NCBI GenBank assembly: GCA_050246735.1
Contig: JBFWVM010000001.1
Location: forward strand, 338,004 to 402,003
Length of the DNA: 64,000 bases
Reading direction: 5' to 3'
Source of the DNA: Parvibaculaceae bacterium
GTDB lineage: Bacteria > Pseudomonadota > Alphaproteobacteria > Rhizobiales > Aestuariivirgaceae
Both the position numbers and the translations under genes were made by a program. The notes under the pieces were generated by a model. It did no database searches. It saw nothing but the letters and a program-made list of their open reading frames with translations, and was not told where the DNA came from. Positions 1 to 64,000 of this stretch are shown piece after piece (positions within the stretch are counted from its first letter, which is position 1; each line of letters opens with the position of its first letter).

Positions 1-1
1 G

Positions 2-1576
2 CTCACCACCTATTTCGGCGCGCTCGGCGACAATGCCGGCCTTGCGCTCGACCTCCCGGTCGCGGGCCTGCATGTCGATCTCTGCGCCGCGCCGGAACAG
101 GGCGAGACGATCCTGAGGGATGTCCGGTCCGACCTCATATTCTCGCTCGGTCTCGTGAGCGGCCGCAACATCTGGCGCAACGATCTGACGCGAAGTCTCA
201 CCCGCATCGAGCGGTATGCCGGCCGGAACGGCATCGTCCTGGCGCCGTCCTCGTCGCTCCTGCACGTGCCGGTCGATCTCGCGCTTGAGCGCGATCTCGA
301 CCCCGAGATCCGGAACTGGCTCGCTTTCGCGACGCAGAAGATCGAAGAGACCGCGCTGCTGGCACGAGGACTGCGCGAGGGGCGCGTGGCGATCGCCGCC
401 GCGCTTGCCCTCTCGGACGAGGCCGCGGAGGAACGGAAATCCTCGGCCAGGATCCACGACAAGGTGGCGCAGCTTCGCGCCCGCAACGTGACGCACGAGA
501 TGACATTGCGCCTCAATCCGTTCAACCGGCGACGGCGGGTCCAGGCGGCGAAGCTCGGCCTGCCGGCCTTTCCCACGACGACCATCGGCTCCTTCCCGCA
601 GACGGCGGACGTGCGCAAGGCGCGGGCCGCCCACGCCAAGGGCGAGATGTCGGCGGAGGCCTATGACGCCTTCCTGCGCAAGGAGACGGAAGCGGCGGTG
701 CGCTGGCAGGAAGAGATCGGCATCGACGTGCTCGTCCATGGCGAGTTCGAGCGCAACGACATGGTGCAGTATTTCGGCGAGCAGCTTAGAGGCTTCACCT
801 TCACCAGGCACGGCTGGGTGCAGAGCTATGGCTCGCGCTATGTGCGCCCGCCGGTCATCTTCGGCGACGTGTCGCGGCCCAAACCGATGACCGTCGCCTG
901 GTCGGCCTACGCGCAGTCGCTCACCGAGCGGCCGTTGAAAGGGATGCTGACCGGTCCGGTGACGATCCTGCAATGGTCCTTCGTGCGGGACGACCTTGCG
1001 CGCAGCGATGTCTGCCGCCAGATCGCGCTTGCCATACGCGACGAGGTTCTCGATCTCGAGGATGCCGGCATCGGCATCATCCAGATCGACGAGCCGGCGA
1101 TCCGCGAGGGCCTGCCGCTGCGCCGCGCCGACTGGAAGGGCTATCTCGGCTGGGCCGTCGAGTGCTTCCGTCTCGCCGCCTCCGGCGTCAGGGACGAGAC
1201 CCAGATCCATACCCATATGTGCTATTGCGAGTTCAACGACATCATCGAGGCCATCGGATCGATGGACGCGGACGTCATCTCGATCGAGACGTCGCGCTCG
1301 AAGATGGAGTTGCTCGACGCCTTCGTCTCCTATCGCTATCCGAACGAGATCGGCCCCGGCGTCTATGACATCCATTCACCGCGCGTGCCCGAGGCCGACG
1401 AAATGGTGGGGCTTCTGATCAAGGCGAGGAGCCATCTTTCGCCCGACCAGATCTGGGTCAACCCGGACTGCGGGCTCAAGACGCGCAAATGGGAAGAGGT
1501 GCGGCCAGCTCTCGTCAACATGGTGGCGGCGGCCAGAAAGCTGCGCGGCGGCATCGACACCGCCGCGGTGGAATAG
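2..1576 (+). CDS. metE: Cobalamin-independent methionine synthase (5'-truncated by window edge)
   Basis: Frame open from position 2 (LTTYFG...LPVAGLHVDL). Contains GRNIWR, TTTIGSFPQT, HGEFERNDMV, GWVQSYGSR, THMCY, WVNPDCGLKTR. Confidence 0.97.
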   Translation, partial: LTTYFGALGDNAGLALDLPVAGLHVDLCAAPEQGETILRDVRSDLIFSLGLVSGRNIWRNDLTRSLTRIERYAGRNGIVLAPSSSLLHVPVDLALERDLDPEIRNWLAFATQKIEETALLARGLREGRVAIAAALALSDEAAEERKSSARIHDKVAQLRARNVTHEMTLRLNPFNRRRRVQAAKLGLPAFPTTTIGSFPQTADVRKARAAHAKGEMSAEAYDAFLRKETEAAVRWQEEIGIDVLVHGEFERNDMVQYFGEQLRGFTFTRHGWVQSYGSRYVRPPVIFGDVSRPKPMTVAWSAYAQSLTERPLKGMLTGPVTILQWSFVRDDLARSDVCRQIALAIRDEVLDLEDAGIGIIQIDEPAIREGLPLRRADWKGYLGWAVECFRLAASGVRDETQIHTHMCYCEFNDIIEAIGSMDADVISIETSRSKMELLDAFVSYRYPNEIGPGVYDIHSPRVPEADEMVGLLIKARSHLSPDQIWVNPDCGLKTRKWEEVRPALVNMVAAARKLRGGIDTAAVE

Positions 1577-1612
1577 CGCGCAGAGCCGGCCAGAAAGCGG
1601 CCGGCTCGCTTC

Positions 1613-1816
1613 TCAATGACGGGAAGCGTCGATGACATCCAACAGGAGTTCCCGCAGCCGCGCAATGCCGGCCGACCGGCCCTCCTTGCGGTCGAGGCGG
1701 GCTATTTCGCACGCCGCCGCGGTGGCAACGTCCGCGTCCGGCGGAAGATGCATCAGCCAGGCCAGGAGAACGTCCTCCGGCTTCTGCTGCGAGAGCCGAT
1801 CCGGCGTATGCTTCAT
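1613..1816 (-). CDS. 67-aa hypothetical protein (MKHTPDRLSQQ...)
   Basis: ATG overlaps the Rieske gene TGA (ATGA), indicating translational coupling; helical-looking sequence. Confidence 0.65.
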   Translation of the reverse strand: MKHTPDRLSQQKPEDVLLAWLMHLPPDADVATAAACEIARLDRKEGRSAGIARLRELLLDVIDASRH

Positions 1817-3042
1817 GGCCTGCCGATCTCCTCCAGATACCATCCGACATAGCGCAGCTGGTTGTACTCCATGGGCGCGATCGGTCCCGGTACGAAATAG
1901 CGCGAACGCACGCCGCGCGCCGCGTGCTCGATAATCTTCTTGTCCTCCCCGGTGGTCACCTTCCACAGCCAGGTCAGCCTGGCGGGATCGTAGTCGCGCC
2001 CTTCCACCGCATCGCCGCGCACCAGCCAGATGAGCTCCATCTCGCAGCTGTCGACGGTCTTGGGAATGAAGCGATAGATCATGCCGTGGTCGGGATAACA
2101 GACGAGGAAGCTCGTTCCTCCGACATGGATCGAGGTGACGCCGCCGTCATACCGGCGGAACTTGCCCATCAGAGGCGCTACCGGCGAGCCGTCCTCGCTG
2201 CCGCTCGAGGCGCCGTCGTAAAGCGCATAGCGGAAGACGTCGATAGCCTCCTTGCCCGACAGCGAGTTCTGCCAGTGATTGCCGGAGGTGATGCTGATGC
2301 CGAGCGCGCAGGTACGATCTTCCATCTGGCGGTTCATATCGGCGATATGTTCGGCCGGCTGTTCGAGCGCGTGAGTCTTCGAATATTCGGGATGTGCTGG
2401 CCCGCAATGATAGCATTCGACATAGTTCTCGACGGCGAGCTTCCAGTTCGCCTCGATCGCATAGGTCTCGCGATGCGCGACCTTGGCCTCGCTCCAGCCA
2501 TATTGCCCGCAACTCGCCCGCAATGACTGCTCGACGATGGTGAAGTCCAGCGGGGCATCGGCGAAGGAAATGAAGACCAGGCCTTCCGCTACGCGGACAT
2601 GCAGTTGATGCAGGCCGTGCTTCTCGCGGTCGAAATCTCTGGGCATCAGGCGCGCAGCCTTGAGGCGTCCATCGATGGAATAGGTCCAGGCATGATAGGG
2701 GCATATGAAGAAACGGGCATTGCCCTTCGGCCTGGTGCAGACCTCGGCACCCCGGTGGCGGCAGACATTCAGGAAGGCGCGGATGGTGCCATCGATCCCA
2801 CGCGCGACGATCACCGCCTCGCGTTCGAGGTTGAACAGCTCGAAATCGCCGGGATTGGGCAGAATGCTGGCATGGCCGATGCAGTGCCAGTGGCGGCGGA
2901 TAACGCGCTCCATGTCGCGTTCAAAGACGTCGGCATCGGCATAGAAGGATCGCGGCAGGCCATGTCCTCTCCGGCAGCTCGCGATCAACTGGTCGATTTT
3001 GTCGCCCGGTCTGTCCTGATGAAGAAGTGCAACAGTCGTCAT
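1813..3042 (-). CDS. Rieske non-heme iron oxygenase alpha subunit (quaternary-amine demethylase-like group)
   Basis: CRHRG...CPYHAW Rieske motif; ENYVECYHC..AH mononuclear Fe ligands; C-terminal ED; start MTTVALL with GAGGA upstream. Confidence 0.93.
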   Translation of the reverse strand: MTTVALLHQDRPGDKIDQLIASCRRGHGLPRSFYADADVFERDMERVIRRHWHCIGHASILPNPGDFELFNLEREAVIVARGIDGTIRAFLNVCRHRGAEVCTRPKGNARFFICPYHAWTYSIDGRLKAARLMPRDFDREKHGLHQLHVRVAEGLVFISFADAPLDFTIVEQSLRASCGQYGWSEAKVAHRETYAIEANWKLAVENYVECYHCGPAHPEYSKTHALEQPAEHIADMNRQMEDRTCALGISITSGNHWQNSLSGKEAIDVFRYALYDGASSGSEDGSPVAPLMGKFRRYDGGVTSIHVGGTSFLVCYPDHGMIYRFIPKTVDSCEMELIWLVRGDAVEGRDYDPARLTWLWKVTTGEDKKIIEHAARGVRSRYFVPGPIAPMEYNQLRYVGWYLEEIGRP

Positions 3043-3182
3043 CTTCTCGTTCCGTCCTCGCAACCCATGAGCGTCGGCGGTGCAGGTACGGAAGAAGAGG
3101 GGAGATTTGGCCGATCGGCATGCGGAACACGCGCCCGGCAAATCGCCACTCGACCGCCCACCGCAGTCCGTCGGCAATGCTC

Positions 3183-3357
3183 GAGGCTGGTTTCCGGGCT
3201 TGGGACTGTCCTTGCCGGACGGCCGCCCCGCCTTCCCGGGCCAAAGCCCAGTGGCGATTGGAGCGGCAATGCATCCCTTACCGTTACGGGGGTAGCGCCG
3301 GTTTCGCACCGGCTTCCCAATTATCCTGCCCTACGAGGGCAGGCACCCAAAGCAACC
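3183..3357 (-). ncRNA. Cobalamin riboswitch upstream of the Rieske oxygenase
   Basis: Minus strand reads GGGAAGCCGGTGCGAAACCGGCGCTACCCCCGTAACGGTAA...GCCACTGGG...GGGAAGG...AGCCCGGAAACCAGCC (B12 box). Confidence 0.92.
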
Positions 3358-3510
3358 ATGATTAGACCATGAGAGCCGCCTACCGGCAAGAGGTGAGAAG
3401 ATTTACGACGGCCGGCACAGGACCTCACCGATCAAGCTTCGGCCAAGCGGGCCCTCGACCTCTGTCCCTTCACATGAGCGATGCACGGCCTTCAATCCCG
3501 GAGATTGAAG

Positions 3511-4251
3511 TCATGCGTAGCTACCGGAAAGGCTTTGTCGGCCGCGGGCGGCAAGTTCGCGTTCGACGACAGCCCCAAAGGCGAGCCCGATGACCGTCCA
3601 CAGAATGAGCTGAATGCCGAGCGATGCCACGCGGAATTTCCAGAGCACGACGGCCGAAAACTGCTCGGGTACCTCATTGATGTCGGGCATCGCATATTTG
3701 ACGATCGCGAACGCTATCAGGAAGGCCAGCGCGGCGGCGATCGACGCATTCCAGCCGCCGATCTGATTCCACAGGCGCCGCGCCAGGCCGATTGCCAGAA
3801 TCATGGCCGCCAGAGAGATGACAATCATGATGAAGTAGAGCTCCGTGCGGTACCCGATGGTTTCCGGATTCCCTACCGATGGTGGATTGGCCGGATATTT
3901 GAGCCCTGGAACAATGATGATCGCCAAAAAGCCGAGGAGGGCTATCAGCGCCGACGTGCCTCGCGGGCCAAGCGAGCCGAGCCTTCCATAGGCAAAAGCA
4001 AAAACGAGGGAGAAGAGTCCGCCAAGTGCGGCGCCGTAGACCAATATGCCGGTCGCAAGGCCAATTCCGGCTTGCGTGGTCCGGCTGACAAGCTCGGGCT
4101 CCGGCGCCTCGCCGGCGGCCTGGGCCGTTTGTTCCTCGAAGGCAATAGCCTGGTCCACAGGCGGCTCGCCGTAAATGCGAGCGAATGCGAAAGCCAGTAT
4201 CCCTGCAACCAACCCGACAAGCATGCCCCGCAGCAGAAGTCTTCCGACCAT
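3511..4251 (-). CDS. cbtA: CbtA family predicted cobalt transporter subunit
   Basis: LLLRGMLVGLVAG, EPPVDQAIAFEE, LKYPANPPSVG, WKFRVASLG; lies after cbtB. Confidence 0.93.
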   Translation of the reverse strand: MVGRLLLRGMLVGLVAGILAFAFARIYGEPPVDQAIAFEEQTAQAAGEAPEPELVSRTTQAGIGLATGILVYGAALGGLFSLVFAFAYGRLGSLGPRGTSALIALLGFLAIIIVPGLKYPANPPSVGNPETIGYRTELYFIMIVISLAAMILAIGLARRLWNQIGGWNASIAAALAFLIAFAIVKYAMPDINEVPEQFSAVVLWKFRVASLGIQLILWTVIGLAFGAVVERELAARGRQSLSGSYA

Positions 4252-4268
4252 GATCGTTTCTCCTTAGA

Positions 4269-4338
4269 GCTCCCAAGATATTGATTTGGCGCGAATCCTT
4301 TTCGGCGAAGTGATTCCACTTCGCCGGGATGCGCGCTA
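4269..4338 (-). repeat. 70-bp palindromic intergenic repeat (RIME/REP-like), copy 1
   Basis: Reverse complement matches 33641-33710 at 67/70 nt; begins at the TAG stop of cbtB. Confidence 0.9.
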
Positions 4339-4545
4339 GTGGCAGGGAAAGCCGAGGAGGTGGCGGCCGTCATGCACGAACTCATGCACATACATGCCGG
4401 AGATGAGGGACGTCGCGCCTTCCTCCGCTCCGACGAAGTAAATGGCCAGCAGCAGCAACAGACCGGCGAAGAGGGCCCAGGGCAGCAATTCGCCCACGGG
4501 AATGGGTTCGGGCCGGACACCCGGTGACAGCGCAATATCGGACAT
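4336..4545 (-). CDS. cbtB: CbtB family predicted cobalt transporter small subunit
   Basis: 69 aa, one TM, C-terminal HEFVHDGRHLLGFPCH; SD GGAGG. Confidence 0.93.
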   Translation of the reverse strand: MSDIALSPGVRPEPIPVGELLPWALFAGLLLLLAIYFVGAEEGATSLISGMYVHEFVHDGRHLLGFPCH

Positions 4546-4594
4546 GAATGCCTCCTGGGATACGTCGTCCCAAAGCAAATGACTGGACGCGATG

Positions 4595-4720
4595 CATAGC
4601 GGTCTGACTTGCAATCCCCGAGCCATCGGGGGCTGATCACAGTGGCGAGACCGTGCCGGAATTCCACCGGCTTCGCTTGCATTGCAGCCTCGAAGAGTAT
4701 GGCGGCTGTCTGTTCGTGTC
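4595..4720 (-). ncRNA. Short-form cobalamin riboswitch upstream of cbtBA
   Basis: Minus strand GAAGCCGGTGGAATTCCGGCACGGTCTCGCCACTGTGA...AGTCAGACC. Confidence 0.85.
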
Positions 4721-4791
4721 AACGAAAGACCAGTAAAACCAAGCCCTTCGGCAACAAGTTTTCACTGCGGAAGATTACGGGATTGTAATTC

Positions 4792-5361
4792 ATGAAGGCA
4801 TTGCGGCTGACGCTCGTGTGCAGCGGGATCACACAGGGCATGCGGAAGCAGGAATTTCCGCTCGACCGGCCTTTGGAGAAGCGCTCCATCGACCTTGCAC
4901 ATTCGCTGCGCCCGCGGCTGGCGGCTGCGGACCGGGCTCTGTCCGCACCGGCGCTGCGTGCTCGCCAGACCGCCGACCTCTTGGGGCTGGATGCCACGGT
5001 GCGCGAAGATCTGCGTGACCAGGACCATGGCGTGTGGGCCGGAAAAGCGGTTTCCGAAGTCGAAGCCCTGGAGCCCGGCGCGCTCGCGGCCTGGCTGACG
5101 GATCCCGCCTATGCCCAGCAGGGCGGGGAGTCCGTCGCCGACGTGTCGAGACGCACAGCAGCCTTCCTTGACGAGATGCGCGGCGCATCCGGACATGTGA
5201 TCGCGGTGACCCATGGCGCCGTGGTGCGCGCGGCAATCGTGCACGTTCTGGCAGCGCCTTTGTCGGCGTTCCGGCATATCGATGCGCCGCCCCTCGGGCT
5301 CACCGACCTTCGTCACAACGGGTCGCGGTGGGTATTGCGCGCGCATGCCTTCCCGGAATGA
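4792..5361 (+). CDS. Histidine phosphatase family protein (CobC-like) with degenerate N-terminal motif
   Basis: LTLVCSG in place of RHG; LRARQTA, GES and AVTHGAVVRA motifs present. Confidence 0.8.
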   Translation: MKALRLTLVCSGITQGMRKQEFPLDRPLEKRSIDLAHSLRPRLAAADRALSAPALRARQTADLLGLDATVREDLRDQDHGVWAGKAVSEVEALEPGALAAWLTDPAYAQQGGESVADVSRRTAAFLDEMRGASGHVIAVTHGAVVRAAIVHVLAAPLSAFRHIDAPPLGLTDLRHNGSRWVLRAHAFPE

Positions 5362-5404
5362 ACCGGCCAAATACTTGCGGCCATGGTGAACATTTGCTAG
5401 CTGT

Positions 5405-5580
5405 CCCGCGTCGGTTTCCGAAAGGAATTGAAAGGGAATCCGCCGTCGGACGAAAATCCGGCGAACCGGAACTGCCCCCGCAACTGTAGGCGGTGAGCGG
5501 ACTGCGCATGAGCCACTGTGGCGCAAGCCATGGGAAGGCCGCAGCCCGCGACGATCCGCCAGTCAGGAGACCTGCCGACA
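5405..5580 (+). ncRNA. Cobalamin riboswitch upstream of ABC transporter
   Basis: AAAGGGAATCCG...CCGGAACTGCCCCCGCAACTGTA...GCCACTG...GGGAAGG...AGTCAGGAGACCTGCC. Confidence 0.95.
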
Positions 5581-5743
5581 AACGCTACGCAACGTGGCCT
5601 GGACGGGGTTGTCCGGGGAGGTGCAAAGTGGATTTTCGCCAAAGGCCGAGCCTGTGGGCGCCTTCATGCAGGGCGCTTCGCTTGCGGCTTTTGCGGGCCC
5701 TTCCCGTCCTGTCTTCGGTCGCCCTCACGATTGGAGACATGAG

Positions 5744-6754
5744 ATGACTACCAGAACCGTCCTTGCCGCGCTCTTCGTGGCAAGCTGCTTCGTCCTTCCG
5801 TCCGCCGCCGGGACCGCCTATCCGCTGCACCTGAAGAATTGCGGCGTCAACGTCACTTTCGACAAGGCCCCCGACAGCGCGGTGACCGTGGGACAGGCCG
5901 CGACCGAGATCCTCTATTCGCTGGGGCTCGCCGACAAGGTGAAGGGCACTTCGGTATGGTTCACCGACGTCCTGCCCGAGTTCAAGGACGTGAACGCGAG
6001 AATCGAGCGGCTCGCCGACAACGATCCGAGCTTCGAAAGCGTCGTGGCGAAGAAGCCCGGCATGGTCGCCGCGCAGTATGAATGGCATATCGGCCCGCAG
6101 GGCATCGTCGGGACGCGCGAGCAGTTCACCGACGTGGGTATCCCGACCTACATTCTTCCCGCCGACTGCTGGAACAAGGACAACGCCACAGGATCCGACG
6201 GCACCCGCTCCGCCATGTTCGTCATGGAGAGCATCTATGCCGGCGTGACCGAGCTCGCCCGGATATTCGACGTCGCGGACCGCGGCGAAAGGCTGGTCGC
6301 CGACCTCAAGGCGCGCGAGGCGGCGGCGATCGGGAAGGCGAAGGGACTCGGCCTCGACGGCGCCTCGGCCGTCTTCTGGTTCTCCTCGGCCGAGATGGAG
6401 GCCGATCCCTATGTGGCCGGGCGCAAGGGCCCGCCCGGCTACATGATGCAGGCGCTCGGCCTGAAGAACGTCGTCGAAAGCGACGAGGAATGGCCGACGG
6501 TGAGCTGGGAAACCATCGCCCGCGCCAATCCCTCGGTCATCGTGATCGCCAGGATGGACCGCCGGCGCTTCCCGGCCGATGACTACGAGAAGAAGCTCGA
6601 ATTCCTGAAAACCGATCCGGTGGCCAGCCAGATGGACGCGGTGAAGAACGACCGCATCGTGATTCTCGACGCGCATTCGATGGACCCGTCAATCCGCAAC
6701 GTCGCGGCGCTCGAGACGCTGGCCGGCGCCTTGCCGGCCTTCGGCCTGAAGTGA
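5744..6754 (+). CDS. Class III ABC substrate-binding protein (BtuF/FecB-like)
   Basis: Signal peptide; YPLHLKNCG, EILYSLGL, PSFESVVAKKP, AVKNDRI. Confidence 0.9.
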   Translation: MTTRTVLAALFVASCFVLPSAAGTAYPLHLKNCGVNVTFDKAPDSAVTVGQAATEILYSLGLADKVKGTSVWFTDVLPEFKDVNARIERLADNDPSFESVVAKKPGMVAAQYEWHIGPQGIVGTREQFTDVGIPTYILPADCWNKDNATGSDGTRSAMFVMESIYAGVTELARIFDVADRGERLVADLKAREAAAIGKAKGLGLDGASAVFWFSSAEMEADPYVAGRKGPPGYMMQALGLKNVVESDEEWPTVSWETIARANPSVIVIARMDRRRFPADDYEKKLEFLKTDPVASQMDAVKNDRIVILDAHSMDPSIRNVAALETLAGALPAFGLK

Positions 6755-7794
6755 CGGCGGCCGACGCCGTCCCCGCCAGGCACGTGACCGGCCTCGCTCT
6801 GCGTTCCGGCGCAGGCGCGGCCGTGCTCCTCCTGGCGATCGTCGCCGGGATCGTCGTCGGCGAAACGCCGCTGCCGGTCGAAACGGTGACGGCGGTCCTG
6901 GCGAAGCATCTGTGGGGCGCCGGGCATGCCGTCGATCCCATCGAGGCGGGCATCGTCTGGAACTACCGCCTGCCGCGCACCCTGGTCGCGGCAGGCTGCG
7001 GCGCCGGGCTCGCCATTTCGGGCGTCGTGCTGCAGGCGCTGGTGCGCAACGCGCTGGCCGATCCTTACCTGCTCGGCGTGTCCGCCGGGGCGTCGACCGG
7101 GGCGGTGGCGGTGACGATCCTGGGCGTGGGGGGCGGCGTGATCGGCATTTCCGCCGGGGCGTTCGGCGGCGCCGTCCTGGCTTTCGGGCTGGTGGCGGCG
7201 CTGGCGCGCGCGGCAGGCGGCGGTCCGGCGCAGATGATCCTCGCCGGCATTGCCGGATCACAGCTGTTCAACGCCCTCACGTCGTTCTTCATCGCCAGGT
7301 CGGCCAATGCCGAACAGGCGCGCGGGATCATATTCTGGCTTCTCGGGAACCTGTCCGGCGTGCGCTGGCCGGATGTGTCGCTCGCCCTGCCGGTCGCGGC
7401 GGCCGGATTCCTCGCCTGCCTCTGGTACTCCCGCGCGCTCGACGCCTTCGCCTTCGGCGCCGATTCCGCGGCTTCGCTCGGGGTGCCCGTGCGGCGGGTG
7501 CAAGCGGTGCTGATCGCAGCGACGACGCTGGTCACGGCGGTGATGGTGAGCCTCGTCGGGTCGATCGGCTTCGTCGGCCTCGTGATCCCGCATGCGGCGC
7601 GCTTCGTCACCGGCGTGCGGCACGGACGGCTGATCCCGGCGGCGGCGCTGGCCGGCGCGGTGTTCCTCATCGCCGCCGACGTCGCCTCGCGCATGCTGAT
7701 CAAGGGGCAGGTCGTCCCGATCGGCGTCGTCACCGCGCTGGTCGGCGCACCGGGCTTCGCGCTCATCCTCATCCACAGCCGGAGGCGGGGATGA
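6751..7794 (+). CDS. FecCD/BtuC family ABC permease
   Basis: RLPR, QALVRNALADPYLLGVSAGA, GSIGFVGLVIPH. Confidence 0.93.
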   Translation: MTAADAVPARHVTGLALRSGAGAAVLLLAIVAGIVVGETPLPVETVTAVLAKHLWGAGHAVDPIEAGIVWNYRLPRTLVAAGCGAGLAISGVVLQALVRNALADPYLLGVSAGASTGAVAVTILGVGGGVIGISAGAFGGAVLAFGLVAALARAAGGGPAQMILAGIAGSQLFNALTSFFIARSANAEQARGIIFWLLGNLSGVRWPDVSLALPVAAAGFLACLWYSRALDAFAFGADSAASLGVPVRRVQAVLIAATTLVTAVMVSLVGSIGFVGLVIPHAARFVTGVRHGRLIPAAALAGAVFLIAADVASRMLIKGQVVPIGVVTALVGAPGFALILIHSRRRG

Positions 7795-8558
7795 GGCTGT
7801 CGGCCCGCAATCTCGGCTGGTCGGCAGGCGGCCGCGCCATCGTCGCCGGCATCGATCTCGAGATCGAGCCGGGAGAGACCTTCGGCCTGATCGGCCCGAA
7901 CGGCTCCGGCAAGTCGACCCTCCTGCGGCTTCTGGCGGGAATCCTGCCCGCCGCCGCGGGCGAGGTGCGACTGGAGGGGCGCCCGATGGCCGTGCTCGGG
8001 CGGCGCGAAATCGCGCGGGCGGTTGCGCTGGTGGAACAGCAGGCGGAGACCGCCGAGCGCCTGACCGCCCGCGACGCGGTGGAGCTCGGCCGCACGCCCT
8101 GGCTGTCGCCGCTGGCCCCTTTTTCATCCACCGATGCGCGGATCGTGGACGAGGCGCTGGCCGCCGCCGGCATGGCCGGCAAGGCGGAGCAGGTATGGAC
8201 GACGCTTTCCGGCGGCGAGCGCCAGCGCGTCCACTTCGCCCGCGCTCTGGCGCAGCAGCCGCGCCTCATGCTGCTGGACGAGCCGACCAACCATCTCGAC
8301 ATCCATCACCAGCTCGCGCTGCTTCGCCTGGTCGCGCGGCTGCCGGTGACGGTGGTGATCGCGCTGCACGACCTCAACCAGGCGATGGGCTGCGACCGGC
8401 TGGCCGTGATGGAGGAGGGCCGCATCGCCGCCTGCGGCGCGCCGGAGGAGATCATGACCCCCGTCCGCCTCGCCGCGATCTTCCGCGTCGGCGCCAGGAC
8501 GCTGCGCGATCCGGCCGACGACGCCATGCAGTTCCGGTTCCATTGCCTCGAGGAGTGA
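7791..8558 (+). CDS. FecE/BtuD family ABC ATPase
   Basis: GPNGSGKST, LSGGERQRV, LLDEPTNHLD, LHDLNQA. Confidence 0.95.
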   Translation: MRLSARNLGWSAGGRAIVAGIDLEIEPGETFGLIGPNGSGKSTLLRLLAGILPAAAGEVRLEGRPMAVLGRREIARAVALVEQQAETAERLTARDAVELGRTPWLSPLAPFSSTDARIVDEALAAAGMAGKAEQVWTTLSGGERQRVHFARALAQQPRLMLLDEPTNHLDIHHQLALLRLVARLPVTVVIALHDLNQAMGCDRLAVMEEGRIAACGAPEEIMTPVRLAAIFRVGARTLRDPADDAMQFRFHCLEE

Positions 8559-8617
8559 GCGGGGAGATCGATCGTGTTTCTGCCCGTTGAACGCAGCCGC
8601 CCGTCCGCGGCGCTCGT

Positions 8618-9505
8618 TCAGAAGCTCCACTCCTTGGCCTTCGACACCAGGAAGTCGCGGAAGACGGTGACCCGCTTCGAATCCTTGAGCTCTTCAGGAT
8701 AGACGAAATAGGTGTCGAATTGCGGCGTCTCGACCGGCAGGTTGACCTGCACCAGGCTCGAATTGCTGCCGACGATGTAATCGGCGAGGGAAGCGATGCC
8801 GACTCCGGCCTCGACGACGCGGCGCAGGCCATAGGCGTTGTTGACGCGCAGGAATGGCCGCCTCGTGTCGCCGTCGGCGCGCCCCGCAGTCTCCAGCCAG
8901 TTGACCGAGGTGAGATAGCTCGGCGCCTGGCCGAAAGTCACCAGGCGGTGGTTGTCGAGGTCCTCGACCGATTTCGGCATGCCGAACTTCTTGATGTATT
9001 CGGGCGCCGCATAGATGTGGTGGTGCACGGTGAAGAGCTTGCGCTGGATGAGGTCGGGCTGCACCGGCCGCCTCAGCCTGATCGCGACGTCGGCCTCGCG
9101 CATCGCCAGATCGAGCTCGCGGTCGTCGAGCATCAGCGTCACCTGGATCTGCGGATAGAGGTCGGTGAACTCGGTGAGATGCGGCGTCAGCCACACCGAG
9201 CCCAGGCCGACGGTGGTGGTGATGCGCAATTCGCCGGTCGGCTTGTCCTTGGAATCCATGAGGCGCGTCTGCGCCGCGGCCAGCTTGGCGAAGACGTCAT
9301 GGGCGGTGCGGTAGAGAACCTCGCCCTGCTCGGTGAGGATGAGGCCGCGGGCGTGGCGATGGAACAGCGCCACGTTCAGATCCTGCTCGAGCGAGCTGAT
9401 CTGCCGGCTCACCGCCGACTGCGACAGGCCCAGATCGTGCCCCGCATGCGTGAATGACCCCGCCTCCGCGACGGCGTGAAAGATCCTGAGTTTGTCCCAA
9501 TCCAT
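8618..9505 (-). CDS. lsrB: LysR family regulator, LsrB/VtlR orthologue
   Basis: MDWDKLRIFHAVAEAGSFTHA HTH; conserved rhizobial trxB-LysR-lrp context. Confidence 0.85.
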   Translation of the reverse strand: MDWDKLRIFHAVAEAGSFTHAGHDLGLSQSAVSRQISSLEQDLNVALFHRHARGLILTEQGEVLYRTAHDVFAKLAAAQTRLMDSKDKPTGELRITTTVGLGSVWLTPHLTEFTDLYPQIQVTLMLDDRELDLAMREADVAIRLRRPVQPDLIQRKLFTVHHHIYAAPEYIKKFGMPKSVEDLDNHRLVTFGQAPSYLTSVNWLETAGRADGDTRRPFLRVNNAYGLRRVVEAGVGIASLADYIVGSNSSLVQVNLPVETPQFDTYFVYPEELKDSKRVTVFRDFLVSKAKEWSF

Positions 9506-9562
9506 GGCAATGCTGTTTCTTCGGTTTGCATTGCCTATCCCCGCAATGCGTGTTCAGTCTGC

Positions 9563-9606
9563 GCATGCTGGCGCGAAAAACCAGTCTCCACTTTTTCGCG
9601 CAATGC
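9563..9606. repeat. Palindromic element, diverged relative of the 70-bp repeat
   Basis: GCGCGAAAAA-CCAGTCTCCAC-TTTTTCGCGC stem; minus-strand loop contains AAGTGGA as in copies 1 and 2. Confidence 0.55.
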
Positions 9607-9614
9607 TGTTTTCC

Positions 9615-10580
<966 letters not shown>

Positions 10581-10832
10581 TCACTCCTTGGAACCCCGGC
10601 CGATTCGGACCGCCCTGGTCCGCCTCGGAGAGGGACTGGTTATATATAGTCTGAAACGCTTCCCTGCCGCCAAAATCGAGTCGTTCTGGCGGAAACCACT
10701 CTGGTGATATGTCGGCATAGCATAGCTTATTTAGAGGCATTCTCAAGCCTTTGACTATCGGTTGTGCATAGCTCGCCGTAACCGCAATGTGTGTTGCGCA
10801 TTCTTGAAATTTTATTGCTATAGTGCAGCGCC

Positions 10833-11306
10833 ATGACCGTCACGGGGCATCTCGACGCCATCGACTGGAAAATCCTGCGGACCCTCCAGGACGACGGCCG
10901 CATCACCAATGTCGAGCTAGCCGAAAAAGTGGGGCTCTCGCCCCCGCCCTGCCTCAGGCGGGTGCGGGCGCTGGAGGAGGCGGGCTATATCGCCGGCTAC
11001 CGGGCCATGCTCAATGCCGAGAAGCTCGGCTTCGAAGTCATGGTCTTCGCCATGGTCGGGCTGAAGACCCAGGCCGAAAGCGAGCTCACCCAGTTCGTCG
11101 AGCAGGTCGGGCGCTGGCCCCTGGTGCGCGAGTGCTATGCGGTCTCCGGCGAGGCCGATTTCATGCTCAAATGCGTCGGCCCCGACCTTCATGCGATGCA
11201 GGACTTCATCATCAAGGACCTGACCGCGGCGGCCAATGTCGACAGCGTGAAGACGACGCTCATCCTGCGCCAGGAAAAATACGAGCCCGGAATCCCGATC
11301 GCATGA
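10833..11306 (+). CDS. Lrp/AsnC family regulator
   Basis: LDAIDWKILRTLQDDGRITNVELAEKVGLSPPPCLRRVR. Confidence 0.95.
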   Translation: MTVTGHLDAIDWKILRTLQDDGRITNVELAEKVGLSPPPCLRRVRALEEAGYIAGYRAMLNAEKLGFEVMVFAMVGLKTQAESELTQFVEQVGRWPLVRECYAVSGEADFMLKCVGPDLHAMQDFIIKDLTAAANVDSVKTTLILRQEKYEPGIPIA

Positions 11307-12511
11307 GCGGTGCCGCGAGCGCGTTCGGCGGCACTTCCGCCAAAGGCTGGTTCGGCCTGACATCGGCGGCCCTGACCGCCGTGGTGGTGGGCTTCGCCTC
11401 GACCATCCTCCTCATCATGGAGGCGGCCGACGCAGTGGGCGCCAACCCGGACGAGAAAGCGTCCTGGGCCGCCGCCTTGTGCATAGGCCAGGCGATCACC
11501 ACCCTGATGCTGAGCTGGCGCTACCGGATGCCGATCATCACCGCCTGGTCGACGCCGGGCGCAGCGCTCATCGCTACCAGCACCTCCGCCGGCATCGACT
11601 ATCCGGGCGCCATCGGCGCGTTCATCGCGGCAGGCCTCCTGATGTGCCTGACCGCGATGTTCAAGCCGGTGGCGCGCGCCATCGAGCGGATCCCGGCCTC
11701 GATCGCCGCGGCGATGCTGGCCGGCGTCCTCCTGCGCTATTCGATGGGCGTTCCCGGTGCGGCCATCGAGCTGCCCTGGCAGGTCCTGCCGCTCATCGCC
11801 GTCTTCTTCGCCCTGCGCGTGTGGCAGCCGTTCTTTGCGGTGCCGGTGGTCGTCGCCGCCGGCATCGCGCTCGCCGCCGCGACGGGCGCTTTCGAAGCCG
11901 GCTGCTGCTCGCTCGGCGTCACGGAACCGGTGTGGACCACGCCCCGCTTCGACTGGCCGATCATCGTCGGCATCGGCCTGCCGCTCTATCTCGTCACCAT
12001 GGCGTCCCAGAACCTGCCCGGCTTCGCGGTGCTCAAGGCCTCGGGCTATCAGCCGCCGGTCAGGGGACCCTTGTGGGTCACCGGCATCGCCTCCGTCGTC
12101 TTCGCTCCCTTCGGCGCGCATCAGCTCAACCTCGCGGCCATCACCGCGTCCATCGTCACCGGACCCGAAGCCCATCCCGATCCGCACAAGCGCTGGCTCG
12201 TCGCCTGGCCCTATCTCGTCCTCTATATATTGGTGGGACTCGCCGCGGCGAGCTTCGTCGCCATCCTGGGCAGCCTGCCCAAGCCCCTCATCACGGCGAT
12301 AGCGGGCCTTGCTCTCTTCGCTCCCCTGCTCGGCAGCGCCACGGCCATGTTCAAGGAGAAGGAGCAGATCGAGGCGGCGCTCGCGACCTTCCTGGTCTCG
12401 GCCTCGGGCATCGCCGTCTACGGGGTAGGGGCGCCCTTCTGGGGCCTGGTCGCCGGACTTGTCCTGCACGGCGCGCGCCACCTCCGGTCCATGAAGCAGC
12501 TCAATGGCTGA
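11303..12511 (+). CDS. BenE/YdcO family membrane transporter
   Basis: AWSTPGAAL, TMASQNLPG, NLAAITA; ATGA overlap with lrp. Confidence 0.9.
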   Translation: MSGAASAFGGTSAKGWFGLTSAALTAVVVGFASTILLIMEAADAVGANPDEKASWAAALCIGQAITTLMLSWRYRMPIITAWSTPGAALIATSTSAGIDYPGAIGAFIAAGLLMCLTAMFKPVARAIERIPASIAAAMLAGVLLRYSMGVPGAAIELPWQVLPLIAVFFALRVWQPFFAVPVVVAAGIALAAATGAFEAGCCSLGVTEPVWTTPRFDWPIIVGIGLPLYLVTMASQNLPGFAVLKASGYQPPVRGPLWVTGIASVVFAPFGAHQLNLAAITASIVTGPEAHPDPHKRWLVAWPYLVLYILVGLAAASFVAILGSLPKPLITAIAGLALFAPLLGSATAMFKEKEQIEAALATFLVSASGIAVYGVGAPFWGLVAGLVLHGARHLRSMKQLNG

Positions 12512-12983
12512 TGCATACGATTTCGCCTTCACGCGGATCACCGGCGAGAGGCTGGCGCTCGCGGACTTCGCCGGCAAGGCGGTCCTCGTCGTCAATACGG
12601 CGTCGGCCTGCGGATACACGCCGCAATATGAAGAGCTGGAGGCGCTCTGGCAGGCGTACAAGGACAAGGGCCTCGTGGTGCTGGGGGTGCCGTGCAACCA
12701 GTTCGGCGGGCAGGAGCCGGGATCGGAAGCCGAGATCGGCGCCTTCTGCCGCAAGGCCTATGGCGTGACCTTCCCCCTCACGGCCAAGACCGAAGTCAAG
12801 GGCAAGGACGCGCACCCCTTCTATCGCTGGGCGAACGCGGCGGCCGGACCCGAAGGTCAGCCCAAGTGGAACTTCCATAAATATCTCGTCGGCCGCGACG
12901 GCTCGCTCTCGGCATGGTTCTCGAGCCGGACGAAGCCGACCGGCCCCAAGATCCGCAAGGCGCTGGAGAAGATTATTTCCTAA
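12504..12983 (+). CDS. Glutathione peroxidase family (BtuE/Gpx-like)
   Basis: VNTASACGYTPQY, PCNQFGGQEPG, KWNFHKYLV. Confidence 0.95.
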   Translation: MADAYDFAFTRITGERLALADFAGKAVLVVNTASACGYTPQYEELEALWQAYKDKGLVVLGVPCNQFGGQEPGSEAEIGAFCRKAYGVTFPLTAKTEVKGKDAHPFYRWANAAAGPEGQPKWNFHKYLVGRDGSLSAWFSSRTKPTGPKIRKALEKIIS

Positions 12984-13117
12984 CGAATGCCGTTCTGTGG
13001 CGGATTTGCCATAGGCAGCGGAAATCGCACCACGAGGCTCCGGCAAAGATTGACGGTATGTGAGCCGGGCCTCATAGTCCAGGAGACGGTGGAGTCTGAA
13101 GGGGAGCATAGAGGGTC

Positions 13118-13822
13118 ATGCGGAAACTGGCTGTCGCCCTGACTCTGGGATCGGCGTTGGGCTTGAGCGGACCGGCCTGGGCCGCCGATATCATCGACGA
13201 ATGCAATGGCGGCTGGGACGGCGTCTATGCCGGCGTCTTTGGCGGCGTGGGCTTTTCATCCTCGGACTGGGACGGCAGCGACGGGGATATTCAGGAATTC
13301 GAAGCGCCGGTCGATGAAACGCTCAACGATACCGCCTTCCTGCTGGGTGGACTGGTCGGTGTCAATTTTCAACACTGCGACTGGGTATTCGGCGCGGAGG
13401 GCGACATTGCCTGGCTCCACTCCAGGGAGCGTGAAAACCTCGACGGCGCCGAAGGCCTCGATATCACGTCCAAGATCGATTTCCTCGGCTCCGTGCGCGC
13501 CAGAGTCGGTTATGCGCCGGGTCGCACCCTGTACTATCTGACCGGCGGCCTCGCCTTCTCGGATGCCAAACATACGTGGGATGACCATGGCAGTGTTGAT
13601 TTCGACCTGTCCCCGGAGAGCGTCAAGCTCGATTTCGGCTGGGTCATCGGCGCCGGCATCGAGCATGCCTGGACCGACAATCTCCTGGTCCGCATCGAGG
13701 GGCTATATTTCGATCTCGGCTCCGAGGATGGCGAAGTCGACAACGAGGAAGAAACCGACACGTTCGAGGTGGATCAGGACATCTTCGTCGGCCGGATCGG
13801 CATAAGCTACAAGCTCAACTAG
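13118..13822 (+). CDS. Omp25/RopB-type outer membrane beta-barrel
   Basis: Signal peptide; WDGVYAG, GAEGD, VRARVGYA, GWVIGAGIEHA. Confidence 0.88.
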   Translation: MRKLAVALTLGSALGLSGPAWAADIIDECNGGWDGVYAGVFGGVGFSSSDWDGSDGDIQEFEAPVDETLNDTAFLLGGLVGVNFQHCDWVFGAEGDIAWLHSRERENLDGAEGLDITSKIDFLGSVRARVGYAPGRTLYYLTGGLAFSDAKHTWDDHGSVDFDLSPESVKLDFGWVIGAGIEHAWTDNLLVRIEGLYFDLGSEDGEVDNEEETDTFEVDQDIFVGRIGISYKLN

Positions 13823-13852
13823 CCGTCCGATCCGGTGCGGGGCCGACCGGCC

Positions 13853-14632
13853 GTGACGCATTGGCAAAAATACCATGCCGCATGGTCCAAGCTCGAAGCG
13901 CCGCTGCGGCCCAATGCCGAGACGCTCGGCAGGATCCACGAGCTCACCGGCGGCGCCGGTCCAGCCCTGCTGCTGGGCGTGACGCCAGAGCTCGCCAGGG
14001 CCTTCGATCCGGTGCTCGGCGTCGACAAGAACAAGGCGATGATCGACCATGTCTGGCCTGGCGACACCGCGACCCGAAAGGCCCTGCATGCCGACTGGCT
14101 CGATCTCGACGAGCCGAAAGGCCACTTCGCCGCGGTGGTCGGCGACGGCAGCCTCAATGCCGTGACGACCTTGCGGGAGGTCGGGCTCGTCCTGACGCGC
14201 GTCGTCGATCTCATGGCCCCCGGCGGACGTTTCGCCTGCCGGCTCTACGAGCGCCCGCAGCAGCCTTTCACCGAGGACCATCTGCGCGAGGCCGGTTCAC
14301 GGCGCGCCACGCTCAATTTCCATGCCTTCAAATGGCAGCTCGCCATGCATCTCGCCGACAGGGTCGGCGCATCGATGCCGGTCGTGCTCATCCGCGAACG
14401 CTTCAACGAGCTGTTTCCCGACCGCGACCGGCTCGCCCGCGACACCGGCTGGTCCCGTGACATCATCGACATGATCGACATCTACAGGGGCTCGCCCGCC
14501 ATCTATGTGTTCCCCGACCGCCGCGAGTTCCTCGACGCCCTGCCGAAAGGCGTCTGCGACGTGCGGTTCGCGCCTTCGGGCAGCTATGATCTTGCCGAAT
14601 GCTGTCCTATGCTCACCTTCCGCAAGAACTGA
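13853..14632 (+). CDS. Class I SAM-dependent methyltransferase-like protein
   Basis: LLLGVTPE, GVDKN, DWLDL, VVGDGSLN pattern; start codon uncertain. Confidence 0.65.
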   Translation: MTHWQKYHAAWSKLEAPLRPNAETLGRIHELTGGAGPALLLGVTPELARAFDPVLGVDKNKAMIDHVWPGDTATRKALHADWLDLDEPKGHFAAVVGDGSLNAVTTLREVGLVLTRVVDLMAPGGRFACRLYERPQQPFTEDHLREAGSRRATLNFHAFKWQLAMHLADRVGASMPVVLIRERFNELFPDRDRLARDTGWSRDIIDMIDIYRGSPAIYVFPDRREFLDALPKGVCDVRFAPSGSYDLAECCPMLTFRKN

Positions 14633-14680
14633 GGCCGTTCCCGTCTGAAGACCGTTCCGCAGAGATCCGATGTCGAAGGG

Positions 14681-15997
14681 GTGGCATGGCCCCCCATCGC
14701 GCTCGACGAGAACGCCGTGCTGACGGCGCTTCTCGCCCAGCTCGATGCGACCCAATGGCTGACGCCCGCCGAGCTCGAGGAGAACCAGGCCCGCCAGCTC
14801 GCCGTCGTCAGCGAGCACCACAAGGCCCATACGCCAGCCTTCGCGGCGCGTCTCAAGACCGCGAGGGTGAGCTATGTCGACACCATGGAGCGCCTGCGCC
14901 ACATCGAGCCCCTGTCGCGCGGCGCCGTGCAGGCCCTGGGCGAGCAGTTCTTCGCCAGGCAGGTGCCGCGCCACCATCTGCCGCTCGGCGCCGCCAAGAC
15001 CTCGGGCTCGACCGGCGAGCCGGTCGCGGTGCGGAAGACCGCCGTCAACCGGCTGTTCTGGTCGGCCTTCACATTGCGCGACCATCTGTGGAACGAGCGC
15101 TCCTTCAGCCTCAGGATGAGCTCGATCCGCGCCAATATCAGCAGATATGTCGATGCCAGGGACTGGGGCGCGCCGGTCGGCAACCTGTTCAGGACCGGCC
15201 AGGCGCAGGGCATTCCGATCACGACCGACATCCGCGAGCAGCTGAGGCTGCTGCGGCGCTTCCGTCCCGAGCTCCTGATCGTCTATCCCAACAACCTGGA
15301 TGCGTTCGTGTCCATCTGGGAAAAAGAGGGCTTCGGTCTCGCGGGCCTTCGCCATCTCAAGACCATCGGCGAGACCGTGAGCGCCGATCTGCGTCGGCGC
15401 GCCAGGCAGACCACCGGCCTCGAGATCGAGGACAACTACTCTTCGCAGGAAGCCGGTACCATCGCCATTCAGTGCCGGGCGAGCGGCCTCTATCACGTCA
15501 TGTCGGAAGCGCTGATCGTCGAGGTCCTCGATGAGCGCTGGGCGCCGTGCCGGGAAGGGGAGATCGGCCGGGTGGTGGTGAGCGACCTGCACAATCTGGC
15601 GACGCCGCTCATCCGCTACGATATCGGCGATTACGCCGAGGTCGGCCCGCCCTGTCCCTGCGGCCGCGGCCTGCCGACGCTGAAGAGAATACTGGGCCGC
15701 GAACGCAATCTGGTGCGGCTGCCCGACGGATCGCGGAACTGGCCGCTCGTCGGCTTCCATCACTATGATACGGTCGCACCGATCCGGCAGTATCAGCTGA
15801 TCCAGCATACAATCGACGAAATCGAGCTCAGGCTGGTCGCCGACGAGGATCTGAGCCGCGAGCAGGAGGAGCAGCTCATCGAGATCGTCAGGCGGTCGTT
15901 AGGCCATCCGTTCAGGATCACGATCACGCAATCGCGGGAAAGGCTGCCGGTGGGGCCCAACGGCAAGCTCGAAGAGTTCATCTGCAGGCTTCCCTGA
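14681..15997 (+). CDS. Phenylacetate-CoA ligase/CapK-like adenylate-forming enzyme
   Basis: TSGSTGEP P-loop, YSSQEAG, PLIRYDIGD, GRERN. Confidence 0.85.
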   Translation: MAWPPIALDENAVLTALLAQLDATQWLTPAELEENQARQLAVVSEHHKAHTPAFAARLKTARVSYVDTMERLRHIEPLSRGAVQALGEQFFARQVPRHHLPLGAAKTSGSTGEPVAVRKTAVNRLFWSAFTLRDHLWNERSFSLRMSSIRANISRYVDARDWGAPVGNLFRTGQAQGIPITTDIREQLRLLRRFRPELLIVYPNNLDAFVSIWEKEGFGLAGLRHLKTIGETVSADLRRRARQTTGLEIEDNYSSQEAGTIAIQCRASGLYHVMSEALIVEVLDERWAPCREGEIGRVVVSDLHNLATPLIRYDIGDYAEVGPPCPCGRGLPTLKRILGRERNLVRLPDGSRNWPLVGFHHYDTVAPIRQYQLIQHTIDEIELRLVADEDLSREQEEQLIEIVRRSLGHPFRITITQSRERLPVGPNGKLEEFICRLP

Positions 15998-16010
15998 CCG
16001 CCGCCTGCGA

Positions 16011-16691
16011 TCACGCGCCGAAATCGCCGGTCTCCCGCTCGAGGCGGGGCCGGTCGAGAATGGTGAGGCCGCCGCGACGCAGGCCCACGATCTTGCGCTT
16101 TTTCCAGGCCTGCAGCTGCCGGTTCACGCTTTCGCGGCTGGCGCTGACGAGGCCGGCCAGATCCTCCTGGGAGGAGGGGATCTCGTCGCCGAACTCCTCC
16201 GACAGGGTGAGCAGGCGGCGGGCGAGGGCGGCCGCCAGAGGCAGCAAGGCGGCCTCGCCGACGCGCTCCTTGACCTGGCGCAGCTTGCCGCAGAGATAGG
16301 CGATCACATGCACCGCGACCTCGGGATGCGCCTCGACGAAGGCGAGGAACGCGTTGCGCGGCAGGCGGAAGATCTCGGACGGCTCGACCACGATGGCGCT
16401 CGCCATGCGCGGACCGCCGTCGAGGAAACCGACCACGCCGAAGGTGCTCTTCGGACCGAACAGGTTGAGCGTCATCTCCCTGCCGTCGGAAGAGACGATC
16501 GCCGTGCGCACCCGCCCGGTCCTGATGCCGTAGAGCGCATCTCCGGCCTCGCCCATATGGAAAATTACCTCGCCCTTGCCATAGCGGCGCATGCGGCAGA
16601 GGCCGGCAAGCGATTGCGCATAGGGTGCCGCCAGCTCGGAGAAGGGCTCGGTGCGCGCGATGATGGAGAAGACGGGATCGGACTTGAGCAT
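16011..16691 (-). CDS. Crp/Fnr family regulator
   Basis: cNMP-binding barrel (FGVVGFLDGGPRMASA); HTH SQEDLAGLVSASRESVNRQL. Confidence 0.9.
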   Translation of the reverse strand: MLKSDPVFSIIARTEPFSELAAPYAQSLAGLCRMRRYGKGEVIFHMGEAGDALYGIRTGRVRTAIVSSDGREMTLNLFGPKSTFGVVGFLDGGPRMASAIVVEPSEIFRLPRNAFLAFVEAHPEVAVHVIAYLCGKLRQVKERVGEAALLPLAAALARRLLTLSEEFGDEIPSSQEDLAGLVSASRESVNRQLQAWKKRKIVGLRRGGLTILDRPRLERETGDFGA

Positions 16692-16810
16692 AGGCCACGG
16701 GCTTTCTGGCGGTTTTTGCGGTGAGCGACTGTGAGCCGGATCACAGTCGCTCGCCGCCTTCCGTGTCATCCTAGCACGAAATGACCGTCATCGGATCGGG
16801 AGGAACCGCC

Positions 16811-17155
16811 TTGGATTATGTCGTCATGTTCGAAGACAACGAGCGCAACGCGCACAAGCGCGCCGAGCTCATGGTGGAGCATCTGGCGTTCCTGCGCGCG
16901 AATGCCATGCAGATTTCGGCCGCCGGCCCCCTGAAGGATGCGGAAGCCGGCACGCCGGCCGGCGGCCTGTGGCTGGTGAGCGCCGCAAGCCCGGCGCAGG
17001 TCGCAGCGCTGGTCAAGGCCGATCCCTTCTGGCCGACGGGCCTCAGGAAGTCGTTCAGGATCCTCGAATGGATCAAGGTGTTCGCGCCGCTTCAGGAAAG
17101 CCTGGAGAGGCCGGGCGGTTGTGAGGGATCCGGTCCTTTTGCCGAACCTGCTTAA
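16811..17155 (+). CDS. YciI family protein
   Basis: HLAFL...AAGPL...GGL...DPFW; TTG start after GGAGGA. Confidence 0.8.
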   Translation: MDYVVMFEDNERNAHKRAELMVEHLAFLRANAMQISAAGPLKDAEAGTPAGGLWLVSAASPAQVAALVKADPFWPTGLRKSFRILEWIKVFAPLQESLERPGGCEGSGPFAEPA

Positions 17156-17205
17156 AGCAAAGGCCGGACAGCGCCCGGCCTTTCAATCGTCGGATCGCGG
17201 CGCGG

Positions 17206-17679
17206 TCAGTTGTAGCGGACCTTCACGATCTCGTAGCTCTTGCCGCCGCCGGGGGTCGCGACCTCGACCGAGTCGCCTTTGCGCTTGCCGATGATGGCGC
17301 GCGCGATGGGCGATGACACCGAGATCATGCCCTTCTTCACGTCGGCCTCGAACTCGCCGACGATCTGGTAGACGGCCTCGTCCTCGGTATCCTCGTCGAC
17401 GAGCGTCACTTTGGCGCCGAACTTGACCGTGTCGCCGGACAGCTTGGAGATGTCGATCACCTCGGCGCGGCTGATCTTGTCCTCGAGCTCGGCGACCCTG
17501 GCCTCGGTCCAGCCCTGCTGCTCCTTGGCGGCATGATATTCGGCGTTCTCGGACAGATCACCATGCGAGCGCGCTTCCTCGATGGCGCGGATGATGCGCG
17601 GGCGCTCGACCGATTTCAGGTGCTTGATCTCGTCCATCATGGCGGCATGGCCTGCCGCAGTCATCGGAACCTTGTCCAT
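17206..17679 (-). CDS. greA: Transcription elongation factor GreA
   Basis: [28 protein letters not shown]. Confidence 0.97.
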
Positions 17680-17857
17680 GGCGTCGTAAATCCGTCAGTT
17701 CAACTCTTTCCGGCGGGACCGAAAGCCCGCGCCGGGGTCACATGCATCCGTGTAAGCGGAAACCCGTTCCCGATGGATGGCCGGTTGGGCGGGCCATCCC
17801 CCGGAACAGCCCACAAAGATGGCTTAAGGCGGAGAGGAATTCAAGAGTCGCGTTAAA

Positions 17858-18850
17858 CTACTCAGCAGCTTGGCGAATTTCGGTTTCCGGGGAGGGCTGC
17901 GGAGGCCGGCGCATGGGCCCCCTGAGCTGCTTCAGACCGGTCTCCACCAGGGCGCCGGCGAAGCTGTCCTGGTCGGCGGCGAAAAGGTCGGGGAGGCTCG
18001 CCCAGGAGGCGAGCGGGTGGCGGTGGTGCACCCGATGCATGTTGTGGTTGAGGATGAAAGGCTTCACGAAGGCGGGCACCGACAGGTTGTTCGCCGCCGC
18101 GGGATCATGCGCATCGGTGCCGTAGTGATAGGCGTTGTCGTAGAAGGACACGATCAGCCCGCGCCAGAAGAACAGGAGCACGAAGGGCGTGAGGTCGTGC
18201 CAGTTGCACCAGCATTGCAGCGCGATGAAGCCGACGCTCAGCACCGCGTCGAACTGGATGGCCTGCACCATCCGGCGGGTGAACATGTCGAGTATGATGG
18301 CGATCGCCTGGTTCTGGGTGAAGGCCAGGACGACGCGCTTCACCCGCTTCCAGAAGAAGAACAGGAGCGGCGCCAGCACTTCCGAAACATAGAGGCCGCC
18401 CAGGATGCGGACATAATAGGCCAGCCACCACACGACGAAATGGCGCGTCCCGGCAGGCACGAGCTCGGTCGTGTCGAGCTCGCTCCTGTTGTAGCGGTGA
18501 TGCGTCATGTGCCCGACCTTCAGGATATGGAACGGGCAGCCGAAGAGCACGCCGAGGACGCGGCCCAGCCGGTCGTTCGCCCGGCGGCCGTGCAGGAGCT
18601 TGTAGTGAATGGCCTCGTGGATGAGCAGCCAGCACATCACCGTGGCATAGCCATAGGCCAGGAGATAGGCGAAGAAAGCCAAGCCGCTCCACGCCCAGAT
18701 CACCGGCGTCAGCGCAAGTCCCGCCAGCTGGAACAGGATGGCGAAGGCCGAGAAGGCGATATTCTGCTTCTGCGGCAGGTAGCGCAGGGAAGACCTGTCC
18801 GGACCGGCTCGCGCGGCGACGGGCGGGGGCGATTCTATTCCATATGCCAT
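17858..18850 (-). CDS. Membrane fatty-acid desaturase family di-iron enzyme
   Basis: His boxes HEAIH, HMTHH, HNMHRVHH; NAYHY. Confidence 0.88.
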   Translation of the reverse strand: MAYGIESPPPVAARAGPDRSSLRYLPQKQNIAFSAFAILFQLAGLALTPVIWAWSGLAFFAYLLAYGYATVMCWLLIHEAIHYKLLHGRRANDRLGRVLGVLFGCPFHILKVGHMTHHRYNRSELDTTELVPAGTRHFVVWWLAYYVRILGGLYVSEVLAPLLFFFWKRVKRVVLAFTQNQAIAIILDMFTRRMVQAIQFDAVLSVGFIALQCWCNWHDLTPFVLLFFWRGLIVSFYDNAYHYGTDAHDPAAANNLSVPAFVKPFILNHNMHRVHHRHPLASWASLPDLFAADQDSFAGALVETGLKQLRGPMRRPPQPSPETEIRQAAE

Positions 18851-19017
18851 TCTTCACTCTCATCCGCTTGCGGCGAACCGTTCTTGACCACGCTCTTCGG
18901 ATTAAGAATGCCTAGTGAGCCCGATGTCCGGCCTGTCGAACCCCCCATTCCGGCCTCGGAGGCCGCTCGCTTGCGCATCACGGCGGCAGAGTCGGGATGG
19001 CCGTCCGACGACCGACG

Positions 19018-22000
19018 TCATGCATGATAATCTTGCAAGGGACGCACGTCGAGAGTGCCGGCCTTCTGGGCGGCGATCGCCTTGGTGACCGCGAGGATAC
19101 CGGGAAGCGTCGTGTAATGCGGCACCTTCTGCAGCAGGGCCGTCTGGCGGATCGGCTTCGAATCGGATTCCGAGACCTTCGATTCGGTGGTGTTGAGGAC
19201 AAGCTGGATCTCGCCGTTCTTCAGGGCGTCGACGACATTGGGGCGGCCCTCCAGCACCTTGTTGACCTTGGTGCAGGCGAGCCCCTTGGCCTCGAGGAAA
19301 CGCTGGGTGCCGCCCGTCGCGCAGATGCGGAAGCCCAGATCGATGAGCTTCCTGACGGCGGGCAGGATGCGCGGCTTGTCGGCCTCCCTGACCGAAATGA
19401 AGACGGTGCCGGCGAGCGGCACCCGCATGCCGGCGCCGAGCTGGCTCTTGGCGAAGGCCATGTCGTAGCTCCTGTCGAGGCCCATGACCTCGCCCGTCGA
19501 GCGCATTTCGGGCCCCAGGAGGACATCGACGCCGGGAAAGCGATTGAAGGGGAAAACGGCTTCCTTTACAGCGACATGAGTCAGTTTCTTGGGCTTCAGC
19601 CTGAAGCTGGCCAGGCTCTCGCCCGCCATGACCCGCGCGGCGATCTTGGCCACCGGCTCGCCGATCACCTTGGCGACGAAAGGAACGGTGCGCGAGGCGC
19701 GCGGATTGACCTCGAGGATGTAGACCTCGCCGTCCTTGACGGCGAACTGCACGTTCATGAGGCCCACGACCTTGAGCGCCAGGGCGAGCTCGCCCGCCTG
19801 CTTCTCGATCTCGTGGACGATCGTGCTTTTGAGCGAATAGGGCGGCAGGGAGCAGGCGCTGTCGCCCGAATGGATGCCGGCTTCCTCGATGTGCTCCATC
19901 ACGCCGGCGATGAAGACGTCCCTGCCGTCGGCGATGGCGTCGACGTCGACTTCGATGGCGTTGGACAGATATGAGTCGATGAGGACCGGGCTGTCGCCCG
20001 AGACGACCACGGCCTCGGTGATGTAGCGGGCGAGCTGCGCCTCGTCGCGCACGATCTCCATGGCGCGTCCGCCCAGGACGTAGGACGGCCGGATGACGAC
20101 CGGGAAGCCGATCGAGCGGGCGATCTTGCGCGCCTCCGCGGCCGATCGGGCGATGCCGTTGCGGGGCTGACGCAGCCTGAGCTTCCTGAGCAGCCTGGCG
20201 AAGCGGTCGCGGTCCTCGGCGAGGTCGATGGCGTCGGGCGTCGTGCCGAGGATCGGCACGCCGGCGCTTTCGAGGGCATGGGCGAGATTGAGCGGCGTCT
20301 GGCCTCCGAACTGGACGATGACGCCCTTGAGCCTGCCGTTCGACTGCTCGGCGGCGATGATCTCGAGCACGTCCTCGGCGGTCAGTGGCTCGAAATAGAG
20401 CCGGTCGGAAGTGTCGTAGTCGGTCGACACGGTCTCGGGATTGCAGTTGACCATGATCGATTCATAGCCGGCGTCATGCAGCGCGAAGCAGGCATGGCAG
20501 CAGCAATAGTCGAATTCGATGCCCTGGCCGATGCGGTTGGGACCGCCGCCCAGGATGACGATCTTCTCCTTCGCCGAGGGCCTGGCCTCGTTGCCGTCGT
20601 CACCGGCAAGGCCCGTCTCGTAGGTCGAGTACATATAGGCGGTGGGGGAGGCGAATTCCGCCGCACAGGTGTCGATGCGCTTGAACACCGGCCTGACGCC
20701 GAGCTTGACGCGATGGGCGCGCACCCGGTCCTCGCTCGAACGGATGAGCTCGGCCAGGCGGCGGTCGGAGAAGCCCATGGCCTTCAGCGCCCGGAAGTTC
20801 ACAGCATCCCTGGGCAGGCCCCAGGCGCGGATCTTCTCCTCCGTCTGCACGATCTGGGCGATCTCGCGGATGAACCAGGGATCGTATTTGCAGGCCGCAT
20901 GGATCTGCTCGACGGTGGCGCCCAGCCGCAGGGCCTGCGCCAGCTTGAGGATGCGGTCGGGGCGGGGAGCGGCGAGGGCGGCGCGGATGGCGTTCTTGTC
21001 GTCGTCCTCGCCTATCCCGGCGATCTCGATCTCGTTGAGCCCGGTGAGGCCCGTTTCCAGTCCACGCAAGGCCTTCTGCAGCGATTCCTGGAAGGTCCGG
21101 CCGATGGCCATCACCTCGCCGACCGACTTCATGGCGGTGGTCAGCGTGGGCTCGGCGCCGGGGAACTTCTCGAAGGCGAAACGCGGGATCTTGGTGACGA
21201 CATAGTCGATGGTGGGCTCGAAGGAGGCCGGCGTAACGCCGCCGGTGATGTCGTTGGCAAGCTCGTCCAGCGTATAGCCCACGGCGAGCCGCGCCGCGAC
21301 CTTGGCGATCGGGAAGCCGGTCGCCTTGGAGGCGAGGGCGGAAGAGCGCGACACGCGCGGGTTCATCTCGATCACGACCAGGCGCCCCGTCTGCGGATTG
21401 ACGGCGAATTGCACGTTGGAGCCGCCGGTCTCGACGCCGATCTCGCGCAGCACCGCGACCGAGGCGTTGCGCATCATCTGATATTCCTTGTCGGTCAGGG
21501 TCAGCGCCGGGGCGACGGTGATCGAATCGCCGGTGTGGACGCCCATCGGATCGACGTTCTCGATCGAGCAGATGATGATGCAATTGTCGTCGCGGTCGCG
21601 CACCACCTCCATCTCGTATTCCTTCCAGCCGAGCACCGATTCCTCGATCAGCACTTCGGCGGTGGGCGAGGCGTCGAGCCCGCTCTCGACGATGTCGAAG
21701 AACTCCTCGCGGTTGTAGGCGATGCCGCCGCCGGTGCCGCCGAGGGTGAAGGAGGGGCGGATGATGCAGGGGAGCCCGATCTCGAGCATCGCCTCGAACG
21801 CCTCGACCAGTGCGCGGTTGCGGTAGCGCTTGAGCCGCTCGGGCTCGGTCGCCGTCCACTGGCGCTCGAAGGCCTCGACATCGCCGCCTTGGCCCTTGAG
21901 CGTCTCGGCCTCGGCCGCGAAGGCCTCGCGGTCGGCCTCCTTGAGAGCCGAGGCGTTGGCCAGCATGGATCTGGGCGTCTCGAGGCCGATCTTCTTCATC

Positions 22001-22404
22001 GCCTCGCGGAAGAGCTCGCGGTCCTCGGCCTTGTCGATGACGTCGGCCTTGGCGCCGATCATCTCGACGCCGAATTTCTCGAGCACCCCCATGCGGTTGA
22101 GGGAAAGCGCGGTGTTGAGCGCTGTCTGCCCGCCCATGGTCGGGAGCAGGGCGTCGGGGCGCTCCTTCTCGATGATGCGGGCGACGACTTCGGGCGTGAT
22201 CGGCTCGATATAGGTGGCATCCGCCAGATCCGGGTCGGTCATGATCGTGGCCGGATTGGAATTGACCAGGATCACCCGGTAGCCCTCGGCCTTCAGCGCC
22301 TTGCAGGCCTGGGTCCCGGAATAGTCGAACTCGCAGGCCTGGCCGATAATGATCGGTCCCGCCCCGATGATGAGGATGGATTTGATGTCTGTGCGTTTTG
22401 GCAT
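19018..22404 (-). CDS. carB: Carbamoyl-phosphate synthase large subunit
   Basis: [30 protein letters not shown]; two ATP-grasp halves; MGS domain. Confidence 0.98.
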
Positions 22405-22474
22405 GCGAGGGGGTTCCCTACACGGGGAATCCCGCCAAGCCAAGGAGATTCCTGCCCTGCCGGCAAGGCCGAAA

Positions 22475-23047
22475 TCAGGGCCGCCGCTCCGAAAACAGGC
22501 AGCCTAGAAGATGTGCTTCCCGGCCGTCTTCCACGGCAAGTGTCATGACATCGCCGAACCGAGTTGTTCCGACGATGAAAGTGATCTCGCCGGGCGCAAA
22601 TAGATCGGAATGACGGCCGACGAACGCCGTCCCCTCCCATGCGAGTTTCTGGCGCAGGCGAGCCGGGTCGAATTCGAGCTCTTCTTTAGGTTTCAGGACA
22701 AGTGCGATCGTCATTTCGGTGGGCGTGAGGCGCTCGACGAAGGCCGCATAGAGGAACGACTTGTCCGTGAGGCGCAGAGCCCACTGACCTTGAAATTTTT
22801 TGATCTGCCAGGGCACGTTTCCCACGATCAATGTTTCCTTGACCAGATCGGGAGGGGCTATCGTTCCCGCAAGGTCCAGGGCCTGGTGTCGTTCAAAGGG
22901 AAGCCTGCGGGGCACCGCTCCGACATGGTCATCCAATGCGAAATTGAGGCAGCGGTCGAAAAGCTTGGCGTCATCCATTCCCCAAGCCGGGACACTGCCG
23001 ATCGCCGGCAAAAGCGCCAGGGACAATGATCGGACCAAATTGCGCAT
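22475..23047 (-). CDS. Hypothetical secreted protein (190 aa)
   Basis: Signal-like [23 protein letters not shown]; no family recognised. Confidence 0.55.
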
Positions 23048-23100
23048 CGGCCACCCCCCGGGAATGATGACCGAAGTCTTCGCCCGCGATCGGGGCCGGA

Positions 23101-23418
23101 TTACGGCGTCGCGGTCTTGCCGTCGTCCGGAGCGGCCGCCACCGCCGATTCGCGGTTGATGCATTTGATCTGGCGGAAGACCTGCTTGCGGTCGGCGGTC
23201 CGCATCCGCTCATAGGTCAAGGCCTCGGCGAAGCCGTTGTCGCGGCACCAGGCATCGGCGGTCGGCTTGCCGCAGCTGGCGCGGTCCGACATGCACAGCG
23301 CCACCGGCCGGCCGGAGGCTTCCGGGTTGAAGAAGTTGCGGGTCGTCGATTCGGCCCCGGCCAGGGACACGGACAAGGTCAGGGCGGTGGCGATCAGGAC
23401 GGGCAGACGGACGGACAT
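23101..23418 (-). CDS. Small secreted 4-Cys protein (105 aa)
   Basis: Signal peptide; C-x6-CGKPTADAWC...C; GGAG upstream. Confidence 0.7.
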   Translation of the reverse strand: MSVRLPVLIATALTLSVSLAGAESTTRNFFNPEASGRPVALCMSDRASCGKPTADAWCRDNGFAEALTYERMRTADRKQVFRQIKCINRESAVAAAPDDGKTATP

Positions 23419-23466
23419 GACGATACTCCAGCGTGACGCTTTTGCCACAGCATTGCATAAATGACG

Positions 23467-23495
23467 CTGAACGGGGGCTTCATCCGTCGTTCATC
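23467..23495. promoter_or_regulatory. Shared motif copy A: CTGAA-N7-TTCATC-N5-TTCATC
   Basis: 23/29 identical to 26772-26800 with identical spacing. Confidence 0.6.
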
Positions 23496-23555
23496 GTTGA
23501 CGAAAAGCCGGCCATCCGGCGATTGATGGAGTATTAACGTTCTTTGGGGCGCGTC

Positions 23556-24146
23556 ATGCAAATGAAATCATTGAGATTAACCGGCATCGTCGCCATTGCG
23601 GCCGGGCTTGCGGCATTTTCGCCCGCCATGGCCGAGCGCGGCGAGGGCGCCTATTCGGCGGTCAGGACCAATTTCATCGGCGGCGCCTACACCTACAAGC
23701 TCGATCCCCGTTTCAATCGCAAGGAAGTCGCCTACGCCACGAGCGAGAAGCCGGGCACCATCGTCATCGAGACGCGCAAGCGCTTCCTCTACCTGGTGCT
23801 CGCCGACGGCAAGGCGCTGCGCTACGGCATCGGGGTCGGGCGCTCGGGCTTCACCTGGAAGGGCACCGAGCGCATCAGCCGCAAGGCGGAATGGCCCGAC
23901 TGGCGCCCGCCAGCGGAAATGCTGGAGCGCCAGCCCGGCCTGCCGGAATTCATGGAAGGCGGACCCGGCAATCCGCTGGGCGCGCGGGCTCTCTATCTCG
24001 GCGCCACCGAATACCGCATCCATGGCACGGCACAGCCCTGGACCATCGGCCGCGCCGTCTCCTCGGGATGCATCCGCCTCACCAACGAGGACGTGATCGA
24101 CCTCTATGGCCGCGCCAGGGTCGGCGCCAAGGTCATCGTGAACTGA
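23556..24146 (+). CDS. L,D-transpeptidase (ErfK/YbiS family)
   Basis: NPLGARALYL, YRIHGT, IGRAVSSGCIRL. Confidence 0.95.
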   Translation: MQMKSLRLTGIVAIAAGLAAFSPAMAERGEGAYSAVRTNFIGGAYTYKLDPRFNRKEVAYATSEKPGTIVIETRKRFLYLVLADGKALRYGIGVGRSGFTWKGTERISRKAEWPDWRPPAEMLERQPGLPEFMEGGPGNPLGARALYLGATEYRIHGTAQPWTIGRAVSSGCIRLTNEDVIDLYGRARVGAKVIVN

Positions 24147-25539
24147 GCGCCCTGTCGAGCACCGTGAACAGCCGGTGCGATCGCGACTGCGCCACGTTGA
24201 AGCGCATGTAGCTCCTCGCCGACTGCGACGGGCTGAACACGTTGCCCGGCGCCAGCACGACATTCTCGGCCAGGGCGCGCCGGGCCAGGTCGGCCGAATC
24301 GAGTCCGCCGGGAAGCTTCATCCACAGGAACATGCCGCCCTTCGGCTCGTGCCAGGGCGTGAAGCCCAGGGCCTTCAGACGCTCCAGCGTCTCGCCCATC
24401 GCCTGCGCCAGGCGCCGGTTGAGGGCGTCCACATGCTTGCGGTAGAAGCCGTCGCCGAGCACGGCGAAGACCAGCTCGGCTGCGAACGGATCGCTGCCGA
24501 ACGAGGTGGCGAGCTTCATGTCGATGAGCCCCTCGATCCATTCGGCGCGGGCGGCGATGAAGCCCGAGCGCAGGGCGGCGGAGAGCGTCTTGGAGAAGCT
24601 GCCGATATGGATGACGCGCTCGAGCCCGTCGAAGGCGGCGAGGCACGGCCCGGCCTCGCGCTCGAAATCCATGAAGATGCCGTCCTCGACGACGGTGAGG
24701 CCATGCGCCTCGGCGAGGTTGAGCAGGCGATGGGCGTTGGCGGGCGAGAGCGCGGCGCCCGTCGGGTTGTGCAGCGCGGAATTGGTGATGTAGAGGCGCG
24801 GGCGATGCTCGGCGAGGATCCGGGCGAAGTTCTCCGGGTCCGGCCCCGAAGGCGTGTAGGCGACGCTGACGATGCGCGCGCGATGGGCGCGCAGCATGGC
24901 GAGGAAATTGAAATAGCAGGGATCGTCGACCAGCACGGTGTCGTCGGGCCCGACGAGGACGCGGCAGACGACGTCGATGGCCTGCGTGGCGCTGTCGGTG
25001 AGAAGGATCTGGTCGGGCGAAGCGGCGATGCCTTGCTCGCCCAGGCGCCGCGACAGCCATTGGCGCAAGGGAGCGAGGCCGCGCGGCTCGCCATAGTCGG
25101 TGAGGCAGGAAGCAGGACCGCGCCGCGCCAGGCCGCGCATCGCCTTGAGCAGCGCCTCCTGCGGCAGCCATGACGCCGGCAGCCAGCCGCAGCCGGGCTT
25201 CAGCATCCTGTCGCCCGCCTCGAGCGACTGGCGCGACACCCACAGGGGATCGATGGCGCGGTCGAGCTTCGGACCGATCTCGGCCAGGTTCAGCGGCGGC
25301 GCCGCGCCCGCCACGAAGAAGCCCGATCCGCGGCGCGAGGCGATGGTGCCGTCAGCCACCAGCCGGTCATAGGCGTCGACCACGGTCGACTTGGAGACGC
25401 CCTGCGACTGGGCGAAGCTGCGGATGGAGGGCAGCCTGCCGCCGGGCTTGAGGAGGCGGGCCGCGATGCGGTCGCGGATCGCCTGCATGACCTGCTCGAC
25501 GCGGGTCCCAGGCAGGCCTGAGGACGGGCGATAATCCAT
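24133..25539 (-). CDS. MocR/GabR family GntR-aminotransferase regulator
   Basis: wHTH LPSIRSFA...VSKSTVVDAY; GSFSKTL PLP lysine. Confidence 0.93.
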   Translation of the reverse strand: MDYRPSSGLPGTRVEQVMQAIRDRIAARLLKPGGRLPSIRSFAQSQGVSKSTVVDAYDRLVADGTIASRRGSGFFVAGAAPPLNLAEIGPKLDRAIDPLWVSRQSLEAGDRMLKPGCGWLPASWLPQEALLKAMRGLARRGPASCLTDYGEPRGLAPLRQWLSRRLGEQGIAASPDQILLTDSATQAIDVVCRVLVGPDDTVLVDDPCYFNFLAMLRAHRARIVSVAYTPSGPDPENFARILAEHRPRLYITNSALHNPTGAALSPANAHRLLNLAEAHGLTVVEDGIFMDFEREAGPCLAAFDGLERVIHIGSFSKTLSAALRSGFIAARAEWIEGLIDMKLATSFGSDPFAAELVFAVLGDGFYRKHVDALNRRLAQAMGETLERLKALGFTPWHEPKGGMFLWMKLPGGLDSADLARRALAENVVLAPGNVFSPSQSARSYMRFNVAQSRSHRLFTVLDRALSSR

Positions 25540-25627
25540 CTGTATGGGTTCTGTCATCAATACAGTTCGGTCCGATTGTACTCCTCTGTCTCTGGAGATG
25601 CCAAGGCCGGCGCGCCAGGAAAGGGTC

Positions 25628-26488
25628 ATGGACAAAACCCTCATCGGCTGGATCAACGGATTTGCCGGGGTCGTGATCTTCTCGGCCTCGCTGCCGGCGA
25701 CGCGCGCGGCGGTCGCCGATTTCGATCCGGTCTTCCTCACCGTGGCGCGGGCCTCGATCGCGGCCGTGCTGGCGATCCTCGTCCTCCTGGCCTTCCGGCA
25801 GGAGCGGCCGCGGCGCTGCGATATCGTCCCGCTCCTGGTGACCGCCCTGGGCGTGGTCATCGGCTTCCCGCTGCTGACGGCGCTCGCCCTCCAGCACGTC
25901 ACGGCCGCCCATTCGATCGTGTTCGTCGGTCTCTTGCCGCTCGCGACGGCGTTCTTCGCGGTGCTGCGCGGCGGCGAGCGCCCGCGGCCGGCCTTCTGGC
26001 TCTTCTCGGCGCTCGGCAGCGCGCTGGTGGTAGGCTTCGCGCTGGCGCAAGGGGTTCGGGCCGCCCCTCGAGGCGACCTGCTGATGCTCGGCGCGATCAT
26101 CGCCTGCGGCCTCGGCTATGCCGAAGGGGCGCGCCTGTCACGCCGGCTCGGCGGCTGGCAGGTGATCTGCTGGGCGCTGGTCATGGCGTTGCCGGTGATG
26201 GGGCTGATCGCCGTCCATGAGCGGCCCGCAAGCTGGACCGGGATCGGCGTGCCGGCCTGGATCGGCCTCGCCTATGTCTCGGTCTTCAGCATGCTGGTCG
26301 GCTTCTTCTTCTGGTACCGGGGCCTGGCGCTGGGCGGCATCGCCGCCGTCGGCCAGTTGCAGCTGTTGCAGCCCTTCTTCGGCCTGGTGCTGGCCGCCCT
26401 CCTGCTTCACGAAAAGGTGAGCGCCGCCATGCTGGCCGTCACGCTGGGCATTGTCGTCTGTGTCGCCGGGGCGAAGCGATTCGCCTGA
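25628..26488 (+). CDS. EamA/DMT transporter
   Basis: About 10 hydrophobic segments; GQLQLLQPFFG; divergent from MocR. Confidence 0.92.
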   Translation: MDKTLIGWINGFAGVVIFSASLPATRAAVADFDPVFLTVARASIAAVLAILVLLAFRQERPRRCDIVPLLVTALGVVIGFPLLTALALQHVTAAHSIVFVGLLPLATAFFAVLRGGERPRPAFWLFSALGSALVVGFALAQGVRAAPRGDLLMLGAIIACGLGYAEGARLSRRLGGWQVICWALVMALPVMGLIAVHERPASWTGIGVPAWIGLAYVSVFSMLVGFFFWYRGLALGGIAAVGQLQLLQPFFGLVLAALLLHEKVSAAMLAVTLGIVVCVAGAKRFA

Positions 26489-26686
26489 TCAGGCGTCGAA
26501 GCAGCCATCCTCGGCGCAGGGCTCGAGCGTCATCGGATGACGGGCCGGCCAGGCCTGGTTCTTCGTCATCACGGTAATGTTCGCCTTCCTGACCTCGGCG
26601 CGCAGATAGGCGCGGTTGTCACTGGCGAAAGCTCCGGCATTGAGCATCAGACCGGCCAGGAGCACGGTGGCGACAGCGGTTCTCAT
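26489..26686 (-). CDS. Small secreted protein (65 aa) with C-terminal CxxxxC
   Basis: MRTAVATVLLAGLMLNAGAFA signal; SD GAGAGGG; ends PCAEDGCFDA. Confidence 0.7.
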   Translation of the reverse strand: MRTAVATVLLAGLMLNAGAFASDNRAYLRAEVRKANITVMTKNQAWPARHPMTLEPCAEDGCFDA

Positions 26687-26736
26687 AAGCCCTCTCAGCG
26701 GCACTCAAGGACATTGCACATATTGCAAGCCTAACT

Positions 26737-26752
26737 TGCAAGTCTAATGCCA
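26737..26752 (-). promoter_or_regulatory. Candidate sigma-54 -24/-12 promoter
   Basis: Minus strand TGGCATTAGACTTGCA fits TGGCAC-N5-TTGCW with correct spacing and one mismatch. Confidence 0.6.
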
Positions 26753-26771
26753 TGGCACCCTCGAACCCGGC

Positions 26772-26800
26772 CTGAATGGGCCGTTCATCTGCCGTTCATC
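26772..26800. promoter_or_regulatory. Shared motif copy B
   Basis: CTGAATGGGCCGTTCATCTGCCGTTCATC. Confidence 0.6.
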
Positions 26801-26824
26801 TGGGGAATCCGGTGTCCCTGCGCG

Positions 26825-26852
26825 AAAAAAGGCCCCCCTTTTCAGGGGGGCC
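26825..26852 (-). terminator. Rho-independent terminator
   Basis: Minus strand GGCCCCCC-TGAAAA-GGGGGGCC-TTTTTT. Confidence 0.85.
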
Positions 26853-26982
26853 AGGTAAGCGGCTCTGCGAGGGGATCGGGGGGACAGTGAGCCGCTGGGG
26901 AGGAAGGTTCCGGAAAGCAGATACGCTGTCTGCGAGAGGGGCGGGTGTTAGACCGCGCAACCGCTTTCCGGAATTCGGGAAC

Positions 26983-27045
26983 CTAACGGAGACTTGGGAC
27001 GCCCGCGGCGGCGGGCTGTACTGCAGGGGCCGGTGATCTGCGCAT
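26983..27045 (-). CDS. Candidate 20-aa small ORF MRRSPAPAVQPAAAGVPSLR
   Basis: GGAGG 5 nt upstream of ATG; TAG stop just before the first stem. Confidence 0.35.
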   Translation of the reverse strand: MRRSPAPAVQPAAAGVPSLR

Positions 27046-27107
27046 CTCGTCCTCCGGGGTGAATCTCTAGCGTGCAAGCAAGCTAGCCGGGCGCGCCGTA
27101 ATCGACC

Positions 27108-27136
27108 CTGAACGGCGCATTCATCCTGCGTTTAGG
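27108..27136. promoter_or_regulatory. Shared motif copy C (second TTCATC degenerate)
   Basis: CTGAACGGCGCATTCATCCTGCGTTTAGG. Confidence 0.45.
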
Positions 27137-27258
27137 TTTTTGAACGTTGCGTCAACAGTTGCGGTCAAATCGCCGGCCTCGCAGCGGGGGCCGTCTGCGG
27201 CCAGATAGCGCGGTCCCGCCGCAGCGACTTGGTCTAGTCTCCCCGCCAAGAGGTGCCC

Positions 27259-28692
27259 ATGGCGGACGAACTCAACTGGCTGAACGCGACCGCGCTCGTG
27301 AAAGCGTTCCGGAAACGGAAGCTCTCGCCCGTCGACGTTCTCCGCGCCTGCCTCGACCAGATCGCGCGGCACGACGGCAGGCTCAACGCCATGTGCCTCG
27401 TCGACGAGAAGTCGGCCATGAGGCAGGCCAGGGCCAGCGAAGCGCGCTGGCGCAAGGGCGCGCCGCTCGGCGCCGTCGACGGCGTGCCGGTGCTGGTCAA
27501 GGACCTGATCCTCGTCAGGGGCTGGCCGACGCTGCGCGGCTCGAAGACGGTCGAGCGCGACCAGGCCTGGGATGAGGACGGTCCGTCGGTCGCGCGCCTG
27601 CGCGAGGCGGGAGCCGTCCTCGTCGGCCTCACCACCACGCCGGAATTCGGCTGGAAGGGCGTGACCGATTCTCCGCTCACCGGCATCACGCGCAATCCCT
27701 GGGACGTGACCAGGACGCCGGGCGGCTCCTCCGGGGGCTCAGCGGCCGGGATCGCCGCGGGCTATGCGCCTCTGGCGCTCGGCACCGATGGCGGCGGCTC
27801 GATCCGCATACCGGCCGGCTTCTCCGGCATAGTCGGCCTGAAGCCGTCCTTCGGCCGCGTGCCCGCATGGCCGCTCTCGCCCTTCGGCACCGTCTCCCAT
27901 ACGGGACCGATGACGCGCAGCGCCGCGGACGCGGCCCTCATGCTCACCGTCATCGCCAGGCCCGATGTGCGCGACTGGCATTCGCTGCCCTATGATCCGC
28001 GCGACTATGGCAAGGCGTTCGGCAAGGGCGTCAAGGGCCTGCGCGTCGCCTTCAGCCCGGCGCTCGGCCATGCCGAGGTCGATCCGGAAGTCGCCGGCGC
28101 CGTGAAGACGGCGGTCAGGGTGCTGCGCGGCCTCGGCGCCAGGGTCGACACGGTCGATCCGGGCTTCGCCGATCCCGCGCCCACGTTCCGGGTCCTGTGG
28201 TGGTGGGGAGCGCGCGCTCTGCTCGCGCGCCTGCCGGAAGACAGGAAGGCGCTGCTCGATCCGGGGCTTGCGGATGTGGTGAGGCAGTCGCTCGCGATCA
28301 CCCCGGAGGAGTATTTCGACGCGGTCAAGGCGCGCGGCGCGCTCGGCGTCGAGATGCGCCGGTTCATGCAGAAATACGATCTCCTGGTCACGCCCACTCT
28401 GCCGATCCCCGCCTTCGAAGCCGGCAGACTGTCGCCGGCCGACACTGACGGCACCGGCAAATGGGTGAACTGGACGCCGTTCAGCTATCCCTTCAACCTG
28501 ACCCAGCAGCCGGCGGCGAGCGTGCCTTGCGGCTTCACCAAAGCGGGCCTGCCGATCGGGCTTCACATCGTCGGGCGGATGTTCGACGACGAAGGCGTGC
28601 TGCGCGCCGCCCACGCCTATGAAGAGGCGGGCGGCTGGAGCGGCAGGCGTCCGCCATTGCCGGGCGCCGGCACGTTAGCGGAGAAGACATGA
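27259..28692 (+). CDS. Amidase-signature family amidase
   Basis: VKDL Lys; GGSSGGS; GTDGGGSIRIPA. Confidence 0.95.
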   Translation: MADELNWLNATALVKAFRKRKLSPVDVLRACLDQIARHDGRLNAMCLVDEKSAMRQARASEARWRKGAPLGAVDGVPVLVKDLILVRGWPTLRGSKTVERDQAWDEDGPSVARLREAGAVLVGLTTTPEFGWKGVTDSPLTGITRNPWDVTRTPGGSSGGSAAGIAAGYAPLALGTDGGGSIRIPAGFSGIVGLKPSFGRVPAWPLSPFGTVSHTGPMTRSAADAALMLTVIARPDVRDWHSLPYDPRDYGKAFGKGVKGLRVAFSPALGHAEVDPEVAGAVKTAVRVLRGLGARVDTVDPGFADPAPTFRVLWWWGARALLARLPEDRKALLDPGLADVVRQSLAITPEEYFDAVKARGALGVEMRRFMQKYDLLVTPTLPIPAFEAGRLSPADTDGTGKWVNWTPFSYPFNLTQQPAASVPCGFTKAGLPIGLHIVGRMFDDEGVLRAAHAYEEAGGWSGRRPPLPGAGTLAEKT

Positions 28693-29099
28693 GAGGGAGA
28701 AGCTTCCTCGAGGTCTTGCGGCACGGGCGGGCCAGCTGGTCCATCGCCGCGCTCTATGTCCTCCTGCTCCCGATCCTGCTCGGCATTCTGCCGAAGCCTG
28801 AGCCCACCGCGGAGTTTCTTCTGCTGCGCGATCTCGCGACCGCGGAGATCTGCGCCATGCCGGGCTCGGGTGCCGCACCCGGCCAGCCCGCGCAGCATCA
28901 GCCCGATTGCATTCTATGCCCGGCAGCCTGCCTCTGTGCCGGGGCCTCGGCGCCGCTGCCGCCGCCGACCGCTGCCGCGGCTGAACCTTTCTTCGTCCGC
29001 CTCGCCCTCGCCGTGCCGGGGCCCCGGGACTTCGCGCTGCCGGCCTCGCGGCTCTTCGTCTCGGATATCCAGTCGAGGGGGCCTCCCAGCCTCGCCTGA
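28689..29099 (+). CDS. DUF2946-like protein, CruR/CutF-type uORF candidate
   Basis: N-terminal TM/signal; HQPDCILCPAAC; Pro-rich linker; C-terminal QSRGPP. Confidence 0.75.
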   Translation: MRGRSFLEVLRHGRASWSIAALYVLLLPILLGILPKPEPTAEFLLLRDLATAEICAMPGSGAAPGQPAQHQPDCILCPAACLCAGASAPLPPPTAAAAEPFFVRLALAVPGPRDFALPASRLFVSDIQSRGPPSLA

Positions 29100-29223
29100 C
29101 GGCTTCCTGCGATCCGGCGCACTGAACAGGCGTGCCCCGCGAAGCTGGAACCTTTTTCCATCCGCAGTGATCAAATGACGTGCGCAGGCCCTGCGCCGTC
29201 CGCCATGTCTCATGGAGAACTTC

Positions 29224-30594
29224 ATGTCCGTCGCCGAGCTGCCGCAGCAATACGCGGCCCAATCGCCGTCTCCGGCGCTCTATCGCGCCGTCTGGAGATG
29301 GCACTTCTATGCCGGGCTCCTGGTGCTGCCCTTCCTCGTCTCGCTCGCCGTCACCGGCAGCCTCTATCTGTTCAAGGACGAGATCAACGCGATCGTCTAT
29401 GCCGACGAGCTCTATGTCGCGCCAAGCAATGCGCCGGCCCTGCCGCCTTCCGAGATCGTGAAGCGGGCGCAGGCCGCTTTCCCGGGAAAGCCTTTCCGCT
29501 ATGCGCCGGCGGAAGCGGCCGACCGCTCCGCCGAAGTCGGAATCGAAACCCCGGCGCAGGGCCGGCTTTCGGTCTTCGTCGATCCACGCACGGGAGATGT
29601 CGTCGGAAGCTTTGCCGATTCCGGGCCAGCGCGCACGCCCCTGATGGCGTTCGTCAGGAAGATCCACAGTCTCGATTATTTCGGCTGGCTGCCCAACCGC
29701 GTCATCGAGACCGTGGCGGGCTGGACGCTCGTCCTGGTCGTCACCGGCTTCTATCTGTGGTGGCCGCGCGGCCAGAAAGGCGGCGTGGTGAGCGTGCGCG
29801 CCGCGCCGCGCGCGCGCGTCTTCTGGCGCGATCTCCACGCCGTGACCGGCGCCGCCGTCGGCGCGATCATCTTCTTCCTCGCGGCCACCGGCCTGCCGTG
29901 GTCCGGCTTCTGGGGCGCCAACCTCAACAAATATGCCGATCGATACGGCCTGGGCTATCCGGCGCAGTTCTGGAACGAGGTGCCGAAATCGGACGAGCAT
30001 GCGGGCCATGTCATGACCCAGACCTCGTGGTCGCTGGAGAACACGCCGATGCCCGCGAGCCACATGGCCATGAGCGGGCCGATCGGGATCGACAAGGCGG
30101 TCGCCGTCTTCGACGGCCTCGGCATCCGCAAGGGCTATCTCATCGACCTGCCGAAGGATCCGACCGGGGTCTATTCCGCCTCGGTCTTTCCCGACGAGGT
30201 CGAGGACGAGCGCGTCGTCCATCTCGACCAGTATACGGGCAAGCCCCTGTTCGACGGCGGCTTCAGGGAGCTGGGCCCGGTCGGCAAGACGATCGAATTC
30301 GGCATCAGCGTGCATCAGGGCCAGGAGTTCGGCCGCATCAACCAGCTGGTGATGCTCGGCGCCTGCCTCGCCATCGTCCTGATGGCCGTGTCGGCCGTGG
30401 TGATGTGGTGGAAGCGGCGTCCCGAGGGCACCCTCGGCGCTCCGAAATATCCCGACGACTATCGCGTGCCGCGCACCATCCTCGTCATCGCCTGCGTCAT
30501 GGGCGTCGTCTTCCCGCTGGTCGGGCTGACCCTCCTCGCAGCGCTCACCGCCGATCTCATGCTCCAGGCCTGCGTCAAGCGGCGCCTGGCCTGA
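29224..30594 (+). CDS. PepSY-associated TM helix protein
   Basis: YRAVWRWHFYAG, RDLHAVTG, SVHQG, WWKRRP; alternative start at 29212. Confidence 0.92.
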   Translation: MSVAELPQQYAAQSPSPALYRAVWRWHFYAGLLVLPFLVSLAVTGSLYLFKDEINAIVYADELYVAPSNAPALPPSEIVKRAQAAFPGKPFRYAPAEAADRSAEVGIETPAQGRLSVFVDPRTGDVVGSFADSGPARTPLMAFVRKIHSLDYFGWLPNRVIETVAGWTLVLVVTGFYLWWPRGQKGGVVSVRAAPRARVFWRDLHAVTGAAVGAIIFFLAATGLPWSGFWGANLNKYADRYGLGYPAQFWNEVPKSDEHAGHVMTQTSWSLENTPMPASHMAMSGPIGIDKAVAVFDGLGIRKGYLIDLPKDPTGVYSASVFPDEVEDERVVHLDQYTGKPLFDGGFRELGPVGKTIEFGISVHQGQEFGRINQLVMLGACLAIVLMAVSAVVMWWKRRPEGTLGAPKYPDDYRVPRTILVIACVMGVVFPLVGLTLLAALTADLMLQACVKRRLA

Positions 30595-30617
30595 CCCCCA
30601 CAAAGGAATTTTCCACC

Positions 30618-31100
30618 ATGAAACTCGTCAAGCATCTTCTCGCCGCCGTCATATTGTCCTGCGCCGCACTCTGGACGACCGCCGCCGGGGCGCATGACTA
30701 CAAAGCGGGCGCGCTCGTCATCAGCCATCCGTGGACGCCCATGCCGCCGGCCGGCGCCAGGGTCGCCGCAGGATATTTCAAGATCACCAATCAGGGCAAG
30801 GAGGACGACCGGCTCGTGGCGGTCAGCGCCGCGATCGCCGGCAGGATCCAGATCCACGGCATGACCGTCGAGAACGGCGTCATGAAGATGTTCGCGCTTG
30901 CGGACGGCCTCGTCATTCCGGCCGGACAATCGGTCGTGCTCAAGTCCGGATCGAGCCACGTGATGTTCATGGACCTCAAGGCGCTGCCGCCGGAAGGCGA
31001 GAGCTTCAAGGCGGTGCTCACCTTCGCGAAGGTCGGCGAGGTGCCGGTCGAATTCAGAATCGAGCCGATGGGCGGCGGGCACGATCACGGAGAGATGTGA
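30618..31100 (+). CDS. PCu(A)C copper chaperone
   Basis: Signal peptide; IHGM..ENGVMKM...HVM metal motif. Confidence 0.92.
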   Translation: MKLVKHLLAAVILSCAALWTTAAGAHDYKAGALVISHPWTPMPPAGARVAAGYFKITNQGKEDDRLVAVSAAIAGRIQIHGMTVENGVMKMFALADGLVIPAGQSVVLKSGSSHVMFMDLKALPPEGESFKAVLTFAKVGEVPVEFRIEPMGGGHDHGEM

Positions 31101-31101
31101 C

Positions 31102-31695
31102 ATGCTGAAAGACCTGCGCATCATACTGTGGGCGCTCGTCGCCATCGTGATCGTCGGCGTCGGGGCCTATCTCTATGTCGATCGCCAGAAGGCCGCTCCC
31201 GTTCCGGTGGCGGAGATCGGCGGGCCGTTCAGGCTGGCCTCTTCCTCGGGCGGCATGGTCGACAGCGCCGGGCTGAAGGGCAAACCCTTCGCGGTGTTCT
31301 TCGGCTTCACCCATTGCCCGGAAGTATGCCCGACGACGCTCTATGAGATGTCGAGCGCGCTCGGCAAGCTCGGCGACGAGGCGAAGGACTTGCGGGTGTT
31401 CTTCATCACGGTGGATCCCGAGCGCGACACGGTCGAGTTCCTCAGGAGCTACCTGACGAGCTTCGATCCGCGCATCGTGGGCCTCAGGCCGACACCCGAG
31501 GAGTTGCCGCAGGTCGCCCGGCGCTATCGCGTCTTCTATGAGAAGGTGCCGACCGAGGGCGGCGACTACACGATGAACCACACCGCGCTCGTCTATCTCA
31601 TGGACCGCGAGGGCAGGTTCTTCGGCACGCTCGATTACGAGGAGAAGCCCGAGGTGCGGCTGACCAAGCTCAGGCGCCTGCTGAAGGACGGATAG
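31102..31695 (+). CDS. SCO1/SenC family protein
   Basis: FGFTHCPEVCP, TVDPERDT, MNHT. Confidence 0.95.
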   Translation: MLKDLRIILWALVAIVIVGVGAYLYVDRQKAAPVPVAEIGGPFRLASSSGGMVDSAGLKGKPFAVFFGFTHCPEVCPTTLYEMSSALGKLGDEAKDLRVFFITVDPERDTVEFLRSYLTSFDPRIVGLRPTPEELPQVARRYRVFYEKVPTEGGDYTMNHTALVYLMDREGRFFGTLDYEEKPEVRLTKLRRLLKDG

Positions 31696-31710
31696 CTGCG
31701 GCTCCTCACC

Positions 31711-31751
31711 CGTCATGGCCGCCCTTGAGGCGGTCAAGCCCGGCCATGACG
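31711..31751. repeat. REP-like palindrome (CGTCATGGCC...GGCCATGACG), collapsed copy
   Basis: 10-bp terminal inverted repeats; both halves recur at 45513-45616. Confidence 0.7.
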
Positions 31752-31829
31752 AATGGGGGAGGACGCAACAGGTCTCAGGTATCGAGTCTGGATGGCCGGG
31801 TCGGGGCCCCCGCCGTGGCGAGTTGTGGC

Positions 31830-33065
31830 CTAGGTCCTGGCCTTGTCCATCTGTTCGACGAAGCGCTTGAACAGATAGTGGCTGTCCTGCGGACCGGGGG
31901 AGGCCTCGGGGTGATACTGCACCGAGAAGACGGGCTTGCCCTCGACCGCGATGCCGCAATTGGAGCCGTCGAAGAGCGAGACATGGGTCTCGACCACGCC
32001 TTCGGGCAGCGTCTCGCGGTCGACGGTGAAGCCGTGATTCATCGAGGTGATCTCGACCTTGCCGGTGGTGAAGTCCTTCACCGGATGGTTGGCGCCGTGA
32101 TGGCCCTGATGCATCTTGCGGGTCCTGGCGCCGAGCGCCAGCGCCAGCATCTGATGGCCGAGGCAGATGCCGAAGACGGGCTTGCCGGAGGCGACCAGCT
32201 TCCTGATCTCGGGCACCGCATATTCGCCCGTCGCCGCCGGATCGCCGGGGCCGTTCGACAGGAAGATGCCGTCGGGATCCATGGCCAGTATGTCCTCGGC
32301 CTGGGCGGTGGCGGGGACCACCGTGACCTCGCAGCCGGCCGTGGCGAGGCAGCGCAGGATATTGCGCTTCAGGCCATAGTCGACGGCGACCACCTTGTGG
32401 CGCACCGCATTGCGCCGGCCGAAACCGCCGCTCCAGTCCCAGGTCGTCTGGTCCCAGTCCATGCGCTGGGTCAGCGACACATCCCTGGCGAGGTCCATGC
32501 CGACCAGGCCCGGCCACTCGGCCGCCATCGCCTTGAGCTTCTTCAGATCGAAGCGGCCCTTCGCATGATGGGCGATGACGCCGTTGGGCATGCCCTTCTC
32601 GCGGATGAGGCTGGTCAGCGCCCGCGTGTCGATCCCGGACAGGCCGACGATGCCGCGCAGCCTTAGCCACTGGCTGAAATGGCGGTGGCTTCTGTAATTG
32701 GCGGGGTCGGTGACGGCGGCCTTGACGACGCAGCCGCGCACGCCCGACGCGGCCGCGAGATTGGTCGTCTCGATGTCGTCCTCGTTGGTGCCGACGTTGC
32801 CGATATGGGGAAAGGTGAAGGTGACGATCTGGCCGGCATAGGAAGGGTCGGTCAGGATCTCCTGATAGCCGGTCATGGCGGTGTTGAAGCAGACCTCGCC
32901 TGCCGCCTCGCCTTCCGCGCCGAAGCCGAAGCCCTCGATCACGGTGCCGTCGGCGAGCACCAGGAGGCCGGTGACGCGCGGAGGTTCCCAGTCGGAAAAG
33001 GCCGGGCGCGCGGACGTCTTCGCCGTCCTCGGCTTCGCCGGCCGGGCAGGGGCTTTCTTGGCCAT
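31830..33065 (-). CDS. carA: Carbamoyl-phosphate synthase small subunit
   Basis: FNTAMTGYQEILTDPSY, LSNGPGDP, GICLGHQ, QYHPEASPGP. Confidence 0.98.
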   Translation of the reverse strand: MAKKAPARPAKPRTAKTSARPAFSDWEPPRVTGLLVLADGTVIEGFGFGAEGEAAGEVCFNTAMTGYQEILTDPSYAGQIVTFTFPHIGNVGTNEDDIETTNLAAASGVRGCVVKAAVTDPANYRSHRHFSQWLRLRGIVGLSGIDTRALTSLIREKGMPNGVIAHHAKGRFDLKKLKAMAAEWPGLVGMDLARDVSLTQRMDWDQTTWDWSGGFGRRNAVRHKVVAVDYGLKRNILRCLATAGCEVTVVPATAQAEDILAMDPDGIFLSNGPGDPAATGEYAVPEIRKLVASGKPVFGICLGHQMLALALGARTRKMHQGHHGANHPVKDFTTGKVEITSMNHGFTVDRETLPEGVVETHVSLFDGSNCGIAVEGKPVFSVQYHPEASPGPQDSHYLFKRFVEQMDKART

Positions 33066-33181
33066 GGACTCACGATCTCCTGAATTTGCGTTCTCTTATG
33101 GGGTCGTTTCCGGGCCGTCAAGGTTGCGCGCGCGCCGCCGAGGGCGTATTCCAGCCGCTTTCAGCCGAGGATGAGAGTTCC

Positions 33182-33643
33182 ATGGGGCTTCGCGACGAGA
33201 TCAACGACAGCCTGAAAGAGGCGATGAAGTCGGGCGACAAAAGGCGCGTCTCGACGCTCCGGCTGGTCAATTCCGCCATCAAGGACCGCGACATCCAGAG
33301 CCGCACCGCGGGCCCCGACGCCGGGGTGAGCGATGCGCAGATCGTCGAGGTCCTGGCCAGGATGGTGAAGCAGCGCCAGGAAAGCCTCGAGATCTACGAG
33401 AAGGCAGGCAGGGCCGAGCTTGCCGCCCAGGAGCGCGAGGAGATCGCGATCATCCAGGGCTACATGCCGAAACAGCTTTCGGAAGAGGAAGTGAAGTCGG
33501 TCATCGCCGCGGTGATCAAGGAGGTCGGCGCCACCTCGGTCAAGGACATGGGCAAGGTCATGGGCGCGCTCAAGGCGAAATATGCCGGCCGGATGGACTT
33601 CGCCAGGGCCGGCGCGGTGATCAAGGGCCTGCTCGGCGCCTAG
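33182..33643 (+). CDS. GatB/YqeY domain protein
   Basis: KEAMKSGDK, KQRQES, KDMGKVM. Confidence 0.93.
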   Translation: MGLRDEINDSLKEAMKSGDKRRVSTLRLVNSAIKDRDIQSRTAGPDAGVSDAQIVEVLARMVKQRQESLEIYEKAGRAELAAQEREEIAIIQGYMPKQLSEEEVKSVIAAVIKEVGATSVKDMGKVMGALKAKYAGRMDFARAGAVIKGLLGA

Positions 33644-33753
33644 CGCGCATCCCGGCGAAGTGGACTCACTTCGCCGAAAAGGATTGGCGCGAAATCAATA
33701 TCTTGGGAGCAAATCCTTATCGCCAAAGTCTTCAACTTTGGCGGGATTTGCTC
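33641..33753 (+). repeat. Palindromic repeat copy 2 with second hairpin (RIME-like bipartite)
   Basis: 67/70 match to 4269-4338; extra stem GAGCAAATCC..CGCCAAAGT/ACTTTGGCG GGATTTGCTC at 33707-33753. Confidence 0.9.
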
Positions 33754-33768
33754 TGAGAAGGCCGGCGC

Positions 33769-34317
33769 TCACTGCAGGTTGGTGTGGCGATGGCCCATCG
33801 TGCGGTGCGCGTCGGGCGTTGCGCCGGCCAGGCACGCCACGACGCTGTCGAGCAGGAGGAGAGAGGCCTGCTCGAACAGGCTGCCGCCGAACTGCCGCGT
33901 CCCGCCTGCCGGCACGGGAAGGACGACATCGGCGATGCCCGCCAATGTGCCCGCCGGCCTGTGGGTCAGCGTCGCGACCTTGGCGCCTTCACCCCTGGCG
34001 ATGCGCGCGAAGCCGACGCTGACCGGGGTCTCGCCAGAGCCCGAGACGACGAGCAGCCCATCGCCTGTCCGGATGGACGGCGCCGAGACCTCGCCGACGA
34101 AATGCACGCTGCGTCCGAGATGCATGAAGCGCATCGCCGCCATCTGCGCCACGAGGCCGGAACGTCCCTGGCCCGAGAAGAACCAGCGCTGCGCCGGATC
34201 GCCGAAGGCGTCGACGAGACGGGCGAAGGCCGCCGCGTCCACCCGCGCGAGAAGGGCGGCTATTTCCTCTCCCACGGCCAGCCATGGCCGGGATCGGGCA
34301 GTCTGTCGCGGATCCAT
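33769..34317 (-). CDS. hxlB: 6-phospho-3-hexuloisomerase (SIS domain)
   Basis: SGQGRSG, SGSGET, GSLFEQ, HTNLQ; SD GGGAGG. Confidence 0.88.
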   Translation of the reverse strand: MDPRQTARSRPWLAVGEEIAALLARVDAAAFARLVDAFGDPAQRWFFSGQGRSGLVAQMAAMRFMHLGRSVHFVGEVSAPSIRTGDGLLVVSGSGETPVSVGFARIARGEGAKVATLTHRPAGTLAGIADVVLPVPAGGTRQFGGSLFEQASLLLLDSVVACLAGATPDAHRTMGHRHTNLQ

Positions 34318-34919
34318 TGCGAAACCTCCCTTGGGTTGGCCGATTCCGTGATCGCCGTGCCGACCACGACGATCTCGGGCGCCGCGGCGATGACGGAGGA
34401 AAGCGTGTCGGGACCGATGCCGCCGGCCAGCGACACGCGGAAGCCGCGCCGGCGCATCTCCTTCACCGCGTCGATATGCGAGGTCGATCTGTCGCCGGCG
34501 AGGCGCGCATCGGTCGGAGAATGGACGGCGACATAGCCGAAGCTCTCCGGAAAGACCGCGTCGCGGGGCAGGAGCTTGGCCTTGCCCGATTCGGTGATGG
34601 TGTCGACGACGACCGAGGCGCCGAAGGCTTCGGCGCGCCGGCCCACCGTTTCATGCGTCGCCCTCGACGCGCAGGACAGGACCGTCATGAAGGCGGCGCC
34701 GGCGCCGAACACCATGTCGGCCTCCAATGCGCCCGCATCGACGGTCTTGGTGTCCGCCATGATCCGGACATCGGGACAGAGCTCGCGCGCCGTCGCGATG
34801 GCCGAAAGGCCGAAGCGCTTCAGCACCGGCGTGCCGATCTCGACGATATCGGCGAAAGGCTCGACCAGCGGCAGGAGCGACAGATGTTCCGGCTTGTCGA
34901 AGGCGATCTGCAAGAGCAC
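34260..34919 (-). CDS. hxlA: 3-hexulose-6-phosphate synthase (OMPDC/HPS barrel)
   Basis: LQIAFD, IVEIGTP, ADTKTVDAG, LAGGI, VVGTAIT; GTG start. Confidence 0.85.
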   Translation of the reverse strand: MLLQIAFDKPEHLSLLPLVEPFADIVEIGTPVLKRFGLSAIATARELCPDVRIMADTKTVDAGALEADMVFGAGAAFMTVLSCASRATHETVGRRAEAFGASVVVDTITESGKAKLLPRDAVFPESFGYVAVHSPTDARLAGDRSTSHIDAVKEMRRRGFRVSLAGGIGPDTLSSVIAAAPEIVVVGTAITESANPREVSQWIRDRLPDPGHGWPWERK

Positions 34920-35092
34920 GTTTGTTTCCCCGGGACCCGGCTGAGGATGGACGGTGGAGGTTCTAGCAATGTGAGCGGAATACCGCCATGACCGTCTGGG
35001 GCCGGAGCGCGGGAGCGATCGTCCGCTTTTGCCGTCGGGTCGTTGCGGCAGGCGGCGTTCTGGTGCACGATGGGATCGTTGGGGGAAGTCAC

Positions 35093-35800
35093 GTGAAGAA
35101 ACTGCTCCTGGCCATGGCATTGACCTTGTTGCCCGCAGGCGCCGTGGCCGACGAGCCGGCCGCCTTTGACTGGAGCGGCGCCTATGCCGGCGCTCATCTG
35201 GGTTACGGCGAGGCCGACGTCGATTACGACTTCGCCGCCATAGATGAAGGTTTCTTCAACGAGGGCGAGGGGACCCGGGTCAGTGAGCGGCTCGACGATC
35301 TGATCGGCGGCGTCCAGGCCGGGCTCAACTGGCAGTCCGGCAATATCGTCCTCGGTCTGGAAGGAGCCTTCACCTGGCTCGGCTTCGATGAACGCTCGAC
35401 CAGCCCGTTCTTTCCTGAAAGCGACGGATTCAGGACGGGCATCGATTGGTCCGCCGCCATCACGCCCCGCGCCGGCATCGCCTTCGACAACGTCCTGCTC
35501 TACGCGAAAGGCGGCGTCGCCTTCGCCGACGTCACGGGGCGCATCCAGGACAATTTGAACGAGCTGTTCGTCGAGAAGACCAAGACGCAGGTGGGCTGGA
35601 CGATCGGTGCCGGCGCCGATTATGCCTTGAGCGAAAACTGGATCATCGGCGCCGAAGGCAACTACTATGATTTCGGATCGTTCGATGCCGGCGAAAATAC
35701 CCGGACGTTCGAGGGTGTGGAAACGCCGAGTCTTTCGGACCATGAGATCGACACGACCATGTGGTCGGTCCTGGCGCGCATAAGCTTCATGTTCAGATGA
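35093..35800 (+). CDS. Omp25/RopB-type outer membrane beta-barrel
   Basis: Signal peptide; FDWSGAYAG, GWTIGAGADYA; paralogue of 13118. Confidence 0.88.
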   Translation: MKKLLLAMALTLLPAGAVADEPAAFDWSGAYAGAHLGYGEADVDYDFAAIDEGFFNEGEGTRVSERLDDLIGGVQAGLNWQSGNIVLGLEGAFTWLGFDERSTSPFFPESDGFRTGIDWSAAITPRAGIAFDNVLLYAKGGVAFADVTGRIQDNLNELFVEKTKTQVGWTIGAGADYALSENWIIGAEGNYYDFGSFDAGENTRTFEGVETPSLSDHEIDTTMWSVLARISFMFR

Positions 35801-35852
35801 GCCGACGGGCGCGGCCGGACGGGGACGCCACGGACACCCGCGAGGCGAACGC

Positions 35853-37103
35853 TCAGGGCCCGGCCGCCAGTGGCCTGCGCCGCTCCTCCAGGAACGCCCG
35901 CACCGCCGGATCGGTTTCGAGGCCGATGGCGCGCAGATAGGCGGCATTCGCCGCATCGGCCATGGCGAGCCGCGCCATGAGATCGGCGCGCGCCGCCCAA
36001 TAAGGCTGATAGTCGTGCAGCCGCATGTCGCCCGAGAGATCGTCGAGGGCTGCGATCCCGGCTTGCGCGCCTTGCGTCTCGGCGACGACGACCGCGCGGT
36101 TGAGCGCCACCACCGGCGAGCGGGTCAGCGCGAAGAGCCGGTCGTAGAGCTTTTCGAGCGCCGGCCAGTCGGGCCTGCCTTTCAGCCGCCTGATCGCATG
36201 CGCCGACTGGATCGCCGCTTCGACCTGATAGCGTCCGATGGAATGCGCGCGGCTCGCCTTGCCGAGAAGCGCATCGGCTTCCCCGATCATCGCACTGTGC
36301 CAGAGAGCGGTGTCCTGCTCCTGGAGCGGGACGAAGCGGCCGGCGACGCGGCGCGCCCCGCGCCTCGCGTCGAGATGCAGAAGCAGCGACAGGAGGCCCA
36401 GCGCCTCGGGCTCCTCCGGCGCGAGCTCGATCATGAGCCGCGCCAGCCAGATCGCTTCATCGGCGAGGTTCTTGCGCTGGACGTCGGCGCCCAGGGGGTC
36501 GCTCCAGCCGGCGCTGAAAGCGGCGTAGATCGCGGCCAGCACCGCGTCGATGCGCTCAGCCCATTCACCGCGCTCCGGAACGCGGAAGGGGATGCCGGCG
36601 TCCCTGATCTTGGCCTTGGCGCGCACCAGGCGCTGAGCCATGGCGGCGGGAGCCACGAGAAAGGCCCGGGCAATGGTCGCCGCATCGAAGCCCAGCACCG
36701 TCTGGAGGATGAGGGGCGCCCTTATCTTCGTGTCGATGGCCGGATGCGCGCAAGCGAACATCAGTCGCAAGCGCTCGTCCGGTATGCTCCGTTCGGCGTC
36801 GCCATCCTCCTGAATTTCCTCGGCGAGCAGACGCAGATGATCGCTGCCGCGCGCGGCGGCGGCCATGCGCCGGTCGCCGTCGGCGAGCTGCCGGCGCGCC
36901 ACGGTGAGAAGCCAGGCTTCCGGACTTTCGGGAACGCCGCTCGCCGGCCAGCGCTCGAGCGCTTCGAGGAAGGCCTGGGCCAGCGCGTCCTCGGCCTTGG
37001 CCATGTCGCGGCAGCGGATGGACAGGCAGGCGACGAGCTTGCCGTAGCTGGCGCGGGCGGCGTGCCTCACCGCGTCCGCGGGCAAGCCCGGAGCGCGCGT
37101 CAT
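35853..37103 (-). CDS. ECF sigma factor with long TPR-like C-terminal extension (ECF42 type)
   Basis: AEDALAQAF, AWLLTVARR, IPDERLRLMFACAHP, AMAQRLVRAK; coupled to DGPF gene. Confidence 0.9.
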   Translation of the reverse strand: MTRAPGLPADAVRHAARASYGKLVACLSIRCRDMAKAEDALAQAFLEALERWPASGVPESPEAWLLTVARRQLADGDRRMAAAARGSDHLRLLAEEIQEDGDAERSIPDERLRLMFACAHPAIDTKIRAPLILQTVLGFDAATIARAFLVAPAAMAQRLVRAKAKIRDAGIPFRVPERGEWAERIDAVLAAIYAAFSAGWSDPLGADVQRKNLADEAIWLARLMIELAPEEPEALGLLSLLLHLDARRGARRVAGRFVPLQEQDTALWHSAMIGEADALLGKASRAHSIGRYQVEAAIQSAHAIRRLKGRPDWPALEKLYDRLFALTRSPVVALNRAVVVAETQGAQAGIAALDDLSGDMRLHDYQPYWAARADLMARLAMADAANAAYLRAIGLETDPAVRAFLEERRRPLAAGP

Positions 37104-37450
37104 CTGCCTTGCGGCATCGGCCAAAGCGGACGGACCTCGACACTGCCCTGCACGGCGCCGGGACAGCGCGCCGCCCACTGCAGAGCCGAATCCAGATCGG
37201 GGACGTCGATGATGAAGTAGCCGCCGAGCTGCTCCTTGGAATCGGCGTAGGGACCGTCGAGGACCGTCGCCCTGCCGTCCACCTGCCGCACGGTGGACGC
37301 CGTCGTCACCGGCTGCAGGCGTTCGCCGCCGGCCAGCACGCCGGCGCCGGCCAGCGCCTGGGCATAGGCCATATAGGGCGCGGAGTGCTCGCCGCCCGTC
37401 TGGTTGCCATGGATGCTTTCGTCGCGATAGATCAGCAGCATGTATTTCAT
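37100..37450 (-). CDS. YCII-related DGPF protein
   Basis: MKYMLLIY, DGPYADSKEQLGGYFII, VEVRP. Confidence 0.92.
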   Translation of the reverse strand: MKYMLLIYRDESIHGNQTGGEHSAPYMAYAQALAGAGVLAGGERLQPVTTASTVRQVDGRATVLDGPYADSKEQLGGYFIIDVPDLDSALQWAARCPGAVQGSVEVRPLWPMPQGR

Positions 37451-37551
37451 GGTTCGTCATCCCGTGATGAGCGATCACCATCGATCGCCGAACCATAGTC
37501 GTCCGGCCGGGGGCCCGATCGACAGAAGGAAGAAAATTTTACTCCCGATCT

Positions 37552-37581
37552 CGCCCTCTCCGCGGCCCCGCGGAGAGGGCG
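37552..37581. terminator. Strong GC hairpin downstream of ohr
   Basis: CGCCCTCTCCGCGG/CCGCGGAGAGGGCG inverted repeat; no clean U-tract. Confidence 0.5.
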
Positions 37582-37608
37582 CTTTGCGCCGTCCGGGACG
37601 CCGGACCG

Positions 37609-38028
37609 TCAAACGACCGTGGTCGTGACCTCGACATTGCCCTTGATGGAATGACTGTAGGGACACACCACATGGGCTTTCCTGACGAGGTCCTCGGCCT
37701 TCGCCCTGTCGATGCCGGGGAGGCTGACTTCGAGCGCCACGGTGATCCCGAAGCCCTGCTTGTCGTCGCGCTCGCCGATGCCGACATTGGCCGACACCCT
37801 GGCGTCGTCGGAGATCTTCACCTTCTCCTTGCCGGCGACGAACTTGATCGCGCCCAGATAGCAGGCGGAATAGCCGACCGAGAACAGCTGCTCCGGATTG
37901 GTGCCGCTGCCGGTGCCGCCCATCTCCTTGGGCACGGACAGGGTCACGTCGACCTTGCCGTCGTCGGTGCGGCCCTTGCCGTCGCGGCCGCCGGTGGCGC
38001 TTCCATGAGCGGTATACACTGTTTTCAT
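37609..38028 (-). CDS. ohr: Organic hydroperoxide resistance protein
   Basis: GGRDG, TNPEQLF..GYSAC, AHVVCPYS. Confidence 0.96.
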   Translation of the reverse strand: MKTVYTAHGSATGGRDGKGRTDDGKVDVTLSVPKEMGGTGSGTNPEQLFSVGYSACYLGAIKFVAGKEKVKISDDARVSANVGIGERDDKQGFGITVALEVSLPGIDRAKAEDLVRKAHVVCPYSHSIKGNVEVTTTVV

Positions 38029-38069
38029 CTGACAAGCCTCCTTGGGGGTTTAGGAATGAACGAACTATC

Positions 38070-38963
38070 TCACGCCGCCCGGCGGCTCGCAATCGCGACA
38101 CCTGCCGCCGCGACAGCCATGCCGATCCAGGAAAAAGGCGACATGGTCTCGCCCAGGATCGGCCAGGCCATCAAGGTGGCGACGGGCGGCACGAGATAGA
38201 ACAGCGAGGAGACGCGCGACACTTCGCCCGCGCGGATCATCGCCAGGAGCAAGGTCATCGAGATGAGCGAGTTGCCGATGACGAGATAGGCGAGTGCCGC
38301 GAGAAATTCCGGCGCGGTCCAGTCGATCGCGAGGCTTTCGGTGGCGAAGGTCAAGGGCAAGGTGCTGACGAGCCCCGCCGCGTACTGGATCATGTTCGAC
38401 ACGACCGGATGGTGATCGCCGCCGAAGCGCTTCTCCCACAAGGTGCCGGCGGTGATGCCGAGCAGGGCGCCGATGGCGTAGAGCACGCCCATGACCGTCT
38501 CGGCCGCGATGGCGGACTGGGCGAGAATCACGATCGCAGCGCCCGCCAGTCCCAGGGCGAGGCCCAGCCAGCGCATGGCGCTGACCCGCTCGCGCGCGAT
38601 ATGAGGTGCCGCCAGTCCGACCAGGATCGGCTGCAGGCAGACGATGATGGCGACGGTGCCGGAGGACGTCCTGGCGTAGAAGGCAAGATAGCACAGGCCG
38701 AAATAGACGCCCTGGATGAGGAAGCCCACCATCGCGATATGGAGCCATTGCACGAACCGGCGCGGCCAGGCGGGCTTCAGCGCGGCGGCGAAGGGCATGA
38801 GGATGACGAGGACGATGGCATAGCGCAGCGCGAGGAAGGTCAGGGGCTCGGCATGCCGGATGCCGAGCTTGGCGACGCTGAAGCCGCCCGACCACAGGAC
38901 GAGAAAGATCGCCGGCGCGAGCGCGAGCCAGAGCGGCCGGCCGGAAGTCGGCAGGCTCGTCAT
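38070..38963 (-). CDS. EamA/DMT transporter
   Basis: LWSGGF, EPLTFLALR, SSLFYLVPP. Confidence 0.92.
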   Translation of the reverse strand: MTSLPTSGRPLWLALAPAIFLVLWSGGFSVAKLGIRHAEPLTFLALRYAIVLVILMPFAAALKPAWPRRFVQWLHIAMVGFLIQGVYFGLCYLAFYARTSSGTVAIIVCLQPILVGLAAPHIARERVSAMRWLGLALGLAGAAIVILAQSAIAAETVMGVLYAIGALLGITAGTLWEKRFGGDHHPVVSNMIQYAAGLVSTLPLTFATESLAIDWTAPEFLAALAYLVIGNSLISMTLLLAMIRAGEVSRVSSLFYLVPPVATLMAWPILGETMSPFSWIGMAVAAAGVAIASRRAA

Positions 38964-39661
38964 CGCGGATGCGGCTTCCGCGCCAGATAATCGGCATAGA
39001 CGCCGTTCGAATATTCCGCCGTCAGGAGATCGAAGCCCGACTGCCCGATGAGGCCTTCCATGATCCAGCCATAGGTCGAGTGCTCGTCGCGCAGATGGCG
39101 GACTACGGCGGCACGGTCGTAGCCGGTGTTCTCCAGCATCCAGGCGATCCAGGCCTCGGCCGTCTGCGGCAGCTCGGCCGAGCGGCAGGAGAAGACGACG
39201 TCGCGAATGAAAAGGGTGCCGCCGGGCTTCAGCGCGCTCGCCATGCGGTCGAGCGCCACGCCTTTCCACTGGTCGGGCAGGTGATGCAGCGCGAATTTCG
39301 TGGTGATGAGATCGAGGCCCGCATCGGGAAGCGCAAAAGTGAGAAAGCCCGCCTGCTGCGGGATGACATTGGCGAGCCCCAGCGCCCGGGCGCGGCGTCG
39401 GGTGGCGGCCAGCATGGGCGCTGAGACGTCGACCGCGTGGACGGCGCGGCAGAGCTTCGCTGCTTCGCAGGCGAGACGGCCGGTGCCGCAGCCGATGTCG
39501 GCCAGCCTGTCCGAGGCCGCGAGCCCGAGCCTGGCGAGAAGCGCTGCGTCCTCGCCCGTGCCGTCATTCTGGCGCTCGTCATAGGTAGCCACTTCGCGGC
39601 CGTCGGCGAAATCGGTGCCGACCTGCGTCAGGTCGTCATAGTACCAGTCGGCTCTCTTCAT
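38960..39661 (-). CDS. Class I SAM-dependent methyltransferase
   Basis: DIGCGTG, VDVSAPML, ALHHL, LKPGG. Confidence 0.92.
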   Translation of the reverse strand: MKRADWYYDDLTQVGTDFADGREVATYDERQNDGTGEDAALLARLGLAASDRLADIGCGTGRLACEAAKLCRAVHAVDVSAPMLAATRRRARALGLANVIPQQAGFLTFALPDAGLDLITTKFALHHLPDQWKGVALDRMASALKPGGTLFIRDVVFSCRSAELPQTAEAWIAWMLENTGYDRAAVVRHLRDEHSTYGWIMEGLIGQSGFDLLTAEYSNGVYADYLARKPHPR

Positions 39662-39847
39662 GAGCGGATGGTTGCAAACCGGCCGTCCGGACGCCAGAGC
39701 GGAGCTCGAGCGGATACCATGCGCGGGGCGCATGCCGACACAGGTCACGTCCTTCCGCGGGCGGGGCGAGGGCGAGTTGCGGGCGCTGCGTGCACTTTGG
39801 TGCGGGACCCACTATATTGGCGTCCGGATTTGTGTGGAGCGATGGCC

Positions 39848-40444
39848 ATGACGCCGTTTGATCTTGCCGTGTCGATCGCGCTCGGGGTCGGGCTTGCGGC
39901 GGCCACCGGCTTCCGGATCTTCCTGCCGCTGCTCGTGACCAGCATCGCCACCTATGGCGGCTATGTTCCGGTGAGCGAGGGCTTCGCCTGGATCGGCACG
40001 CCGGGCGCGGTCATCACGCTGGGCGTGGCGGCGCTGGCCGAGGTGCTGGCCTATTATATCCCGGGCGTCGACAACCTGCTCGACACGATCGCGACGCCGG
40101 CCGCACTCGTCGCCGGCACGCTGGTCTCGGCCGCGGTCATGGCCGACCTGCCGCCGCTCGTCAAATGGGCCGCCGCCATCATCGCGGGCGGCGGTGCCGC
40201 CGGCATCACCCAGGGCGTCACCGCCATGATCCGGGCCAATTCGACGGTGTTCACCGGCGGCCTCGGCAATCCCGTCATCGCCACGGGCGAACTCGGCGCG
40301 GCGACCCTCGTGTCGCTGCTCGCGCTCGCGGTGCCCTTCGTCGCCATCGGCCTCGTCGTCCTGTTCTGCTGGTTCGCGGTGAGGACGATTAGGCGGCTGC
40401 TGAGGCGAGGTTCTCCTAACGCCCGCCCTACAGAAGCACAATGA
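39848..40444 (+). CDS. DUF4126 family membrane protein
   Basis: GLAAATGFRIFLPLL, YYIPGVDNLLD, GNPV; alternative start at 39842. Confidence 0.88.
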   Translation: MTPFDLAVSIALGVGLAAATGFRIFLPLLVTSIATYGGYVPVSEGFAWIGTPGAVITLGVAALAEVLAYYIPGVDNLLDTIATPAALVAGTLVSAAVMADLPPLVKWAAAIIAGGGAAGITQGVTAMIRANSTVFTGGLGNPVIATGELGAATLVSLLALAVPFVAIGLVVLFCWFAVRTIRRLLRRGSPNARPTEAQ

Positions 40445-40584
40445 CGAGGAAACTTACCGAGCAGGAGTGGGCAATGCTTGCCCAGCTTGAAGAGCTGCCC
40501 GACGAACAGATTGATACTGTAGATATTCCAGAAGCGCCTAAGGAGCGCTGGCGTTTTGCCTGCCGTGGCAACAAGCGAGATTGA
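40441..40584 (+). pseudogene. Truncated BrnA-like antitoxin N-terminus (47 aa)
   Basis: LAQLEELPDEQIDTVDIPE...W...RG resembles BrnA N-termini; C-terminal RHH part missing. Confidence 0.5.
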
Positions 40585-40602
40585 GATTCGGCGCCGTCAT
40601 AG

Positions 40603-40732
40603 ATATCCACAAGCCTATCCACAAGTTTTTAAGAGGACGCATTCCATAAGTCTATGTTTTGCAACGTATTTTTTATATGTTCTTGATTTGTTTTGACAGG
40701 TGGTATAAGTAATTGTTTACTTTTAGTTTAAC
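40603..40732 (+). promoter_or_regulatory. dnaG upstream region: tandem DnaA-like boxes, AT-rich tract, extended -10, CtrA-like site
   Basis: ATATCCACA 40603 and CTATCCACA 40615; TGGTATAAG 40701; TTAC-N7-TTAAC 40717-40732. Confidence 0.5.
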
Positions 40733-40785
40733 TGAGTCGCTTTCACGGAGGCCTTCGGCTTCGAATCGACGTTTGGAGCCAACGA

Positions 40786-42690
40786 ATGAAATTTTCACCC
40801 ACATTTCTAGACGAGATTCGCGCTCGTGTGTCTGCGTCTTCTGTTGTGGGACGCCGTGTGCAGTGGGACCGTCGTAAATCGAATCTTGGTAGAGGCGATT
40901 TCTGGGCTTGCTGTCCCTTCCACAATGAAAAGACGGCCTCCTTCCATGTCGATGACAGGAAGGGGCGCTATCATTGTTTTGGTTGCAAGGCTTCTGGTGA
41001 CATCTTCACCTTCCTTACAGAAAAGGAAGGTCTGCCTTTTCCTGAGGCGGTCGAACGTTTGGCGCAAGAAGCTGGCTTGCAGATGCCAGTTGCGTCTCCT
41101 CAAGAAGTGGAACGAGAGAAACGTCGAACGACATTGTATGATGTGATAGAGTTCGCTACCCAATTCTATGAATCAAAACTTCGCTCGCCTGAAGGTTCCT
41201 CTGCACTAAATTATCTGCGGCAGCGCGGCATTACGGATTCGACGCTGCAAAAATTTCGAATGGGCTACGCACCTCCCAGCCGTACCGGTCTTAGTTCGTT
41301 TTTAAAAAGCAGAGGTATCAGCAGTGAGCAGATGGCTGCTGCTGGTCTGTTAGTGACGGGCGATGATATACCTGAACCTTATGATCGCTTCAGAGACAGG
41401 ATCATATTTCCTATCGATGACGTGAGAGGGCGTATTATAGCGTTTGGTGGGCGTGCGATGTCCAAGGACGCGCTAGCAAAGTATCTGAATTCTCCAGAGA
41501 CTGAATTGTTCGACAAAGGAAATGTTCTCTTTAATCTTTCACGAGCTCGCCCAACAGCTTTCGAGCAAAGTAAAATTATACTCGTTGAAGGGTACATGGA
41601 TGTTGTTGCGACGTTTCAGAGTGGGATTGAAAACGTTGTGGCCGCGATGGGCACTGCGCTTACTGAGAATCATCTGAGGCAACTATGGCGAATTGCCCCA
41701 GATCCAGTGATGTGTTTTGACGGGGACAAGGCAGGCGCGCAAGCGGCTAGTCGGTCATTGGATCGTGCAATTCCGATGCTCACCAGCGGTCACTCCCTTA
41801 GATTTGCTTTTATGCCGAAGGACAAGGACCCGGCTGATCTGATGCTCGAGGATCGCAAGGAGGAGTTTCTTGCACGCTTGGATAAAGCAATGACTGCGCA
41901 GGCGTATCTTTGGTCTAGAGAAACAGACGGTGCTAAGATTGATACGCCTGAGCAAAAAGCTGGGCTTGAAGCGCACATCAACGAGGTTGTTTCAAAGATC
42001 GCAGACGAAAATGTACGCAAATACTATTCCATGAAAATGCGCATTAGTTTGGCTGATTTCTTTTGGCAGCATGACAGAACTAGAAGAGCAAAGTCACCAC
42101 GTGGAATACTGGTGTTGCCTGACGAAGGTGTGGTTGAGACAGAAAGAAAAATTCTGGGCCTGGCAGTTGAATTTCCTCATGTCGTTTTTACTGATATTGA
42201 ACGATTTCAGATGTGGGAATTTCGACTAGCTGCTCATGCGGCATTCCAACAGGAACTCGTCCGCCTCCTAGTGGAGGAGGATGTTAGAACGGTGGCATCA
42301 ATCTATGATTCCATAAGAGCTGACTTCTATCGGGTACTTGAGCAGGTTCATGGCCGGGAGAATCCCGAACGGGGGCTTCCTCGAGGACACAATCTGTATG
42401 CTCGGTTCCCATCTGCCAGATTCCATCCAAATGACGAATTTGTCCTCAGGTATTTTACCTTACTGTTTAGGCATTTGGAGCTTGAACAAATGGTCCGAGA
42501 GCGTGATGAACTTGTTGAGCGTTTTGCGAAAGAACCCTCAATTGAGGTGGAAACAAAATTACTTGAAATAATCCGAAATATCGAAGAAACCCGAGGACGG
42601 TTCACAGCTCTTGAGCGAGAGTTGGTCGAGGAGGCAATCGCAATTAGAGAGGCCTATCAATTCAGCGACGGTACGAAGATAGCTGCCTAG
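40786..42690 (+). CDS. dnaG: DNA primase, full length, atypical composition
   Basis: CCPFH...HCFGC Zn finger; EGYMDV; FDGDKAG; KDPAD. Confidence 0.96.
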   Translation: MKFSPTFLDEIRARVSASSVVGRRVQWDRRKSNLGRGDFWACCPFHNEKTASFHVDDRKGRYHCFGCKASGDIFTFLTEKEGLPFPEAVERLAQEAGLQMPVASPQEVEREKRRTTLYDVIEFATQFYESKLRSPEGSSALNYLRQRGITDSTLQKFRMGYAPPSRTGLSSFLKSRGISSEQMAAAGLLVTGDDIPEPYDRFRDRIIFPIDDVRGRIIAFGGRAMSKDALAKYLNSPETELFDKGNVLFNLSRARPTAFEQSKIILVEGYMDVVATFQSGIENVVAAMGTALTENHLRQLWRIAPDPVMCFDGDKAGAQAASRSLDRAIPMLTSGHSLRFAFMPKDKDPADLMLEDRKEEFLARLDKAMTAQAYLWSRETDGAKIDTPEQKAGLEAHINEVVSKIADENVRKYYSMKMRISLADFFWQHDRTRRAKSPRGILVLPDEGVVETERKILGLAVEFPHVVFTDIERFQMWEFRLAAHAAFQQELVRLLVEEDVRTVASIYDSIRADFYRVLEQVHGRENPERGLPRGHNLYARFPSARFHPNDEFVLRYFTLLFRHLELEQMVRERDELVERFAKEPSIEVETKLLEIIRNIEETRGRFTALERELVEEAIAIREAYQFSDGTKIAA

Positions 42691-42755
42691 GAAGATAGGC
42701 ATATCTGTGGGTTCAATACGTTTGGGACTCGGAAGTCGAGATATCTGGTTTACCC

Positions 42756-43259
42756 GAGCAGGAGCGCCGCGAGCGGCTTCTGCTCCTGGCGATTGTCAAC
42801 CACCCCGAGCTTCTGCATGATTTCCTGGACGATTATGCCGCAGCGGAGTTCACTTCCCGCGAGCTTGACTCGCTCAAGCGGCAAATCATAGATATGGCCG
42901 CCTTGGCGGAAGGTCTTGACGGATCGGCCGTCAAGGACCACTTGAGTGATCAAGGATTTGGGCCTCTTCTGGCCCGGCTCGACAGCCAGGCGGCACGTCT
43001 GAACGAATGGTTCCTGAACCCCGGTGCTGCGTCTGCGGACGCCCGGACAGCGCTTCGTCAGATGTTCGCCCTGCATAGGAAAAGCGTTACTCTGGACCGG
43101 GAGCTTCAAGCTGCCGAGGCGCAGTTCGCCGCCGATCCGACGGAGGAAAAGCTCAGCGTGCTCAATCAGATACGCGAAGAGCTTGCATCTCACGCCGGCA
43201 CGGAAGCCCATGTCGAGGGCTTCGGCGAGGCCTCGGGGCGCGACGTGACCGCGCTCTGA
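42756..43259 (+). pseudogene. Second DnaG C-terminal region (Rhizobiales-type), no catalytic core
   Basis: RRERLLLLAIVNHPELL...RQMFALHRK..LDRELQAAE...TEAHVEGFGEASGR; frame open 42699-43259; only ATG at 42894. Confidence 0.75.
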
Positions 43260-43309
43260 CGGTAGCGGATCGGAATGGGGCGCATGGACCACCGCGAGCG
43301 GGCATGCGC

Positions 43310-43328
43310 ATGGTTAGGAACAGGTTAA
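43310..43328 (-). promoter_or_regulatory. CtrA-like site upstream of rpoD
   Basis: Minus strand TTAA-CCTGTTC-CTAACCAT versus consensus TTAA-N7-TTAAC. Confidence 0.55.
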
Positions 43329-43393
43329 GGGGCCGGCGGCTAGAACCGCGAGACGGCCCCCGAATCAGTTGAGACGAGAAGGATAGGCGACGC

Positions 43394-45463
<2,070 letters not shown>

Positions 45464-45512
45464 TCGCAAAGGCCTGCTCACGCCGGCCTCTTGTTCGAGC
45501 GCTGCCTCATTC

Positions 45513-45616
45513 CATCATGGCTGCCCTTGAGGCGGTCCTCCGGTTCCTATGCCGATACAGTCATGAGCGGACAGGCTGGGTGGCCGGGTCAAGCCAGGTC
45601 AAGTCCGGCCATGACG
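45513..45616. repeat. REP-like element, expanded relative of 31711-31751
   Basis: TCATGGCTGCCCTTGAGGCGGTC and GTCAAGTCCGGCCATGACG match the two halves of the collapsed copy. Confidence 0.65.
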
Positions 45617-45639
45617 AGATGAAGTGAATGAGTGCCGAT

Positions 45640-46185
45640 CTAAAAGCCCAGTTCGACAAGCGCGGCAGTGATCTCAGCCGCGTTTGCCTCATTGGATGAG
45701 CCGCGGCGGCTCGGGTGGCATGTTGCAATGTGCTGGATGCCATGACGTGCGCAGGTCCGTTCTGCATCGCCGCCCAACGCGATCACCTTACGCCCCAGCA
45801 ACTCGTGGCGCGTGATCTCGCTGAACGAGATGTCCATCGCGGCTGCGGGGATTCTTTCGGACCTGCTTTGCGGAATCAGATGAAATGCCTGAGTTACATA
45901 GAGGTCCGTGCGCTTCAGCTTTCGGTTCCCAAGCGCAATGTCCAGGACTTGATTAAACCGAAGTCCGGGCAAATAGCCGTATTTTCGCAGTGTGCCCCGA
46001 TGCTCATTGATAGATGGCTCATCCAGCCAGTGCAGGGCAACCAGCGCTGGGCCGTCAACGGATCTCGACGTGATCTGGTAAGGCGTTATCCATGGTCCAT
46101 CAAAGCCGACATCTGCCAGCGATCTGTATGACGGCAATTCCAGTTTTCGGCGACGCTCGACAAGCTCTGAATAGCTGATGGTCAT
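45640..46185 (-). CDS. Hypothetical protein, probable divergent UDG-like fold
   Basis: YVTQAF, VIALG and CHPS at positions analogous to UDG-superfamily motifs; AT-richer than host. Confidence 0.5.
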   Translation of the reverse strand: MTISYSELVERRRKLELPSYRSLADVGFDGPWITPYQITSRSVDGPALVALHWLDEPSINEHRGTLRKYGYLPGLRFNQVLDIALGNRKLKRTDLYVTQAFHLIPQSRSERIPAAAMDISFSEITRHELLGRKVIALGGDAERTCARHGIQHIATCHPSRRGSSNEANAAEITAALVELGF

Positions 46186-46287
46186 TCACCCTCCGGCATC
46201 TCGATGAAGGTCGTGTGATAGTTGCGCCGTCGACGGTGATGGCGAGGTCGTGCCAAGGGCGCGGTCACTCAGGCGGAGCCGCATCAT
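46186..46287 (-). pseudogene. ParE-like toxin remnant (33 aa)
   Basis: ATGA overlap with antitoxin; starts MMRLRLSDRAL, then resemblance is lost. Confidence 0.45.
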
Positions 46288-46526
46288 CGCGTGTGTTTTT
46301 TCTTCTTCTCTGCGATGAATTCTTCCATGTCGAAGGAGGTGGGTTCCCCGCTCGCTTCGCCTTCTTCCAGGGCCTGGCGCAATCGCTCCATGCGCAGTTC
46401 CCGCTCTTCGAGCAGTTGAAGGCCCGCACGCACGGCCTCGCTAGCCGAGCCGAAGCGGCCTTTGCGCACCTGCCTCTTGATGAAAGCCGTGTGCTCCTTG
46501 CCGAGCACGACCGAAGTGTTCTTCAT
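46284..46526 (-). CDS. ParD-like RHH antitoxin
   Basis: NTSVVLG..FIKRQV..GRFGSASEAVRAGLQLLEE...LRQALEEGEASG. Confidence 0.88.
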   Translation of the reverse strand: MKNTSVVLGKEHTAFIKRQVRKGRFGSASEAVRAGLQLLEERELRMERLRQALEEGEASGEPTSFDMEEFIAEKKKKHTR

Positions 46527-46691
46527 GCCGGTTTCCTGTTGTATGATCTATTGGTACCATGGCGCGGATGCTCGAACAATCAAGAGATGGCGCGTATCTC
46601 TGCGTGTGTGGATTTTCCGGGCCGTGCAAGGAGATTGCAAGCCGGCCACGAGTGGTCCAATCTGGTCTCAACCAAATCAAAGAGGAATCCC

Positions 46692-46991
46692 ATGTCCTTT
46701 CTGAAATCGCTCTTCGGCCTCGGCGGCGGCAAGGAGGAGGCGGGCGGCCCTCCGGCCACGGCCAAGGAGGCCGAGCACAAGGGCTTCGTCATCCGCGCGA
46801 CGCCCTACAAGGAGGGCGGCCAGTACCAGACGGCCGGCACGATCGTGAAGGAGATCGAAGGCCAGACGAAGGAGCATAAATTCGTGCGCGCCGACCGGTT
46901 CTCGACGCTCGAGGAGGCGGCCGACCTCTCGCTCTCGAAAGGCCGGCAGATCATCGACGAGCAGGGCGAGCGGATGTTCGGCAAGGACTAG
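46692..46991 (+). CDS. Rhizobial HlyU-annotated family protein
   Basis: MSFLKSLFG...ATPYKEGGQYQTAG...HKFVRAD...GRQIIDEQG. Confidence 0.8.
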   Translation: MSFLKSLFGLGGGKEEAGGPPATAKEAEHKGFVIRATPYKEGGQYQTAGTIVKEIEGQTKEHKFVRADRFSTLEEAADLSLSKGRQIIDEQGERMFGKD

Positions 46992-47019
46992 GCGCGCGTC
47001 CGCAGCCAAGGAGGCGTTC

Positions 47020-47220
47020 ATGACTGCCCAGCATTTTTCGCGTCTCGCCGCCGCCGTCTTTGCCGTCGTCGCGCTCCTGCAGCTTTTGCGCGCCATCTCG
47101 GGCTTCGAGATCGCGGTGGGCGGCGAGATCATGCCGATCTGGCCGAGCTGGATCGCCGCCATCGTCGCCGGCTTCCTCGCCTATCTGGGCTTCACCGCCG
47201 GCGGCCGGCCGGTTCTGTGA
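47020..47220 (+). CDS. Small two-TM membrane protein (66 aa)
   Basis: SD GGAGG; two hydrophobic segments. Confidence 0.7.
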   Translation: MTAQHFSRLAAAVFAVVALLQLLRAISGFEIAVGGEIMPIWPSWIAAIVAGFLAYLGFTAGGRPVL

Positions 47221-47411
47221 CCGGCGGGCGCCGGCACGCGCAAGCAAAAGCTCGCGGGCGTCTGCTTTTCGGCCATGGTCCGGGGCTCTAGGGTGGTCCG
47301 GTTTTTTCTTCGAGGAAAAATTGTGGGAGCGGGCTGCCGGTCGGCCGGATGACCGCGCCCTGGTGGGATTCGCTCGATTTTCCCTGATAATTCCCTGTTC
47401 CCGGACTCCGG

Positions 47412-47873
47412 CTATGCGGCTTCCAGCGCCTGGCTCAAGGCCAGGCCGAGCTTAACGAGGTTCATATTGGTGAAGTCCTTGGGCACTTCGGCGACCACCG
47501 CCTTGCGCAACTCGTCATTCATGGCCTTGCGCAGGGCGCCCAGCGCCGCGGGTGCGGCGGCGACCACGAGGGCCTGGAATCTCCGGACGCGCAGATCCTC
47601 GCCGAGGTCGGCGGCGACCTCCGTCATCAGCCGGTCCTCTTCCTGCTGGTGGAGATCGGTCGGCTCCATCGATGCACGCCCCGGGCCCACCATCGCATGG
47701 GCGCGGCCGGGCTTGTCGGTGCCGAGATCGCGGGTCGGCGGCACGTCCCGGTCATACTTGCGCAGCACCGTCAGCATCGGGTCGTCGGTCGTCCCGTCAT
47801 TGCGCATGACCAGGGCGCGTCCGCCGTCGGTGGCCAGGATCCAGTCATTGTGTCTGAGACGGTCGACCGCCAT
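47412..47873 (-). CDS. Host attachment protein (AtsE/baeRF-like)
   Basis: WILATDGGRAL, TDKPGR, LVVAAAPAALG, EVPKDFT. Confidence 0.85.
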   Translation of the reverse strand: MAVDRLRHNDWILATDGGRALVMRNDGTTDDPMLTVLRKYDRDVPPTRDLGTDKPGRAHAMVGPGRASMEPTDLHQQEEDRLMTEVAADLGEDLRVRRFQALVVAAAPAALGALRKAMNDELRKAVVAEVPKDFTNMNLVKLGLALSQALEAA

Positions 47874-47933
47874 TGGTGTCCTCCTCCTTGCCTGTCCATG
47901 ATATAACCCACGGCAACAGCAATGGTTTCCGCG

Positions 47934-48353
47934 ATGCGCCAGGCCCGGCACGAGATCACGATCACGACCGGAGGGCAGGGGCTTTACGAGATCACCGCCG
48001 ATGCGGCCCGGTTCGCCGCCGCAAGCGGAATGGATCTGGGCCAGCTCACGCTCTTCGTGCAGCACACGTCCGCCTCGCTGCTTATCCAGGAAAACGCCGA
48101 TCCTTCGGCGCGCCACGATCTTCTCGAATTCTTCCGCCGCATCGCACCCCCCGACAGCGCCTGGATCACCCACAGGAGCGAAGGCGCCGACGACATGCCC
48201 GCCCATATCAGGACGGCGCTGACCCAGGTGTCGCTCGTCATCCCCGTTGCAGGCGGGCAACTCATGCTCGGAACCTGGCAAGGCATCTATCTCTTCGAGC
48301 ATCGTCGCTCGCCGCACCGGCGCAGGGTGATCCTGCATCTGATCGGCGCCTAG
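47934..48353 (+). CDS. YjbQ/UPF0047 family protein
   Basis: HTSASLLIQENADP, HRSEGADDMPAHI, LGTWQGIYLFEHR. Confidence 0.92.
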   Translation: MRQARHEITITTGGQGLYEITADAARFAAASGMDLGQLTLFVQHTSASLLIQENADPSARHDLLEFFRRIAPPDSAWITHRSEGADDMPAHIRTALTQVSLVIPVAGGQLMLGTWQGIYLFEHRRSPHRRRVILHLIGA

Positions 48354-48354
48354 C

Positions 48355-49002
48355 TCAGGCGGCGAGTCGCGCGCGCTCCGCTTCCTTCGCGACGAGGCGG
48401 AGATCGCGGACGAACTTGCGGTATTCGAGCTTGCGCGCCTCGCGATCCGGCAGGCGCAGCAGATAGGACGGATGGACCGTCACGAAGCCCTTGTGCCCCA
48501 TGAATTCGAGCGGCGTGCCGCGCAGCCTGCCGATGGTCAGCGCCTTGCCGCTCAGGGCGCGCGCCGCCGTGGCCCCCAGGGCGACGATGAGCTTCGGCCG
48601 GATCAGCGCGATCTCGGCCCTGAGCCACCAGCGGCAGGCCTCGATCTCGCCGCGGTCGGGCCGCTTGTGCAGGCGCTTCTTGCCACGCGGCTCGAATTTG
48701 AAATGCTTGACGGCGTTGGTGACGTAGACGTCCTTGCGCGCGATGCCGGCGTCTTCCAGGGCGTGGTCGAGAATCTTGCCGGCCGGGCCGACGAAGGGCC
48801 TGCCCTGGCGGTCTTCCTGGTCGCCCGGCTGCTCGCCGACGAGGACCATGGCGGCATGGGCGCCGCCTTCGCCGAAGACCGTCCGGGTGGCGTTCCTGTA
48901 CAGGGGACAGCGGCGGCATTGGGCGGCCTCGCGGCGCAGTTCGGTCAGCGTCGGAGCGCCCGAATGGTCCTGGGTCGCGGCAGGGACGGGTTTCTTCGCC
49001 AT
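48355..49002 (-). CDS. udgX: UdgX family uracil-DNA binding glycosylase
   Basis: CRRCPL, VGEQPGDQED, TNAVKHFKF..RGKKRLHK, TVHPS. Confidence 0.88.
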   Translation of the reverse strand: MAKKPVPAATQDHSGAPTLTELRREAAQCRRCPLYRNATRTVFGEGGAHAAMVLVGEQPGDQEDRQGRPFVGPAGKILDHALEDAGIARKDVYVTNAVKHFKFEPRGKKRLHKRPDRGEIEACRWWLRAEIALIRPKLIVALGATAARALSGKALTIGRLRGTPLEFMGHKGFVTVHPSYLLRLPDREARKLEYRKFVRDLRLVAKEAERARLAA

Positions 49003-49190
49003 GGACGGTCAACGCCGCTCGGGGCGAAAAGTGCCGGAAACGGCGTCGACCGCGGGAAAGAAGATGTGAGGCGGCCTCGCGGCGAGATCGCCGATGACGG
49101 GAGCGGCTTCAGGCCGGCCACGCCGGCGGTGGAAAGTCCGCCTCCGGATGTGCGATGATGGGCCTGGCTGAGCATTCGAGGAGGACAGTC

Positions 49191-49544
49191 ATGCACTATA
49201 GCGGCGGATGCCATTGCGGCCGGATCGCCTTCGCGTTCGAGACCGAGGCCCCGGTCGGGGAAGTCATCGAGTGCAATTGCTCGCTGTGCACGAAGCGCGC
49301 GCATCTGCTGGCCTTCGTGCCGCGCGACAAATTCACCTTGAAGACGCCGGAGAAGGATCTCGCCACCTACACCTTCAACACGCACCGCATCCGTCACCAT
49401 TTCTGCCCGACCTGTGGCATAGGACCGTTCGGCGAGGGCAAGGCGCCGAACGGTGCGGCCATTGCCTCGATCAACATGCGCTGCGTCGACGGCTTCGAGG
49501 CCGACCAGGTGAAGATCAAGACATTCGACGGCCGCAGCGCATGA
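49191..49544 (+). CDS. GFA/CENP-V family Zn protein
   Basis: GGCHCG, CNCSLC, FCPTCG. Confidence 0.92.
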   Translation: MHYSGGCHCGRIAFAFETEAPVGEVIECNCSLCTKRAHLLAFVPRDKFTLKTPEKDLATYTFNTHRIRHHFCPTCGIGPFGEGKAPNGAAIASINMRCVDGFEADQVKIKTFDGRSA

Positions 49545-49554
49545 AGCAGCCGGG

Positions 49555-50076
49555 ATGAACGTACCGGTTCTGGAGACCGAGCGCCTCAGGATGAGGGCGC
49601 ATGATGTCGACGACTTCGCCGCCCTTACGGAAATGTGGTCGGAGAAGGCGGTCACCCATTACATCGGCGGAAGGGCGATGCGGCCGGATGAATGCTGGAC
49701 CAGGCTGCTGCGCTATCGCGGCCTGTGGCCGCTGCTCGGCTATGGCTACTGGGCGGTCGAGGAAAAGGCCTCGGGCCGCTTCGTCGGCGATGTCGGCTTT
49801 GCCGATTTCCATCGCATGATCGAGCCTTCGATCCGCGGTGTGCCGGAGGTGGGCTGGGTTCTCGGGCCCGACTTCCACGGCCGCGGCTATGCCTCGGAAG
49901 CGGTCGCCGCGGCGCTCAAATGGCTCGACGGCCAGAAGAGAGGGCGCAGCGTCTGCATCATCGACCCCGCCAACACGCCCTCGCTCAGGCTCGCCGCGAG
50001 GAACGGCTATCGCGAATATGCCCGCACGGTCTTCATGGAGGACAAGGTGATCCTGCTCGAGCGGGTGAGCGGCTGA
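49555..50076 (+). CDS. GNAT acetyltransferase (RimJ/RimL-like)
   Basis: LETERLRMR, EVGWVL..HGRGYASEA, NTPSLRLA. Confidence 0.92.
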   Translation: MNVPVLETERLRMRAHDVDDFAALTEMWSEKAVTHYIGGRAMRPDECWTRLLRYRGLWPLLGYGYWAVEEKASGRFVGDVGFADFHRMIEPSIRGVPEVGWVLGPDFHGRGYASEAVAAALKWLDGQKRGRSVCIIDPANTPSLRLAARNGYREYARTVFMEDKVILLERVSG

Positions 50077-50134
50077 GAAGCAGCAGGTGCAGCACCCTTC
50101 CGGAAAGCGCCGCTTTTTGCTTAAGCTTCATTTT

Positions 50135-52081
50135 ATGTCCAGGCTCTTCCCGCATCTCTTCACCCCCTGCAAGGTCAAGACGACCGAGTTCCGCAACCGG
50201 ATATTCTCGACCGGCCACGACACCTACCTGCCGGAGAAATACCTGCCCTCCGACGCGCTCATCGCCTATCACGTGGCGCGCGCCAAGGGCGGGGCCGGGC
50301 TCATCATCGTGCAGGTGACGGGGGTGCACGAATCGGCGCGCTACACCGCCGACCTGCTGATGGGGACCGACGATGGCTGCATCAAGCCCTTCGCCCGGAT
50401 GATTGATGCCATCCACAGGGAAGGCACCAAGGTCTTCGTCCAGCTCTTCCATCCCGGCCGCGAGCTCCTGGGCCGGCCGGAAGGGGTGGCGCAGGCGGCC
50501 TTCGCGCCCTCCTTCTCGCCATCGGAGCGCTTCCGCACGGCGCCCCGGCCCATGTCGCTCGCCATGATCGAGGAGATCATCGACGGCTTCGGCGAGGCGG
50601 CGCGGCGCATGGCGGAAGCCGGCGCCGACGGCGTCGAGATCGTCGGCAGCCACGGCTATCTGCCCGCACAGTTCCTCAACCCGCGGGTCAACCGCCGCGA
50701 CGACCGCTTCGGCGGCCCGCTCGAGAACCGCGTCCGCTTCATCCGCGAGGCGGCGCAGGCGGCGCGCCGGAAGGTGCCAGCGGATTTCATCGTCGGCCTC
50801 AGATTCTCGGGCGAGGAGCTCGATGCCGACGGGCTGCAGGAGGACGAGACCCTCGCTGCCTGCCGCCTGCTCAAGGACGACCTCGACTATTTCAACGTCA
50901 TCGCCGGCACCTCGGCCTCGCAAGGCGGCGCCATCCATATCGTGCCGCCGATGCTGATCGAGAATGCCTATGTGGCGCCCTATGCGCGCAAGCTCAAGCA
51001 GTCGATCGGCAAGCCGGTCTTCGTGGCGGGCCGCATCAACCAGCCGCACGAGGCGGAAAGGGTGATCGCCGAAGGGGCCGCCGACATGTGCGGCATGACG
51101 CGGGCGATGATCTGCGATCCGCAAATGGCCAACAAGGCGAAAGCGGGCGCGACCGACGACATCCGCGCCTGCATCGCCTGCAACCAGGCCTGCATCGGCC
51201 ATTTCCAGCTCGGCCTCTCGATCTCCTGCATCCAGCATCCGGAGACCGGGCGCGAGCTCGACTATGGCGACAAGCCCCGGGCGGCGAGACGCAAGCGGGT
51301 GATGGTGGTGGGCGGCGGGCCCGCCGGCCTCAAGGCGGCGAGCGTCGCGGCCGAGCGCGGCCATGAGGTGACGCTCTATGAGAAGGACGCGCAGCTCGGC
51401 GGCCAGGCGCGCCTCGCCCAGCTTCTGCCCGCCCGCGCCGAGTTCGGCGGCATCATCACCAATCTCGCGCGCGAGGCGGAGCGCGCCGGCGCGCGCATCG
51501 TCAGGAACACGACGGTCACGCCCGGCTTCCTCGAAAGCGAGGCCCCGGACGCGGTCATCCTCGCTTGCGGATCGCTGCCGCAGCGTCCGCCGGCCGAGAT
51601 CGGCGACGATGCCCATGTGATCCATGCGGTCGACGTGCTGAAGGGCGAGAAGACCGGCAGCCGCGTCGTCATCTATGACTGGCTCGCCGACTGGATCGGT
51701 CTCGGCGTCGCCGAGAAGCTCGCCGGCGAGGGCGTCGATGTGCGCCTCGCCGTCAACGGCCTCAGCGCCGGCATCGCGATCCAGAACTATACGCGCGACG
51801 CGCATCTGGCGCGCCTGCACCGGCTCGGCGTCAAGGTCATCCCGCTGATGCGGCTCTATGGCGCCGATGCGACGACCGCCTATTTCCTCCACACGGCGGC
51901 GCAGGAGCCCGTGGTGCTGGAGGAGGTCGACACCATCGTGCTCGCCTGTCCCAACGCGCCGGAGGATTCGCTTACCCGGACGGCGGAAGCCTTCGAGCAC
52001 TATCTCGTCGGCGACTGCCTGGCGGCGCGCACCGCCGAGGAGGCGGTCTATGAGGGCCTCAAGGCCGGCATGGCGGTGTAG
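50135..52081 (+). CDS. OYE-like NADH:flavin oxidoreductase with Fe-S and FAD domains
   Basis: HGYLPAQFL, NRRDDRFGG, CIACNQAC, VVGGGPAG. Confidence 0.92.
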   Translation: MSRLFPHLFTPCKVKTTEFRNRIFSTGHDTYLPEKYLPSDALIAYHVARAKGGAGLIIVQVTGVHESARYTADLLMGTDDGCIKPFARMIDAIHREGTKVFVQLFHPGRELLGRPEGVAQAAFAPSFSPSERFRTAPRPMSLAMIEEIIDGFGEAARRMAEAGADGVEIVGSHGYLPAQFLNPRVNRRDDRFGGPLENRVRFIREAAQAARRKVPADFIVGLRFSGEELDADGLQEDETLAACRLLKDDLDYFNVIAGTSASQGGAIHIVPPMLIENAYVAPYARKLKQSIGKPVFVAGRINQPHEAERVIAEGAADMCGMTRAMICDPQMANKAKAGATDDIRACIACNQACIGHFQLGLSISCIQHPETGRELDYGDKPRAARRKRVMVVGGGPAGLKAASVAAERGHEVTLYEKDAQLGGQARLAQLLPARAEFGGIITNLAREAERAGARIVRNTTVTPGFLESEAPDAVILACGSLPQRPPAEIGDDAHVIHAVDVLKGEKTGSRVVIYDWLADWIGLGVAEKLAGEGVDVRLAVNGLSAGIAIQNYTRDAHLARLHRLGVKVIPLMRLYGADATTAYFLHTAAQEPVVLEEVDTIVLACPNAPEDSLTRTAEAFEHYLVGDCLAARTAEEAVYEGLKAGMAV

Positions 52082-52082
52082 C

Positions 52083-52520
52083 TCAATCGCCCGCGGGGAT
52101 CCTCGGCGCATAGGTGCCGAAGCACCAGACCTGGCCTTCCGGATCCTTGCAGATGAAGTCGCGGCTGCCATAGGGCTGGTCGGTCGGCTCCATGACGATC
52201 TCGGCGCCGGCCGCCCTGGCCCTGTCGAAGAGAGCGTCGGCGTCGGGGACGGCGATATAGACGGACTGCGTCGTGGCGCCGACATCGAGGGCCGGGCGCA
52301 CCAGCTTGCCGAAAGCCGTGTCGTCCTTGGCCGAGCCCATCATCAGGAGCCGGTCGCCCAGGGCCAGCTCCGCATGGATGACTTTTCCATCCTCGCCTGT
52401 GTAGGCGACATGGGTCCTGAAGCCGAAGGCGCGCTCGAGCCAGCCGATCATCGCGGCGGCGTCGCGATAGGTCATGGTGGGATAGAGGATGGGGGTTGCG
52501 GTGGTCGGCATGTCGGCCAT
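52083..52520 (-). CDS. VOC/glyoxalase family protein
   Basis: WLERAFG, HAEL, DQPYGSRDF..DPEGQVW. Confidence 0.9.
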   Translation of the reverse strand: MADMPTTATPILYPTMTYRDAAAMIGWLERAFGFRTHVAYTGEDGKVIHAELALGDRLLMMGSAKDDTAFGKLVRPALDVGATTQSVYIAVPDADALFDRARAAGAEIVMEPTDQPYGSRDFICKDPEGQVWCFGTYAPRIPAGD

Positions 52521-52603
52521 GATCGTCTCCTTCGAGTGTGAAGCGATCGTCGCAGCTTATGGTTCCGGCGTATTGAAGAAATGTGACCGCAGAGCAAATC
52601 CCG

Positions 52604-53482
52604 CTAAGGGCCGGGCTCGAGCACGCCGGTGTCCGCGCGGTCGCGCCGCGAGAGATCGCCGGGCGAGAGGCCGGACAGGTCCCTGAATTCGCGCGCCAGA
52701 TGCGCCTGGTCGGCATAGCCCGCCGCACAGGCGATATCGGCCCAGCCTCGGCGCGGCGCGGTTCCCGCCAGATGGCGGGCGTGCTCGAAGCGCAGGATGC
52801 GCGCCATGGTCTTGGGCGTCGCGCCGATCTCGGCGCGGAACAGCTTGGCGAGATGCCGGCGGCCGATGCCCGCGTCGCGCGCCAGACCGGCGATCGACGC
52901 GGCGCCCTTGCTGCGCTCGAGCCCGTGCCAGACCGTGCGCACCGCAGGATGCGGCGCTCCGGCGCGCGCCATGCGGGCGGCGATCAGCCTGTCGAGGATG
53001 GCGAAGCGCCGGCGCCAGTCGGCGGCGTCGTACAGTTCCTGGACGATGAGATCGCCGCCCGGTCCCAGGAGGTCGGCGAGCGGCAAGGTGCGGCCGGCGA
53101 TCTCCGACTGCGCCATGCCGAAGAACCGCAAGGCGCCGAGCGGCGTGAAGTTCACCTGCAGGCAATGGGCGCTGCCCGGCGAGCCGACGATCACCGGTCC
53201 GTCATAGACGCCGGCCGCGAAGCTGCCGAGGCGCGCCGCGCTCCCGGGCCCGTCGCGCACCGTGAAGGGCGCGCCGAAATTGACGATCACCGGGATGAAG
53301 CCGCCCGGGACCTCACGCCGCCAGACGGGCCGGCCGCCCGCTTCGCGATAGCCGGAATAGCCGGTCACATGCGGGCTCAGCGCTTCCTGCGGCAGGGCGC
53401 GCACGATCTCCCAACTGCCCATGTCGCCTTCATAGGCGAGGCGCGTGACCCTGCGATCCGATCCGGTCCGATCGTCCGTCAT
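52604..53482 (-). CDS. AraC family regulator
   Basis: TPKTMARILRF, GYADQAHLAREFR. Confidence 0.9.
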   Translation of the reverse strand: MTDDRTGSDRRVTRLAYEGDMGSWEIVRALPQEALSPHVTGYSGYREAGGRPVWRREVPGGFIPVIVNFGAPFTVRDGPGSAARLGSFAAGVYDGPVIVGSPGSAHCLQVNFTPLGALRFFGMAQSEIAGRTLPLADLLGPGGDLIVQELYDAADWRRRFAILDRLIAARMARAGAPHPAVRTVWHGLERSKGAASIAGLARDAGIGRRHLAKLFRAEIGATPKTMARILRFEHARHLAGTAPRRGWADIACAAGYADQAHLAREFRDLSGLSPGDLSRRDRADTGVLEPGP

Positions 53483-53543
53483 CCGTCAATCCTAGCCTTC
53501 GCCCGCGATTGACGCCACCCGCCGCGCGTGCAAGCGTCGCAAG

Positions 53544-53930
53544 ATGCGCCATCTCTTCGAATTCGAATCGAAGACGCAGCGGCTCGCCGCGCCGCGCAGC
53601 TTCGCGCTGCGGCTGATGCGCAACGCGCTGTGGAGCGCCGGCTTCATCCTGATCTGGCTCGTCATCGGCATGGCCGGCTATGGCGGCCTGGAAGGCATGA
53701 GTCCCGTCGACGCCTTCGTCAATGCGGCGATGATCCTCTCCGGCATGGGGCCGGTCGGCACGCTCGCCACGACGGGCGGCAAGATCTTCGCCGGCGTCTA
53801 TGCGATCGTCTCCGGCATCGTCATCTTCGGCATCGCCGGCATCGCGCTGGCGCCGCTCTTCCACCGCATGATGCACAAATTCCACCTCCAGGACGACGAA
53901 GCGGCCGGGAAAGCCAGGAAGAAAAAATAG
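53544..53930 (+). CDS. Two-TM ion-channel-like membrane protein
   Basis: TM, pore helix (VDAFVNAAMIL-SGMGP), TM. Confidence 0.75.
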   Translation: MRHLFEFESKTQRLAAPRSFALRLMRNALWSAGFILIWLVIGMAGYGGLEGMSPVDAFVNAAMILSGMGPVGTLATTGGKIFAGVYAIVSGIVIFGIAGIALAPLFHRMMHKFHLQDDEAAGKARKKK

Positions 53931-53944
53931 CGGGTATCCGGCGA

Positions 53945-54850
53945 TCACGCCGCGCGCGGTTGGGCGGGCAGCGTCATGGCCGCCACGCCGATCACCACGC
54001 AGGCGAGACCGATCCAGCCTGTCCCGCCCAGGCGCTCCGACAGGAACCAGGCGCCGATGGCCACGCCCACCGGGACGCGCAGATAGGCCTGCGCCGTCGT
54101 GGCGACCGAGCCCAGCGTATTGACGAGGCGGAAGAAGATGCACAGCGCGAAGGCGGTGCAGAAGACGGCGAGGCCGCCCAGCGCCATGAGGGATTGCGGC
54201 GAAGGAGCGAGCGTCCACGGCCGGTCGACGACGAGGCTCAGGGGAGTGAGCATCGCGGCACCGGCGAGCATCGAGCCCGCCGCCGGCAGCATCGGATCCA
54301 TATGCCTGAAGTTGCGCCCGAAGATCGAGGCGCCGGCATAGCTGATGGTGGCGGCGACGATGGCGAGCTGGGAGGCGAGCTCGCGGCCGAGGCCGTTCAG
54401 CGCCTCGACGCCGACGATGAGGCAGATGCCGGCCATGCCGGCCGACACGCCGAAGGCCTTGCGCCAGCCGGCAGGCTCATGCCGGGTGACGGCGATGGTG
54501 ATGAGAAAGGCGAAGATCGGCGTGGTCGAATTGAGGATGGCGGCAAGGCCGGCACCGACGGTGAGCTCGGCCCAGGCGATGAGGGTGAACGGCAGCACGC
54601 TGTTGAGCGCCGCCTGAACGGCGAAGAGCCGCCAGCCCGCCGGGTCGCGCGGCAAGGCGAGGCCGCGGAGCCGCAGCACCGCCAGCAGGAAGAGTCCGGC
54701 GACAAGGGTGCGCCCGGCGATGAAGGTCACCGGCGGAATGGTTTCGACGCCGATCTTGATGAAGGTGTAGGAAGAGCCCCACAGCGTTGCCAGCAAGGCC
54801 AGCAGCGCCAGCTCGAATGCGGGAGGACGGGATGGAGCGGAAGCGGTCAT
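53945..54850 (-). CDS. EamA/DMT transporter
   Basis: LWGSSYTFIK, AAILNSTTP. Confidence 0.92.
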   Translation of the reverse strand: MTASAPSRPPAFELALLALLATLWGSSYTFIKIGVETIPPVTFIAGRTLVAGLFLLAVLRLRGLALPRDPAGWRLFAVQAALNSVLPFTLIAWAELTVGAGLAAILNSTTPIFAFLITIAVTRHEPAGWRKAFGVSAGMAGICLIVGVEALNGLGRELASQLAIVAATISYAGASIFGRNFRHMDPMLPAAGSMLAGAAMLTPLSLVVDRPWTLAPSPQSLMALGGLAVFCTAFALCIFFRLVNTLGSVATTAQAYLRVPVGVAIGAWFLSERLGGTGWIGLACVVIGVAAMTLPAQPRAA

Positions 54851-54985
54851 GGGGCTGGATCCTGAGAGCCGGTGATGGCGCCCATCTGTGACAGGATGTT
54901 CCGACGCCGTCCCGCCTTGACGTTTCGGCCGCGGCCGAAGCGTTCGCTGCTGACCGCTCGCCGCCTCGAGCCTATAATCGGGACC

Positions 54986-55684
54986 ATGACGAATTTCGTT
55001 TCCGGCAACAGCCTGGCCGAGGTCGCGGCCCTCATCGGCGATCCGGCGCGGGCCAATATCCTCCAGGCGCTGGCCGATGGTCGGGCCCTGACCGCGGGCG
55101 AGCTCGCCTGGCATGCCGGGGTGAGCGCCCAGACCACCAGCGGCCATCTGGCGAAGCTCGCCGAGGCGCGATTGATCGCGCTCGAGAAGCAGGGCCGCCA
55201 CCGCTATTTCCGCCTGGCGTCGCCGCAGGTCGCCGAGGCCATGGAAGCCCTGATGCTGGTCGCGGCCGACGGGCCGAAGCGCCATCGCCCGACGGGTCCG
55301 CGCGACGAGGCGCTGCGCGCCGCGCGCACCTGCTACGACCATCTGGCCGGCAGGCTCGCCGTGGCGCTCGCCGACCGGCTGAGCGCCCGCAAGCTCATCA
55401 TCCTGTCCGACGGCGCGGCCGCGGTCACGGAGACCGGGCACCGCTTCTTCCGCGATTTCGGCCTCGATCTCGAAGGCGACGGCAAGAGCACGCGCCCGCT
55501 CTGCCGCACCTGTCTCGACTGGAGCGAAAGACGCTCGCATCTCGCGGGCCGGCTCGGCGCGGCGCTCTGCCGGAAGTGCCTCGATCTCGGCTGGATCAGG
55601 CGCGGCAGGGACAGCCGGGCCGTCATCTTCACGCCCGAGGGCGTCGAAGGCTTCCGCGACATCTTCGGCATCACATTGTCCTGA
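54986..55684 (+). CDS. ArsR family regulator with C-terminal extension
   Basis: ALIGDPARANIL, TAGELA, ARTCYDHLAG, CLDWSERR. Confidence 0.9.
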   Translation: MTNFVSGNSLAEVAALIGDPARANILQALADGRALTAGELAWHAGVSAQTTSGHLAKLAEARLIALEKQGRHRYFRLASPQVAEAMEALMLVAADGPKRHRPTGPRDEALRAARTCYDHLAGRLAVALADRLSARKLIILSDGAAAVTETGHRFFRDFGLDLEGDGKSTRPLCRTCLDWSERRSHLAGRLGAALCRKCLDLGWIRRGRDSRAVIFTPEGVEGFRDIFGITLS

Positions 55685-55731
55685 CGGGATCGCCGGGCTA
55701 AACGGTCGGCCTTCATCAGAAGGAGATTCCC

Positions 55732-56145
55732 GTGACCGCCGCCCAGACCCGCAAGCTCGTCCAGACCTATTACGATGCCTTCAACCGGCAGGATGTCGAG
55801 GGCATGCTCGCCTGCCTGGGGCCGGGCTTCGTCCATGAGGTGAGCCAGGGCGAGAGGCGCAAGGGCAAGGCCCTGTTCAAGGACTTCCTCGTCCACATGA
55901 ACAGGAGCTATCGCGAGACGCTCTCCGACATCGTCGTCATGACCGACGCTTCGGGAAAACGGGCCGCCGCCGAATTCGATCTCCGGGGCAGATATCTGGC
56001 GACCGATCCGGGCCTTCCGAAGGCCACGGGGCAGCGCTACAAGCTCAGGGTGGGCGCCTTCTTCGAGATCAGGAACGGCCGGATCTCGCGCGTCTCGACG
56101 CACTACAATCTCAAGGACTGGACGCGCCAGGTCGCGGGCGCCTGA
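55732..56145 (+). CDS. SnoaL/ketosteroid isomerase-like protein
   Basis: YYDAFNRQD, HMNRSYRE, YNLKDW. Confidence 0.88.
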   Translation: MTAAQTRKLVQTYYDAFNRQDVEGMLACLGPGFVHEVSQGERRKGKALFKDFLVHMNRSYRETLSDIVVMTDASGKRAAAEFDLRGRYLATDPGLPKATGQRYKLRVGAFFEIRNGRISRVSTHYNLKDWTRQVAGA

Positions 56146-56155
56146 GCTTCCCGGA

Positions 56156-57070
56156 CTATGTCTTGCCACGCTGGCGGGAGGCCGAGCTGTCGCGCAGCTT
56201 CTCCAGCGTTCCGATCCGCCGTTTCGCGGCCTTGCTGAGCCGCAGGCCGAGGGCGCCGATCAGGGCCTCCATCTGGGCGAGCGCGGCAACGCTCGAATCG
56301 TAGAGCGAAGGAACCGTCACCGGCGCCATGACCACGTGATGGGCGAATCTGGAGATGCCGCTCATCCATTCGTCCGTGAAGACGATGATCGAGGCTCCCT
56401 GGCTGGCGGCAATCTCCGCGAAGCGGAACACGTCCGGCTGATAGCGGCGAAAGTCGAATATGACGACGACATGCCGCCTGCCCACGTCGAGCAGGTATGT
56501 CGGCCACGTCTCGGTCTGACCGCGCACCAATCCGACTTTCGGGCGCATCTCGGCAAGGAAGTTGTACATGGACTGGGCGAGGGTGTCGCTGAAGCGGCCG
56601 CCGAGGCACAAGACCGGCCGGTTGACGTCGGCGAGGAGGTCGAGCACGGCTTCGAACTGCGCCTCGGGCATCATCTCGCGCGCGCGCCTCACATTCTCGA
56701 CGAGGGCGTCGCAGAACTGGTGGCGATAGTCGTGCTCGTCCGATTTCTTCGATATGCCCAGCGAATGACGATTGAGCGCGGACTGGAACTGCGGCTTCAT
56801 CTCGTTGCGCAGCGCCAGCTGGAAGTCGAGATAGCTCGGGAATCCGAGCTTCGTGACGAAACGCAAAACGGTGGGAGCCGTCGTCTGAGCCGCTCCGGCA
56901 AAGCGAGCCAGGGTCTCGAGGCCGAGCAGCGGATATTGGGACAAAAGCACCTGGGCGATACGGCGTTCGGTGCGCGTCAGCCTGTCCGTCAGGCCGCGGA
57001 TCGTGTCCGCGATCGTGGCGTCGCCCGCCTCACTCTCCGCCCTCGATCGTGCCCGCTGTCTTGCCATCAA
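56156..57070 (-). CDS. MurR/RpiR family regulator
   Basis: LTRTERRIA, PTVLRFVTKLGF; SIS-like C-terminus. Confidence 0.9.
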   Translation of the reverse strand: MMARQRARSRAESEAGDATIADTIRGLTDRLTRTERRIAQVLLSQYPLLGLETLARFAGAAQTTAPTVLRFVTKLGFPSYLDFQLALRNEMKPQFQSALNRHSLGISKKSDEHDYRHQFCDALVENVRRAREMMPEAQFEAVLDLLADVNRPVLCLGGRFSDTLAQSMYNFLAEMRPKVGLVRGQTETWPTYLLDVGRRHVVVIFDFRRYQPDVFRFAEIAASQGASIIVFTDEWMSGISRFAHHVVMAPVTVPSLYDSSVAALAQMEALIGALGLRLSKAAKRRIGTLEKLRDSSASRQRGKT

Positions 57071-57101
57071 CCGTTCGACTTTCCTTGAAGACCCTGCAAC
57101 C

Positions 57102-57761
57102 TCATTTGCCGCGAGACATTGATCCGCTCAAATCCGCTTGGGCGCCGTCGGCGCCGATCTCGCCAAGGACCTCCCGGGTGACCATCAGCCGGCAATAGCC
57201 GCGGAAGGCCGCGATCGCCCTCGTATGCCGCTCGGCGCTCTTGGTGCCGCACGCGTCGGTGACGCAGATCATCCTGAATCCGCGATCGGCGCCGTCCCGT
57301 ATCGTATGATCGATGCACTGGTCCGTCAGGAATCCCGTCACGAGGATGCAATCCAGACCAATGTTGCGCGCGATATACTCAAAATTGGTCGAATTGAACA
57401 GGCTCGATGAGGTCTTCGACAGGATGATCTCGTCGCCGGCCGGACGGAGCTCGTCGATCACCTCGGCTTCCCGGCTTCCGGGCGGGAAATGGAAGCCGCT
57501 CAGCTTGTAATCGAGCGAGCGATCCCGGCCGTCGGCCGTAAGACTCCGAATGACCGTATGGATCACCTCGATCGGAGCGGCCCGCGCCGCGTCGAGAAGC
57601 GTTGCGATATTGGGGATCACGATGCCGTTCACCCGATCGAAGAAGTAGGGAGCGTCTTCACGCGAGGCCGCCCTGCACGTCCCGTTCTGCGCATCGACGA
57701 TCAGCAGGCCCGTTCGGGCCGCGACGATCGGAGCATCGCGCAGTCCCGCGGCGGCGGTCAT
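57102..57761 (-). CDS. Isochorismatase-family cysteine hydrolase
   Basis: LLIVDAQN, KTSSSLF, GFLTDQCI. Confidence 0.9.
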   Translation of the reverse strand: MTAAAGLRDAPIVAARTGLLIVDAQNGTCRAASREDAPYFFDRVNGIVIPNIATLLDAARAAPIEVIHTVIRSLTADGRDRSLDYKLSGFHFPPGSREAEVIDELRPAGDEIILSKTSSSLFNSTNFEYIARNIGLDCILVTGFLTDQCIDHTIRDGADRGFRMICVTDACGTKSAERHTRAIAAFRGYCRLMVTREVLGEIGADGAQADLSGSMSRGK

Positions 57762-58579
57762 CGAGACGCCTCCGGCGGGATGGACCGGCCGCTCGCCGGA
57801 AGATCGGCGAAGGATTCGGTGAGCACCCGCGCGAGCAGAGCGCAGATCTCGCCGCGACTCTCCGGATCGCCGAACAGGTCGTTGCGCAATTCGAACTGCA
57901 CATAGGGCACGCCCGCCCGTTCCGCATGAACGGGCAGGGTATAGTTCTCCTCGACCCGGATGATGTAAGGCTCGTTGTCTCCCACCGTCAGGTCGCGGCG
58001 CGCTCCGGCGAGGCGTTCGATGACGCGCTTGCGCATGCGGCCGTCGGAACCGCTCATGACGCCTATGTGCCAGGGTCTGGGCGAGCCGCCCGCGAGGCGC
58101 GGCGTGAACGTGTGCATGGTGACGATGCACAGGGGCCGGGACCTTCGCGCATCGATCTCCCCCGCGATACATTCGTGATAGGGTTCGAAGAACGCCGCTA
58201 TGCGACGCTGGCGCTCTTCCCGGGAGACGTCGGCATTGCCCGGGACCACGACCCCGTCGCTCACCCGGGCAATGCTGTCGCTCGTGGTTATCAGGCGGTT
58301 GCAGTCGATCACCAGGCGTGAATAGCCCTGGCCGATGGCGGTGGCGTCGAGAAGATCGGCGAGCTCGAGCGTCTGATCCCAGGCGTTGGGATCCCAGGCG
58401 ATGTGCATGCGCATCTGCTCGGCCGACAGGCCGAGCGAGCCGAGACGTTTCGGCACGGCGTTGCCGGCGTGATCGCAGAGGAGAAGGAAAGGCGACCGCC
58501 GGTTCCGGCCGTGGACACGGACGGGCAGGGGATCGGCAGGGTCGAGATGGCTGAGGCGCGCCGTGTCCAGGGTTGTCAT
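57758..58579 (-). CDS. N-formylglutamate amidohydrolase family
   Basis: LLCDHAGN, HIAWD, YSRLVIDCNR, MHTFTP, GDNEPY, ELRNDL. Confidence 0.92.
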   Translation of the reverse strand: MTTLDTARLSHLDPADPLPVRVHGRNRRSPFLLLCDHAGNAVPKRLGSLGLSAEQMRMHIAWDPNAWDQTLELADLLDATAIGQGYSRLVIDCNRLITTSDSIARVSDGVVVPGNADVSREERQRRIAAFFEPYHECIAGEIDARRSRPLCIVTMHTFTPRLAGGSPRPWHIGVMSGSDGRMRKRVIERLAGARRDLTVGDNEPYIIRVEENYTLPVHAERAGVPYVQFELRNDLFGDPESRGEICALLARVLTESFADLPASGRSIPPEASR

Positions 58580-58599
58580 GTTCCGACTCCAAGCGCGCC

Positions 58600-59964
58600 C
58601 TAGTAGACCTTCGAGTACATGGTGCACAGCGTGTCGAATGCCGAGCTCTCGACCTGGCCGAGCTCGCCGCGCTTGTGCATCAGATAGGGAATGCGGATGG
58701 CGTCCGGCATGAGAATCCCCTTGTCGTCCTCGAGGCAGTCGAGCGCTTCACCGAGGCTCTTCGGCAGCCTTGCGATCCCGCGCCGGGCGAGTTCCGCCTC
58801 CGAAAGGGCGGCCATGTCGGCGGAAGTGGTCGCGACCGGGGCCTTGCGTCCGCGGGCAAGCCCGTCGAGGCCCGCGCGCGCGATCGCGCCGAGAGCCAGA
58901 TAGGGATTTGCCGCGGCGTCCGCGCCCCGGTACTCGAAGTTGAAGCTGCTCGCGACGTCGTCCCCCCGACGGTCGGAGACCGGGCAGATGCGGACCAGAG
59001 CTTCGCGATCACGCTTGCCGAGATTGGTGGACGAGGCGCTCCAGGCATTGGGGCGGAGCCGCTCGTACGATATCGCGGTCGGAGCCGCGATCGCGCTCAA
59101 AGCACGGCCATGATGGAGGATGCCCTCGACAAAGCGGCCCGCCACTTCCGAAACACCGTCATCCGCGTCCGGATCGAACGAGCGCGGGGTGCCATCGAGA
59201 TCTTCCAGGCTGAAGTGAATATGTACGCCGTTCCCGACGGCGCCCTTGCCCAGAATGGGCGAGAAGGTCGCCAGCATGTTCCTGTGCCTGGCGGCGAGGC
59301 GCACGATCTGCCGGAGCTTGACCGCGCGGTCGGCAGCCTCGAGACCGGGCGCGGGGCGCAGCGTGACTTCGTACTGGCCGGGGGAATATTCGGGCAGGAA
59401 GGTATCCGGCTCCAGCCGGGCGTCCTCCAGAGCGGCGAGGAGCATTTCGGGCAGGTCGCCGATCGCGCGAACGGCGTCGAGGCCGTAAGCCGCACCGAGC
59501 CGGGGCTCGATGCCGAGACAGGTGAACTCGTGTTCGAATGCGACGCGCAGGCTGAGCTTGTGGGTGTCGCGCAGTTCCGCGAGCGCGGATTTGAGGTAGC
59601 TGCGCGGGCAGCATTCCCACGGGCTACCGTCCATTTCTTCGACGTCGCCGAGGATGAAGTGCTCGATCGGGCTCCCGTCGCCGAAATCGAGCCTGACCTC
59701 GCCGGCGGGATCGGGCCGCAGCACGAGGTCTCCGCCTGCTCCCCAGGGAGTCGCCGGGATGGCGCCGAAGCAGTTGATCATGATGTTGGTGGGCGTCCAG
59801 CCGACGCCTTTCGACCAGCGCTCTTGCAGGTCCCGGGCCGGAAAGCCCTTGCCCCGGATCTGACCGGCAAAATCGCAATAGCAGACCATCGTGAACGGTT
59901 CGCGATGCACGCGGCCTCCTCCTCTTTCGGATGCAGGGTTTCGGGATTCTTTCCTCACGTTCAT
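58600..59964 (-). CDS. Glutamine synthetase-like gamma-glutamyl ligase
   Basis: AFEHEF, EYSPGQYE, GNGVHIH, SYERL, REALVR, FEYR..DAAANPY. Confidence 0.9.
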   Translation of the reverse strand: MNVRKESRNPASERGGGRVHREPFTMVCYCDFAGQIRGKGFPARDLQERWSKGVGWTPTNIMINCFGAIPATPWGAGGDLVLRPDPAGEVRLDFGDGSPIEHFILGDVEEMDGSPWECCPRSYLKSALAELRDTHKLSLRVAFEHEFTCLGIEPRLGAAYGLDAVRAIGDLPEMLLAALEDARLEPDTFLPEYSPGQYEVTLRPAPGLEAADRAVKLRQIVRLAARHRNMLATFSPILGKGAVGNGVHIHFSLEDLDGTPRSFDPDADDGVSEVAGRFVEGILHHGRALSAIAAPTAISYERLRPNAWSASSTNLGKRDREALVRICPVSDRRGDDVASSFNFEYRGADAAANPYLALGAIARAGLDGLARGRKAPVATTSADMAALSEAELARRGIARLPKSLGEALDCLEDDKGILMPDAIRIPYLMHKRGELGQVESSAFDTLCTMYSKVY

Positions 59965-59971
59965 GCCCTCG

Positions 59972-60799
59972 CTACTTCGCCCGGCCGAACAGCAGCCAGA
60001 ATGCCGTGGAGACGAGGAGCAGGCTCGCGGCGAGTATGAGAGTGGAGAGCGAGAAGACCAGCGGCACATTGGAGGTATGAGCGCTCGCCTGCGCCCATTC
60101 GTAGAGCGGAAGCGTGGTGATGCTGCCGCGCAGCAGAATGGAGCGGGAGAATTCGTTGAAGGAGAGCAGAAATCCGAAGAGCGCCGCCGCGACCACTCCC
60201 GGATAGATGAGGGGCAGCTCGACATCCCAGAACGCCCGCCAGGGGGAAGCGCCGAGGTCGCCCGCCGCCTCGCGCAGCCGCGCGTCGAACCGCGTGGTGC
60301 TGATCAGAAGGGCGAGCAGCGCAAACGGAAACGCCCATGCGAAATGTCCGATCATGACGGCCCAGGAGCCCATCCTGAAGCCGAGCGCCACCCGATAGTA
60401 GATGAACAGACCGACGCCCATCAGCACGCCCGGAATGAAGAGCGGCAGCAGGAACAGCACGATAGGCATGCCGCGGTTCCTCATCGCGGGAATGATTCTT
60501 CCTACCGCGAGGGCCATGACTGCGCAAGCCAAGCCCACGAGGCAGCCGAGGAGCATGCTGGTCCACAACGGATCGACCCATCTCAGGTCGGTGAAGAGCT
60601 TCCGGTACCATTCGAGGGTCGGCCGGCCCGGAATGCCGCTCAGCGGCTCCGGACTGAACGACATGAGCGCCAGCCACAGCATCGGCAGGTAGGAGAGCGC
60701 GAGCATCGCGACCCCCGCCGCGGCGGCAAGGCGGCCGAGCCGCCGCTCCGTCGCGTCGCCCTGGAAACGAAACTGTCGCGGCGCGCCGTCGACGCTCAT
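59972..60799 (-). CDS. PotC-like ABC permease
   Basis: LREAAGDLGASP EAA loop; SFNEF; TLPL. Confidence 0.9.
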   Translation of the reverse strand: MSVDGAPRQFRFQGDATERRLGRLAAAAGVAMLALSYLPMLWLALMSFSPEPLSGIPGRPTLEWYRKLFTDLRWVDPLWTSMLLGCLVGLACAVMALAVGRIIPAMRNRGMPIVLFLLPLFIPGVLMGVGLFIYYRVALGFRMGSWAVMIGHFAWAFPFALLALLISTTRFDARLREAAGDLGASPWRAFWDVELPLIYPGVVAAALFGFLLSFNEFSRSILLRGSITTLPLYEWAQASAHTSNVPLVFSLSTLILAASLLLVSTAFWLLFGRAK

Positions 60800-61659
60800 C
60801 GTCTCAGGCCTTCGAAGGCTGCGCCGAACGAGACATGACGCGGAGCGGCCAGCCGCATGACGACCAGGAACAGCGAGAGGATGAGGAGGACGATCACCGA
60901 CAGGGCCGCGGCCACCGGATAGTTCAGCACCTGAACGAGGCTCGAGATGGTCGTGCCGAGCATGGTGACGTTGCTGCCACCGAGAAGCTGCGGTACCACG
61001 GTCTCGCCGAGCATCGGCACGAAGGTGAAGACGATGCCGGCGACGATGCCCGGCATGGACAGCGGCAGGATGACGTCCTGAAACACCCGGTGGGGTGCTC
61101 CGCCGAGATCGCGTCCGGCCTCTATGAGGTCGTCGTCGATCAAGGCCATCGCCATGAAGATCGGCAGCACCATGGGCGGGAAGCCCGGCCCCAGCAGCCC
61201 CAGATGCACCGCGAATTCCGAAAAGAGCAATGAATCGATCGGCCGGTCGACGAGCCCGAGGTCGATCAGGATCGTGTTGATGAAGCCCGTGCGCCCGAGG
61301 ACCGGCCGGAAGACTATCGTCCGGGCGGCGAGGCTTATGAAGAATGGAATGGTCAGCAGCGCCAGGGCCAGCGACTGCACGGTTGGAGACCTCACCCCCT
61401 TGGCCAGCCACAGGGCGACCGGGACGGCGACGACAAGCTCGATCGCGGTGACGGTGGCGGCGATGCGCAGGGTGGCGACGGTGACGTTGTAGCGCCCGGA
61501 CTGGAAGACCTGTTGATAGGCGTCCCAGGTCGGGGACAGAACGAAGTGATAGTCCTCGAGGCGAAGGAAGGACCAGAGGAGGAGGGAAGCGACCGGAATC
61601 AGGACGACCACGACCCACAGGGCGATGATCGCCCAAAGCAGATAGCGAGCCCTCGTCAT
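60796..61659 (-). CDS. PotB-like ABC permease
   Basis: LIEAGRDLGGAP; PLSMPG; NYPVAAALS. Confidence 0.9.
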   Translation of the reverse strand: MTRARYLLWAIIALWVVVVLIPVASLLLWSFLRLEDYHFVLSPTWDAYQQVFQSGRYNVTVATLRIAATVTAIELVVAVPVALWLAKGVRSPTVQSLALALLTIPFFISLAARTIVFRPVLGRTGFINTILIDLGLVDRPIDSLLFSEFAVHLGLLGPGFPPMVLPIFMAMALIDDDLIEAGRDLGGAPHRVFQDVILPLSMPGIVAGIVFTFVPMLGETVVPQLLGGSNVTMLGTTISSLVQVLNYPVAAALSVIVLLILSLFLVVMRLAAPRHVSFGAAFEGLRR

Positions 61660-61690
61660 GTCGGTTCCCGTCCTCCTGCTTCCGTTCGCC

Positions 61691-62860
61691 TCAAGCCGAG
61701 CGGAAGCGGTCGAACTCCGCTTCGATCGCCTGCACATGGGTCGGCGTCGCATTCTGCCAGAAGTCCGGAACCTTGAAGCGTTCATTGATCTGAGCGATCT
61801 TGCCCGAGATGGCTTCAATATCCTCAGCCGAGAAGCCGTGGTCCTTGGCATATTGCATGCCAGCCTCTGAGCGCGCCGTCGCGTAGCCGCGCAGGACGGC
61901 GATGCGCGCGGCATAGGCGCCGCCGAGGAAGCCCTCCAGCGCCCTTGCGACGACCGCCTGGCCGCCGCGGTCGACGACCTGCGAAGGCACATAGGCGCAG
62001 ATCACCCACTTGTTGTATCCTTCCCTGGTCGAGGCGTAGCGGATGTTCATTCCCTTGCGCTGCAGTTCCTTCACCGCCGGCTCCCAGCAGTTGGCGACGA
62101 TCACTTCCTTGCGTGTGAAAAGGTCGATCGATTCCTCCCAAGTGGACCACAGCGTCCGGAACTGGCCGGCGCGCTTGCGCTCGATCAGATAGTCGGCCAC
62201 CGCCTTCGCCTCTTCTGGCGTCATGTCGGAGACGTCCTTTATGGGCATCAGGCCCTTGGCCTTCACGACCATGGCGGCCATGGGAAAGGTCGTGAGCCAG
62301 GTGTTCTCGAGGCCGACCCTGCCCCTGGTCTTGTCGCTTTCGAATACGAGAGACCACGAGAGAGGCTCGTCCTCGCCGATCTCGTCGACGACGTAGCCGA
62401 AGCCGTCGGCGTTCATGACGACCGGAAGACCGTACTGGGTGCCGTCCGGCGCCAGCGCCAGGGGCGATTTCAGGATCTCCGGCGGCACCGACGGCCAGCT
62501 CGGGACGCCATCGCCGGTGATCGGCATGAAAAAGCCCTTCACGCCGAGGTCGTCTTCTATGCCGCCGTCCATGAGCAGGATGTCGAAGCGTTCGCCGGCC
62601 GCGTTCGCCACGACCTCCTGGCGGAATACGCCGGGGTCGCTCGACAGGCTGGTGAACTCGACCGTGAGGCCCGTTTCCTTCTCGAAGTCGGACCAGTCGT
62701 CCAGCGCTGCGGTGGAGACGCCCATGATCCGCACCACGTTCTCCTGGGCCGCCGCGCCGCGGACGAGGCCCGGCATGGCCAGCACAGCAGCGGCGCCGGC
62801 GGTGCCCTTGAGAACGCGCCTTCGAGACGCGCGGCACGCAGAAAGCATGCGATCCTTCAT
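61691..62860 (-). CDS. PotD/PotF-like substrate-binding protein with Tat signal
   Basis: SRRRVLKG twin-arginine motif; EPLSWSL; KEVIVANCW. Confidence 0.85.
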   Translation of the reverse strand: MKDRMLSACRASRRRVLKGTAGAAAVLAMPGLVRGAAAQENVVRIMGVSTAALDDWSDFEKETGLTVEFTSLSSDPGVFRQEVVANAAGERFDILLMDGGIEDDLGVKGFFMPITGDGVPSWPSVPPEILKSPLALAPDGTQYGLPVVMNADGFGYVVDEIGEDEPLSWSLVFESDKTRGRVGLENTWLTTFPMAAMVVKAKGLMPIKDVSDMTPEEAKAVADYLIERKRAGQFRTLWSTWEESIDLFTRKEVIVANCWEPAVKELQRKGMNIRYASTREGYNKWVICAYVPSQVVDRGGQAVVARALEGFLGGAYAARIAVLRGYATARSEAGMQYAKDHGFSAEDIEAISGKIAQINERFKVPDFWQNATPTHVQAIEAEFDRFRSA

Positions 62861-62877
62861 TTTCGGTTTCCTCCCTT

Positions 62878-64000
62878 CTACATATTGAGCTTCGGTCGGC
62901 CCTGGCCGGCCGTTTCCGGCGCCATCGTCGCGTTTGCTTCATTCCAGGCGACGAAAACCTCTCCGGAAACATTGCGATCCTGGTCCCACAGGCGCGCCTG
63001 GATGGTGCCTATGGGCGTTTCGACGATGTTGTCGGTGTACTTGCCCTTGTAGACGCTGGTGAGGACGCGTCCGCGGAGCGCCATGCCGCCCGGTGGCGGC
63101 TTCTCGCCGAAGAGCCGCACCTTTTCCGCACGCACCATGAGCGAGACACGCTGTCCGGGAGAGGGCGGCTGCGCGCCCGTCCAGGCCCCGGCGAGCCGAT
63201 GGCCATCCACCGCGATCCCGATCCGGCCGGGGGCGATGGACTCGACCGTGCCGGCAAGAACATTCTCCACGCCCATGAATCGGCCCACGAAGCTGGAGCA
63301 GGGACGCTCGAACAGTTCCTGCGGGGGGCCTTCCTGGGCAATTCGGCCGCGGCTCATCAGCACGACGCGATCGCTCATCGTCAGGGCTTCTTCCTGGCTG
63401 TGGGTGATGTAGACGAACGTCATGCCGAGGCGGCGCTGCAACTCGACGAGCTCGATCTGCATTTCCAGCCGCAGGCTTTCGTCGAGCGAGCCCAGCGGCT
63501 CGTCGAGCAGGAGGATGTCCGGCTCGGTGACGATCGAGCGGGCGAGCGCGACGCGCTGGCGTTCGCCGCCCGACAGCTGGTGGATGCGGCGATCGTGCTT
63601 GCCCGGCAGACGAACGGTCTCGAGCATCCGCAGCGCACGCTTGCGGCGCGTCCTGGCATCGATGCCCCGAAGCTTGAGGCCATACTCGATGTTCTCGCCG
63701 ACGCTCATGTGAGGAAAGAGGGCGAAATGCTGGAAGACGGTGGTCACATTGCGCTTGTGCGGGGGCCGGCCGAGCACGTCCTTGCCGCCGATCCGCAGCG
63801 CCGCCACCATGGTGGGATGGTCCAGGCCGGCGATGATGCGCAGCAGCGTCGTCTTTCCCGATCCGCTTTCGCCCAGGATGGTCAGAAACTCGCCGCGCCG
63901 CGCCCGCACGGTGACGTCGTCGAGCGCCTTGACCACGCCGCCGAACTCACGGCTTGCCCGCACGACCTCCAATGCGAAGTCCGCCGGGTCCTCCCGGCCA
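62878..64000 (-). CDS. PotA-like ABC ATPase (start probably beyond window)
   Basis: GESGSGKT, LSGGERQRVALA, LLDEPL; frame open to window edge. Confidence 0.93.
   Translation of the reverse strand, partial: GREDPADFALEVVRASREFGGVVKALDDVTVRARRGEFLTILGESGSGKTTLLRIIAGLDHPTMVAALRIGGKDVLGRPPHKRNVTTVFQHFALFPHMSVGENIEYGLKLRGIDARTRRKRALRMLETVRLPGKHDRRIHQLSGGERQRVALARSIVTEPDILLLDEPLGSLDESLRLEMQIELVELQRRLGMTFVYITHSQEEALTMSDRVVLMSRGRIAQEGPPQELFERPCSSFVGRFMGVENVLAGTVESIAPGRIGIAVDGHRLAGAWTGAQPPSPGQRVSLMVRAEKVRLFGEKPPPGGMALRGRVLTSVYKGKYTDNIVETPIGTIQARLWDQDRNVSGEVFVAWNEANATMAPETAGQGRPKLNM

Follow-up and report, generated by a model that had tools for sequence, protein, structure and literature searches.

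The closest described system is that of Phaeobacter inhibens, in which a cobalamin (Cbl) riboswitch on gbcAB makes the cell change over from MtgBCD to GbcAB when cobalt is limiting (bioRxiv 10.64898/2025.12.19.695462). The principle of a riboswitch-controlled Rieske oxygenase serving as a backup is therefore already known for gbcAB from this 2025 preprint, and the presence of a riboswitch upstream of a Phaeobacter plasmid gbcAB was confirmed in our analysis. The preprint was the only report found when the literature was searched for B12-regulated Rieske or dioxygenase genes in Rhizobiales, and the older comparative-genomics flags of B12-regulated dioxygenase-like genes, which an earlier sequence-only reading of the present locus had mentioned, were not traced in the literature searched. 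Within group V of the Rieske oxygenases, a single Tyr/Asn position splits the non-demethylating group Va from the demethylating group Vb (Quareshy et al., PMC7948474), and the Tyr in CntA-type enzymes goes together with C–N cleavage or hydroxylation.

The window analysed here is a stretch of 64,000 nucleotides from the genome of a Parvibaculaceae bacterium. The gene called R below encodes a Rieske non-haem iron oxygenase alpha subunit of 410 aa on the (-) strand, from the ATG at 3045 to the stop at 1813, with the domains PF00355 (Rieske, 55 bits) and PF00848 (Ring_hydroxyl_A, 97 bits); its start Met is the same in the orthologue from locus L001 (MTAVTLLHQD...). On the same strand, a cobalamin riboswitch aptamer lies at 3168-3365 (-) (RF00174, 117.1 bits versus a gathering score of 31.5, E 1e-28). 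The covariance model search showed that the match covers model positions 1-189 of 189 and is not truncated, and our own covariance model R1 gave 172.6 bits for the same aptamer. The claim of a full cobalamin riboswitch upstream of a Rieske alpha subunit was thus confirmed, although the gap between the aptamer end and the ATG of R is 122 nt and not the 140 bp given earlier. The linkage was found again in 17 of 80 orthologous loci and, because of this recurrence, cannot be ascribed to chance. The R leader, or expression platform (3046..3167, (-)), contains a candidate SD-sequestering helix, as in the MFE fold CUCUUCUUCCGU pairs with ACGGAACGAGAAG just 5' of the ATG. With a z-score of -0.17 versus shuffled sequence, no better than the shuffles, this anti-SD helix is without statistical support. 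The terminator scan of the leader returned 0 terminator-like sites, and the control of R by its leader would be translational.

The Rieske [2Fe-2S] motif C-x-H ... C-x-x-H is present in R (CRHRG...CPYHAW), and the 2-His-1-carboxylate residues, namely H213, H218 and the Asp of the GEDKK stretch, align with the ligands of Stc2 and CntA. The top PDB matches, 3n0q, Stc2 (3vca) and CntA, all belong to group V. Glu210 (bridging), Cys211/Cys214, His213/His218 and Tyr208 of R align with E205, C206/C209, H208/H213 and Y203 of CntA, whose roles are described in PMC7948474 and PMC10952381. Tyr208 is carried by the motif ENYVECYHCGPAHPEYS, and the group-V hallmarks E210, C211 and C214 are found in ENYVECYHC. 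By its sequence, R is classified as a group-V (quaternary-amine) Rieske oxygenase of an uncharacterised clade. The sequence-only reading had proposed a phylogeny against GbcA, Stc2 and CntA, and R turned out not to be close to GbcA/Stc2: in the maximum-likelihood tree the R clade (100/99) is separated from the GbcA/Stc2/gbcA-like clade (100/100), and the identity of R is 32-35% to GbcA/Stc2 and 34% to the gbcA-like protein of the same genome. On the GbcA HMM (NCBIfam NF058607) R scored 273.5 bits, below the cut-off of 670, as was also the gbcA-like paralogue with 543 bits. An assignment of R as an orthologue of GbcA, Stc2 or CntA was ruled out by the HMM cut-off, the tree and the motif. The closest paralogue of R in the window genome (C1:424858-426066) is 45% identical and neighbours an amino-acid ABC transporter, a racemase, a ferredoxin reductase and a second Rieske gene, a context that gave no clue to the substrate of R.

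The CntA-type Tyr of R lies in the motif ENYVECYHCGPAHP, which is almost identical to NYMECYHCGPAHP of CntA and is invariant, Tyr included, in 120/120 R homologues. The demethylases have Asn at the same position, as do the genome's own gbcA-like protein, S. meliloti Stc2 and P. denitrificans GbcA, the motif of the GbcA/Stc2 clade being ENNRECYHC. The mark of group Vb, an Asn where CntA has Y203, is hence absent from R, and since Tyr replaces the Asn of the known N-demethylases of the group, demethylation by R is not assured. As this position is the Va/Vb divider of PMC7948474, R could be of the CntA/choline-monooxygenase type (group Va), with Tyr208 holding the trimethylammonium head through a pi-cation contact and a backbone carbon being hydroxylated. 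The products would be trimethylamine and an aldehyde, or choline would be converted to betaine aldehyde, which would supply BHMT/GbcAB with glycine betaine during B12 shortage. In several operons R comes last, behind BHMT, which would fit such a betaine supply. The remainder of the protein argues against it: R aligns with GbcA/Stc2/3n0q over nearly its full length (residues 16-408, 223-258 bits), whereas the alignment with CntA is limited to residues 30-224 in the N-terminal half (141 bits). The C-terminal region of R does not align with the carnitine pocket residues of CntA (F258, N270, Y295, Y315, F319), and the Trp of the R stretch LTWLW falls in the alignment on Stc2 Trp353, which contacts the product. 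Moreover, a formaldehyde dehydrogenase gene (fdhA) follows R in three loci and R is flanked elsewhere by two DMGDH-type demethylases, both of which fit stepwise N-demethylation, and we know of no B12-dependent counterpart of choline oxidation in these bacteria. We consider a group Va-type activity of R unlikely.

The gene next to R is a 67-aa ORF (1816-1613, (-)) whose start overlaps the R stop (ATGA; ccATGAag), followed by the converging 3' part of metE, encoding the B12-independent methionine synthase (2..1576, (+)), which is 76% identical to MetE of the metagenome contig L103 and ends 37 nt from the small ORF stop. The coupling of this ORF, its lack of a ferredoxin Cys motif (0 Cys) and the convergence of metE were all read correctly from the sequence alone. 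Between the two converging genes, a GC-rich hairpin, AGCCGGCC-gctttct-GGCCGGCT (1584..1606), was read by eye and is possibly a terminator shared by the small ORF and metE; it has no U-tract and was not flagged by the terminator scan. On the other side, directly upstream of the R riboswitch, the cobalt transporter subunit gene cbtA (3511..4251, (-); PF09490, 254 bits) and cbtB (4336..4545, (-); PF09489, 37.6 bits) are preceded by an AdoCbl riboswitch (RF01482; 4545..4702, (-); 53.2 bits versus a gathering score of 50). The third Cbl riboswitch in the window (5395..5593, (+); RF00174, 109.8 bits) stands before a BtuF/EitA-like ABC transporter, whose binding protein (5594-6754, PF01497) scores 304 bits on the NCBIfam EitA-like model, which is under the cut-off.

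Three further riboswitch units are found directly to the left of the window, with a gbcA-like (543 bits) and a gbcB-like gene (350 bits), with nrdAB and with metE itself, the riboswitch of the last being located just left of the window (L090 16814-17013, (+)). The window genome thereby holds six Cbl riboswitches in ~25 kb, for gbcAB, nrdAB, metE, R, cbtBA and the BtuF-type ABC transporter. The earlier statement that no reductase is nearby holds for the operon and the window, no GbcB gene being located beside R, but not beyond them: a GbcB-type FNR/[2Fe-2S] reductase (NF058606, 350 bits) is encoded ~8 kb beyond the left end of the window, in its own Cbl-riboswitch operon. The genome also contains seven MttB-family genes. 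Orthologues of BHMT and of the canonical MetH were not found in it, the best matches being ~30% identical, and a modular corrinoid methionine-synthase layout is present in place of MetH. Its MttB2 orthologue is surrounded only by further MttB genes and a LysR gene.

Among the 17 riboswitch-linked loci, the riboswitch (RS) is followed by R alone, by small-R or small-BHMT-R, where small denotes a gene of the 67-aa ORF family, or by the longer arrangements gbcA-gbcB-small-R, gbcA-gbcB-small-BHMT-R and gbcA-BHMT-R. The gene located directly 3' of R in L041, L042 and L058 encodes a glutathione-independent formaldehyde dehydrogenase (TIGR02819, 718 bits, above the cut-off). A gbcA-like gene is also present in 16/16 other R-bearing genomes tested. 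Most R orthologues have no riboswitch and are found in betaine, carnitine or MttB catabolic clusters: in Mesorhizobium, such an R adjoins an MttB-family gene, while in Phyllobacterium and Neorhizobium it adjoins two DMGDH-type demethylases and carnitine-to-betaine genes, with no reductase next to R in the Phyllobacterium-type clusters. Because the contexts also take in putA and a Cys/Met PLP enzyme, no single R substrate emerges. A tight co-occurrence of R with the R-adjacent MttB subfamily was considered and rejected, as the subfamily occurs in 9/20 R-bearing genomes versus 30/121 in the order, a modest enrichment.

The same neighbourhoods bear on a role of R in making or salvaging cobalamin, such as an O2-dependent step on the corrin ring or the lower ligand. 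Such a role would suit a gene under a Cbl riboswitch, which most often controls cob and transport genes, next to cbtBA and a His_Phos protein weakly resembling CobC (77 bits versus a cut-off of 163), and also the order RS-R-small-cobF (cobF: TIGR02434, 342 bits) in contig L103, outside the 17-locus set. Against it stand the catabolic clusters that hold most R orthologues, away from any riboswitch, and the active-site signature of R, which is that of quaternary-amine oxygenases. R was present in 4/121 genomes of the order only, and a core B12-synthesis step is expected in far more. In addition, cobF also follows nrdAB-small in L102 and L114, which indicates that it travels with the small protein and not with R. 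We give this role, which the sequence-only reading had offered as an alternative, hardly any credence.

The 67-aa ORF encodes a real three-helix protein of an unannotated family. Its AF2 model (pLDDT 86.4) is a three-helix bundle, a Foldseek search of the model against PDB gave 0 matches with E <1, and neither Pfam nor NCBIfam returned anything for the ORF or for the family. A word-indexed search with the ORF alone returned only itself; the family was recovered by applying tblastn and jackhmmer to related loci and by a profile search, and comprises at least 195 clusters at 50% identity. A role as ferredoxin or Rieske beta subunit was rejected: the complete absence of Cys excludes a ferredoxin, and the helical bundle is not an NTF2-like fold.

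The sequence-only reading had taken the ORF for a coupled partner of R, and an R-specific effector or assembly subunit in place of a beta subunit or ferredoxin would account for the ATGA coupling of the two genes in the window and in L103, for the small family standing immediately 5' of R in seven loci and for the 67-aa ORF being the sole copy of the family in the window genome. A search of 80 orthologous loci found no conserved ATGA-coupled ORF downstream of R, and in relatives the small gene is located upstream of R or elsewhere. The family occurs after nrdB in five loci (L054, L102, L112, L113, L114), 5' of cobF, BHMT, fdhA or a BtuF-like protein, or first after the riboswitch, and several of these loci have no Rieske gene nearby. 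Conversely, L001, L053, L068 and all non-riboswitch R orthologues are without the small gene, and no Cys or His is conserved in the family for a metal centre. Since the family is found in such varied Cbl-riboswitch operons, the ORF is not a Rieske-specific partner, and a function restricted to R is very improbable. The proposed co-occurrence held for Cbl-riboswitch operons, in which the family was always found where there was enough DNA to tell, and not for R specifically.

Taken together, it is rather likely that the riboswitch, R and the small ORF belong together as a single unit of a B12-starvation regulon and that R is an oxygenase for a trimethylammonium compound, replacing an MttB route. 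This explanation starts from the observed riboswitch, domains, motifs, clade, operon architectures and genome inventory of the R locus. When cobalamin is plentiful, it would bind the aptamer and the leader would switch the genes off, probably by masking the ribosome-binding site, whereas under scarcity of cobalamin or cobalt R and the 67-aa protein would be made. R would act as the oxygenase component of a two-component group-V Rieske monooxygenase, most likely receiving electrons from the GbcB-like NAD(P)H reductase encoded ~8 kb away, which in relatives shares an operon with R. The substrate would be a betaine-family trimethylammonium compound, with N-demethylation and formaldehyde release as the most likely reaction, and R would thus replace an MttB-family corrinoid-dependent methyltransferase route, which cannot run without B12. 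The 67-aa three-helix protein would be a general member of the regulon and not a redox partner of R.

The earlier proposal of an O2-dependent substitute for a corrinoid-dependent demethylation is accordingly the best supported one, because R belongs to group V, is found in relatives within the same riboswitch operons as gbcAB-like genes, BHMT and formaldehyde dehydrogenase, and in other relatives abuts MttB-family genes, while the window genome holds seven MttB genes and a modular corrinoid methionine-synthase layout in place of MetH; demethylation itself is less certain in view of the 32-35% identity to GbcA/Stc2, the separate clade and the Tyr. A point against glycine betaine as the substrate is that three betaine demethylases would then be encoded together in the operons that contain gbcA, BHMT and R. 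A more tentative joint reading, possible though not favoured, is that the 60-100-aa three-helix protein, found only in Cbl-riboswitch operons beside nrdB, gbcB, BHMT, R, cobF, fdhA or a BtuF-like protein, is an unrecognised B12-starvation factor that could act on several B12-independent enzymes or in corrinoid/cobalt trafficking or regulation, and that R performs a new quaternary-amine oxidation; with its Vb-like scaffold and Va Tyr, R could then take a new substrate or cleave a C–N bond instead of demethylating.

Cobalt and B12 supply shape the use that soil and marine Alphaproteobacteria make of abundant osmolytes from plants and algae, among them betaines, carnitine and choline. The R locus suggests that the B12-backup set is larger than GbcAB and includes a second, uncharacterised clade of oxygenases whose active-site signature is a hybrid, a reductase used in common and a small protein family marking B12-starvation operons of quite different enzymes. 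Once tested, this would assign a substrate to an orphan oxygenase of group V and open a first way of approaching an unannotated B12-regulon member.

Compared with known systems, the R locus is most similar to gbcAB of P. inhibens and other Alphaproteobacteria, in which a Cbl riboswitch likewise forms part of the 5' UTR upstream of a group-V Rieske gene and, by the proposed logic, an O2-dependent, B12-independent route replaces the corrinoid-dependent MtgBCD when cobalt or B12 is scarce; the window genome itself has such a riboswitch-gbcAB unit ~8 kb from R. Unlike gbcAB, R forms a separate clade, has no reductase gene of its own, carries Tyr instead of Asn and is coupled to a three-helix protein. 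With the group Vb N-demethylases of proline and glycine betaine (Stc2/HpbC/GbcA/BmoA), R shares homology over the whole protein (223-258 bits to 3vca and 3n0q), the Rieske and 2-His-1-carboxylate motifs, the bridging Glu, Cys-x-x-Cys and the Trp equivalent to Stc2 W353, but differs from them in its 32-35% identity, its separate clade and Tyr208 in place of the Asn that marks Vb. With CntA and group Va, including plant choline monooxygenase and OxyBAC, it has in common the near-identical N-Y-x-E-C-Y-H-C-G-P-A-H-P stretch with the pi-cation Tyr, whereas the alignment to CntA is limited to the N-terminal ~200 residues, the C-terminal catalytic half of R is Vb-like and the genes found around it (fdhA, DMGDH-type enzymes, BHMT) favour demethylation over TMA release. 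The isozyme pairs metE/metH and nrdAB/nrdJ follow the same regulatory logic as proposed for R, with metE replacing a corrinoid methionine synthase and nrdAB replacing NrdJ as gbcAB replaces MtgBCD, and riboswitch-metE and riboswitch-nrdAB units flank the R locus; unlike in these pairs, the B12-dependent counterpart of R, an MttB-family methyltransferase, is only proposed.

The Rfam analysis showed three cobalamin-type riboswitches within the window: RF00174 at 3168-3365 on the minus strand (117.1 bits, full model), RF00174 at 5395-5593 on the plus strand (109.8 bits) and the AdoCbl riboswitch RF01482 at 4545-4702 on the minus strand (53.2 bits). The first precedes the Rieske oxygenase gene R (3045-1813, minus strand), a 410-aa frame with Rieske [2Fe-2S] and Ring_hydroxyl_A catalytic domains. 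The ATG of R at 3045 lies 122 nt past the aptamer; the sequence-only reading had rightly recognised a full riboswitch there and had put the spacing at about 140 bp. The R stop codon TGA sits within an ATGA whose ATG starts a 67-aa frame without cysteine (1816-1613, minus strand), and metE (2-1576, plus strand) converges on this small ORF, ending 37 nt past its stop; all of these elements of the stretch 1613-3357 had been located correctly. A GC-rich hairpin without a U-tract is visible by eye between the small ORF and metE and was not flagged by the terminator scan, which likewise detected no terminator in the R leader. The MFE fold of this leader puts CUCUUCUUCCGU against the SD region, a pairing not better than that of shuffles. 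Cobalamin binding would switch the R operon off, probably at translation. In the closest relative (L001:7230-7510), the gap between R and metE contains no small ORF and carries an inverted pair of CTTCTCCCGC(A/T)(A/T)GCGGGAGAAGG elements, repeat-like in look.

The top NCBIfam model for R was GbcA (273 bits vs a cut-off of 670), and the best solved structures were 3n0q (258 bits), Stc2 (3vca, 223 bits) and CntA (141 bits, N-terminal half only). Among the matches listed, about 120 homologues of roughly 409 aa (68-83% identity) form the orthologous group, which spans Mesorhizobium, Phyllobacterium, Shinella, Ensifer and Pseudaminobacter as well as some Paracoccaceae; all members are annotated as ring-hydroxylating dioxygenase alpha subunit, nothing more specific. 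The family is rare: a survey of 121 genomes from across the order found it in 4. The comparison with GbcA, Stc2 and CntA that the sequence-only reading had proposed placed R in none of them by the tests applied. In the Maximum Likelihood tree, R and its orthologues (support 100/99) stand apart from the clade (100/100) that unites Paracoccus denitrificans GbcA, Sinorhizobium meliloti Stc2 and gbcA-like genes from the same genomes, to which R is 32-35% identical. The nearest paralogue in the window genome (within G000:C1:416000-434000) is 45% identical with Gln at the signature position discussed below. The same region also encodes another Rieske protein and a ferredoxin reductase, together with a racemase of the Asp/Glu type, an M24 peptidase, an amidase and an ABC transporter for amino acids.

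No reductase gene was found in the R operon or anywhere in the window, and the sequence-only reading had noted none nearby; however, the genome carries a GbcB-type reductase gene at a distance of about 8 kb, preceded by a riboswitch of the class that also stands before R. Three further RF00174 matches were obtained left of the window (C1:320000-338100). One leads a gbcA-like gene (GbcA HMM, 543 bits) with a gbcB-like FNR/[2Fe-2S] reductase gene (GbcB HMM, 350 bits) downstream of it, another leads nrdA-nrdB and the third metE. Six cobalamin riboswitches thus lie in about 25 kb (window 1-8600 plus G000:C1:320000-338100), and their targets are gbcAB-like, nrdAB, metE, R with the small gene, cbtBA and a BtuF/EitA-type ABC transporter, which gives the region the look of a B12-starvation island. 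A cobC-like histidine phosphatase gene (4792-5361) also lies amid the riboswitches. GbcB would be the most likely electron donor of R.

A covariance model of 13 riboswitches (R1) was run over 80 orthologous loci, together with ORF and BLAST mapping. Where a riboswitch (RS) leads R, the genes are all on one strand and R is last or next to last. The architectures are RS-R (L001, L053, L068, L030), RS-small-R (L023, L034), RS-small-BHMT-R (L036, L054 and the separately fetched Mesorhizobium locus L089), RS-gbcA-gbcB-small-R (L028, L041, L042, L056, L058), RS-gbcA-gbcB-small-BHMT-R (L061, L069 and a JGI contig), RS-gbcA-BHMT-R (L066) and, in a metagenome contig outside the 80 loci, RS-R-small-cobF (L103). 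The "BHMT" gene matches PF02574 below the NCBIfam cut-offs, and its N-terminus is presumably close to that of animal betaine-homocysteine methyltransferase. Downstream of R in L041, L042 and L058 are a glutathione-independent formaldehyde dehydrogenase, fdhA (TIGR02819, 718 bits, above cut-off, about 7365-8555), and a GbdR-like regulator; fdhA above cut-off also follows the small gene at L115:653-1843. All 16 other R-bearing genomes tested carry a gbcA-like gene (490-533 bits).

The majority of R orthologues have no riboswitch. The R gene of Phyllobacterium, Neorhizobium and Ensifer belongs to or adjoins an operon that contains a LysR gene and two genes for 815-aa FAD/GcvT proteins of the dimethylglycine-dehydrogenase type, beside carnitine-to-betaine genes; in many Mesorhizobium and in Rhizobium setariae a MocR-type regulator and a divergent non-Pyl member of the MttB family stand directly before R, and in Shinella putA is followed by R. 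On a Leisingera plasmid, a 40%-identical relative is flanked by genes for an FAD oxidoreductase and an MttB-family protein, while genes for an ABC transporter and a protein of the enolase superfamily lie alongside. Inside the non-Pyl MttB-family genes of Mesorhizobium and Rhizobium, PYLIS_3 (the Rfam pyrrolysine insertion sequence of mttB) scored above the gathering threshold at L024:5430-5529 and L073:5447-5546, which is probably conserved coding sequence and not a Pyl element. MttB-subfamily matches with one in-frame TGA, TAG or TAA in the aligned stretch occur in genomes of the same order (G019, G051, G055, G060, G077, G079, G124 and others); pseudogenes, recoding or alignment overrun are possible causes.

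The active-site stretch of R, ENYVECYHCGPAHPEYS, is invariant in 120 of 120 homologues, and the gbcA-like, Stc2 and GbcA sequences compared read ENNRECYHC. In the alignment with CntA, Tyr208 of R corresponds to Y203 (pi-cation contact to the ammonium head), Glu210 to E205 (bridging glutamate), Cys211/Cys214 to the cysteine pair C206/C209 and His213/His218 to the iron ligands H208/H213, while a Trp of R is aligned with W353 of Stc2. The group V Rieske oxygenases, which act on quaternary amines, are divided by the Tyr/Asn position into Va (Tyr or Phe: CntA, plant choline monooxygenase and OxyBAC, non-demethylating) and Vb (Asn: the N-demethylases GbcA/BmoA and Stc2) (Quareshy et al., PMC7948474). 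Judged by its sequence, R is a group-V enzyme and a Va/Vb hybrid, because its scaffold and W353-equivalent Trp are Vb-like but the signature Tyr is of the Va type. R probably oxidises a trimethylammonium compound. The Va tyrosine speaks for a CntA- or choline-monooxygenase-like reaction, which we regard as unlikely; N-demethylation releasing formaldehyde is favoured because of fdhA, the dimethylglycine-dehydrogenase-type neighbours and the Vb-like scaffold. Glycine betaine as the substrate fits the Phyllobacterium and Neorhizobium clusters, with three enzymes for three demethylations, but would imply redundancy in the gbcA-BHMT-R operons. Other candidates are dimethylglycine, proline betaine and further betaines.

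The word-indexed database search with the 67-aa ORF alone found no family; a conserved one was recovered by tblastn and jackhmmer on related loci, with the core P-x-P-E-E-V-F-x-x-W-L-x-x-x-P...A-A-x-x-Q-I-x-L-I-D-R...L-R-x-L-L and no conserved Cys or His. Of the 1.84 billion representatives searched with a profile, 195 matched with an E-value of 1e-3 or less and 87 with 1e-10 or less; most are 60-125 aa long, and all named members are called "hypothetical protein". Neither Pfam nor NCBIfam has a model for the family. AlphaFold predicts with confidence (pLDDT 86.4) a bundle of three helices, for which the PDB gave no significant match. The small gene, single-copy in the window genome, follows R in the window and L103, precedes R or BHMT in 12 loci, follows nrdB in RS-nrdAB units (L102, L112, L113, L114) and in L054, where the riboswitch is off the locus, comes first after the riboswitch before a BtuF-like protein and metH (L104), and on the short contigs L105 and L115 precedes BHMT or fdhA. 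All copies with sufficient upstream DNA lie in cobalamin-riboswitch units. The 67-aa ORF is a real gene, which marks B12-starvation operons in general and is not the coupled Rieske partner assumed earlier. Next after it in L102, L103 and L114 is cobF, precorrin-6A synthase (TIGR02434, 342 bits; L102:5228-5986, L103:4998-5756, L114:5225-6004), after nrdAB-small and R-small alike; thus, a B12-synthesis gene is embedded in operons of B12-independent enzymes. Public calls join the small protein to the translated riboswitch, which runs on into it in P0250 and P0270, or to the gbcA N-terminus (P0128 being the further such call); these fusions are annotation artefacts that help conceal the family.

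The window genome has seven MttB-family genes, one of them 59% identical to the MttB adjoining R in Mesorhizobium. No BHMT or canonical MetH orthologue (best matches about 30% identical) and no close fdhA (33%) were found in it. Separate homocysteine-methyltransferase-like and pterin-binding-like pieces are present, in agreement with the modular corrinoid system known from marine bacteria (PMC12478193), which suggests an MtgBCDE-type system; the regions concerned are C9:193500-197900, C13:134187-149540 and contigs C1, C4, C8 and C35. Given these genes and absences, methyl-amine use and methionine synthesis appear to lean heavily on corrinoids, and therefore a B12-independent fallback set makes sense. 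R would replace an MttB-type corrinoid methyltransferase; the earlier idea of a B12-independent substitute stands, corrected for the reductase and the small ORF, while a role in corrinoid or lower-ligand salvage is unlikely.

This kind of system is already known. The nearest precedent, described in a December 2025 preprint (bioRxiv 10.64898/2025.12.19.695462), is Phaeobacter inhibens, which has a cobalamin riboswitch in the gbcAB 5' UTR and whose mutant growth data indicate that GbcAB takes over from MtgBCD when cobalt is limiting. According to the preprint, this arrangement is widespread among Alphaproteobacteria, S. meliloti included. We confirmed a riboswitch before gbcAB of a Phaeobacter plasmid, whose GbcA is 58% identical to the gbcA-like protein of the window genome. 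The P. inhibens case belongs to the GbcA/Stc2 clade, for which the window genome also has a riboswitch-gbcAB-like unit, whereas R forms a different clade that the passages of the preprint consulted do not mention. Moreover, in a P. denitrificans preprint GbcAB and HpbC2B2 overlap on betaine and stachydrine, which cautions against naming the substrate of R by homology. Compared with these systems, three things are new: the presence within the B12 regulon of an orphan clade of group-V oxygenases that bears a Va/Vb hybrid signature, the proposed shared-reductase layout and the small-protein family.

Follow-up and report, generated by a model that had tools for sequence, protein, structure and literature searches.

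Inverted pairs of direct repeats with an 11-bp period mark candidate FeuP-activated promoters in a Taklimakanibacter-like bacterium of the Rhizobiales

Results

Three copies of a 29-bp motif in a 64-kb window

The window (the whole 64-kb stretch of DNA analysed) contains three copies of the motif CTGAA-N7-TTCATC-N5-TTCATC, all of which were found again by pattern search. Copies A and B, at positions 23467 and 26772, match without mismatch and are identical at 23 of 29 positions, as first described; copy C, at 27108, has three mismatches. No further match is present in the 64 kb. Three copies compare with 0.09 expected from shuffled sequences, and that number was never reached in any shuffle. 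The copies lie 49, 86, and 63 bp upstream of ATG codons at 23418, 26686, and 27045, respectively, in agreement with the original measurements.

Copy A precedes a minus-strand gene (23101..23418) for a 105-aa secreted protein with four Cys and no Pfam family. Its complete box, a composite of four half-sites, occupies 23456..23495, reads GATGAACgacgGATGAAGcccccGTTCAGcgtcaTTTATG on the minus strand, and has a matrix score of 51.8. A −10 box, CAAAAG, is located at 23439..23444 (minus strand), and the conserved yAnnnT pattern places the predicted transcription start site (TSS) near 23432. Relative to this predicted TSS, the half-sites are centred near −59, −48, −37, and −26. Copy B precedes a minus-strand gene (26489..26686) for a 65-aa secreted protein, also without a Pfam family. 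Its composite box, GATGAACggcaGATGAACggcccATTCAGgccggGTTCGA (26761..26800, minus strand), scores 57.2 and is the top-scoring site genome-wide; its −10 box, CATTAG (26744..26749, minus strand), predicts a TSS near 26737.

Copy C lies upstream of a conserved small RNA (sRNA). Its composite box, CCTAAACgcagGATGAATgcgccGTTCAGggtcgATTACG (27097..27136, minus strand; score 45.6), is nearly invariant in an alignment of nine genomes of the genus, and its −10 box, TAGCTT (27080..27085, minus strand), predicts a TSS near 27073. Alignment of the nine genomes combined with RNAalifold delineates an sRNA of ~250 nt on the minus strand (26825..27073). Specifically, the 3’ core of ~140 nt is nearly invariant and is made up of two stems and C/U-rich single-stranded stretches, together with an intrinsic terminator whose hairpin spans 26831-26852 and whose U-tract spans 26825-26830. 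The 5’ part is variable and contains a 20-codon sORF (27045-26983), which shows no conservation in the nine-genome alignment, with genome G008 lacking its ATG. An Rfam scan of positions 22000-29000 returned no family at E≤1.

Architecture and orientation of the composite element

The 29-mer is part of a longer element of ~55 bp, which reads TGAAC-N6-TGAAC-N5-GTTCA-N6-GTTCA-N12-yAnnnT on the minus strand. The four half-sites, their 11-bp period, and the −10 box at a fixed distance are conserved among 40 sites from 25 genomes. Within the −10 box, 37 of the 40 sites have A at position 51 and 30 have T at position 55, and no −35 hexamer is found in any of these sites. The whole element forms a 38-bp quasi-palindrome (→→←←). 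The original parse was right about the 11-bp period of the repeats, but the CTGAA followed by two direct TTCATC are really two inverted pairs of half-sites. Tandem repeats with an 11-bp period, a proximal pair at −40 to −24, the lack of a −35 hexamer, and a conserved −10 box are all seen here, and the sequence thus supports the earlier assignment of the repeats to an OmpR/PhoB-family response regulator.

The element is directional. At the top sites, a start codon is located 20–75 nt past the −10 box, on one side only. At three genomic sites, the opposite side faces the 3’ end of a convergent gene, so that there is no gene to be driven on that side. Because the conserved −10 box is confined to the minus-strand side, and because these three sites lack an opposite-side gene, the suggestion that the element also acts on the divergent L,D-transpeptidase gene and on the amidase gene is not borne out.

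A dispersed set of 17 promoters

A weight matrix built solely from sites of relatives was applied to the 5.6-Mb genome. Seventeen sites score ≥22, while a shuffled genome gives ~2.4 matches even at a cut-off of 12. The original prediction could be checked by a genome scan and by conservation, and it withstood both, with 17 sites set against this chance level and the motif present in relatives too. Contrary to the original suggestion, the regulon is not local, since the 17 promoters are spread over 12 contigs. Nearly all of them precede genes for small secreted proteins without a Pfam family; the remaining targets are a DUF1127 protein, an AraC regulator, and the conserved ~250-nt sRNA. The AraC regulator is restricted to the genus, while the motif is family-wide, which makes it a target rather than the regulator of these sites. 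The proposal of a two-component regulon for envelope stress, made up of small secreted proteins and an sRNA, is, as far as sequence can tell, supported in its core.

The boxes are retained together with their target genes. Orthologues of the 105-aa gene are found in Taklimakanibacter, Aestuariivirga, and related MAGs, and a copy A-type box is kept in front of them down to 31–45% protein identity. Similarly, relatives L002, L011, L027, and L030 have orthologues of the 65-aa gene downstream of the same box. A search of five Rhizobiaceae genomes gave no homologue of the 105-aa protein, indicating that target sets differ between families.

All 18 genomes sampled from the family have this architecture. 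Relatives carry 4–11 copies per genome at ≤1 mismatch, compared with 0–1 for a reversed-pattern control. Outside the family, the element is found at ≤1 mismatch in five of 12 other families, and the remaining families have diverged copies. Because such apparently motif-negative families do carry diverged copies, phyletic profiling of OmpR-family regulators is uninformative. Copies with all four half-sites are also found in A. tumefaciens (Agrobacterium tumefaciens), in Rhizobium, and in further Rhizobiaceae, for which the control count is 0.

A FeuP orthologue with a box on its own operon

The two-component system FeuPQ is required for Sinorhizobium symbiosis and Agrobacterium virulence traits. 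FeuP, a regulator of the envelope and osmotic stress response, belongs to the PhoP/PmrA-like branch of the OmpR/PhoB-family response regulators. The genome encodes a single FeuP-like protein, at contig C2:12871-13542, which shares 76% identity with A. tumefaciens FeuP (next match 40%) and is its reciprocal best hit; the 90% cluster of A. tumefaciens FeuP includes a protein named ‘response regulator FeuP [Ensifer]’ by NCBI. NCBIfam and a large homologue search gave no name for the regulator, which falls in the PhoP/PmrA/QseB-like branch of the family. A histidine kinase gene (13529-14908), putatively feuQ, is translationally coupled downstream of feuP.

The small-gene/feuP/feuQ operon (C2:12383-14908) is itself preceded by a box, ATTCA-N6-GTTCA-N12-TATTTT at C2:12383, which is one of just three strict matches in the genome. 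Only the proximal pair is present here, and this operon consequently escapes a scan that requires all four half-sites, as did the one performed near regulator genes. The arrangement is kept in G013 and G020, which belong to two other genera, and in five Rhizobiaceae; its presence on the regulator's own operon implies positive autoregulation. The small protein encoded before feuP has no similarity to Rhizobiaceae FeuN detectable by BLASTP, and the small proteins encoded at this position have no Pfam domain. The label feuN-like, used below, thus refers to position alone.

In sequence and in predicted position, the boxes agree with published start-site data for S. meliloti. ‘Motif 3’, TTCA-N7-TTCA, precedes 12 S. 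meliloti TSSs, five of them FeuP-dependent, and was put forward as a candidate FeuP site, not more (Schlüter et al. 2013, PMC3616915). In Table S17 of that paper, same-strand boxes are located at −23 to −25 (ndvA, SMc01586, feuN) and opposite-strand boxes at −47 (SMc02389, SMc01557). TTCA-N7-TTCA is present in all three window copies and in the 17 genomic sites, mostly twice and inverted. Given a TSS 7 nt after the −10 box, the proximal box here would end at −24 and the distal one at −47; with the TSSs predicted here, same-strand boxes at ~−24 and opposite-strand boxes at −47 would thus be common to the two organisms. The half-site, the 11-bp period, and even the spacer (TTCATCTGCC/TTCATCTGGC GTTCA) are the same as in the candidate FeuP box of S. 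meliloti, and SMb20838 on S. meliloti pSymB has GTTCA-N6-ATTCA at −41 to −26 of its mapped TSS.

The regulons are also alike in kind. The FeuP/FeuQ/FeuN regulon of S. meliloti (Griffitts et al. 2008; Carlyon et al. 2010; both as cited in PMC3616915 and PMC12714254) and the one described here target mainly small hypothetical secreted proteins, and in both a box lies on the regulator's own operon. The differences concern the promoters and the individual targets. Most promoters here, as in Agrobacterium and Rhizobium, have the four-half-site inverted composite, whereas the 2013 paper describes none. The Rhizobiaceae targets tested are not homologous to those found here, and the small gene before feuP has no detectable relation to FeuN. 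Moreover, one target here is a conserved sRNA, and chvA/ndvA, the hallmark FeuP target, is absent from this genome. The chvA/ndvA promoters of A. tumefaciens, Rhizobium, and a third genus carry the box, although with rough start-site anchoring a clear box was seen in just three of ~25 Rhizobiaceae chvA promoters.

Discussion

We consider the FeuP orthologue, with its FeuQ kinase, the most likely regulator of the boxes, because it and A. tumefaciens FeuP are reciprocal best hits, it has a box on its own operon, and it would act at a motif matching the published S. meliloti candidate in sequence and, with the predicted TSSs, in position. Each of the three copies would, with good probability, be a promoter of the FeuP/FeuQ two-component regulon that depends on an activator. 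What was observed is the sequence architecture, conservation, and orientation of the boxes, the orthology of the regulator, and the match to S. meliloti TSS data; FeuP binding, activation, and the TSS positions in this organism are predicted from these. The inducing signal would, by analogy to Sinorhizobium and Agrobacterium, be osmotic or envelope stress.

Resemblance to a known box is by itself unspecific, since GAAC-N7-GAAC is also the LexA core and TGA-N8-TGA the CenR motif. The LexA box of alphaproteobacteria is a direct repeat, GAAC-N7-GAAC, and both pairs contain this repeat or GTTC-N7-GTTC. We nevertheless regard SOS operators as a most improbable explanation of the sites: no repair gene is found among the 17 targets, the sites are located upstream of the −10 box, in the place of an activator, and the lexA and recA promoters of this genome carry GAAC-N7-GAAC without the T/GAT prefix and without a paired inverted box. 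Genes for small secreted proteins and for DUF1127 proteins are often controlled by the general stress response, and the plus strand of each copy has GAAC-N15-CGTT, akin to the EcfG promoter GGAAC-N16-CGTT, which would make each copy an ECF-type sigma promoter (TGAAC-N15-CGTT) for the L,D-transpeptidase and amidase genes. Compared with the EcfG promoter GGAAC-N16-17-CGTT, however, the spacing is N15, the first base is T, and the −10 box is on the opposite strand. This reading, hardly credible to us, leaves the middle TTCATC as an unexplained conserved spacer. It also conflicts with the three genomic sites that have no plus-side gene, with the sigma-70-type −10 on the other strand as the conserved fixed-distance element, and with the mapped S. 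meliloti TSSs, whose side is the one expected from the activator model.

Other regulators of the OmpR family deserve more weight, although CenR, the main candidate, is still very unlikely. The CenR motif of Rhodobacter sphaeroides is a direct repeat, TGA-N8-TGA (PMC9275681), which is included in TGAAC-N6-TGAAC and has the same period. In that organism, CenR sites point in the direction of the gene and lie immediately before the −35 element, so that they take an activator position ahead of the core promoter, as here, and the CenR regulon is rich in signal-peptide proteins, including secreted envelope proteins and L,D-transpeptidases. A CenR-like regulator is also encoded in this genome (C3:165476). 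In contrast to the boxes described here, R. sphaeroides CenR sites read TGAC/TCAC-N7-GTGA, with a TGAC rather than TGAAC half-site and no inverted second pair, and they serve a different regulator, whose tol and cenR targets do not show up in the set of 17 sites. No box with all four half-sites was found near the CenR-like gene, FeuP dependence has been found for S. meliloti genes with TTCA-N7-TTCA, and eight genomes have the box on their feuP operon. The ChvI motif, which consists of GCC repeats 11 nt apart, does not fit, and this regulator was rejected. It is somewhat less improbable, but still unlikely, that a different transcription factor, either a FeuP paralogue or a →→←← dimer-of-dimers regulator, binds the sites and that the link to FeuP is coincidental. 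A 38-bp quasi-palindrome is atypical of OmpR-family sites, some genomes encode a 55% FeuP paralogue, and FeuP binding to the motif is in every organism so far a prediction. Against this, the present genome has one FeuP-like protein, and motif-positive G013 has no orthologue of the TorR-, VirG-, or OmpR-like regulators. Of the other candidates, the AraC regulator is genus-specific while the motif is family-wide, and the intergenic region of the MocR regulator in the window bears a different palindrome.

With FeuP as the regulator, a mechanism can be proposed. Phosphorylated FeuP would bind as head-to-tail dimers to (A/G)TTCA direct repeats 11 bp apart. The gene-facing proximal pair, GTTCA-N6-GTTCA (about −40 to −24), would fill the place of the missing −35 element, 12 bp before the −10 box, where the bound regulator would recruit the housekeeping form of RNA polymerase in the manner of PhoB and PhoP. 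The inverted upstream pair, TGAAC-N6-TGAAC (about −61 to −46), would place two dimers head-to-head, and the second dimer presumably contributes affinity or cooperativity. The feuN-like/feuP/feuQ operon would be positively autoregulated through its proximal pair.

A candidate box for FeuP was known beforehand, and the composite head-to-head site and the sRNA target are modest extensions of it. More tentatively, with a chance slightly short of even, FeuP acts through an ancestral, order-wide composite of head-to-head dimer sites (→→←←) and, in this lineage, directly drives a conserved, C/U-rich, trans-acting sRNA. If this is true, the envelope-stress response gains a post-transcriptional arm, undescribed for FeuPQ. 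The FeuP DNA site has until now been a computational candidate only. The box and its distance from the −10 box are conserved over distant Rhizobiales families, the feuP operon included. The boxes are concrete sites for footprinting and would make FeuP regulons predictable from sequence alone. For an unstudied, Taklimakanibacter-like genus of soil bacterium, they give a list of 17 targets, nearly all of them unknown small periplasmic proteins.

In enterobacteria, PhoP and PhoB boxes consist of direct hexamer or heptamer repeats that have an 11-bp period and stand in for the −35 hexamer. The promoters described here share the 11-bp direct repeat ~12 bp upstream of the −10 box and the lack of a −35 hexamer, but differ in half-site sequence, signal, and regulon, and regularly have a second, inverted dimer site. 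The PhoP half-site TGTTTA reads TAAACA on the other strand, which is close to the TGAAC/TAAAC of these boxes.

Promoter architecture

The motif of the original prediction occurs in the window at 23467 and 26772 without mismatch (copies A and B) and at 27108 with three mismatches (copy C). There are no further matches in the 64 kb, and shuffled sequences gave 0.09 matches and never reached three. Copies A and B are identical at 23 of 29 positions, and the predicted distances hold for the minus-strand ATG codons at 23418 (105-aa ORF), 26686 (65-aa ORF) and 27045 (20-codon sORF). The 29-mer as first described is real but spans only the first three of four half-sites.

A scan of the source genome (G000; 5.6 Mb, 65.7% GC), in which the window spans C1:338004-402003, with a matrix from the first matches found about a dozen strong copies. 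Each is closely followed by the start of a gene or sORF when read on the strand complementary to the one in which the motif had been written, and at three sites (contig positions C20:66119, C10:69673 and C25:46234) all that lies on the other side is a convergent gene's 3' end. Read in its functional direction, the motif is therefore nATGAAC-N4-GATGAAC-N5-RTTCAG, with the gene after it. Alignment of 40 sites with their flanks, from 25 genomes, shows one more half-site, (G/A)TTCA, 11 bp after the third and a −10-like yAnnnT 12 nt past this fourth one (37/40 sites have A at position 51 and 30/40 have T at position 55); these sites lack a −35 hexamer. The full element is TGAAC-N6-TGAAC-N5-GTTCA-N6-GTTCA (→→←←), an inverted distal pair followed by a gene-proximal pair, with half-site centres near −59, −48, −37 and −26 if the predicted TSS lies 7 nt after the −10.

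Control of the divergent L,D-transpeptidase (23544-24146) by copy A and of the amidase (27253-28692) by copy C, as originally proposed, is unsupported: the mirrored position has no conserved −10. In a sister species (locus L014), an L,D-transpeptidase is a direct target, with the box in the same orientation.

FeuP as the predicted binder

The decisive lead to the binder is the operon at C2:12436-14908, which encodes a small secreted protein, a 223-aa PhoP/PmrA-like response regulator and a histidine kinase. The promoter of this operon, ATTCA-N6-GTTCA-N12-TATTTT, comprises the proximal pair with a −10 at the same distance as elsewhere; G000 has only two other strict matches. This arrangement recurs in front of the orthologous operons of G013 and G020, from other genera or families, and of five Rhizobiaceae genomes, including Agrobacterium tumefaciens. 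The G000 regulator is 76% identical to that of A. tumefaciens (next match 40%), the best match being reciprocal, and the latter shares a 90% identity cluster with proteins named 'response regulator FeuP [Ensifer]' by NCBI. We infer start sites, FeuP binding, direction of regulation and inducing signal from architecture, conservation, orthology and the Sinorhizobium and Agrobacterium literature.

In Sinorhizobium meliloti, where transcription starts were mapped by Schlüter et al. 2013 (PMC3616915), a motif found de novo, 'Motif 3' (TTCA-N7-TTCA), precedes 12 starts. FeuP dependence was already known for five of the 12 genes, and Motif 3 was proposed as the FeuP site (PMC3616915). In Table S17 of that study, same-strand boxes end 23–25 nt before the start (ndvA, TTCAGAAGCCATTCAT; SMc01586; feuN, TTCATTTGCCATTCAG) and opposite-strand boxes lie at −47 (SMc02389, TTCATCTGGCGTTCAT; SMc01557) (PMC3616915). 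The G000 geometry is identical, with end points, relative to the predicted TSS, of −24 for the proximal pair and −47 for the inverted distal one. Upstream of SMb20838 on pSymB, GTTCA-N6-ATTCA spans −41 to −26 of the mapped start, with GATGAT 12 nt later. The classic FeuP target chvA/ndvA, which is down-regulated in A. tumefaciens feuPQ mutants (bioRxiv 10.64898/2026.01.20.700542), carries the box and −10 in A. tumefaciens, Rhizobium and a third genus; chvA is absent from G000. Whereas Motif 3 consists of two half-sites, most of the box-bearing G000 promoters combine two such boxes, one inverted relative to the other, into a four-half-site composite that goes beyond the 2013 motif.

Other candidate binders were ruled out. 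ChvI recognizes GCC repeats, and TorR-, VirG- and OmpR-like regulators have no orthologue in G013, which is motif-positive. The AraC-family gene behind one of the sites is genus-specific. LexA is excluded in that the GAAC-N7-GAAC boxes of the G000 lexA and recA promoters lack the T/GAT prefix and the inverted partner. These canonical alphaproteobacterial LexA boxes (GAAC-N7-GAAC / GTTC-N7-GTTC; C4:~250210-250280 and C14:~33140) have the GAAC core in common with the FeuP half-site and differ from it in the flanks.

Predicted targets

A 61-column matrix built from the relatives' loci only finds 17 sites scoring at least 22 in G000, on 12 contigs; a shuffled genome gave ~2.4 matches even at a cut-off of 12. 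Start codons lie 20–75 nt beyond the −10. Most targets are small proteins with a signal peptide and without a Pfam family (65, 105, 77, 100, 121, 126, 109 and 84 aa). The others are a 1153-aa secreted protein, a DUF1127 protein, a few small cytoplasmic ORFs, an AraC-family regulator and the sORF/sRNA unit in the window. The AraC-family regulator (C17:91193-92264; 313 aa, AraC_binding_2 and HTH_18) is conserved within the genus only. A full composite box precedes it, with TGtTATGTT as an extended −10, a placement that suggests a FeuP-to-AraC regulatory cascade. At C25:46203-46770, two minus-strand composite boxes, separated by ~500 bp, precede genes for two small secreted proteins, one of 121 aa and a Gly/Tyr-rich one of 109 aa.

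The unit behind copy C (26825-27073, minus strand) is a predicted conserved sRNA, a new element among the predicted box targets. Across nine genus genomes, its box and −10 are almost invariant and its 3' core of ~140 nt is nearly so. The core contains 13-bp and 8-bp stems (TTCCGGAAAGCGG/CTGCTTTCCGGAA and AGCGGCTC/GAGCCGCT), C/U-rich single strands (CCUUCCUCCCC and CCCCCC/CCCCUC) and a terminator, whose hairpin sequence differs among genomes. No Rfam family matched the sRNA. Because the 5' region with the 20-codon sORF varies among the nine genomes and lacks the ATG in G008, the transcript looks like a non-coding, anti-Shine-Dalgarno-type RNA and not a dual-function one.

Conservation

The motif is kept in relatives: with up to one mismatch, the strict pattern occurs 4–11 times per genome in 11/11 genomes of the genus, which public records place with Taklimakanibacter among Aestuariivirga-like Rhizobiales. 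It is also found in 18/18 sampled family genomes and in 5/12 other families of the order (reversed-pattern control, 0–1 matches), and in the remaining families the copies have the diverged form TGAAC-N4-nATGAAC. The box is retained upstream of 105-aa-gene orthologues even at 31–45% protein identity. Since the four-half-site composite is present in Rhizobiaceae too (1–6 per genome, four in A. tumefaciens; control, 0), it is order-wide and not lineage-specific. The set of target genes changes from family to family: the five Rhizobiaceae genomes searched contain no homologue of the 105-aa protein.

The sRNA and 65-aa units are adjacent in the window, with 336 bp between their boxes. In three sister genomes (G003:C1:215885-226338, G007:C7:388177-398687 and G002:C22:6187-16556), ~7 kb including an AraC-type gene lies between them. 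Paired composite boxes like copies B and C, 200–290 bp apart, occur in Rhizobiaceae as well (G143, A. tumefaciens, C2:1524628-1524863; G098, C1337:144084-144409; G171, C64:249725-250029). Between the MocR/GabR-type regulator (24133-25550, minus strand) and the EamA transporter (~25629-26488, plus strand), the palindrome CTGTAT-N14-ATACAG at 25540-25600 is probably a MocR operator and is unrelated to the FeuP box.

Follow-up and report, generated by a model that had tools for sequence, protein, structure and literature searches.

What do two overlapping genes for enzymes of the hexulose phosphate type do in a rhizobial genome, and how is the DNA that they share kept readable in both frames? The locus lies in a window of 64,000 nucleotides, the whole stretch of DNA analysed here, from a Parvibaculaceae bacterium of the Rhizobiales. 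An earlier note on this window had read the two genes as hxlA and hxlB of the ribulose monophosphate (RuMP) pathway, an acquired pair for formaldehyde detoxification or assimilation that might serve demethylases such as a Rieske enzyme. [quoted passage not shown]

Structure and conservation of the overlapping pair

The HPS-like gene, a member of the OMPDC suprafamily, occupies 34260..34919 on the minus strand and encodes 219 aa, from a GTG start at 34919 to a TAG stop at 34262-34260. The PHI-like gene, which encodes 182 aa with a single SIS domain, lies on the same strand at 33769..34317 and starts with an ATG at 34317. The placing of the hxlB Shine-Dalgarno (SD) sequence and ATG inside hxlA, with a 58-nt out-of-frame overlap, was confirmed: 34260..34317 encodes HPS residues 201-219 plus the stop codon and, in the -1 frame relative to HPS, PHI residues 1-19. 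The SD of the PHI gene, AAGGGAGG at 34325..34332 on the minus strand, is separated from the ATG by a 7-nt spacer and falls within the HPS coding sequence, in the codons that read Asn-Pro-Arg-Glu-Val in the window. The ATG itself is part of cA-TGG-Atc, where TGG is the codon of the invariant HPS Trp202 and the Pro-x-Glu codons directly ahead of it carry the SD; a purine-rich GAGG/GGAG block stands at the position of the PHI SD in related loci.

Both start sites are conserved. The MLLQ N-terminus of the HPS-like protein is found at the same position in all 219-aa relatives; a longer ORF of 286 aa from an ATG at 35120 was rejected on account of this MLLQ start and its own lack of conservation. 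The N-terminal MD of the PHI-like protein is at the same position in 68 of 77 loci, and a later GTG start at residue 15 was discarded because it has no SD and the ATG is kept in relatives. Both ORFs are intact in the window, with start codons, SD and overlap unchanged, and the pair is under purifying selection (dN/dS of 0.13-0.28 against relatives).

Across the subfamily, every locus that has both genes (n = 77) shows the order synthase-isomerase and an overlap, which is exactly 58 nt long in 68 loci and 25-79 nt in the remaining nine; loci from metagenome-assembled genomes include a few frameshifted copies (L014, L056, L075, L083, L084, L086). We analysed dual coding in the 56 loci with intact and identical geometry. 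Outside the overlap the conservation of third codon positions is 0.64. Within it the value rises to 0.84 for the HPS frame and 0.87 for the PHI frame, whereas the 327 remaining 19-codon windows across both genes peak at 0.745. PHI-synonymous sites are invariant in 56 of 56 loci where they form the second positions of HPS Ile203, Trp214, Pro215, Asp217 and the stop codon, and HPS-synonymous sites are likewise invariant where they form the first positions of PHI Trp12, Glu18 and Ile19. The synonymous sites of each frame are thus frozen by the other frame, and therefore both frames are under selection and the overlap is truly dual-coding. Its conservation across two phyla, together with that of the third positions, rules out chance or misannotation. 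The 58-nt overlap, shared by dozens of soil bacteria, is an ancient trait of the subfamily as a whole.

RNA structure at the junction was considered as the cause of this conservation and dismissed, as folding energies in seven loci (MFE z-scores of -1.7 to +1.5, no common fold) show nothing beyond shuffled sequences and dual coding accounts for the conservation. A programmed -1 frameshift that would give an HPS-PHI fusion was also rejected; the overlap holds no slippery heptamer of the form X XXY YYZ, and the conserved SD and ATG favour separate initiation. The position of start and SD, the conserved arrangement and the constraint on two frames are all those of a translationally coupled overlapping pair, and we propose such coupling here. 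Ribosomes finishing the synthase gene would cross the SD and ATG of the isomerase 58 nt before the synthase stop codon, so that both enzymes would be made together.

The AlphaFold2 (AF2) models suggest why the overlap is tolerated. On the HPS side it covers the end of the last helix (residues 196-206) and a low-confidence tail (207-219, pLDDT 58), and on the PHI side a low-confidence leader (1-10, pLDDT 48) and the start of helix 1 from residue 11. The PHI leader is encoded opposite the final part of the HPS helix, and the start of PHI helix 1 opposite most of the HPS tail, which suggests that across most of the overlap a floppy segment of one protein lies opposite a helix of the other. In actinobacterial members whose overlaps are shorter, the G-W-P-W tail of HPS is missing and yet the PHI Trp is kept; the HPS tail therefore seems to be an extension that was overprinted later and has come under constraint since then, and its conserved G-W-P could be a contact to the isomerase. 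A same-strand overlap of this length (58 nt) kept across two phyla is a clean natural case, useful for the study of how overprinting and translational coupling persist.

The pair stands alone in the window, with neither a kinase nor a transporter nor a regulator adjacent. Upstream, an outer-membrane beta-barrel gene (34988-35800, plus strand) diverges from the HPS-like gene, and the promoter or promoters of the pair must lie within the 68-nt intergenic region between them (34920..34987). This region holds no match to the sigma-70 consensus, and only TTGCTAGAA of it is common to two relatives in the genus. Upstream of the HPS gene TGTGAGCGGAATA resembles a LacI-type operator, a candidate that we rejected as it is not conserved in the genus. 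Downstream, a YqeY gene (33086-33643, plus strand) converges on the PHI-like gene, only 125 nt from its stop codon, and a 10-bp hairpin between the two (33720..33744) is a candidate bidirectional terminator. A PCuAC/SCO1 copper cluster, an amidase and an ECF sigma factor are encoded further out in the window. No formaldehyde-type regulator (HxlR or FrmR) adjoins the pair. That HxlR and methanol dehydrogenase genes are missing nearby, as the earlier note had it, holds more widely: there is no HxlR-family gene on the contig (C1) and no PQQ alcohol dehydrogenase over the cut-off in the whole genome.

Family placement of the two proteins

The HPS and PHI motifs claimed for the two proteins are borne out by profile searches. 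The HPS-like protein matches PF00215 with 83.8 bits, and its best NCBIfam model is TIGR03128 (HxlA) at 150 bits, ahead of the models for 3-keto-L-gulonate-6-phosphate decarboxylase (KGPDC) at 91 (NF009832) and 77 bits; the score stays below the TIGR03128 equivalog cut-off of 200 bits. Its closest solved relatives are 3f4w (a putative HPS of Salmonella and the top sequence match, 1e-27), 3ajx (HPS of Mycobacterium gastri) and 9lj9 (a fused archaeal HPS-PHI), with KGPDC structures behind. The AF2 model (pLDDT 87.4) is a (beta/alpha)8 barrel of the OMPDC suprafamily, for which Foldseek returned 3ajx and 3f4w at the top with TM scores of 0.79-0.87. The catalytic and Mg-binding core, D11, E33, D62-x-K64, D67 and H136 in UlaD numbering, is kept by the window protein and by each of the 21 other aligned rows of the clade and its loci. 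At positions 112/139/169/192 the window protein has D/T/A/T and the clade D, T/S, A and S/T, as against E/R/T/R in UlaD and D/(L,Y,T)/A/(G,S,A) in named hxlA proteins. According to the titles of PDB entries, E112D/R139V/T169A are HPS-enhancing changes in KGPDC, studied with bound D-ribulose-5-P.

A tree of 148 proteins, made up of 118 full-length representatives from a library of 1.84 billion proteins, 22 proteins from related loci and eight annotated plasmid references, was built with a quick LG+G4 search, branch support being SH-aLRT only. A branch with 99% aLRT sets the UlaD of Escherichia coli and a UlaD-like protein of Ligilactobacillus apart from all other rows. The phylogeny against HPS and KGPDC that had been suggested as a check thus gives no clustering with KGPDC, and the window protein falls on the HPS side of the split, within a 42-row lineage of its own (aLRT 86-94) that connects to the named hxlA groups through an unresolved polytomy only. 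By sequence, tree, active-site residues and fold the first protein goes with the hexulose-6-phosphate synthases and not with the 3-keto-L-gulonate-6-phosphate decarboxylases, and its predicted reaction is the condensation of ribulose-5-P with formaldehyde.

The PHI-like protein is a single SIS domain of about 180 aa (PF01380, 39.9 bits) that has the SGSG(E)T and C-terminal HxN motifs of 6-phospho-3-hexuloisomerases. Its best NCBIfam model is TIGR03127 (HxlB) at 147.8 bits, again below the equivalog cut-off (160 bits), and its best solved relatives are 9lj9, 1m3s (YckF of Bacillus subtilis), 1vim (AF1796) and 1jeo (MJ1247). The AF2 model has a pLDDT of 86.8. The columns GxGRSG, AMRxMH, SGSG, GSLFE and HxN are common to its clade and to five named or annotated hxlB-type proteins; the clade lacks an 11-residue loop before GSLFE that is found in all named hxlB proteins. 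Both proteins are below the equivalog cut-offs, and the pair forms a separate subfamily. A second PHI-like gene of the genome lies inside a sugar operon, which shows that such sub-cut-off SIS proteins serve sugar metabolism.

Known systems share parts of this arrangement. The hxlA-hxlB pair of the B. subtilis type is a formaldehyde detoxification operon under HxlR. Its representative on a plasmid of Priestia megaterium has the synthase-isomerase order, the families and the catalytic and HPS-specific residues of the window pair, but differs in a 7-nt gap between the genes, an adjacent winged-helix regulator, another lineage in the tree and an identity of only ~30-35%; it is also from Bacillus-type hxlB that the window PHI is set apart by the missing 11-residue loop. 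The HPS of M. gastri (3ajx) is the best structural match of the window HPS (TM 0.82-0.87) and has the same residue pattern. The actinobacterial RuMP genes (32-35% identity), unlike the window pair, have the isomerase first, no overlap, and neighbours linked to formaldehyde or the pentose phosphate pathway, as in the SIS-HPS-mycothiol formaldehyde dehydrogenase arrangement of Streptomyces or hxlB-hxlA-zwf-gnd of Rhodococcus, of which zwf and short gnd genes are also present in the genome of the window. The neighbours of named hxlAB genes are zwf-gnd, mycothiol formaldehyde dehydrogenase or winged-helix (HxlR-like) regulators, and named pairs do not overlap: apart from the Priestia gap, those of Rhodococcus, Salmonella, Chondrinema and Streptomyces are in reverse order.

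The archaeal fused HPS-PHI runs in reverse, towards ribulose-5-P. The fused protein 9lj9, the PHI part of which is the best solved match of the window PHI, resembles the window pair in having synthase followed by isomerase in tight stoichiometric coupling, but is one polypeptide, whereas the window encodes two proteins in two frames with no slippery site seen that would fuse them. A Salmonella plasmid cluster, ptsG-GPI-hxlB-hxlA (PDB 3f4w), is like the subfamily in its Thr at 139 and its linkage to sugar uptake, and its GPI-family gene provides a glucose-6-P isomerase link as in Mesorhizobium loci; it is unlike the subfamily in using a PTS and not an ABC transporter and kinase, in its isomerase-synthase order, in lacking an overlap and in its lineage in the tree.

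Genomic context and the role of the pair

We clustered the ORFs around the pair in 80 loci and scanned them with Pfam and NCBIfam models, which gave four types of context. Outside the genus of the window the pair is almost always found in sugar or polyol operons with ABC transporters, kinases and LacI or RpiR regulators (~60 loci), and in no related locus among the 80 do C1 genes or formaldehyde-type regulators stand beside it. Type A has an RbsB-like CUT2 substrate-binding protein (SBP), a permease and a single-domain ATPase, then hps-phi, then a fructokinase-like PfkB and LacI; it is carried by Mesorhizobium, Shinella, Ensifer, Paracoccus, Roseiarcus and Pseudonocardia and, with an added mannitol-dehydrogenase-family gene, by Micromonospora, Georgenia, Leucobacter and Labrys. 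Among solved structures 5DKV is the closest to the linked SBP; it may hold D-tagatose, which is only a lead to the ligand, and our literature search on this PDB code found nothing. Type B, found in ~18 Mesorhizobium species, has a xylulokinase-like FGGY kinase, a shikimate-DH-like protein and a cupin glucose-6-P isomerase diverging from hps-phi-CUT1 ABC genes; one locus, that of M. tianshanense (L021), is alone in also having an RpiR regulator and an MBL-fold hydrolase. Type C is hps-phi-FGGY-CUT1 in other Alphaproteobacteria, and type D, in the genus of the window, is hps-phi-PfkB diverging from the outer-membrane protein gene. Seven of the nine loci fetched from this genus, the window counted among the nine, keep hps-phi-PfkB, and the kinase is missing in the window and in one relative (L012). 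The PfkB orthologue is absent from the whole genome of the window (best match 31% identity), and the window copy is thus stripped down: it has no transporter and has lost the kinase.

The reading that we favour, with about an even chance of being correct, is that the pair forms a translationally coupled HPS/PHI shunt for formaldehyde. The two-gene operon would provide the synthase and the isomerase of a distinct, horizontally spread subfamily, which would catalyse ribulose-5-P + formaldehyde <-> D-arabino-3-hexulose-6-P <-> fructose-6-P; the reaction, the direction in which it runs and its role in the cell are what we infer. As the kinase is lost and no transporter is adjacent, both substrates would have to come from central metabolism, and an intact pair under purifying selection without kinase, transporter or regulator is most simply explained by central-metabolite substrates, namely ribulose-5-P and fructose-6-P. 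Most likely the pair would then fix formaldehyde alongside the glutathione-dependent pathway, and its product would be recycled via glucose-6-P dehydrogenase and a short 6-phosphogluconate dehydrogenase in a dissimilatory RuMP cycle. The genome encodes a glutathione-dependent formaldehyde dehydrogenase, two zwf genes over the cut-off and a short gnd-like gene. Its many Rieske oxygenases, including one of the betaine type at 1613-3357 of the window, are possible sources of formaldehyde. The betaine-type gene is unlinked, ~31 kb away, and the proposal that the pair serves a Rieske demethylase in a formaldehyde role found no support: no evidence ties the pair to formaldehyde or to that oxygenase, and relatives keep the subfamily in sugar or polyol operons. 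Against the shunt count the sub-cut-off scores, the lineage apart from named hxlA, the sugar-operon context without C1 genes, the lack of an adjacent formaldehyde-type regulator, the missing PHI loop and the second PHI-like gene in a sugar operon.

The second-ranked reading is that the pair is the core of an uncharacterized sugar or polyol catabolic route, of which the window holds a trimmed copy with the kinase encoded elsewhere; we regard this as quite possible, if short of an even chance. A ketose, obtained by ABC uptake or from a polyol through the mannitol-dehydrogenase-family enzyme, would be phosphorylated by the linked PfkB or FGGY kinase, the SIS isomerase would shift the carbonyl from C2 to C3, and the synthase would split the 3-hexulose-6-P into pentulose-5-P and formaldehyde or handle a stereoisomer other than D-arabino-3-hexulose-6-P. 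The transporters, kinases and sugar-type regulators of types A, B and C, the PfkB kept by most loci of the genus and the separate lineage with its sub-cut-off scores and PHI loop deletion all agree with such a route, and the Salmonella plasmid cluster is another sugar-linked pair. However, the catalytic and HPS-specific residues are all canonical, so nothing in the sequence calls for a new substrate, and that the genome of the window and L012 kept intact genes despite the loss of the kinase is easier to understand with central-metabolite substrates. We found no paper on such a pathway, nor any on this HPS/PHI subfamily or on HPS/PHI in sugar operons, and we know of no bacterial precedent for the release of formaldehyde in sugar catabolism, which also counts against this route. 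The subfamily as a whole may, though this is less likely than not, be the core of an undescribed rhizobial and actinobacterial sugar or polyol pathway and not a formaldehyde detoxification system. In that pathway a kinase-made ketohexose-6-phosphate would be converted to 3-hexulose-6-phosphate and on to pentulose-5-phosphate and formaldehyde ('reverse RuMP'); alternatively, the enzymes would act on a non-canonical stereoisomer. That the pair is constantly linked to genes for sugar transport and kinases suggests that RuMP-type enzymes have a role outside methylotrophy.

That the window pair could instead be a functionless remnant of a longer operon, not yet decayed, is suggested by the missing PfkB that most loci of the genus retain, by the short distance from the PHI stop codon to YqeY and by the lack of an adjacent transporter or regulator; the intact ORFs, the low dN/dS (0.13-0.24 against the nearest relatives) and the unchanged starts, SD and overlap speak against it and make it improbable. 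Lowest of all, with the slightest of chances, we rank the reading of the first gene product as a UlaD/SgbH-like 3-keto-acid-6-phosphate decarboxylase that would work in an ascorbate- or gulonate-type pathway. E. coli UlaD/SgbH shares the suprafamily, the (beta/alpha)8 fold and the Mg/enediolate catalytic core of the window HPS, the KGPDC models do match at 77-91 bits, and an FGGY kinase and an MBL-fold hydrolase weakly like UlaG occur in Mesorhizobium contexts. Nevertheless, the window protein is separated from UlaD by the 99% aLRT branch, the HPS pattern stands in place of all four KGPDC specificity residues (E112/R139/T169/R192), the gene always comes with a PHI-type partner, and no UlaE- or UlaF-type epimerase is encoded in any locus examined. 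The divergent sugar-phosphate specificity that had been offered as an alternative to formaldehyde is still alive, except in its UlaD/SgbH (KGPDC) form, against which tree, specificity residues and fold speak.

Distribution and spread

The genome has one HPS-like gene. By the names that its nearest proteins and loci bear, its genus is Taklimakanibacter or one near it (Aestuariivirgaceae, Hyphomicrobiales). The gene is present in 10 of 10 other genomes of the genus and in none of 14 other genera of the family, a patchy distribution that fits the acquisition proposed in the earlier note. Such genes are rare in Alphaproteobacteria: of 400 evenly drawn alphaproteobacterial genomes, none had a match at E<=1e-20. 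Besides Taklimakanibacter, the subfamily occurs in Mesorhizobium, Labrys, Shinella, Ensifer, Roseiarcus, Rhodobacterales and several Actinomycetota. Among 185,579 species genomes, a pattern scan found 88 carriers. They include Mesorhizobium, with at least 20 species that carry the gene at 77-82% identity, Labrys, Shinella, Ensifer adhaerens, Paracoccus, Roseiarcus and Rhodobacteraceae and, on the actinobacterial side, Pseudonocardia, Micromonospora, Georgenia, Leucobacter and other Actinomycetota. One EC-number survey reported no HPS among the rhizobia chosen for it (PMC12628762). The NCBI name of the relatives is only 'OMP decarboxylase / HUMPS family protein', in these Mesorhizobium species as in other rhizobia, and EC surveys therefore report HPS as lacking; models of C1 and sugar metabolism in rhizobia may accordingly be incomplete.

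In the tree the alphaproteobacterial rows are nested among actinobacterial ones, with moderate support only, and we propose that the subfamily has spread horizontally. Composition gives no signal of a recent foreign origin, as the pair (GC 0.69, GC3 0.85) is like its neighbours, and any transfer into the genus is therefore old.

A loop missing from the PHI-like protein

Alignment of the window's PHI-like protein with its relatives and with named hxlB-type proteins (alignment A2) reveals that all PHI members of the overlapped subfamily, i.e. the HPS/PHI pairs related to that of the window, lack an 11-residue loop directly N-terminal to the catalytic GSLFE motif (columns ~166-176), the site of the missing loop in the window's protein being at residues ~139-140. 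The loop is present in all five of the named or annotated hxlB-type proteins in the alignment, and reads SPKDQSKG..YKT in the Priestia protein. In some relatives the hps or phi gene is frameshifted (L014, identical to L007, at 2667-3157; L056, L075, L083, L084 and L086); all of these are MAGs, and the frameshifts represent either assembly errors or real pseudogenes.

Surroundings of the pair

Around 50 nt upstream of the GTG of the HPS-like gene, on the minus strand within window positions 34920-34987, lies the motif TTGCTAGAA, which is common to the window and two relatives from the genus (L013 and L020), while the rest of the upstream region is variable; it may be a promoter element. The Rieske domain (2650-2892, minus strand, within the ORF 1813-3309), proposed in the earlier note as part of a demethylase possibly served by the pair, is 31 kb away, and in relatives the Rieske gene and the pair have no context in common. 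Where the pair in relatives is linked to a CUT2-type transporter, the ATPase of that transporter is ~253 amino acids long (L019:7226-7987 and equivalents) and has one nucleotide-binding domain, whereas the usual RbsA-type ATPase is duplicated; it resembles FrcA of the Sinorhizobium fructose system.

PHI-like genes in other sugar contexts

The window's own genome contains a second PHI-like SIS gene (contig C8, 199189-199719; L104:8172-8723, plus strand), which has no HPS partner, shares 35% identity with the PHI of the window and scores 156.7 bits against the HxlB model TIGR03127, below the curated cut-off of 160 bits. It is placed between the SBP and permease genes of a CUT1 ABC sugar operon, in a neighbourhood with a SorC-type regulator, a MalK ATPase, two SMP-30 lactonases and a 3-hydroxyacyl-CoA-DH-family gene. 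The Salmonella IncI conjugative plasmid NZ_MT507880.1 carries a single block (L091, 3901-7636) made up of genes for a ptsG-like PTS IIBC and a member of the glucose-6-P isomerase family, together with hxlB and hxlA, and flanked by IS26/IS1 copies and the resistance genes sul3, mef(B) and tet(B). This block is a mobile HPS/PHI module, linked to sugar.

What the first reader, a model, noticed from the sequence alone, without database searches (positions are those of the whole stretch)
42699..43259. Orphan DnaG C-terminal frame is still open: stand-alone helicase-binding module or rpoD promoter carrier
Seen: no stop for about 186 codons. Composition is intermediate (33/60 and 34/60 GC spot counts) with many A/T third positions. 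There is no good start upstream except CTG at 42705; ATG 42894 lacks an SD. Established: the DnaG C-terminal domain binds DnaB, and E. coli rpoD promoters lie inside dnaG. Inference: it is retained either as a separately made CTD that adapts or tunes the foreign primase-helicase contact, or only because it carries rpoD promoters.
Basis: inference. Interest (0 to 1): 0.7.

Follow-up and report, generated by a model that had tools for sequence, protein, structure and literature searches.

The report
Leftover primase tail carrying rpoD promoter
The open frame is the last 167 codons of this bacterium's own primase gene, left behind when a foreign primase gene replaced the rest; it most likely survives as the promoter and long leader of the neighbouring sigma-factor gene rpoD, not as a separate protein.

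Summary
Frame 42699-43259 is open for 186 codons. From 42756 on it is the native DnaG C-terminal domain, 83-93% identical to the last ~167 residues of full-length DnaG in ten same-genus genomes. A low-GC block (40408-42755) carrying a complete dnaG, the only one in the genome, has replaced the rest of the native gene. Independent per-run assemblies from three landfill samples span both junctions.

No evidence was found for a separately made C-terminal domain. There is no ATG/GTG/TTG before 42894, no ribosome-binding site, and fusion to the foreign dnaG is blocked by two stop codons. The low dN/dS is equally explained by a recent event.

The promoter reading is supported:
- An invariant CTTGAC-N18-(A/C)TAGAT (42864-42893) is conserved across the family, although CTTGAC encodes under 1% of Leu-Asp pairs in this genome.
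- Synonymous sites are about twice as conserved in the native dnaG 3' end as in the rest of the gene.
- RNA contigs of relatives in eight metatranscriptomes begin at 42920-42978 and run into rpoD, with none upstream.

Best reading: a relic of in-situ gene displacement, kept as the rpoD promoter and leader. In passing: the incoming dnaG is itself a mosaic, with a genus-type zinc-ribbon domain.

The parts
39437..40444 (+). Native upstream gene (335-aa ORF), syntenic in relatives. Its last ~12 codons are rewritten by the left junction.
   Evidence: blastn synteny runs to about 40407 in seven relatives. C-terminal alignment...RRLLRRGSPNARPTEAQ* here against ...RRLLRRAPKAETQGTG* in G002. Not scanned against Pfam.
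40408..42755 (+). Foreign low-GC block of 2348 nt, replacing about 1731 nt of native DNA (the native spacer plus the first ~490 codons of native dnaG).
   Evidence: GC 0.43-0.54 against 0.62-0.73 in the flanks. There is no homology to relatives except inside the dnaG core. Logan contigs of three runs span both junctions with 0 differences and the same depth as the flanks. The left junction is only defined to 40407-40445.
40441..40584 (+). Small 47-aa ORF at the left edge of the foreign block; function untested.
   Evidence: Translation. The Pfam call failed on coordinates and was not repeated.
40786..42690 (+). Complete dnaG (634 aa), the only primase core in the genome. It is a mosaic: aa 1-~125 are native-genus type with AT-shifted codons, and aa ~136-634 belong to a distant 'donor' clade with its own unrelated C-terminal domain.
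   Evidence: TIGR01391 at 427 bits. Single copy. Best full-length relatives are 62% and 57% identical, in chromosomal carA-yqeY-osmC-dnaG-rpoD contexts. Windowed identity and two ML trees show the mosaic. GC3 is 0.45.
42699..43259 (+).
42756..43259 (+). Native dnaG 3' relic: 167 codons plus stop, covering the whole helicase-binding domain.
   Evidence: 83-93% aa identity to relatives' DnaG C-termini. About 92% nt identity, continuous into rpoD. AlphaFold model and fold search. Pfam PF08278 at 21.6 bits, below the cut-off.
42780..42794 (+). Cluster of 5 substitutions unique to this genome. Rare codons TTA and CTA, kept in the other genus members, have both become CTG.
   Evidence: Clustering P = 0.012. 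TTA is 0.1% and CTA 0.4% of Leu codons.
42864..42893 (+). Promoter-like element CTTGAC-N18-ATAGAT, the inferred rpoD P1.
   Evidence: Both hexamers are nucleotide-invariant in 9 family genomes whose C-terminal domains are down to ~53% identical. CTTGAC encodes only 0.8% of Leu-Asp pairs in this genome. RNA contigs of relatives begin 27-37 nt downstream.
42915..42920 (+). Second invariant CTTGAC, a possible second -35 element; no convincing -10.
42900..43393 (+). Inferred rpoD 5' leader of about 470-490 nt, including a ~100-nt block (42990-43090) that is almost invariant within the genus even at third codon positions.
   Evidence: RNA contigs in 8 metatranscriptome runs begin at 42920-42978 and continue through the dnaG stop and spacer into rpoD. 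Third-position invariance. Synonymous invariance 58/79 against 133/414, Fisher p = 1e-11. No Rfam family.
43314..43329 (+). TTAG-N7-TTAAG, a CtrA-box-like motif in the dnaG-rpoD spacer.
   Evidence: TTA(A/G)-N7-TTAA(C/G) is conserved in 8 of the 9 family genomes and is TTTA-N7-TTAAC in G011. Identifying it as a CtrA box is from recalled knowledge and was not tested.
43394..45463 (+). Native rpoD (689 aa).
   Evidence: ORF. 90-93% nt identity to relatives. GC3 0.92.

Best explanation
The frame is a relic, not a gene.

In a recent ancestor of this landfill bacterium (a genus that includes Taklimakanibacter lacteus), a 2.35-kb low-GC DNA segment carrying a complete dnaG replaced the native spacer and the first ~490 codons of native dnaG in situ. 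The right-hand crossover fell at 42755/42756. This left the last 167 codons of native dnaG between the new primase gene and rpoD.

This tail is most likely not translated into a working protein. It persists intact for two reasons. First, the event is recent. Second, the DNA contains the main rpoD promoter (CTTGAC-N18-ATAGAT at 42864-42893, with transcription starting near 42900-42920) and a conserved ~480-nt rpoD leader. In the intact relatives this leader is written over the primase coding sequence.

Shown: the replacement, the identity of the relic, the sequence conservation, and the RNA 5' boundary in relatives.

Inferred: that the promoter fires in this genome, that the relic is untranslated, and that selection for rpoD expression limited where the crossover could fall.
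For: Replacement:
- GC step.
- Synteny break at 40407 and 42756 in seven relatives.
- Single dnaG and a single native dnaB.
- Both junctions lie inside error-free contigs of three separately assembled runs, at flank depth.
- The core groups with a distant clade, UFboot 96-100.

Relic identity.

Not a gene:
- No canonical start before 42894 and no ribosome-binding site.
- The foreign dnaG is in another frame, and TAG 42696-42698 blocks any -1 fusion.
- Five substitutions unique to this genome removed two rare codons that the other genus members keep.

Cis-element:
- Family-wide invariant -35 and -10 hexamers.
- CTTGAC is 0.8% of Leu-Asp codings.
- Synonymous invariance is 73% in the last ~100 codons against 32% elsewhere in native dnaG, p = 1e-11.
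- Low GC3 of this segment is shared by all relatives.
- RNA contigs from 8 metatranscriptome runs start at 42920, 42923, 42927, 42930, 42930, 42937, 42957 and 42978 and continue into rpoD. There is none on 42756-42919, although that stretch is ~90% conserved, and almost none on upstream native dnaG.
Against: - All RNA evidence comes from relatives (88-97% identical) in soil and sediment metatranscriptomes, assembled as Logan contigs. There is none from this organism and no true TSS mapping.
- A processing site would give the same 5' boundary.
- The -10 hexamer is weak: 4 of 6 to the rhizobial CTATAT consensus, which I recalled rather than tested.
- The spacer also holds a conserved CtrA-box-like motif, so an intergenic promoter might suffice for rpoD.
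- The lineage-specific dN/dS of about 0.16 (12 synonymous, 6 non-synonymous) is what continued protein-level selection would also give.
- Read-through transcripts from the foreign dnaG probably cover the frame, because no terminator follows it. Low-level translation from CTG 42705 or ATG 42894 therefore cannot be excluded.
- This is one event in one metagenome-assembled genome, so 'retained because of' is untestable here.
Confidence: 0.7

Rival explanations
1. The native C-terminal domain is made as a stand-alone protein. Translation would start at CTG 42705, by re-initiation after the foreign dnaG stop, or at ATG 42894 to give a 121-aa truncation. The protein would bind the native DnaB helicase and adapt or tune its contact with the foreign primase.
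For: - The frame is intact and encodes the complete domain fold.
- Lineage-specific dN/dS is about 0.16.
- The foreign C-terminal domain is only ~11-12% identical to the native one, while DnaB is native and single-copy, so a compatibility problem is conceivable.
- AGGA lies 12 nt before CTG 42705, and no terminator separates it from dnaG.
Against: - There is no ATG/GTG/TTG for the whole domain and no ribosome-binding site at ATG 42894.
- ATG 42894 is an internal Met in all relatives and lies upstream of the inferred TSS.
- A free helicase-binding domain would be expected to compete with the primase for DnaB (established for E. coli p16; recalled, not tested).
- The low dN/dS is explained if the relic has been neutral for under ~30% of the terminal branch.
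- Rare codons conserved in the other genus members were lost only here.
- G000 DnaB carries 12 unique residue changes against 3-5 in the five relatives compared, but only 4 lie in the N-terminal domain/linker (3, 3, 3, 0, 0 in the relatives), so they are not concentrated in the primase-binding part.
Confidence: 0.08
2. The relic is pure neutral junk. It has no function of any kind in this genome, rpoD is driven from the spacer promoter alone, and the fragment is intact only because too little time has passed.
For: - Un-ameliorated foreign GC and identical sequence in three samples point to a recent event.
- The frame stays open in 76-87% of simulations at 1-2% neutral change.
- A conserved CtrA-box-like motif in the spacer could mark an independent promoter.
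- The ratio of singleton substitutions in the relic to those in rpoD is higher here than in pooled relatives (11:9 against 28:75, p = 0.019).
Against: - The nucleotide-level conservation, the CTTGAC codon anomaly and the RNA 5' boundary show that this DNA has a non-coding role in the intact relatives. Nothing suggests that role is lost here.
- None of the substitutions unique to this genome hits the invariant hexamers or the 42990-43090 block.
- The singleton excess is matched by G006 and G008, which have intact dnaG.
Confidence: 0.17
3. The structure is an assembly or binning chimera. The low-GC dnaG would belong to another organism and was joined to this contig in error.
For: The genome is a MAG from a complex landfill metagenome with 3.5% estimated contamination. 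Related species co-occur in the samples.
Against: - Contigs assembled separately from three runs cover 40061/40177-42889 with no differences and the same depth as the flanks.
- The junctions are not in sequence shared between organisms.
- The genome has no other dnaG.
Confidence: 0.02

Closest known systems
Internal rpoD promoters of the E. coli rpsU-dnaG-rpoD (macromolecular synthesis) operon, including the heat-shock promoter inside the dnaG coding region (recalled knowledge)
   Same: The promoter for rpoD lies inside the 3' part of the primase coding sequence, several hundred nt upstream of the rpoD start, so the primase 3' end serves as both coding sequence and rpoD control region.
   Different: This is an alphaproteobacterial family with a rhizobial-type CTTGAC -35 element, no rpsU linkage was examined, and the leader is about 480 nt. 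Here the coding function has been lost and only the regulatory function can remain. No TSS has been mapped experimentally in this lineage.
Xenologous (orthologous) gene displacement in situ, as described for mosaic operons (Omelchenko et al. 2003, recalled)
   Same: A foreign ortholog replaces the resident gene at the same locus with flanking synteny preserved. It shows a compositional and a phylogenetic signature.
   Different: - The displaced gene is the single essential replicative primase.
- Displacement is incomplete and leaves an entire native domain-coding segment.
- The incoming gene is itself a mosaic with a recipient-genus-type zinc-ribbon domain.
DnaG C-terminal helicase-binding domain (E. 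coli p16; PDB 1T3W, 6CBS; Pfam PF08278)
   Same: The position at the C-terminus of DnaG in relatives is the same, and so is the predicted all-helical fold. The best PDB fold matches are DnaG C-terminal domains and DnaB N-terminal domains.
   Different: Sequence similarity to characterised domains is below the Pfam threshold and undetectable against PDB sequences. Here it is detached from any primase core and lacks translation signals.

Membership tests
DnaG C-terminal helicase-binding domain | Homologous to the C-terminal region of full-length bacterial DnaG | tested here: met
   83-93% identity to the last ~167 aa of 653-675-aa DnaG frames in 10 same-genus genomes, and 53-64% in other genera of the family.
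DnaG C-terminal helicase-binding domain | Reaches the Pfam PF08278 gathering score | tested here: not met
   21.6 bits against a cut-off of 29.1, E = 3e-4. No hit against PDB sequences with a profile. This domain is known to be poorly conserved.
DnaG C-terminal helicase-binding domain | Helical bundle plus helical hairpin fold shared with the DnaB N-terminal domain | tested here: met
   AlphaFold model with pLDDT 84 and six helices. Top Foldseek PDB hits are 6cbs, 6cbt and 6cbr (E. coli DnaG C-terminal domain, prob 0.99-1.0, TM 0.46-0.54), then 4im9, 5z51 and DnaB N-terminal domains. E-values are weak, at about 0.1.
DnaG C-terminal helicase-binding domain | Binds DnaB | not testable with these tools
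   Needs two-hybrid or pull-down experiments.
Independent protein-coding gene | Canonical start codon with a ribosome-binding site that gives the whole domain | tested here: not met
   No ATG/GTG/TTG between 42699 and 42894, and ATG 42894 has no Shine-Dalgarno sequence. Only CTG 42705 exists, with AGGA 12 nt upstream.
Independent protein-coding gene | Purifying selection since it became independent | tested here: inconclusive
   Changes unique to this genome are 12 synonymous and 6 non-synonymous (ratio about 0.16), the same as in sisters (6:3 and 6:2). This is compatible with selection or with neutrality over less than ~30% of the branch.
Sigma-70-type promoter for rpoD inside dnaG | -35 and -10 hexamers at correct spacing, conserved beyond coding needs | tested here: met
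   CTTGAC-N18-(A/C)TAGAT is invariant in 9 family genomes. CTTGAC is 0.8% of Leu-Asp codings. The generic E. coli-consensus scan did not report it.
Sigma-70-type promoter for rpoD inside dnaG | Transcripts start just downstream and continue into rpoD | tested here: inconclusive
   RNA contigs of relatives in 8 metatranscriptome runs begin at 42920-42978 and run into rpoD, with none upstream. These are assembled contigs, not primary 5' ends, and they are not from this organism.
In-situ xenologous gene displacement | Flanking synteny kept, the resident copy absent, and the insert foreign by composition and phylogeny | tested here: met
   Junctions confirmed in three independent assemblies.

The most novel reading that the evidence does not exclude
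The primase works as a split system. The foreign enzyme, whose own C-terminal domain is unrelated to the host's, depends on or is modulated by a separately translated native helicase-binding domain. That domain would be made from a non-canonical start (CTG 42705, or re-initiation after the dnaG stop) and would still fit the native DnaB. This would be a natural case of an essential replisome contact supplied in trans after gene displacement.
Probability: 0.06. Interest if true: 0.8.

Novelty: new member of a known kind. Interest (0 to 1): 0.45.

Why it matters
The locus gives a clean natural example of how an essential, single-copy replication gene can be displaced by a distant ortholog. It also shows how regulatory DNA embedded in the old gene can limit how much of that gene is removed. 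The relic in effect marks out the rpoD control region of this alphaproteobacterial family: a promoter inside dnaG and a ~480-nt conserved leader that nobody has mapped. This yields a directly testable TSS and promoter prediction in the cultured relative Taklimakanibacter lacteus. It also shows that a foreign helicase-binding domain only ~11% identical to the native one can apparently serve a native DnaB. That bears on how specific the primase-helicase contact really is.

Tried and rejected
I did not attempt it by other means and used pairwise Nei-Gojobori values and lineage-unique counts instead.
- Sequence link to solved DnaG C-terminal domains: none at profile level.
- Donor search: the best full-length protein relative among 5.8 billion proteins is only 62% identical. 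There was no similar DNA in plasmids beyond conserved dnaG core pieces, and phage primases are at most 45% identical. The donor therefore remains unknown, and a mobile-element origin is unsupported.
- Literature search for alphaproteobacterial rpoD promoters inside dnaG: nothing relevant among 7 papers.
- Known RNA family in the leader: none. Folding of the invariant block and of the junction region is not better than shuffles, with z of -1.5 and -1.3.
- Co-adaptation of DnaB: 12 unique residue changes against 3-5 in the five relatives compared, roughly in line with the longer G000 branch and not concentrated in the N-terminal domain.
- Excess substitutions in the relic relative to rpoD: nominal p = 0.019, but two intact relatives show the same ratio.
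- Fusion of the two frames by read-through or frameshift: rejected from the sequence. The frames differ, and TAG 42688 and TAG 42696 block it.
- RNA from the organism itself: no RNA run holds it. Only three DNA runs do.

Full report
**1. What is there**

The window belongs to a 5.6-Mb, 49-contig genome. The genome was assembled from a landfill metagenome, and three runs of one study hold 98-99% of the sampled words. Its genus includes Taklimakanibacter lacteus, and its family includes Aestuariivirga.

The region is about 65-70% GC, except for a block at roughly 40400-42750 that is 43-54% GC. This block contains a complete 634-aa dnaG at 40786-42690, scoring 427 bits to TIGR01391 with zinc-ribbon, catalytic-core and TOPRIM domains. 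It is the only primase core in the genome.

Immediately after it, in another frame, lies the frame of the finding. 42699-43259 gives 186 codons and then TGA. rpoD follows at 43394-45463.

**2. The frame is the native dnaG 3' end**

Searching 30 relatives with the 186-aa translation shows residues ~16-186 matching the C-terminal ~167 residues of 653-675-aa open frames. Identity is 83-93% in ten same-genus genomes and 47-64% in other genera.

blastn against 10-kb regions of seven relatives gives the architecture:
- The upstream gene is syntenic to about 40407.
- There is no homology over 40408-42755, except weak matches inside the dnaG core.
- Continuous 90-93% identity then runs from 42756 through rpoD.

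The native part therefore begins exactly at GAG 42756 (EQERRER...). 42699-42755 is the foreign 3' tail. About 1731 nt of native DNA were replaced by 2348 nt.

An AlphaFold model of the 167 native residues has pLDDT 84 and six helices. Its best fold matches in the PDB are E. coli DnaG C-terminal domains (6cbs, 6cbt, 6cbr; prob 0.99-1.0, TM 0.46-0.54). The V. cholerae and M. tuberculosis domains and DnaB N-terminal domains follow. At sequence level, the Pfam score is below threshold and PDB sequences give nothing.

**3. The replacement is real**

Logan contigs assembled separately from the three landfill runs cover 40061-42889 or 40177-42889. They show no differences, and their depth (9.1, 15.5 and 10.8) matches the flanks. 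Related species co-occur in the samples and account for the variant unitigs in the native part.

The junctions do not lie in sequence shared between organisms. An assembly chimera is therefore very unlikely.

**4. Is the relic a gene?**

The evidence against a gene is as follows:
- No ATG, GTG or TTG lies in frame before ATG 42894.
- That ATG has no ribosome-binding site and is an internal Met conserved in all relatives.
- The foreign dnaG is in a different frame. TAG 42696-42698 in the relic's frame lies downstream of the dnaG stop at 42688-42690, so a -1 frameshift cannot fuse them.
- Only CTG 42705 remains as a candidate start, with AGGA 12 nt upstream.

Openness carries little weight. The antisense frame is open for 182 codons, and 1-5% neutral substitution leaves the frame open in 87-50% of simulations.

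dN/dS:
- Pairwise values are 0.09-0.20.
- Changes unique to this genome, relative to its two sisters and an outgroup, are 12 synonymous and 6 non-synonymous (about 0.16). The sisters with intact dnaG give 6:3 and 6:2.
- Full neutrality over the whole branch is rejected (P = 2e-4). Neutrality over up to ~30% of the branch is not.

Two observations lean towards relaxed coding constraint:
- Five of the 18 unique changes cluster in 15 nt next to the junction (P = 0.012). They convert TTA and CTA into CTG. These two codons make up 0.1% and 0.4% of Leu codons here, and the other genus members retain them (TTA in all nine, CTA in eight of nine).
- The ratio of singleton changes in the relic to those in rpoD is 11:9, against 28:75 pooled in relatives (p = 0.019). 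Two intact relatives have similar ratios, so this is not decisive.

**5. The relic carries nucleotide-level function for rpoD**

(a) Composition. The 'intermediate' composition is native. The same 504 nt in every intact relative have GC3 of 0.62-0.68, against about 0.8 for the whole gene.

(b) Synonymous conservation. Among the nine intact same-genus dnaG genes, codons at invariant, degenerate amino-acid positions are fully invariant in 58 of 79 cases in the last ~100 codons. Elsewhere the figure is 133 of 414 (Fisher p = 1e-11). A ~100-nt stretch (42990-43090) is almost invariant, including third positions.

(c) Promoter-like hexamers. Across nine family genomes, with C-terminal domains down to ~53% identical, two hexamers stay invariant while neighbouring synonymous sites vary. 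These are CTTGAC (42864-42869) and, 18 nt later, (A/C)TAGAT (42888-42893). A second CTTGAC at 42915-42920 is also invariant. In 1205 high-GC3 ORFs of this genome, Leu-Asp is written CTTGAC in only 0.8% of 3984 cases. CTTGAC-N17-CTATAT is the rhizobial sigma-70 consensus as I recall it; that was not tested here.

(d) RNA. No RNA run holds this organism. Soil, sediment and rhizosphere metatranscriptomes do contain transcripts of relatives, 88-97% identical.
- In eight runs, the assembled RNA contigs start at window positions 42920, 42923, 42927, 42930, 42930, 42937, 42957 and 42978.
- They continue through the dnaG stop and the spacer into rpoD.
- No RNA lies on 42756-42919, which is ~90% conserved and includes a genus-invariant block. 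Almost none lies on the upstream 1.6 kb of native dnaG when laid on a relative.

Together these place a transcript 5' end near 42900-42920, about 7-27 nt after the -10 hexamer. That gives rpoD a leader of ~470-490 nt. ATG 42894 lies upstream of this start.

Caveats: these are contigs, not primary 5' ends. A processing site would look the same. Two contigs carry 27-38 unrelated nt at their 5' ends.

The spacer also has a conserved TTA(A/G)-N7-TTAA(C/G) motif at 43314-43329. It resembles a CtrA box (recalled) and could mark a second promoter. No Rfam family matches the leader, and the invariant block does not fold better than shuffles.

**6. The incoming gene and its source**

Its closest full-length relatives among 5.8 billion proteins are 62% and 57% identical. 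They sit in ordinary chromosomal contexts (carA, yqeY, osmC, dnaG, rpoD) on contigs of 53-55% GC. Plasmid and phage collections gave no closer donor.

The gene is a mosaic:
- Residues 1-~125 (zinc ribbon and linker) are 91-95% identical to the native genus. The 6-7 differences per 100 residues fall within the genus's own diversity. This part groups inside the genus clade (UFboot 85).
- Its codons are nonetheless AT-shifted: GC3 0.50 against 0.75-0.86, 47-51 synonymous codon differences per 100, and 79% nt identity.
- Residues ~136-634 group with the distant clade (UFboot 96-100). The C-terminal domain is 11-12% identical to the native one.

DnaB is single-copy and native, 93-94% identical to its sisters. 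Its changes are not concentrated in the N-terminal, primase-binding part.

**7. Verdict**

The stand-alone-domain one has no positive evidence.

My estimates:
- Relic of in-situ displacement retained as rpoD promoter and leader: about 0.7.
- Purely neutral relic: about 0.17.
- Functional stand-alone domain: about 0.08.
- Artefact: about 0.02.

The kind of event (xenologous displacement in situ) and the kind of regulation (an rpoD promoter inside dnaG, as in E. coli) are both known. This is a new and instructive member of that kind.

Noticed in passing
40786-41160 (dnaG codons 1-~125): The 'foreign' dnaG is a mosaic. Its zinc-ribbon part is native-genus type at protein level (91-95% identical, inside the genus clade), yet it is written in AT-shifted codons (GC3 0.50 against 0.75-0.86 in natives). 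The rest of the gene belongs to a distant clade. This suggests an older exchange of the 5' end between the two lineages, followed by long residence in a low-GC genome.
   Followed up: yes
40590-40785: Upstream of the foreign dnaG lie two TATCCACAAG repeats resembling DnaA boxes, then a very AT-rich spacer. An earlier first-reader note (e1-5240285) also flags this. I only saw the sequence.
   Followed up: no
40441-40584: A 47-aa ORF sits at the left edge of the foreign block (MTRKLTEQEW...DIPEAPKERWRFACRGNKRD). Its tail reminded me of DUF4415/BrnA-type antitoxin proteins. The Pfam call failed on coordinates and was not repeated.
   Followed up: no
43314-43329: TTAG-N7-TTAAG lies in the dnaG-rpoD spacer. 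The TTA(A/G)-N7-TTAA(C/G) pattern is conserved in 8 of the 9 family genomes compared (G011 has TTTA-N7-TTAAC), and several have a perfect TTAA-N7-TTAAC, which looks like a CtrA box about 70 nt before rpoD.
   Followed up: partly
42780-42794: Five substitutions unique to this genome fall within 15 nt beside the junction. They remove the rare codons TTA and CTA that the other genus members keep (TTA in all nine, CTA in eight). This could reflect relaxed translation-level constraint or a single multi-nucleotide repair event.
   Followed up: partly
43257-43312 and relatives' spacers: The first ~55 nt after the dnaG stop vary in length and sequence among relatives. G008 has a ~100-nt repeated insert, and RNA and DNA contigs of relatives skip 54-70 nt here. 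The second half of the spacer is conserved.
   Followed up: no
L013 (G005:C36:47713-51075): The dnaG of same-genus genome G005 (65% complete) is split over three reading frames. This is probably an indel-rich assembly rather than a pseudogene.
   Followed up: partly
42920-42923 (RNA contigs of runs X34, X35): Two metatranscriptome contigs carry 27-38 nt of unrelated sequence upstream of the common 5' boundary. These could be assembly chimeras at a transcript end or a different upstream context in those organisms.
   Followed up: no
42750-43292, minus strand: A 180-aa antisense ORF spans the whole relic. It shows that long open frames arise by chance in this composition.
   Followed up: yes
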